A DNA stretch of 12,531 bases from Chthonomonadales bacterium (lineage in GTDB: Bacteria > Armatimonadota > Chthonomonadetes > Chthonomonadales > Chthonomonadaceae): assembly GCA_038217285.1 (NCBI GenBank), contig JBBQPO010000182.1, positions 1-12,531 of the forward strand. Direction: 5' to 3'. The position numbers and the translations under genes are program-made. Positions 1 to 12,531 of this stretch are shown here, piece by piece. How positions within the stretch are numbered: the stretch's first letter is position 1; each line of letters begins with the position of its first letter. The notes beneath the pieces were generated by a model that saw nothing but the letters and a program-made list of their open reading frames with translations, had not been told where the DNA came from and made no database searches.

Positions 1-2151
1 ATGTTCTGCGAGACTGCGTGCCGCTTCGACGTAGGTGGGATCGTTCATCAGCACCAGCGCCTGCAAGGGCGTATTGGAGCGCGGCCGATCTGCCACGCAC
101 TCCTCCCGCGAAGGCGCATCGAAGGCGAGCAGGCTCGGATTGAGGAAGGTGCGCTTCCAGTAGGTGTAGAGGCCGCGCCGATAGAGATCCTCGCCGTGGT
201 CCTGTTTGTAGAGGAGAGGCCCGGCGAAGGTGTTGCAGTGGTCCCAGTAGCCGGCCGGCTGGTAGGGGAAGACGCTGCGCCCGCCGACCTTATCCACGAG
301 CAGGCCACTCACTGCCAGCGCGTTGTCGCGCACCGTTTCGGCGTCGAGCCGGAAGCGGCTCTGCCGCGCCAGCAGCATATTGTAGGGGTCGCGCTCCCGC
401 AGCGCCTTCGTGGTCTGGGAGGACTGCCGGTAGGTGTTCGACATCACGACCGTCTTCATCATATGCTTGATGTCCCAGCCGCTCTCCCTAAAGTCGGTTG
501 CCAGCCAGTCCAGCAGCTCCGGATGCGTGGGCGGCGCGCCCTGCGTGCCGAAATCACCGGGGGTGCGGACGATGCCCGCGCCGAACAGCAGCATCCAGAG
601 CCGGTTCACCGTGACCCGCGCCGTCAATGGATTGTCACGGGAGACGATCCAGCGAGCCAGGTCTAGCCGTGTGGCGCGTGTGGGGCTGAGCATGGCGGTC
701 TGGAGGAAGCCGGGCACAGCGGGCGCGACGACTTCGCCCGTCTCATCCTGCCAGTTGCCGCGCGGCAGGAGACGGGTAACGGTCGGCGCGACCGCGACGG
801 TCACCATCATGTGCGTGATCTGACCGTCGAGCGCGAGGCGCTGCTTTTCGGTTTCGGCGAGCGTCTTGCGCAGCGGCTCCTGAGCGGCGGGAGCAGTGGC
901 GGCCTCCAGCTCTTTCTTCTGACGCACCATCTCCGCGTCGAACTGCGCCAGTTTGGCAGCCTGGTCCGCGCTCGGCAGTGGAATCAGGGGGTCGAGGTCG
1001 TCTTTGCCGTTCGGATAGAGTCCGACCTGCTGGATGTCAGCGAAAAAGGCCCCGAAGCTGTAAAAGTCTTTCGCGGTGAACGGGTCGTACTTGTGGTTGT
1101 GGCACTCCGCGCAGCCGAGGGTCGCGCCCTGCCATACCAGCGAGGTGGTGCGAATGCGCTCGGCCATGTATTTAGCAAGATACTCTTTCGGCTGCGCGCC
1201 GCCTTCACGGGTAACCATATTGAGGCGATTATAGCCGGATGCGATGCGGTTTTCCGTCGTCGGGGAAGGCAGCAGATCTCCCGCGAGCTGCTGGACGGTG
1301 AACGTGTCGAACGGCATGTTCTGATTGAACGCCGTAATGGTCCAGTCGCGGAACGGGTAGACGTTGCGGTTGCGATCGCCGTGATAGCCGTCGGTATCGG
1401 CATAGCGCACCAGATCGAGCCACTGCTGCGCCATCCGTTCGCCATAGTGGGGTGAAGCCAGCAGACGGTCCACCTGTTTTTCATAGGCGTTGGACGACGT
1501 GTCCTGGACAAACGCCTCGACCTCCGCGACGGTCGGAGGCAGGCCGGTCAGGTCGAAGGAGAGGCGGCGCAGCAAGACCGCACGATCAGCGGTTTTCGTG
1601 GGGCGCAGTCCCTCCTGCACCAGTCGTGCGGCAATAAAGCGGTCGATAGGAGTGCGCGACCATGCCGTCGGGTTCCAGGTCATTCCCTTAGTTCCGGCGA
1701 CCGTCGGCAGTTCGGGAGAGGAGGGGCAGCGCGGCAGAATGTAGGCCCAGTGGGGCGCATACTTCGCGCCCTGCGCGATCCAGCGGCGCAATACCTCGAT
1801 CTGCGGCGGCTTCAAGGTCTTACCGGTACTCGCAGGTGGCATGACCAAAGGAGACTTCGCCACCAGACGCGCAGCCATCTCGCTCGACTTCACCTGCCCC
1901 GGCACGATCGCGACGTGGCCGGACGCAAGCTTTGCTATCGCGCCCTCCGACTTATCCAGACGCAGCCCGGCCTGACGCTTGCTCGCGTCCTGCCCATGAC
2001 AGGAGAAGCAGTTTTCCGCCAGGATCGGCCGTACATCCCGGTTATAATCTACCGGCGGAACGGTCTTTGGTTTCACGGTCTGCGCTGTCGCTATGGTCGG
2101 CAAGAGCGCACAGAGAAGCGGTAACAGCAGGGAAGTCGGCAACCTTCGCAT
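1..2151 (-). CDS. PSD1 / planctomycete cytochrome c domain protein (PSCyt1 + DUF1549 + probably DUF1553), 3'-truncated by the window edge
   Basis: Manual minus-strand translation from ATG 2151: MRRLPTSLLLPLLCALLPTIATAQ (signal peptide)...VDYNRDVRPILAENCFSCHGQD (CxxCH)...PIDRFIAARL...LLRRLSFDLTGLPPT...SPHYGERMAQQWLDLVRYADTDG...LGCAECHNHKYDP (second CxxCH), the typical DUF1549 motifs. Presumably absent from the ORF track because the stop lies outside the window; + ORFs 1..666, 811..1455 and 1750..2124 are in its antisense codon register. Confidence 0.92.
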   Translation of the reverse strand, partial: MRRLPTSLLLPLLCALLPTIATAQTVKPKTVPPVDYNRDVRPILAENCFSCHGQDASKRQAGLRLDKSEGAIAKLASGHVAIVPGQVKSSEMAARLVAKSPLVMPPASTGKTLKPPQIEVLRRWIAQGAKYAPHWAYILPRCPSSPELPTVAGTKGMTWNPTAWSRTPIDRFIAARLVQEGLRPTKTADRAVLLRRLSFDLTGLPPTVAEVEAFVQDTSSNAYEKQVDRLLASPHYGERMAQQWLDLVRYADTDGYHGDRNRNVYPFRDWTITAFNQNMPFDTFTVQQLAGDLLPSPTTENRIASGYNRLNMVTREGGAQPKEYLAKYMAERIRTTSLVWQGATLGCAECHNHKYDPFTAKDFYSFGAFFADIQQVGLYPNGKDDLDPLIPLPSADQAAKLAQFDAEMVRQKKELEAATAPAAQEPLRKTLAETEKQRLALDGQITHMMVTVAVAPTVTRLLPRGNWQDETGEVVAPAVPGFLQTAMLSPTRATRLDLARWIVSRDNPLTARVTVNRLWMLLFGAGIVRTPGDFGTQGAPPTHPELLDWLATDFRESGWDIKHMMKTVVMSNTYRQSSQTTKALRERDPYNMLLARQSRFRLDAETVRDNALAVSGLLVDKVGGRSVFPYQPAGYWDHCNTFAGPLLYKQDHGEDLYRRGLYTYWKRTFLNPSLLAFDAPSREECVADRPRSNTPLQALVLMNDPTYVEAARSLAEH

Positions 2152-2181
2152 AGTCCATCCTTGTCTCTGTAAGGGTAAATG

Positions 2182-2210
2182 AGTATATCACCCTATGAGA
2201 GTGTTGGCAA
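2182..2210 (-). promoter_or_regulatory. sigma70-type promoter of the PSD1/cytochrome c gene
   Basis: Minus strand TTGCCA (2210-2205), 17 bp spacer, TATACT (2187-2182) with extended TGn, ~30 bp upstream of ATG 2151. Confidence 0.7.
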
Positions 2211-2280
2211 GGGTGGGATGTTGCTGGAAACCTATAGAATCCGGTTGAGAGCAGGGCCACTCGCCTCCCAACGGAACCGC

Positions 2281-2637
2281 CGCTTTACCGGGCGACCTAA
2301 CCCCCCGGCCCCCTTCCCGACGCGGCTTATCTTGTCCCTTAAGACCGCCGCCCTAAAGGAGCGGCCTGTTGGGGAAGTTAAGGCCCATAAATGGGCCTGC
2401 GAGGGTTGAAATGGACAGCAAATCTCTCCACCAGCGATGGCTGACACCCTGTTTCCTTGCGCCATCGTCCCTGCTCACATCCGACCCAGCCCCCTTTAGG
2501 GGGCTTACCGCATCAGACCGCTCCTTGAGGGGCGGGGAGCAAAGCGCGAGGCGGTCGTTCTTTGTCACATTTCCCTACGGGGCAAGATAAGCCGACACGG
2601 GAAGGGGGTGCCCGAACACGTACTGATCTCGTTGTGT
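2281..2637 (+). repeat. REP-like palindromic element, left copy (interrupted by an insertion at 2326-2591)
   Basis: cgctttaccgggcgacctaaccccccggcccccttcccgacgcgg (2281-2325) resumes as gaagggggtgcccgaaca (2601-2618); it matches the reverse complement of 2724-2807. Confidence 0.8.
2326..2591. mobile_element. 266-bp non-autonomous MITE-like insertion
   Basis: Terminal inverted repeats cttatcttgtccc (2326-2338) / ggggcaagataag (2579-2591), 12 of 13 matching; flanking 9-bp direct repeat ccgacgcgg (2317-2325) / ccgacacgg (2592-2600); the empty site occurs once in the sister repeat; no transposase. Confidence 0.75.
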
Positions 2638-2723
2638 CTGACCCTGTTTCGGGTTCTCTGCCACTCTGTTCGAGAGACAAGAGTGCATTGCAAAGGACTA
2701 TCTTCCAGGCACGATTTTGTTGA

Positions 2724-2807
2724 GCGCAACGAGGCTATTTCTTGTTGGGGCACCCCCCTTCCCGCGTCGGGAAGGGGGGCGGGGGGGTTAGGTCGCCCGG
2801 TAAAACG
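2724..2807 (-). repeat. REP-like palindromic element, intact right copy (inverted relative to the left)
   Basis: Minus strand reads cgttttaccgggcgacctaacccccccgccccccttcccgacgcgggaaggggggtgccccaacaag; strong hairpin ccccccttccc-gacgc-gggaagggggg just downstream of the sod stop. Confidence 0.8.
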
Positions 2808-2849
2808 CAGAGGAAACCGGCAGACCGTCCGATGGGAAAGGCGTGGAAC

Positions 2850-3473
2850 TTAACCCTTGACGGCGGCGAAGCGCTCGGCGACCTTGTCCCAGTTGACGAC
2901 GTTCCACCAGGCGGCGAGGTAGTCGACGCGCTTGTTCTGGTATTTCAGGTAGTAGGCATGTTCCCACACGTCCACGCCGAGCAGAGGAGTCCTACCTTCG
3001 GAGAGCGGGTTGTCCTGATTGGGGGTGCTAACCACGGAGAGCGCGCCCATATTGTCGGCGACCAGCCAGGCCCAGCCGCTGCCGAACCGCTTGGCACCGG
3101 CCTCGTTGATGGCCTTCTTGAGGGCGTCGAGGTCGCCGAAGGTGGCGTTGATGGTCTCCGCCAGCGCACCGGTCGGTGTGCTGCTGCCACCGGGGGTCAT
3201 GATCTCCCAGAACAGGGTGTGGTTGGCATGACCGCCGCCGTTGTTGCGGATCGCGGTGCGGGTGGCGTCCGGCACGGGCAGGGTATCGAGGTTGATCAGA
3301 ATCACTTCGATGCTCTGCTCGGTAATCGCGTGGAAATCTTTCAGAGCGGCGTTCAGGTTGGTAACGTAGGCGGCGTGATGCTTATCGTGGTGAATCTGCA
3401 TCGTGGCCGTATCGATGGTCGGTTCCAGCGCTGCATAGTCGTAGGGCAGCGGGGGGAGGGTAAACTCGGGCAT
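2850..3473 (-). CDS. sodA: Superoxide dismutase, Mn/Fe family (Mn-type signature)
   Basis: [66 protein letters not shown] and NQD are the Mn-SOD pattern; AAGGAG RBS upstream. Confidence 0.97.
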
Positions 3474-3651
3474 AGTGAAGACTCCTTCGAGAGATCGTTC
3501 GCAGGTTGGCGTCCCGTCGGTTGCGGGCGTCCGAAAGGGGGTGCATCGCAGCGCTCCCCTCTCTCATACAATTACTGCACAGCCGGTACGAATCCCTGCC
3601 GAATTACCGGATCAGGCAACAAGTACGACCACGCGACATTCCTAACTACGC

Positions 3652-3693
3652 ATTATACCGTCAGTTAGTGCGAGCCCTTGAAATGGTCAAGGG
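3652..3693 (-). promoter_or_regulatory. Putative sod promoter -10 with an upstream palindrome
   Basis: TATAAT on the minus strand at 3657-3652; perfect inverted repeat CCCTTGA-N5-TCAAGGG at 3675-3693; no good -35 at 17 bp spacing. Confidence 0.4.
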
Positions 3694-3835
3694 ACGTTGT
3701 CCCTCGCGACGCGCGTAGAAGGAAGCCCTTCGGGCACCCCAAATCCTTCGCTTCTGCGCACTGGTAAAAACGAATCTCCATTTACTTTCCTTCCAAGTGC
3801 GTGATAGTTCGGTCACCCTGCTGGCGTCGCACCTG

Positions 3836-4912
3836 TCAGACTCGGACTGTGGGACGCCGCCATCTTGCCTGGGCTCCCAATAACAATACCAGAAGGATCG
3901 CCAGACCCACAAGAAAATGCCAGGGGAACGGCGCCGGGGGAGAGGTTGTCGTATACCTCTCCTCGAAGATTCTTTTGCCATGAGCGCCGATCGAGTATCG
4001 TGTGAGCGTGGCGCTGTCGTACAAAATCTATCCCTTGGACATCGTCGCATCGAAGCGGCTATCCGGAACGTTGTTCACCTCATACGAAATGTCCTTGTAG
4101 TCAACCTTGGATTGGAATGCGTCACTTCCGTCCGTACGCCTGACGGTTTCGATTGAGCAGACGCCAGGCATCCATATACCACCCACCTTGACGGCGCTCA
4201 GACATCGAAGGGTTTCGACGATACTGGTGTTTGCCTTGTTGGGAAACGGATAGGATAACTCTGTGCGAACCGACATGTAGTTGTATTTGGGCGCGATCCA
4301 GAACCGGATCGTACTATTGTTGTCACTCCGGCAGGTCAGAATCGACAGCAGCCCGAACTTAGGATCCTGCGCGGTGCCGACAAGGGATCCATGCCCGGCT
4401 TTCAGCGCGGTCGCTATCCACATGCCGTTGACGAGATAACCGCAGTCAAGCGGCGATAGGAAGTTTATGTGGGGCGCAGTCTGGACATCATCGCGGTGAT
4501 AGCCGGTACGTACAGCCGTTCCGGTCGATTCAAAATGGTGTTCCTCTTTTCCATCAAATATTCGGATCGCTGCTCGATGGTGTTTGGCATCGGCTTTCTG
4601 GTAAGCGTTCTGCTTGGTGACATCCTTTGTATCGGTCACTTGCTCATAGTATTTTGGCCCCTTGAAGGCCCACTTCACATCCGTTACAGTCTGCAAACCG
4701 TAGTCTGATGGAGCCTCTATCATAGTTGCATAGCTCCCGGACATGGCATGGACGTCGGTGTACTTGGCAGAGACGGAGCGCAGTTGGCCAGGATGTGCCT
4801 CAAGCCCGCGCAGGAGCGTAGCGTAATCGGGAGCCCTGCCTTGCGCCTGACCGAAATCGGGCAGTACGATCCCAACAAGAATGAAACAGAAGTAGAGGTG
4901 TGGTAATCGCAT
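3836..4912 (-). pseudogene. Secreted hypothetical protein with a C-terminal TM anchor, interrupted by in-frame TAG at 4028-4030 (294-aa product if terminated there)
   Basis: AGGAG RBS + ATG 4912, signal-peptide-like MRLPHLYFCFILVGIVLPDFGQAQ; ORFs 4028..4960 and 3836..4024 share a frame: ...FDATMSKG*ILYDSATLTRY...FPWHFLVGLAILLVLLLGAQARWRRPTVRV. Confidence 0.65.
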
Positions 4913-4976
4913 TGTTGTTCTCCTGGGCAGGGCATCCGGCCTGCCTGTCGGCGCTTGCAAGGGTCGGGGCAGATTG

Positions 4977-5414
4977 CTAGCGCCGGACCTGGCCGATATT
5001 GGCGAGGCGGTCGAGGGTGCGAACCGTGGAGAGACGCTGCTGGAGGGCGCGGTCCACTTTGAGCATCAGCAGCTCGAACACATCGACATCAGGAATATTC
5101 TTCTCCACATAGTCGAAAGCTCCCATCTTCATACACTCGACCGCGTTCTTGACGTTGCCGTAGGCCGTCAGAACGATCACCTCTGTGAAGACATCGCGCT
5201 CGACGGCGGCTTTGAGCATCCGGATGCCGCTGTCACCCTCTTCCATGCTCATGTCGGTAATGACCACATCGTAGGAGGGGCCGCCGTCCTGCAGCGCCGC
5301 GATCCCTGCCGCCGAGCTGTCGGCCAGAAGAACCAGATGCCCGTCCCGCTCCAAACGCCGTTTCAGCGCCTCCCGCACGGCCTCTTCATCGTCCACAACC
5401 AGAATTCTGCTCAT
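4977..5414 (-). CDS. Stand-alone response regulator (NtrC-like receiver, no output domain)
   Basis: MSRILVVDDE, phosphoacceptor in ITDMSM, VLTAYG, GAFDYVEK; GAGGAG RBS precedes ATG 5414; lies directly downstream of the kinase. Confidence 0.92.
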   Translation of the reverse strand: MSRILVVDDEEAVREALKRRLERDGHLVLLADSSAAGIAALQDGGPSYDVVITDMSMEEGDSGIRMLKAAVERDVFTEVIVLTAYGNVKNAVECMKMGAFDYVEKNIPDVDVFELLMLKVDRALQQRLSTVRTLDRLANIGQVRR

Positions 5415-5427
5415 AGGTTCGTTCTCC

Positions 5428-7209
5428 TCAATTTTCACTCTCTATGGGTAGGAAGATCCGGAACTGCGCGCCTTGCCCGGGCTCTCCGGTCTCCCGAATT
5501 TTGCCGTGATGCGCGTCCACAATCCCCTTCACGATGGAAAGGCCGAGGCCCATTCCCTTGACGCGGGAGGAGAAGAACGGCGTAAAGATCTTCTCTTTAA
5601 GCTCCGCCGGAACCCCCGGCCCGGAATCGGCGAAGGTGATCTGAAGGTAGGCGCGGGAGGGAGAGAGCCGAACGAATGCTGGCCCCTCGCCCGGTGCGAC
5701 CTGGACCACTCCGACGGTCAACGTGCCGCCCTCCGGCATGAAACTCACGGCGTTCTCGATCAGCTCCGCGAAGGCTCGTTTCAGCTTCTCCCCGTCGCAG
5801 CGCAGTGCAGGCAGACCGGGCGCATACGCTGCGACCAACTTTACCGGACTGCGCTTCGGGAAAGTCTCGGAGACAGTCTCCTGCACCAGAGCCGCGATGT
5901 CGGTGGGGCGCAGCGTCAACTGGGTCGCCATCACGAAGTCGCGGAACTCCCGCAGAATATCTTCCAGCCGATAGACGCCGCGCTCGATGCTCTCTACCAG
6001 CGCGCCCACCTCCTGATTCATATTCAGGTGCGCCAGCGCCTGCGGGTCCGTACACTGCGCGAGCAGGTATTTCAACTCGTTCAGGTCGCCCTTGATCGCG
6101 AAGGTGCGATTGCCGATCATATGCGCCGACTTCGCCGAAAGCTCGCCCCACGCCGCCATCCGCTCGGAACGCACGACACGGTTGAAATTTCGGATGTTGT
6201 CTACCGCGATGCCTACCTGTCCGGCAATGGTCGTCAGCACCCGCTCGTCGCTTTCGGTGAAGCGCGCGCGGAACCAGGCAGGCGTGGCCCGCGGGCGGGA
6301 GACCCGCAGCACGCCCAGCGTCCGCTCCCGGCCTAGGATCGGCACCGCCAGAAACGCGCTGCGCTCGTCCCGCGAAAACTCCGGGTAACGGCCCAGCCAG
6401 CGCGGATCGTCCCGAGGATCGTCCAGGCGAATCGTCTGCCCTGTCAGCCCGACGGTTCCAGTCAGCCCCTCGCCGAGTTTATAGAAGGCCGTCCCGACAT
6501 CTGCCAGAAGGTAGCCGCGCGTCGCCTGCAAGACCAGGGTCTCCCGCGTCTCGTCGAGCAGAAACAGGGAACAGCCCTCACAGCGCAGGGCTTCCGCCGC
6601 CACCTCCACGACCCGGCGGGCCAGCGGCTTGATCTCGGAGGTCGCGGCCAGGTCGCGCCCGATCTGCACCAGCAGGCGCTCCCGGCTGCGATACTCTTCA
6701 AAGGCGAGGGCGGCAGCAATGGCGTTTGCGAAGGTGGTCAGCCAGTCCAGATGCTCCCGGCGAAAGTGGTTCAGCGCCTCGCTGTCCACATGCAACACAC
6801 CGCTGACCCGGCCTTCGGCATCGAAGAACGGCGCGGCGATCTCACTGCGCACCTCGGCGAAAAACTGCACATAGTGCGGGTCTACGCGGACATCGGGGCA
6901 GAGATAGGGCTTTCCCGTTATCGCGACATATCCGGTGATGCCGCGCTGCGTCTCGTTGTGCGGCTGCAAGCGGATACGCTCTATCTCTTCGGTCCACCCT
7001 TCGCCCGCCGTCTCCACCACGGCCAGCTCGCCCGTCTCCTGCACCACCCGTGCCAGAAAGGCGCGCTTGCCTCCCGTCAGCCGCACGGCGTCCTGCAGAG
7101 TCTCGTGCAGAAAGTCGCGGGAGGCGTGCTGGGTCAGCGACAGGCTCAACAGACAGTTGGCGACGGTCAGAAAATCAGCGGGGGCAGGCAGCGGGGTCTC
7201 GTCCGGCAT
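5428..7209 (-). CDS. Soluble sensor histidine kinase, GAF-GAF-HisKA-HATPase
   Basis: Two GAF-type segments (GITGYVAITGKP..DVRVDPHY..RSEIAAP; LGEGLTGTVGLTG..DDPRW..AFLAVPI..GVLRV); H box SAHMIGN, N box ELIENA, G1 DSGPG, F box IFTPFFS, G2 GMGLGL; no clear TM helix. Confidence 0.95.
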   Translation of the reverse strand: MPDETPLPAPADFLTVANCLLSLSLTQHASRDFLHETLQDAVRLTGGKRAFLARVVQETGELAVVETAGEGWTEEIERIRLQPHNETQRGITGYVAITGKPYLCPDVRVDPHYVQFFAEVRSEIAAPFFDAEGRVSGVLHVDSEALNHFRREHLDWLTTFANAIAAALAFEEYRSRERLLVQIGRDLAATSEIKPLARRVVEVAAEALRCEGCSLFLLDETRETLVLQATRGYLLADVGTAFYKLGEGLTGTVGLTGQTIRLDDPRDDPRWLGRYPEFSRDERSAFLAVPILGRERTLGVLRVSRPRATPAWFRARFTESDERVLTTIAGQVGIAVDNIRNFNRVVRSERMAAWGELSAKSAHMIGNRTFAIKGDLNELKYLLAQCTDPQALAHLNMNQEVGALVESIERGVYRLEDILREFRDFVMATQLTLRPTDIAALVQETVSETFPKRSPVKLVAAYAPGLPALRCDGEKLKRAFAELIENAVSFMPEGGTLTVGVVQVAPGEGPAFVRLSPSRAYLQITFADSGPGVPAELKEKIFTPFFSSRVKGMGLGLSIVKGIVDAHHGKIRETGEPGQGAQFRIFLPIESEN

Positions 7210-7248
7210 GGTGAACCTTTCCGAAGATCGAGGGCGTCAATTCGGAGT

Positions 7249-7277
7249 AGTATACCCGTCTCCCGGCCCGGCGTCAA
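7249..7277 (-). promoter_or_regulatory. sigma70-type promoter of the kinase-receiver operon
   Basis: Minus strand TTGACG (7277-7272), 17 bp spacer, TATACT (7254-7249), 40 bp upstream of ATG 7209. Confidence 0.75.
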
Positions 7278-7316
7278 CGCTCACAAAACAGACATCAGGC
7301 AGGAGAGGCGATAAGG

Positions 7317-7322
7317 TATAAT
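7317..7322 (+). promoter_or_regulatory. -10 element for the divergent 7354 ORF
   Basis: TATAAT at 7317-7322 upstream of the AAGGAG RBS; no recognisable -35. Confidence 0.45.
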
Positions 7323-7353
7323 CATCCCCGAGACAGAAGGAGAACCGCAGACG

Positions 7354-7614
7354 ATGAAAGCGCAATTCGAGGGCATGCGACCGGGTGAACCGGTAATTAG
7401 GGACGAGGAAGGACGGCGCATCGCGGTCGTGCTGCGAATCGTGCCGGAGACGCCGGAAGAGGTCGCCGAACTCAAGAAGTTCTGCCGACTGACCGATGCT
7501 TTTGCGTTCACTATCGACGAAGAGTACCGCGTCAACGAGGCCCATATCTACCCCGTCTACGGCGAGCGTACTTTCCCGATCGTTCCGAAAAATATTTATG
7601 ACGAGAGTCTCTGA
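7354..7614 (+). CDS. Small hypothetical protein (86 aa)
   Basis: AAGGAG RBS, ATG start, GC-rich third codon positions, fills the gap ahead of the 7677 gene; no family recognised. Confidence 0.75.
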   Translation: MKAQFEGMRPGEPVIRDEEGRRIAVVLRIVPETPEEVAELKKFCRLTDAFAFTIDEEYRVNEAHIYPVYGERTFPIVPKNIYDESL

Positions 7615-7676
7615 AGCCTCTCCCTGTCACAGGCTCTCGCCAGCAGGGAAGAGCGTTTCCAGCCCTTCACTATCTT

Positions 7677-9479
7677 ATGAAAAACACTATTTTTCTGCCT
7701 GCGGTCCTCGGACTTCTGGCCTGCACCGCCGCCTGTTCCGCCACTCCCCCCGATGTCGCGCGTGATCTGAGCGCAGGCGTAGGAGCGCAGGGGCGGCTCA
7801 TGTGGATCGACGGCACCGCCAACATCACCCGCACCCTGAAACAGGGCGATCAGAAGATCGTCGTGGACTACACGACGACTCGGGCGGGCGTTCAAGAGAT
7901 CGTGCGGAAATGCCGCGCCGCGCACGTCAACACCATCGTCGTGGATGTCAAGCCGCTGGCAGGGTTGGTGCTCTACAACAGCAAGATCGCGCCGCGCATG
8001 CGAATGTGGCAGGGCCATCCCCTGCCCGATTTCGATGTGCTGGCAGCGTTCGTTGAGGAGGGGCATAAAGCAGGGCTGCAGGTAGACGCGTCGATCAATG
8101 TGCTGAGCGAAGGTCATAAGTACTACAGTGTCGGCCCTGCCTACCAGCATCCCGAGTGGCAGAGCGTGGTCTACACCGTTGATCGCGGTATGGTCGCGCT
8201 GAACGAGTCGCGCCTCTCCGTGCGCGCGCCGGACGAGCCCGACGACCCGGCCAAGCCGGTGCTGCTGGCCGACGACAGCACCGTTCTCGGGGCCAGCGGC
8301 ACCAACGGCCTGGTCGGTCTGGAGAGCAAGGAGAACAGCGGCGGCGTGGACAGCGCCGTCCCGCTGGGCAAGCAGATCAATATCGTGCTGGACCCGGCCA
8401 ATCGCGTGGCCGGTATGGTGGACAGTGCCCTGCTGGGGGACGACTCGCTCGCCGCGCCCGAAAACGGCCATCTCGTGAGCGTCTCGCGGCCTGCGGACCG
8501 CGAATGGGCCGCGAAGAATCTGCGCATCGGCTCGGCGGTGCGCTTCGATCTGCGCACGGGCCGCACCCTGATCGCGCAGGCTCCCAGCGAGCGCGTGGCC
8601 TGCTTCATCAACCCCTTGCATCCGGAAGCGCGCCGCTACGAGTTGGAGATGGCGCGCGAGATCGTCGCCAACTACGCTATCGACGGCCTCGTCCTGGATC
8701 GGTGCCGCTTCAGTAACATCCACAACGATTTCAGCGACCGCACCCGTGACGCCTTCGCGCAGTGGCTCCAGCGGCAGCCGCGCGCCTCTCGCCGGGGCGG
8801 TAGCTTCCCCACGGTCATCAATCAGTGGCCGCAGGACATCTTCGCGTTTCCCGAGACTCCCGGCGGCGCCATCAAGCGCGGGCCGCTCTACAAGCCCTGG
8901 ATGGAGTTCCGCGCTCAGACCATCCGCGATTTCGTCGCCGAACTGGCGCGTACCGTGCGGGCCGTCAAGCCGCAGATCGTGCTCGGAACCTATGTCGGCT
9001 CCTGGTACCCTGGCTACTACGAAGTGGGCGTGAACTGGGGCAGCCCCAAGAACGGCCTGCGCTACTCCTGGTATACGCCCAACTATCCCCGCACCGGCTA
9101 CGCGCAGTTTTTCGACTGGATCTCCACCGGGTGCTACTATCCGAATGCGATGGAAGACGAGGCCCGCCTGCAGGGCCAAAATCCGCAGGCGACCGTGGAG
9201 TTCGCGGCAGCGCTCTCCAACCAGGCCGTGGCCAGCGGCGCGTTTGTCTACGCCGGTATCTATCTGCAGGACTATACCCATCGCCCCGAAGCCTTCCTGC
9301 GCGCCCTCGAAGCCTGCACCCAGCGCAGTCAGGGGTGGATGATCTTCGATCTCTCGCTTATGGACGAACAGAACCTGTGGCCCTACCTGGAAAAGGCCTA
9401 TCCGGCTGCGGCGGTCGCGCCTCATACGCTGCCGGGCCTGCTGCCTGCGGCTCGCTCGGGTTTTGACAGCGCGGAATAG
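7677..9479 (+). CDS. Secreted glycoside hydrolase-like protein (GHL10/DUF187, YddW/DigH-related; possibly a lipoprotein)
   Basis: Signal peptide containing Cys (LLACTAAC); motifs LMWID, VNTIVVDVKP, DVLAAFVEEGHKAGLQV, FINPLHPEAR, EIVANYAIDGLVLDRCRF, WMEFRAQTIRDFV, GTYVGSWYPGYYEVGVNW. Confidence 0.85.
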   Translation: MKNTIFLPAVLGLLACTAACSATPPDVARDLSAGVGAQGRLMWIDGTANITRTLKQGDQKIVVDYTTTRAGVQEIVRKCRAAHVNTIVVDVKPLAGLVLYNSKIAPRMRMWQGHPLPDFDVLAAFVEEGHKAGLQVDASINVLSEGHKYYSVGPAYQHPEWQSVVYTVDRGMVALNESRLSVRAPDEPDDPAKPVLLADDSTVLGASGTNGLVGLESKENSGGVDSAVPLGKQINIVLDPANRVAGMVDSALLGDDSLAAPENGHLVSVSRPADREWAAKNLRIGSAVRFDLRTGRTLIAQAPSERVACFINPLHPEARRYELEMAREIVANYAIDGLVLDRCRFSNIHNDFSDRTRDAFAQWLQRQPRASRRGGSFPTVINQWPQDIFAFPETPGGAIKRGPLYKPWMEFRAQTIRDFVAELARTVRAVKPQIVLGTYVGSWYPGYYEVGVNWGSPKNGLRYSWYTPNYPRTGYAQFFDWISTGCYYPNAMEDEARLQGQNPQATVEFAAALSNQAVASGAFVYAGIYLQDYTHRPEAFLRALEACTQRSQGWMIFDLSLMDEQNLWPYLEKAYPAAAVAPHTLPGLLPAARSGFDSAE

Positions 9480-9498
9480 CCTGACCGCACTTCAGACT

Positions 9499-9516
9499 TT
9501 GTGAATGCGATCACAA
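9499..9516. promoter_or_regulatory. CRP-family / Rex-type operator palindrome
   Basis: TTGTGAATGCGATCACAA: an exact TGTGA-N6-TCACA, and one mismatch from the Rex consensus TTGTGAA-N4-TTCACAA. Confidence 0.7.
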
Positions 9517-9539
9517 TCAAAAATATTTGCACAGAACGC

Positions 9540-9568
9540 TTGACAAACCCGCACAAGTGCGATATAAT
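9540..9568 (+). promoter_or_regulatory. Perfect consensus sigma70 promoter
   Basis: TTGACA (9540-9545), 17 bp spacer, TATAAT (9563-9568), with AT-rich sequence upstream. Confidence 0.9.
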
Positions 9569-9672
9569 GAAATTGCACAGAGGGAAGCATCCTGTTCCCC
9601 TTTCACTCCAACTGTTTTCGGTGCCTAAGGGAGTGAAGAAGCAAAAAAAACTTCACAGGAGGGTTACCGCGT

Positions 9673-9732
9673 ATGCGATATCGAAATGATTTCGGGACGA
9701 GGTTCACTTACTGGAAAGGACGCGAAGGATGA
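9673..9732 (+). CDS. Candidate 19-aa peptide MRYRNDFGTRFTYWKGREG
   Basis: AGGAGG (9657-9662) 10 nt before ATG 9673, TGA at 9730-9732; below the ORF-track size cutoff. Confidence 0.4.
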   Translation: MRYRNDFGTRFTYWKGREG

Positions 9733-9891
9733 CGCCACCGGACTGCAGTAGTTGAGGCTTTAGCACGACAGACCGCGAACTAAAGTCGCGAGAACCAGCG
9801 CAAACGGCGACCAACGGAAGCCGTACGCGTAGGGGAACGCGAAACATCATGCGCGACAATACAGCGCCCACAAGTTTCGCCCTGTCCTGAC

Positions 9892-9930
9892 ATAAGAAGC
9901 GCCGCCCCAAAACGGAAGGCTTTTTATTAT
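9892..9930 (+). terminator. Terminator-like hairpin ending the + strand small transcript
   Basis: ataagaagc (9892-9900) pairs with gctttttat (9919-9927), inner ccg/cgg, U-rich 3' side; the stem is imperfect. Confidence 0.5.
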
Positions 9931-9960
9931 AGCCTCGATCTCGGAAAACCACCGGGATAC

Positions 9961-10000
9961 AAAATTGGCCCTCCTGATCTCAATGCGATCAGGAGGGTTT
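9961..10000. terminator. Intrinsic terminator of the ECF operon (possibly bidirectional)
   Basis: Perfect 11-bp stem ccctcctgatc (9969-9979) / gatcaggaggg (9987-9997); followed by ccaatttt on minus and ttt on plus; 29 bp past the 10026 stop. Confidence 0.75.
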
Positions 10001-10025
10001 CCTGTTGCCAGGGCAGAGAGCGCCG

Positions 10026-11012
10026 TCAGTTGCCGGGTTTGATTTCCGCCTTGCCCTCTGGCTTAACGAGAGTCCGCAGGGACGGTCTTGCCCAGGTCCA
10101 GGAAGGAGATCCGAGTTTGACTTCCGCCTTGCCCTCTGGCTTGACGCTCTTGCCGCAGATCGGGCAGAACTGCCAGTCGATGCCGGCCGTCGCGGGCCGC
10201 TTCGCACCGTCGAAGGGGCAGAACTGCCAGTCGTCATGGAACACGCGGCCGCACTGGTCGCATTTCGGGGACTGATGCTGGTGGATCACCGTAACCTGCT
10301 GCTTACAGTGCGGGCAGGTAAAGGTCGAGCGCACCTCGGCAACCTTGTTTGTCTGGATTAGCGTGTTCGCGAGGGTGTACGTGGCCGACAGGTTTGTCGC
10401 GTTGTCGGGCGCAAACTTCAGACCCGCCATCGGCTTGAAATTCTTGTCCTGCCCTTTCAAGTCATAAAATTTGTTTCCGTTCTCATTGTAACGGAGATAA
10501 GGAGTCAGCCAGGATAGGGGACTGTCCCACTGAAAGAGGCTACGGGACACTTTTTTGCCGATGTGAAAGACGGTGGTGGCCTCCTTGCCATCGGATTTGC
10601 GGCCCTTCTGTTGGTTCCAGTTCAGTCCGGTGGCGTCCGACACCATTTCGAGGGCAGTCGAGAGACGAATGTTTTTCGCGACGACCGTGACCCTGGCGTC
10701 TGCGGGCACATCGCTCTCCAGCACGAACTCCTGCTTCGTCTGGTCCTTTAGCTGCCGGATCGCCTCCTTCAGAGGCGCGTTACGCAGATCGAGATTGACG
10801 CGCATCTTCGATTGCGCCGAAACCACGTAGGCGACGTTGGGCAGATACTGAGCCGTATAGTCAGACGTTTGGTCGCCAGTTAACACGTCCAGTGGCGCGA
10901 GGTAGTTATACGCGGCCTTGGTGGGCGTATCGGACTGAGGTTTGGTGGCAACTTCCTGGGCGGATGCCACGCAGGGCAGCAGCAGGGTGGCAAGAATCGT
11001 GCGGAACTTCAT
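10026..11012 (-). CDS. Secreted protein with an STN-like (secretin/TonB short N-terminal) domain and a C-terminal Cys-rich zinc-ribbon region
   Basis: Signal peptide MKFRTILATLLLPCVASAQ; VNLDLRNAPLKEAIRQL...VTVVAKNIRLSTALEMVSDATGLNW is STN/secretin-N-like; CPHC, CDQC, CPFD, CPIC; AGGAGG RBS; ATGA overlap with the upstream stop (11009-11012). Confidence 0.85.
   Translation of the reverse strand: MKFRTILATLLLPCVASAQEVATKPQSDTPTKAAYNYLAPLDVLTGDQTSDYTAQYLPNVAYVVSAQSKMRVNLDLRNAPLKEAIRQLKDQTKQEFVLESDVPADARVTVVAKNIRLSTALEMVSDATGLNWNQQKGRKSDGKEATTVFHIGKKVSRSLFQWDSPLSWLTPYLRYNENGNKFYDLKGQDKNFKPMAGLKFAPDNATNLSATYTLANTLIQTNKVAEVRSTFTCPHCKQQVTVIHQHQSPKCDQCGRVFHDDWQFCPFDGAKRPATAGIDWQFCPICGKSVKPEGKAEVKLGSPSWTWARPSLRTLVKPEGKAEIKPGN
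10037..10146. repeat. Intragenic 32-bp direct repeat (VKPEGKAE[V/I]K twice)
   Basis: gtttgatttccgccttgccctctggcttaacg (10037-10068) vs gtttgacttccgccttgccctctggcttgacg (10115-10146), 30 of 32 identical, 78-bp period. Confidence 0.9.
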
Positions 11013-11722
11013 GGTCTTATATCCTCCTGTTCGAAGCGTACCGGAATAAGGGTCGCGGCTATATGGGCCTCGGCCGGGTTCGAGGCGTCGTCGGGCTGCA
11101 GTGTGAGTTGGAAGAGCGCCGGGGCCAGCAGGATGGCGGCAGTCTCGGGATCACGCTGAGCGATCCACACCGGGGTCGCCGTCTGCGTGATGACCTCGCA
11201 ATGCACCGTTTCTGTCTTCCATATTCCATTTGACCGCCTCGTTGTTGTCGGCAAAGGGTTGTTTCGCGCCAAAAGGCGTCGGTGCGGATGTTGCGGATAG
11301 TGACGGGCGACATGCCGTCGATGTCGCCATGGCAAGATAGGTACCTTGACCAGGCCCGAACCTGCAGGCGGCAGGATCGCCCGGACCATATCCCTGGGTC
11401 GGGGCGCTGACGTGTCCGGCAAGAGGGGCTTGTTGGAAGGATGGACAGCCGTTATCGGATCGGGTGCGACGCCGGTCTTAAGAGGGCGATGCGGCGAGCG
11501 CAGCCAGAGCGAGACGCCCAGCAGCAGCGCCAGACCACAGGCTGAGGCGACAAGGCGAGGCAACAGAAGGGATCGACGGCAGGAAAGCCCCTGTCGCGCC
11601 AGCGCTCCGACGACGAGACTGTCCGGGGCGACCGTATCAGATTCGTAACGGGCGGCCTCCTGCAGTGCGGCTTCGACAAAGCCTGTGCTATTCGGCGCCT
11701 TCGGTTCGGAAGGGATCTTCAT
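11009..11722 (-). CDS. Single-pass membrane protein, putative anti-sigma factor
   Basis: Directly downstream of the ECF sigma with an ATGA overlap (11719-11722); short N-terminal domain, TM LVASACGLALLLGVSLWL, Pro/Arg/His-rich linker, short beta-rich C-terminus. Function is inferred from synteny. Confidence 0.75.
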   Translation of the reverse strand: MKIPSEPKAPNSTGFVEAALQEAARYESDTVAPDSLVVGALARQGLSCRRSLLLPRLVASACGLALLLGVSLWLRSPHRPLKTGVAPDPITAVHPSNKPLLPDTSAPRPRDMVRAILPPAGSGLVKVPILPWRHRRHVARHYPQHPHRRLLARNNPLPTTTRRSNGIWKTETVHCEVITQTATPVWIAQRDPETAAILLAPALFQLTLQPDDASNPAEAHIAATLIPVRFEQEDIRP

Positions 11723-12324
11723 AACGTCCACCCTTTGGCCTCTATTTCGATCCGGCCGGAACTTTCCAGGTCGTCGATTTGCAGGTCTTTCAGCTCATGG
11801 GCCAGTCGGCGCATTCCGGCCTGCACCCGGCTGCGCACAGTGCTTTCCGCCGTACACTCCAGTCGCGCCACCTCCGCCAGCGAAAACTCCTCGAAGAAAT
11901 GCAGCCAGATCGGCACCCGCTGCGGTGTGGGCAGCGCGGCGACCGCCTGCCGAACGCGTCGTTGGGCGGCGCGGCGCTCGGCAAGTCGCTCCAGCGACTC
12001 GGAAGCGGTGGTATCCGGCGGTGTGTCGGTCTGCCAGAAGCGAATGCGCCGCTTCCAGGCCGACTTCTGGTAGTCATGCGCGGTGTTCAGGGCGATACGA
12101 CAGAGCCACGCCTCGAAAGACGCTTCGGCCCGGTAGGTGCGCACCGCGCACCAGGCCCGGACGATGGCCTCCTGCGTCAGATCCTCTCGATCCGGCCCCG
12201 GCGCCACGGAACTGACGATTCGCCAGAGACGGTTTCGACTCCGTTCGCACAGCGTCGAGAACGCCTCCTGATCGCCTGCCATTGCCCGCGCGGCCAGTTC
12301 TTTTTCCGCATCCGCAGCGCTCAC
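11719..12324 (-). CDS. ECF-family RNA polymerase sigma-70 factor
   Basis: GDQEAFSTL, region 2 EDLTQEAIVRAW...FEAWLCRIALN, region 4 FSLAEVARLECTAESTVRSRV; likely GTG start at 12324 after GGAGG/GGAG (the ORF track uses TTG 12363). Confidence 0.95.
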   Translation of the reverse strand: MSAADAEKELAARAMAGDQEAFSTLCERSRNRLWRIVSSVAPGPDREDLTQEAIVRAWCAVRTYRAEASFEAWLCRIALNTAHDYQKSAWKRRIRFWQTDTPPDTTASESLERLAERRAAQRRVRQAVAALPTPQRVPIWLHFFEEFSLAEVARLECTAESTVRSRVQAGMRRLAHELKDLQIDDLESSGRIEIEAKGWTL

Positions 12325-12386
12325 GTCTCCGCCTCCAACCCTTAGACGATACAGACCCTGCAAAACCGCGAACCCGGCGTCTCCAT

Positions 12387-12430
12387 AAACAAAAAAGAAA
12401 ACCCCCGGAGGATCTGCTCCTGCGGGGTTC
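12387..12430 (-). terminator. Intrinsic terminator of the upstream minus-strand gene
   Basis: Minus strand gaacccc-gcaggagcagatcctccg-ggggtt followed by a T-rich tract (ttcttttttgttt). Confidence 0.8.
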
Positions 12431-12461
12431 CCTTACCGACACGCTCTTGTGCGCGGTCGCT

Positions 12462-12530
12462 CTACCGGCGACGGCGGTGACGCGCGCGAAGCATTCCTCC
12501 GCCTATCATCCCCAGAAGGCCCAGACCCGC
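12462..12530 (-). CDS. 3' end of a protein with a PEP-CTERM-like sorting tail (partial)
   Basis: Minus frame reads AGLGLLGMIGGGMLRARHRRRR-TAG (hydrophobic stretch plus Arg cluster), followed by a terminator; a PEP motif, if present, would lie outside the window. Confidence 0.6.
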   Translation of the reverse strand, partial: AGLGLLGMIGGGMLRARHRRRR

Positions 12531-12531
12531 C

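Follow-up and report, generated by a model that had tools for sequence, protein, structure and literature searches.

A candidate dual-function RNA that joins an MTPPD mini-ORF to a folded domain in the Chthonomonadaceae

The window is a 12,531-nt stretch of a Chthonomonadales bacterium contig (JBBQPO010000182.1, assembly GCA_038217285.1) and the unit described here lies between positions 9500 and 10005. The first element is a TGTGA-N6-TCACA palindrome (TGTGAATGCGATCACA, 9500-9515), which is an exact match and unique in the window; 0.24 matches would be expected by chance and at least one was found in 44 of 200 shuffles. The palindrome has the half-site pattern of CRP/FNR-type operators. The genome has 11 such sites compared with 1 for the reversed control, and one of the 11 closely precedes the best CRP-type HTH gene (contig C2). 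The palindrome is kept in G000, G001, G003 and two metagenome copies of the comparison set (M33 and M34), is absent from G002 and G004, and is centered approximately 67 nt upstream of the inferred transcript start. An A+T-rich tract (9517-9528) lies between the palindrome and the promoter. The promoter is a sigma-70 type TTGACA-N17-TATAAT (9540-9568, plus strand) with a consensus score of 12/12, and it is the sole promoter-like site on both strands within 9000-10500. The -35 hexamer is invariant among five genus-level sequences and the -10 reads TA(T/C)AAT; other genera have promoters of their own, close to consensus, at the corresponding position, as read from alignments and sequences. An earlier, sequence-only reading of this DNA had named both the operator palindrome and the perfect promoter, and both are confirmed.

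The transcript is predicted to start at 9575, which is 7 nt past the -10, and to run for approximately 430 nt to 10005 on the plus strand, based on the promoter, a terminator hairpin and RNA contigs. The plus strand was assigned because of the promoter direction, an AT skew of +0.39 and G-U pairs in the helices. The transcript end is placed by an 11-bp G+C-rich hairpin (9969-9997) and its U-rich tail. This hairpin serves both convergent units and is the likely terminator of the RNA; a consensus scan called it on the minus strand, and on the plus strand UUUCCUGUU comes after it. The hairpin is kept in relatives with compensatory changes (alignment columns 257-289), and a similar one is present approximately 200-330 nt after the second AUG in all homologues read. 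The terminator had previously been placed at approximately 9895-9926 and the unit given as approximately 350 nt ending at 9930, neither of which holds. That structure is an internal hairpin enclosed by the invariant helix GAGGCU/AGCCUC, its U tract is absent in G002 and G004, and the consensus scan did not call a plus-strand terminator near it. Since the strong hairpin conserved in relatives sits at 9969-9997, the unit reaches approximately 75 nt beyond the end first given.

The downstream gene (10026-11012) is convergent to the RNA, as had been noted earlier, and the arrangement is found in at least eight lineages, this window included. With its own consensus promoter and terminator and a convergent neighbor, the RNA is a stand-alone unit and not a 5' leader, which agrees with the first description. 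The gene neighborhood has no constant partner and neighbors differ between genera.

Contigs from four of four metatranscriptome runs examined cover the RNA, with depths of up to 457, 83, 2816 and 50. They span 9585-9906, continue approximately 50 nt further and are confined to the unit. The contigs are assemblies from relatives, from which strand, ends and true levels are not derivable, and the lack of RNA-contig cover at 9459-9569 and 9940-10124 carries no evidence for the transcript ends. The flanking genes are covered in a single run, where their contig depth is 3.7-6.3, possibly from other organisms, compared with 457 for the RNA. The RNA contigs in that one run are thus roughly a hundredfold deeper than the flanks, which is only a hint. 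The RNA is apparently abundant, as had been claimed; the depth contrast agrees with this but is a hint from contigs of relatives rather than a measurement. One soil-metatranscriptome contig has adapter-like letters and GGG directly before 9575, a weak hint of the start.

The RNA is found in 19 of 42 genomes and 10 of 23 genera of the Chthonomonadaceae (Armatimonadota), using a covariance model with inspection of the matches. BLAST found the locus kept in all four genomes of the same genus, and the 10 matches of a pattern scan of a genome collection were all in records titled Chthonomonadaceae or Chthonomonadales. No homologue outside the family titled Chthonomonadaceae was found among the other collections searched. 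G007, the sole single-contig genome of the family, had no match by pattern search or covariance model. The carrier family consists of soil and ice bacteria. Comparisons of the core and ORFs used 22 sequences, genus-level sets had five or seven, folds were compared in 12 lineages, and the covariation alignments held 9 and 17 distinct sequences.

The 5' end of the RNA has two leader hairpins on the plus strand (9582-9638; GGGAA/UUCCC and CUUUCACUCC/GGGAGUGAAG), which are kept within the genus only. The sequence AGGGAAGCAUCC.GUUCCCCUUUC is invariant save one position in five of five genus-level sequences, and the second hairpin has compensatory changes at columns 71/108, 74/105 and 75/104. A long imperfect hairpin follows (9652-9717, plus strand). 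Its 5' strand carries a first Shine-Dalgarno sequence (AGGAGG, 9657-9662) and its 3' strand ends with CUGGAA, directly before a second one. Single-sequence folds and a covariance model were used for this hairpin because RNAalifold on an all-genera MAFFT alignment gave only four pairs, with the arms unaligned. All 12 lineages folded have this architecture at minimum energy (z of -0.85 to -6.4), and the inner helix has different pairs by genus (CCACG/CGUGG, CCGCG/CGAGG, CAUG/CAUG and GAUG/CAUC). The model-fitted alignment has 92.4% of cells paired and three pairs changed on both sides; slid controls have 35-64% of cells paired.

The earlier description of a unit without a long plus-strand ORF is correct in that no ORF of at least 30 aa starts after the promoter; however, two tiny ORFs (9673-9732 and 9729-9755) were missed. 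ORF1 (9673-9732, plus strand) has 19 codons (MRYRNDFGTRFTYWKGREG*), and in this genome its UGA and the AUG of ORF2 share letters (AUGA). All seven genus-level sequences keep its length without an indel but differ in many amino acids. In 18 of 22 sequences there is a comparable ORF1 of 10-19 codons, which stops either right at the second AUG or 9 nt short of it; G061, G022, G018 and G019 lack such an ORF or have a different one. Selenocysteine insertion or read-through at the ORF1 UGA was rejected by hand reading, since the frame beyond the UGA is unconserved.

The second Shine-Dalgarno sequence (GGAAAGGA, 9713-9720, plus strand) is recognized by the spacing of its GGA and by its duplex energy. 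All 22 sequences have the GGA 8-9 nt ahead of the second AUG, with a spacer of varying letters, and the duplex with the anti-Shine-Dalgarno tail has -5.4 to -10.0 kcal/mol compared with a mean of -2.7 over 803 background windows. ORF2 (9729-9755, plus strand) reads AUG ACG CCA CCG GAC UGC AGU AGU UGA, which encodes MTPPDCSS*, and no other element of the RNA is as strongly conserved. All 22 sequences have AUG ACG CCA CCN GAY, an invariance that is partly ascertainment because the search patterns and model were centered on the ORF2 core and the extraction regex demanded it exactly. A pattern search that allowed three mismatches gave no true match changed inside AUGACGCCACC. Variation in the core is limited to the wobble of Pro4 (G/U) and Asp5 (C/U); these are two variable sites, and the chance that both are third positions is approximately 0.1. 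No change is seen at the third positions of ACG and CCA, even though CCA is the rarest proline codon of the genome (11.6%), and this points to an additional constraint at the RNA level. The MTPPD codons are followed by 3-9 free codons for a total of 8-14. The stop codon is the UGA of UGAGGC or is at most seven codons later, and in all 22 sequences it falls within the GAGGC-type strand or no further than 18 nt beyond. Predicted accessibility in full-length folds is unremarkable, with the second Shine-Dalgarno sequence and AUG unpaired at means of 0.41 and 0.53 compared with 0.40 overall. Judged from this pattern of ribosome-binding site and reading frame, ORF2 is probably translated.

The remainder of the RNA is a multibranch 3' domain of approximately 180 nt (9754-9936, plus strand), which is supported by compensatory changes. 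The closing helix GAGGCU/AGCCUC (9754-9759/9931-9936) is invariant. It encloses the plus-strand helices GACAG/CUGUC (9767-9771/9882-9886), CGCGA/UCGCG (9774-9790) and GCGAAAC/GUUUCGC (9839-9845/9874-9880), the last with a hairpin GCGC-GACAAUACA-GCGC inside it (9851-9867), and the internal hairpin at approximately 9895-9926. These helices of the earlier reading are present and kept in relatives, some with compensatory changes; a further helix proposed there (acggc/gccgt, 9804-9824) can form in this genome, but the segment is variable in relatives. The claim that the RNA is densely folded also holds, with z = -3.6 for the whole RNA and none of 100 shuffles folding as well. The check proposed for conservation and covariation gave BLAST matches in relatives and compensatory pairs. 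In the 3' domain 94.4% of the cells of 30 pairs are paired, and six pairs changed on both sides compared with 2.5 +/- 1.0 for shuffles and 0-3 for slid controls. In 18 of 22 sequences a hairpin GCGCG-ACGAUAC-CGCGC recurs at 93-134 nt past the second AUG, its stems being GAGUG/CACUC and AAGUG/CACUU in another genus. The model of the 3' domain (R2), which was built from one genus and one metagenome copy, barely detects the other genera (at most 16 bits, unaligned), so the supposed effector appears to evolve fast. Since its indels are not multiples of three, coding in the 3' domain is excluded on both strands. The same indels led to the rejection of an 82-aa minus-strand ORF (9704-9952) and of a third ORF from AUGCGCGAC, whose AUG is also missing in other genera.

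The RNA does not belong to a known family by the searches made. An Rfam 15 scan of the window gave no match at the gathering threshold, and at E<=10 the best match in the window was rdlD (19.9 bits), which covers the terminator hairpin only. At E<=1 the RNA itself had no match across 14 homologous loci. The earlier statements that the RNA is new and is not tmRNA or RNase P are thus supported, and the cmscan search suggested for the window gave no confident family. The covariance models for tmRNA (RF00023) and RNase P RNA (RF00010) do not match the window; they match contigs C52 (144 bits) and C288 (274 bits) of the same genome, and other loci in five of five genomes tested. The 6S RNA model (RF00013), which describes a long closed helix with a central bubble, also has no match in the window and gives a 6S-like match of 44.9 bits on contig C75 of this genome; 6S RNA is above the cut-off at other loci in two of five related genomes. 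Since all three RNAs sit elsewhere in the genome, a housekeeping identity was rejected. A hammerhead-like reading of GAUGAG...CGAAAC was rejected because the core letters differ and GAUGAG is absent from the genus of the window. The RNA does not resemble a type I toxin-antitoxin mRNA, which would combine a hydrophobic toxin of 20-60 aa with an antisense RNA; the peptides encoded here are 8-19 aa long and polar or aromatic in character, and there is no minus-strand promoter-like site within 9000-10500.

Taken together, the locus very probably represents a real, new and expressed RNA family. As judged from the sequences compared, the family is restricted to the Chthonomonadaceae and joins an MTPPD mini-ORF to a folded RNA domain. 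A literature search on Armatimonadetes noncoding RNA, Chthonomonas small RNA and MTPPD found nothing relevant, and no description of a regulatory RNA was found for the Armatimonadota, a phylum with few cultured members. Even if the mechanism proposed below is wrong, the family is a clean one whose promoter, ends and structure are defined and whose coding core of 15 nt is invariant. The sequence-only reading had suggested a regulated, abundant, stand-alone new sRNA or dual-function RNA and is supported overall; its promoter, palindrome, convergent gene and most of its helices stand, and its terminator position, its length and the conservation of acggc/gccgt do not. Since conservation is highest in a ribosome-binding site and mini-ORF, dual-function RNA is the better of its two options.

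The order of the elements from 5' to 3' is leader hairpins, the hairpin with the first Shine-Dalgarno sequence and ORF1, the second Shine-Dalgarno sequence with ORF2, the 3' domain and the terminator. This layout tentatively suggests a dual-function riboregulator gated by translation, that is, a two-ORF leader-peptide switch without a following gene. Translation of the ORFs, pausing, a structural switch and any activity in trans are what we infer for it. Ribosomes on ORF1 would open the long hairpin and re-initiate at ORF2. PPD is found only among the EF-P-dependent pausing PPX motifs in the portion of an E. coli ribosome profiling study drawn on here (PMC4140641), and ribosomes may pause at Pro-Pro-Asp wherever EF-P or prolyl-tRNA is in short supply. 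Such a pause would hold the ribosome just short of the closing helix, and a ribosome that reaches the ORF2 stop codon would have to melt it. The RNA could thus convert translation capacity into a folded or unfolded 3' domain, with a probable effect on how long the domain persists, the 3' domain being the part that would act in trans on some partner. Gating by such a pause is, on balance, less likely than not. The most specific form, a free-standing sensor of translation capacity in which an arrest-type MTPPD ORF would report the sufficiency of EF-P or prolyl-tRNA, or a drug of the peptidyl-transferase center, and gate a trans-acting 180-nt domain, is possible but doubtful. If it is true, a leader-peptide switch would be the input module of an sRNA and not of a downstream gene. 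The layout would uncouple the leader-peptide sensor from the controlled gene, which are normally found together. If the mini-ORF gates the 3' domain, ribosome-pausing switches may be usable as inputs for trans-acting RNAs, and the capacity for polyproline translation would have a natural reporter in this RNA.

Several known systems share parts of this layout. Leader-peptide attenuators of the trp or mgtCBR type have a ribosome-binding site and a short ORF with codons that signal through the speed at which they are decoded; a Shine-Dalgarno sequence, an AUG and codons for Thr-Pro-Pro-Asp, which contains the pause motif PPD, can be recognized in 22 of 22 sequences of the present RNA. However, such attenuators have the regulated gene in the same transcript, and here every homologue read has a terminator. 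The Salmonella mgtCBR (mgtM/mgtP) and mgtA (mgtL) leaders (PMC3641672, PMC5299641) encode EF-P-sensitive leader peptides with proline codons. The likeness is in short ORFs within a long structured RNA, in consecutive proline codons with ribosome speed as the signal, and in the expectation that ORF translation decides which stem-loops form; the difference is that mgtCBR and mgtL are 5' leaders that control transcription into downstream genes. In the present RNA a terminator and then a convergent gene follow, the structure comes after the ORFs and the peptides are unrelated. The rhizobial rnTrpL/peTrpL is a stand-alone sRNA of approximately 110 nt that derives from an attenuator, senses Trp codons and has known links to trp genes. 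It resembles the RNA described here in its leader-peptide attenuator form, its existence as a separate small RNA and its tiny peptide, whereas the present RNA has approximately 430 nt, Pro-Pro-Asp, a large 3' domain and no pathway link seen. SgrS/SgrT, RNAIII/hld and SR1/SR1P have ORFs of 26-43 codons, conserved peptides and RNAs that pair with known targets. The present RNA is likewise an independent unit with its own promoter and terminator and a small ORF beside a conserved structured RNA, but only five of its codons are conserved. OLE, raiA, ROOL and GOLLD are also several hundred nt long, multi-helix, lineage-restricted, often very abundant and without an assigned biochemical function; the RNA has no Rfam 15 sequence or structure match to them. 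To our knowledge a conserved ribosome-binding site with a mini-ORF is not a defining feature of any of the four.

The RNA could also be purely non-coding, with incidental ORFs and with GGA...AUGACGCCACCGGAY as a single-stranded site for a protein, an RNA or a tertiary contact, such that the RNA acts via its structure. The strong structure with covariation, the fixed wobble bases of ACG and CCA, the free variation of ORF2 after codon 5, and the ORF1 peptides that are unconserved and lacking in 4 of 22 sequences are all consistent with this. However, an invariant GGA at a set distance from an invariant AUG with a free spacer looks like a ribosome-binding site and not a contiguous motif, the variable positions of the core are all synonymous third positions, and the ORF1 stops cluster at the second AUG. 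Hand inspection found no covarying partner for the core, and pairing of the core with the leader loops was rejected since consistent covariation is absent. A purely non-coding RNA is unlikely.

Less likely still is an mRNA whose product is the 8-14-residue MTPPD... peptide, perhaps with the ORF1 peptide, and whose 3' domain is a stabilizing or localizing 3' UTR. The strong promoter, the two Shine-Dalgarno sequences and the invariant N-terminal pentapeptide would fit, as would codons 6-7 of ORF2, which vary only synonymously within some clades (UGC/UGU and AGU/AGC). However, just five residues are conserved, and the length and C-terminus differ between and within genera (G062 and G061; G055, G056 and G019; G006 and G064). 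No modification, export or receptor gene is seen as a constant neighbor, and a 180-nt domain with a conserved hairpin exceeds the usual needs of a stabilizer.

Short drug-sensing leader ORFs such as those of cat and erm have a conserved nascent peptide followed by free sequence. An orphan drug sensor, in which a small molecule such as an antibiotic of the peptidyl-transferase center induces the MTPPD pause, would share this form in its five conserved residues, and the soil habitat and an RlmN/Cfr-like radical SAM gene as the divergent neighbor in G002 and G004 might suggest the same. This is very unlikely, since there is no resistance gene downstream, the RlmN-like gene is divergent, occurs in two lineages only and is probably a housekeeping enzyme, and Pro-Pro-Asp pauses ribosomes without a drug in the portion of the profiling study used here (PMC4140641).

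A CsrA-titrating RNA of the CsrB/RsmZ kind, in which GGA motifs including AAGGAUGA would bind CsrA, is equally improbable. CsrA is encoded in five of five genomes tested (PF02599 above the cut-off), and AAGGAUG and CAGGAGG resemble the CsrA consensus. However, sponges of this kind show GGA motifs in hairpin loops in numbers far beyond chance, and there are 14 GGA in 450 nt of G000 compared with 10.1 +/- 2.4 expected, and 12 homologues have 7-16 compared with 5.6-11.4; this excess of 1.2- to 1.8-fold is too small, and the conserved parts extend far beyond GGA loops, so this candidate was rejected. That the RNA controls a downstream gene in cis, as a leader or attenuator, or is a diverged relative of 6S, tmRNA, RNase P, T-box or another known family, is largely refuted in spite of the leader-like two-ORF layout and a same-strand ORF past the terminator in a few lineages (e.g. 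G062 and M31), given the ever-present terminator, the convergent and changing neighbors, and the absence of Rfam matches in the window and the 14 homologous loci.

Two further pairings concern the folded parts of the translation-gated RNA favored here. A pseudoknot between UUACG and the loop of the conserved hairpin was rejected, since it fits only one genus. Attenuators of the trp or mgtCBR type have mutually exclusive helices, and the position of the ribosome decides between them; in the present RNA the strand at 9700-9717 has alternative predicted pairings with the 5' strand of the long hairpin or with 9743-9759, and by hand reading only CUG/CAG among these is kept across genera.

The RNA, a plus-strand unit placed at 9575-10005, is very probably a real, new and lineage-restricted family, and apparently an abundant one. 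The sequence-only reading had claimed an operator palindrome, a perfect promoter, no long plus-strand ORF and a convergent next gene, all of which hold. The palindrome TGTGAATGCGATCACA is at 9500-9515 (pattern match). The promoter TTGACA-N17-TATAAT (9540-9568) has 12/12 matches and is the sole promoter-like site on either strand in a consensus scan of 9000-10500. No plus-strand ORF of at least 30 codons starts downstream of it; the long ORF that follows (10026-11012) runs convergently. The listed helices also exist at the coordinates claimed, and 9574-10005 folds at -148 kcal/mol vs -126 +/- 6 for shuffles (z = -3.6). The length of ~350 nt with an end at 9930 was too short, since the unit is ~430 nt and ends further downstream. 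The supposed terminator-like hairpin at ~9900-9925 is enclosed by an invariant long-range helix (9754-59/9931-36) and has no U tract in two relatives, G002 and G004; therefore, it is an internal hairpin. The strong hairpin kept in relatives is at 9969-9997. Its 5' arm CCCUCCUG (9969-9976) is the exact complement of CAGGAGGG (9656-9663), the Shine-Dalgarno stretch of the upstream ORF1, and by eye the terminators of ~8/12 lineages share a CCCUC(C) 5' arm. This complementarity could be a long-range 5'-3' pairing or merely a local terminator style.

The TGTGA-N6-TCACA palindrome is conserved in the five closest sequences only. The 6.2-Mb own genome has 11 such sites vs 1 for the reversed control, which suggests a small CRP/FNR-type regulon including this promoter. 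One copy, at 5370-5385 of the genome's contig C2, lies just 5' of the ORF with the best CRP-type HTH match (C2:5903-6118), which fits an autoregulated CRP/FNR-family factor. Such a factor is a candidate for binding to the promoter of the RNA.

The most conserved 40 nt, with all homologues aligned, consist of a purine tract, a spacer and start codons. The letters of the purine tract vary (GGAAAGGA, GAAGGAG, AAAGGAGAGGAG), but a GGA lies 8-9 nt 5' of the AUG in 22/22 sequences, and the spacer between them is freely variable. In 22/22 sequences AUG ACG CCA CCN GAY follows, where only the last base of the Pro4 codon (G or U) and that of the Asp5 codon (C or U) change, in each case synonymously. 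Duplexes with the anti-Shine-Dalgarno sequence have energies of -5.4 to -10.0 kcal/mol; 803 background windows of the same RNAs average -2.7, with 13% at or below -6. From its sequence pattern the core, which at first resembled an RNA motif, appears to be a translation start. The invariance is partly due to ascertainment, since the patterns and the model were centred on the core and extraction demanded it exactly, and the wobble-only pattern is based on just two variable sites. A search allowing three mismatches found no true copy altered inside AUGACGCCACC.

Two readings are its chief rivals, one in which the core is kept purely as RNA and one in which a peptide is the product. Against the first stand the two synonymous sites, but neither ACG nor CCA ever changes its wobble base, and CCA is the rarest proline codon in the own genome (11.6% in 1987 long ORFs). 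Therefore, an RNA-level or codon-specific constraint acts too. For the second, the five invariant residues of ORF2 (MTPPDCSS* in the window, 9729-9755, plus strand) are weighed with what follows MTPPD, which is 3-9 free codons. A translation start remains our reading of the core. ORF2 stops at the UGA of UGAGGC or at most 7 codons past that position, which places the stop within the 5' strand of the helix closing the 3' domain or at most 18 nt beyond it.

Upstream of the core, a long, imperfect hairpin extends from ~6 nt before GGAGG to the UGGAA preceding the core in 12/12 lineages. Its z-scores are -0.85 to -6.4, with 9/12 at or below -1.8. The purine-rich GGAGG strand is paired with a CCU/CUU stretch just 5' of UGGAA, and the sequence of the inner helix varies among genera. 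In an alignment biased towards its own model, 92.4% of cells are paired, with 3 both-side changes vs 1-2 in slid controls. Alternative pairings are predicted for the 9700-9717 strand, without backing from covariation. The hairpin contains ORF1, which has 10-19 codons, starts 7-14 nt past GGAGG in most lineages, and in 18/22 sequences ends at a UGA overlapping the second AUG (AUGA) or 9 nt upstream of it. The peptide is poorly conserved even inside one genus (e.g. MRYRNDFGTRFTYWKGREG vs MNVHRDFNTWYAHWKGREG), and ORF1 is absent or different in G061, G022, G018 and G019.

The 3' domain (9754-9936) was aligned from nine sequences, eight at genus level and one more distant metagenome copy. RNAalifold gives the closing helix (GAGGCU 9754-59/AGCCUC 9931-36), a second helix, GACAG/CUGUC, a hairpin CGCGA/UCGCG, and GCGAA/UUCGC enclosing the hairpin GCGCG-loop-CGCGC. 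Over 30 pairs, 94.4% of cells are paired (shuffles 91.2 +/- 0.5, slid controls 30-51%). The covariation sought in relatives is seen in these pair counts, with 6 pairs changed on both sides vs 2.5 +/- 1.0 in shuffles, where 0/500 reach 6, and 0-3 in slid controls. Gaps of 1 and 4 nt rule out a protein frame on either strand. Other genera score at most 16 bits with a covariance model of the domain (R2), so most of the domain diverges fast. A hairpin of 4-6 bp whose loop begins AC(G/A) persists 93-134 nt 3' of the second AUG in 18/22 sequences; its consensus is GCGCG-ACGAUAC-CGCGC, its stems in another genus are GAGUG/CACUC and AAGUG/CACUU, and CGAAAC is often directly 5' of it. The GAGGC...GCCUC closing pair is readable by eye in most lineages. 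A frame of 13 codons (9851-9889) begins with an AUG at this hairpin in the closest relatives, reading MRDNTAPTSFALS* in the window and MRDDTAPIKFALS* in G003. It is taken as incidental, as other genera lack the AUG and it has no good Shine-Dalgarno sequence.

Proline-codon leader ORFs of Salmonella mgtCBR and mgtA sense EF-P or proline. Papers on this subject include PMC3641672, PMC5299641 and PMC6460261. In E. coli ribosome profiling, PPD is reported only among those PPX motifs at which pausing occurs when EF-P is lacking (PMC4140641). With Pro4 in the P site, a paused ribosome would extend to about codon 8-9, at the foot of the closing helix, and one arriving at the ORF2 stop codon would have to open that helix. 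The 3' domain would then be switched by translation. The PPD pause motif, the leader-ORF precedents and this geometry lead us to propose such a pause-gated switch, as a best guess which is tentative and may well be wrong. The thermodynamic accessibility of both ribosome-binding sites gave no clear support for a translation-gated switch.

The RNA is an orphan. A G+C-rich hairpin with a U-rich tail lies ~200-330 nt past the second AUG in every homologue inspected, and at least 8 lineages (window, G002, G004, G055, G019, G066, G006/G064, G021) have a convergent gene next to it. The tandem leader-ORF attenuator is nearest by layout, but its defining regulated downstream gene is missing here; therefore, the RNA is not classed as one. 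It can be placed in the broad, loose class of dual-function sRNAs, and of the two earlier labels, sRNA or dual-function RNA, the latter is the better description. What sets it apart from known members is that just five codons are conserved, that its motif is of the polyproline type and that its 3' domain is large.

No Rfam 15 family matched the window at the gathering threshold. At E<=10 there were chance-level matches only (best 19.9 bits, on the terminator hairpin), and a permissive scan of 14 homologous loci gave no match on the RNA. It belongs to no Rfam family. As anticipated, it is not tmRNA or RNase P RNA, which the own genome has on contigs C52 and C288; 6S RNA, also raised earlier, has no Rfam match here, and a 6S-like match is on contig C75. 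A literature search, mostly of journals open without subscription, returned nothing relevant on Armatimonadetes noncoding RNA, Chthonomonas small RNA or MTPPD. T-box leaders in the flanks of two homologous loci (L063:185-416, minus strand, 92.8 bits; L031:1121-1413, minus strand, 87.6 bits) score just below the gathering score of 93 and have no relation to the RNA.

Independently of RNA libraries, the promoter, the A-richness of the plus strand (AT skew +0.39 at 9700-9899) and G-U pairs within conserved helices all support transcription of that strand; read from the opposite strand, those pairs would be A-C mismatches. Parts of the stretch were found in 20 sequencing runs, 6 of them RNA libraries. 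Contigs of four RNA runs from three studies were mapped to 9200-10300 at >=85% likeness. In the first ice metatranscriptome, 9586-9867 is spanned by a 318-nt contig (word depth 457) and 9876-9906 by an 82-nt one (depth 432) that continues for 51 nt; in that run the contigs of flanking genes, possibly from other organisms, are at depths 3.7, 6.3 and 3.8. For 9585-9867 the second ice run gives a 283-nt contig (depth 83). The soil run contributes 26 contig pieces, whose depths add up to as much as 2816 over the conserved core, and the biocrust run 4 pieces. One soil contig carries extra letters and GGG immediately 5' of 9575. The letters are presumably an Illumina adapter end, and the arrangement would fit a template-switch copy of an RNA 5' end located 7 nt downstream of the -10 hexamer. 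Since these contigs are assemblies from relatives (best: 32 differences in 282 nt) from which strand, ends and true levels are not readable, they are a consistent hint of high abundance and not a measurement. Of the abundant stand-alone RNA proposed earlier, the stand-alone part holds, given its own promoter and terminator and the convergent next gene; abundance stays at that hint.

BLAST found the region in 4/4 other genomes of the genus (73-83% identity) and a 46-nt core in one further genus, in total 6/41 genomes including the own. Allowing up to 3 mismatches, a 23-nt pattern of the core matched 12/68 genomes of the order (reversed control 1/68); of these matches, locus L011 of G064 was dropped as it is within coding sequence. 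In a collection covering 185,579 species, each represented by one genome, a degenerate core pattern found 10 stretches, 8 in records with Chthonomonadaceae in the title and 2 in records titled Chthonomonadales. It also matched 6 metagenome contigs, of which L032 was dropped as coding. A covariance model of the 5' hairpin and core (R1) matched 24/68 genomes at E<=0.01. After each weak match was inspected, 19 genomes were retained, all among the 42 of one family (own included) and in 10/23 genera, which bears out the expected conservation. Matches in G017, G044, G030, G047 and G031, and a second one in G022, were rejected as coding-like sequence without the core. No credible copy was found in the 26 genomes of the order's other two families; for any incomplete genome, a missing match does not prove that the RNA is absent.

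No constant partner gene was found among the neighbours. A GHL10/DUF4985 gene is upstream of the RNA in the window, M31 (a metagenome copy), G062 and G061; in the window it encodes a lipoprotein-like, glycoside-hydrolase-like protein (7677-9479, plus strand). An RlmN-like radical SAM gene is divergent in G002 and G004, and a gene for a metal-dependent repressor of the DtxR/MntR family, containing a FeoA domain, is divergent upstream in G006 (L051:1993-2655) and G021 (L058:1840-2517). Those two belong to different genera, a weak hint of a metal link. The remaining lineages have other neighbour genes. In the convergent minus-strand cluster (10026-12363), the gene at 11719-12363 codes for an ECF sigma factor, that at 11009-11731 for a 240-aa protein lacking any Pfam match, and that at 10026-11012 for a secreted protein of 328 aa that weakly matches FecR_C/STN and a zinc ribbon; the three look like a sigma/anti-sigma/sensor module. 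Further genes of the window encode a PSCyt1/PSCyt2/PSD1 (DUF1549/DUF1553) protein (1-2151, minus strand) and a GAF-domain histidine kinase (5428-7209, minus strand).

Locus L021 (contig C56 of G056) has two near-identical RNA copies on the minus strand (2263-2654 and 4392-4783), 2.1 kb apart; the ORFs that separate them are unannotated. A convergent large serine recombinase gene (Resolvase, Recombinase and Zn_ribbon_recom; L021:736-2388) adjoins the lower copy, and the pair may be a duplication tied to a mobile element.
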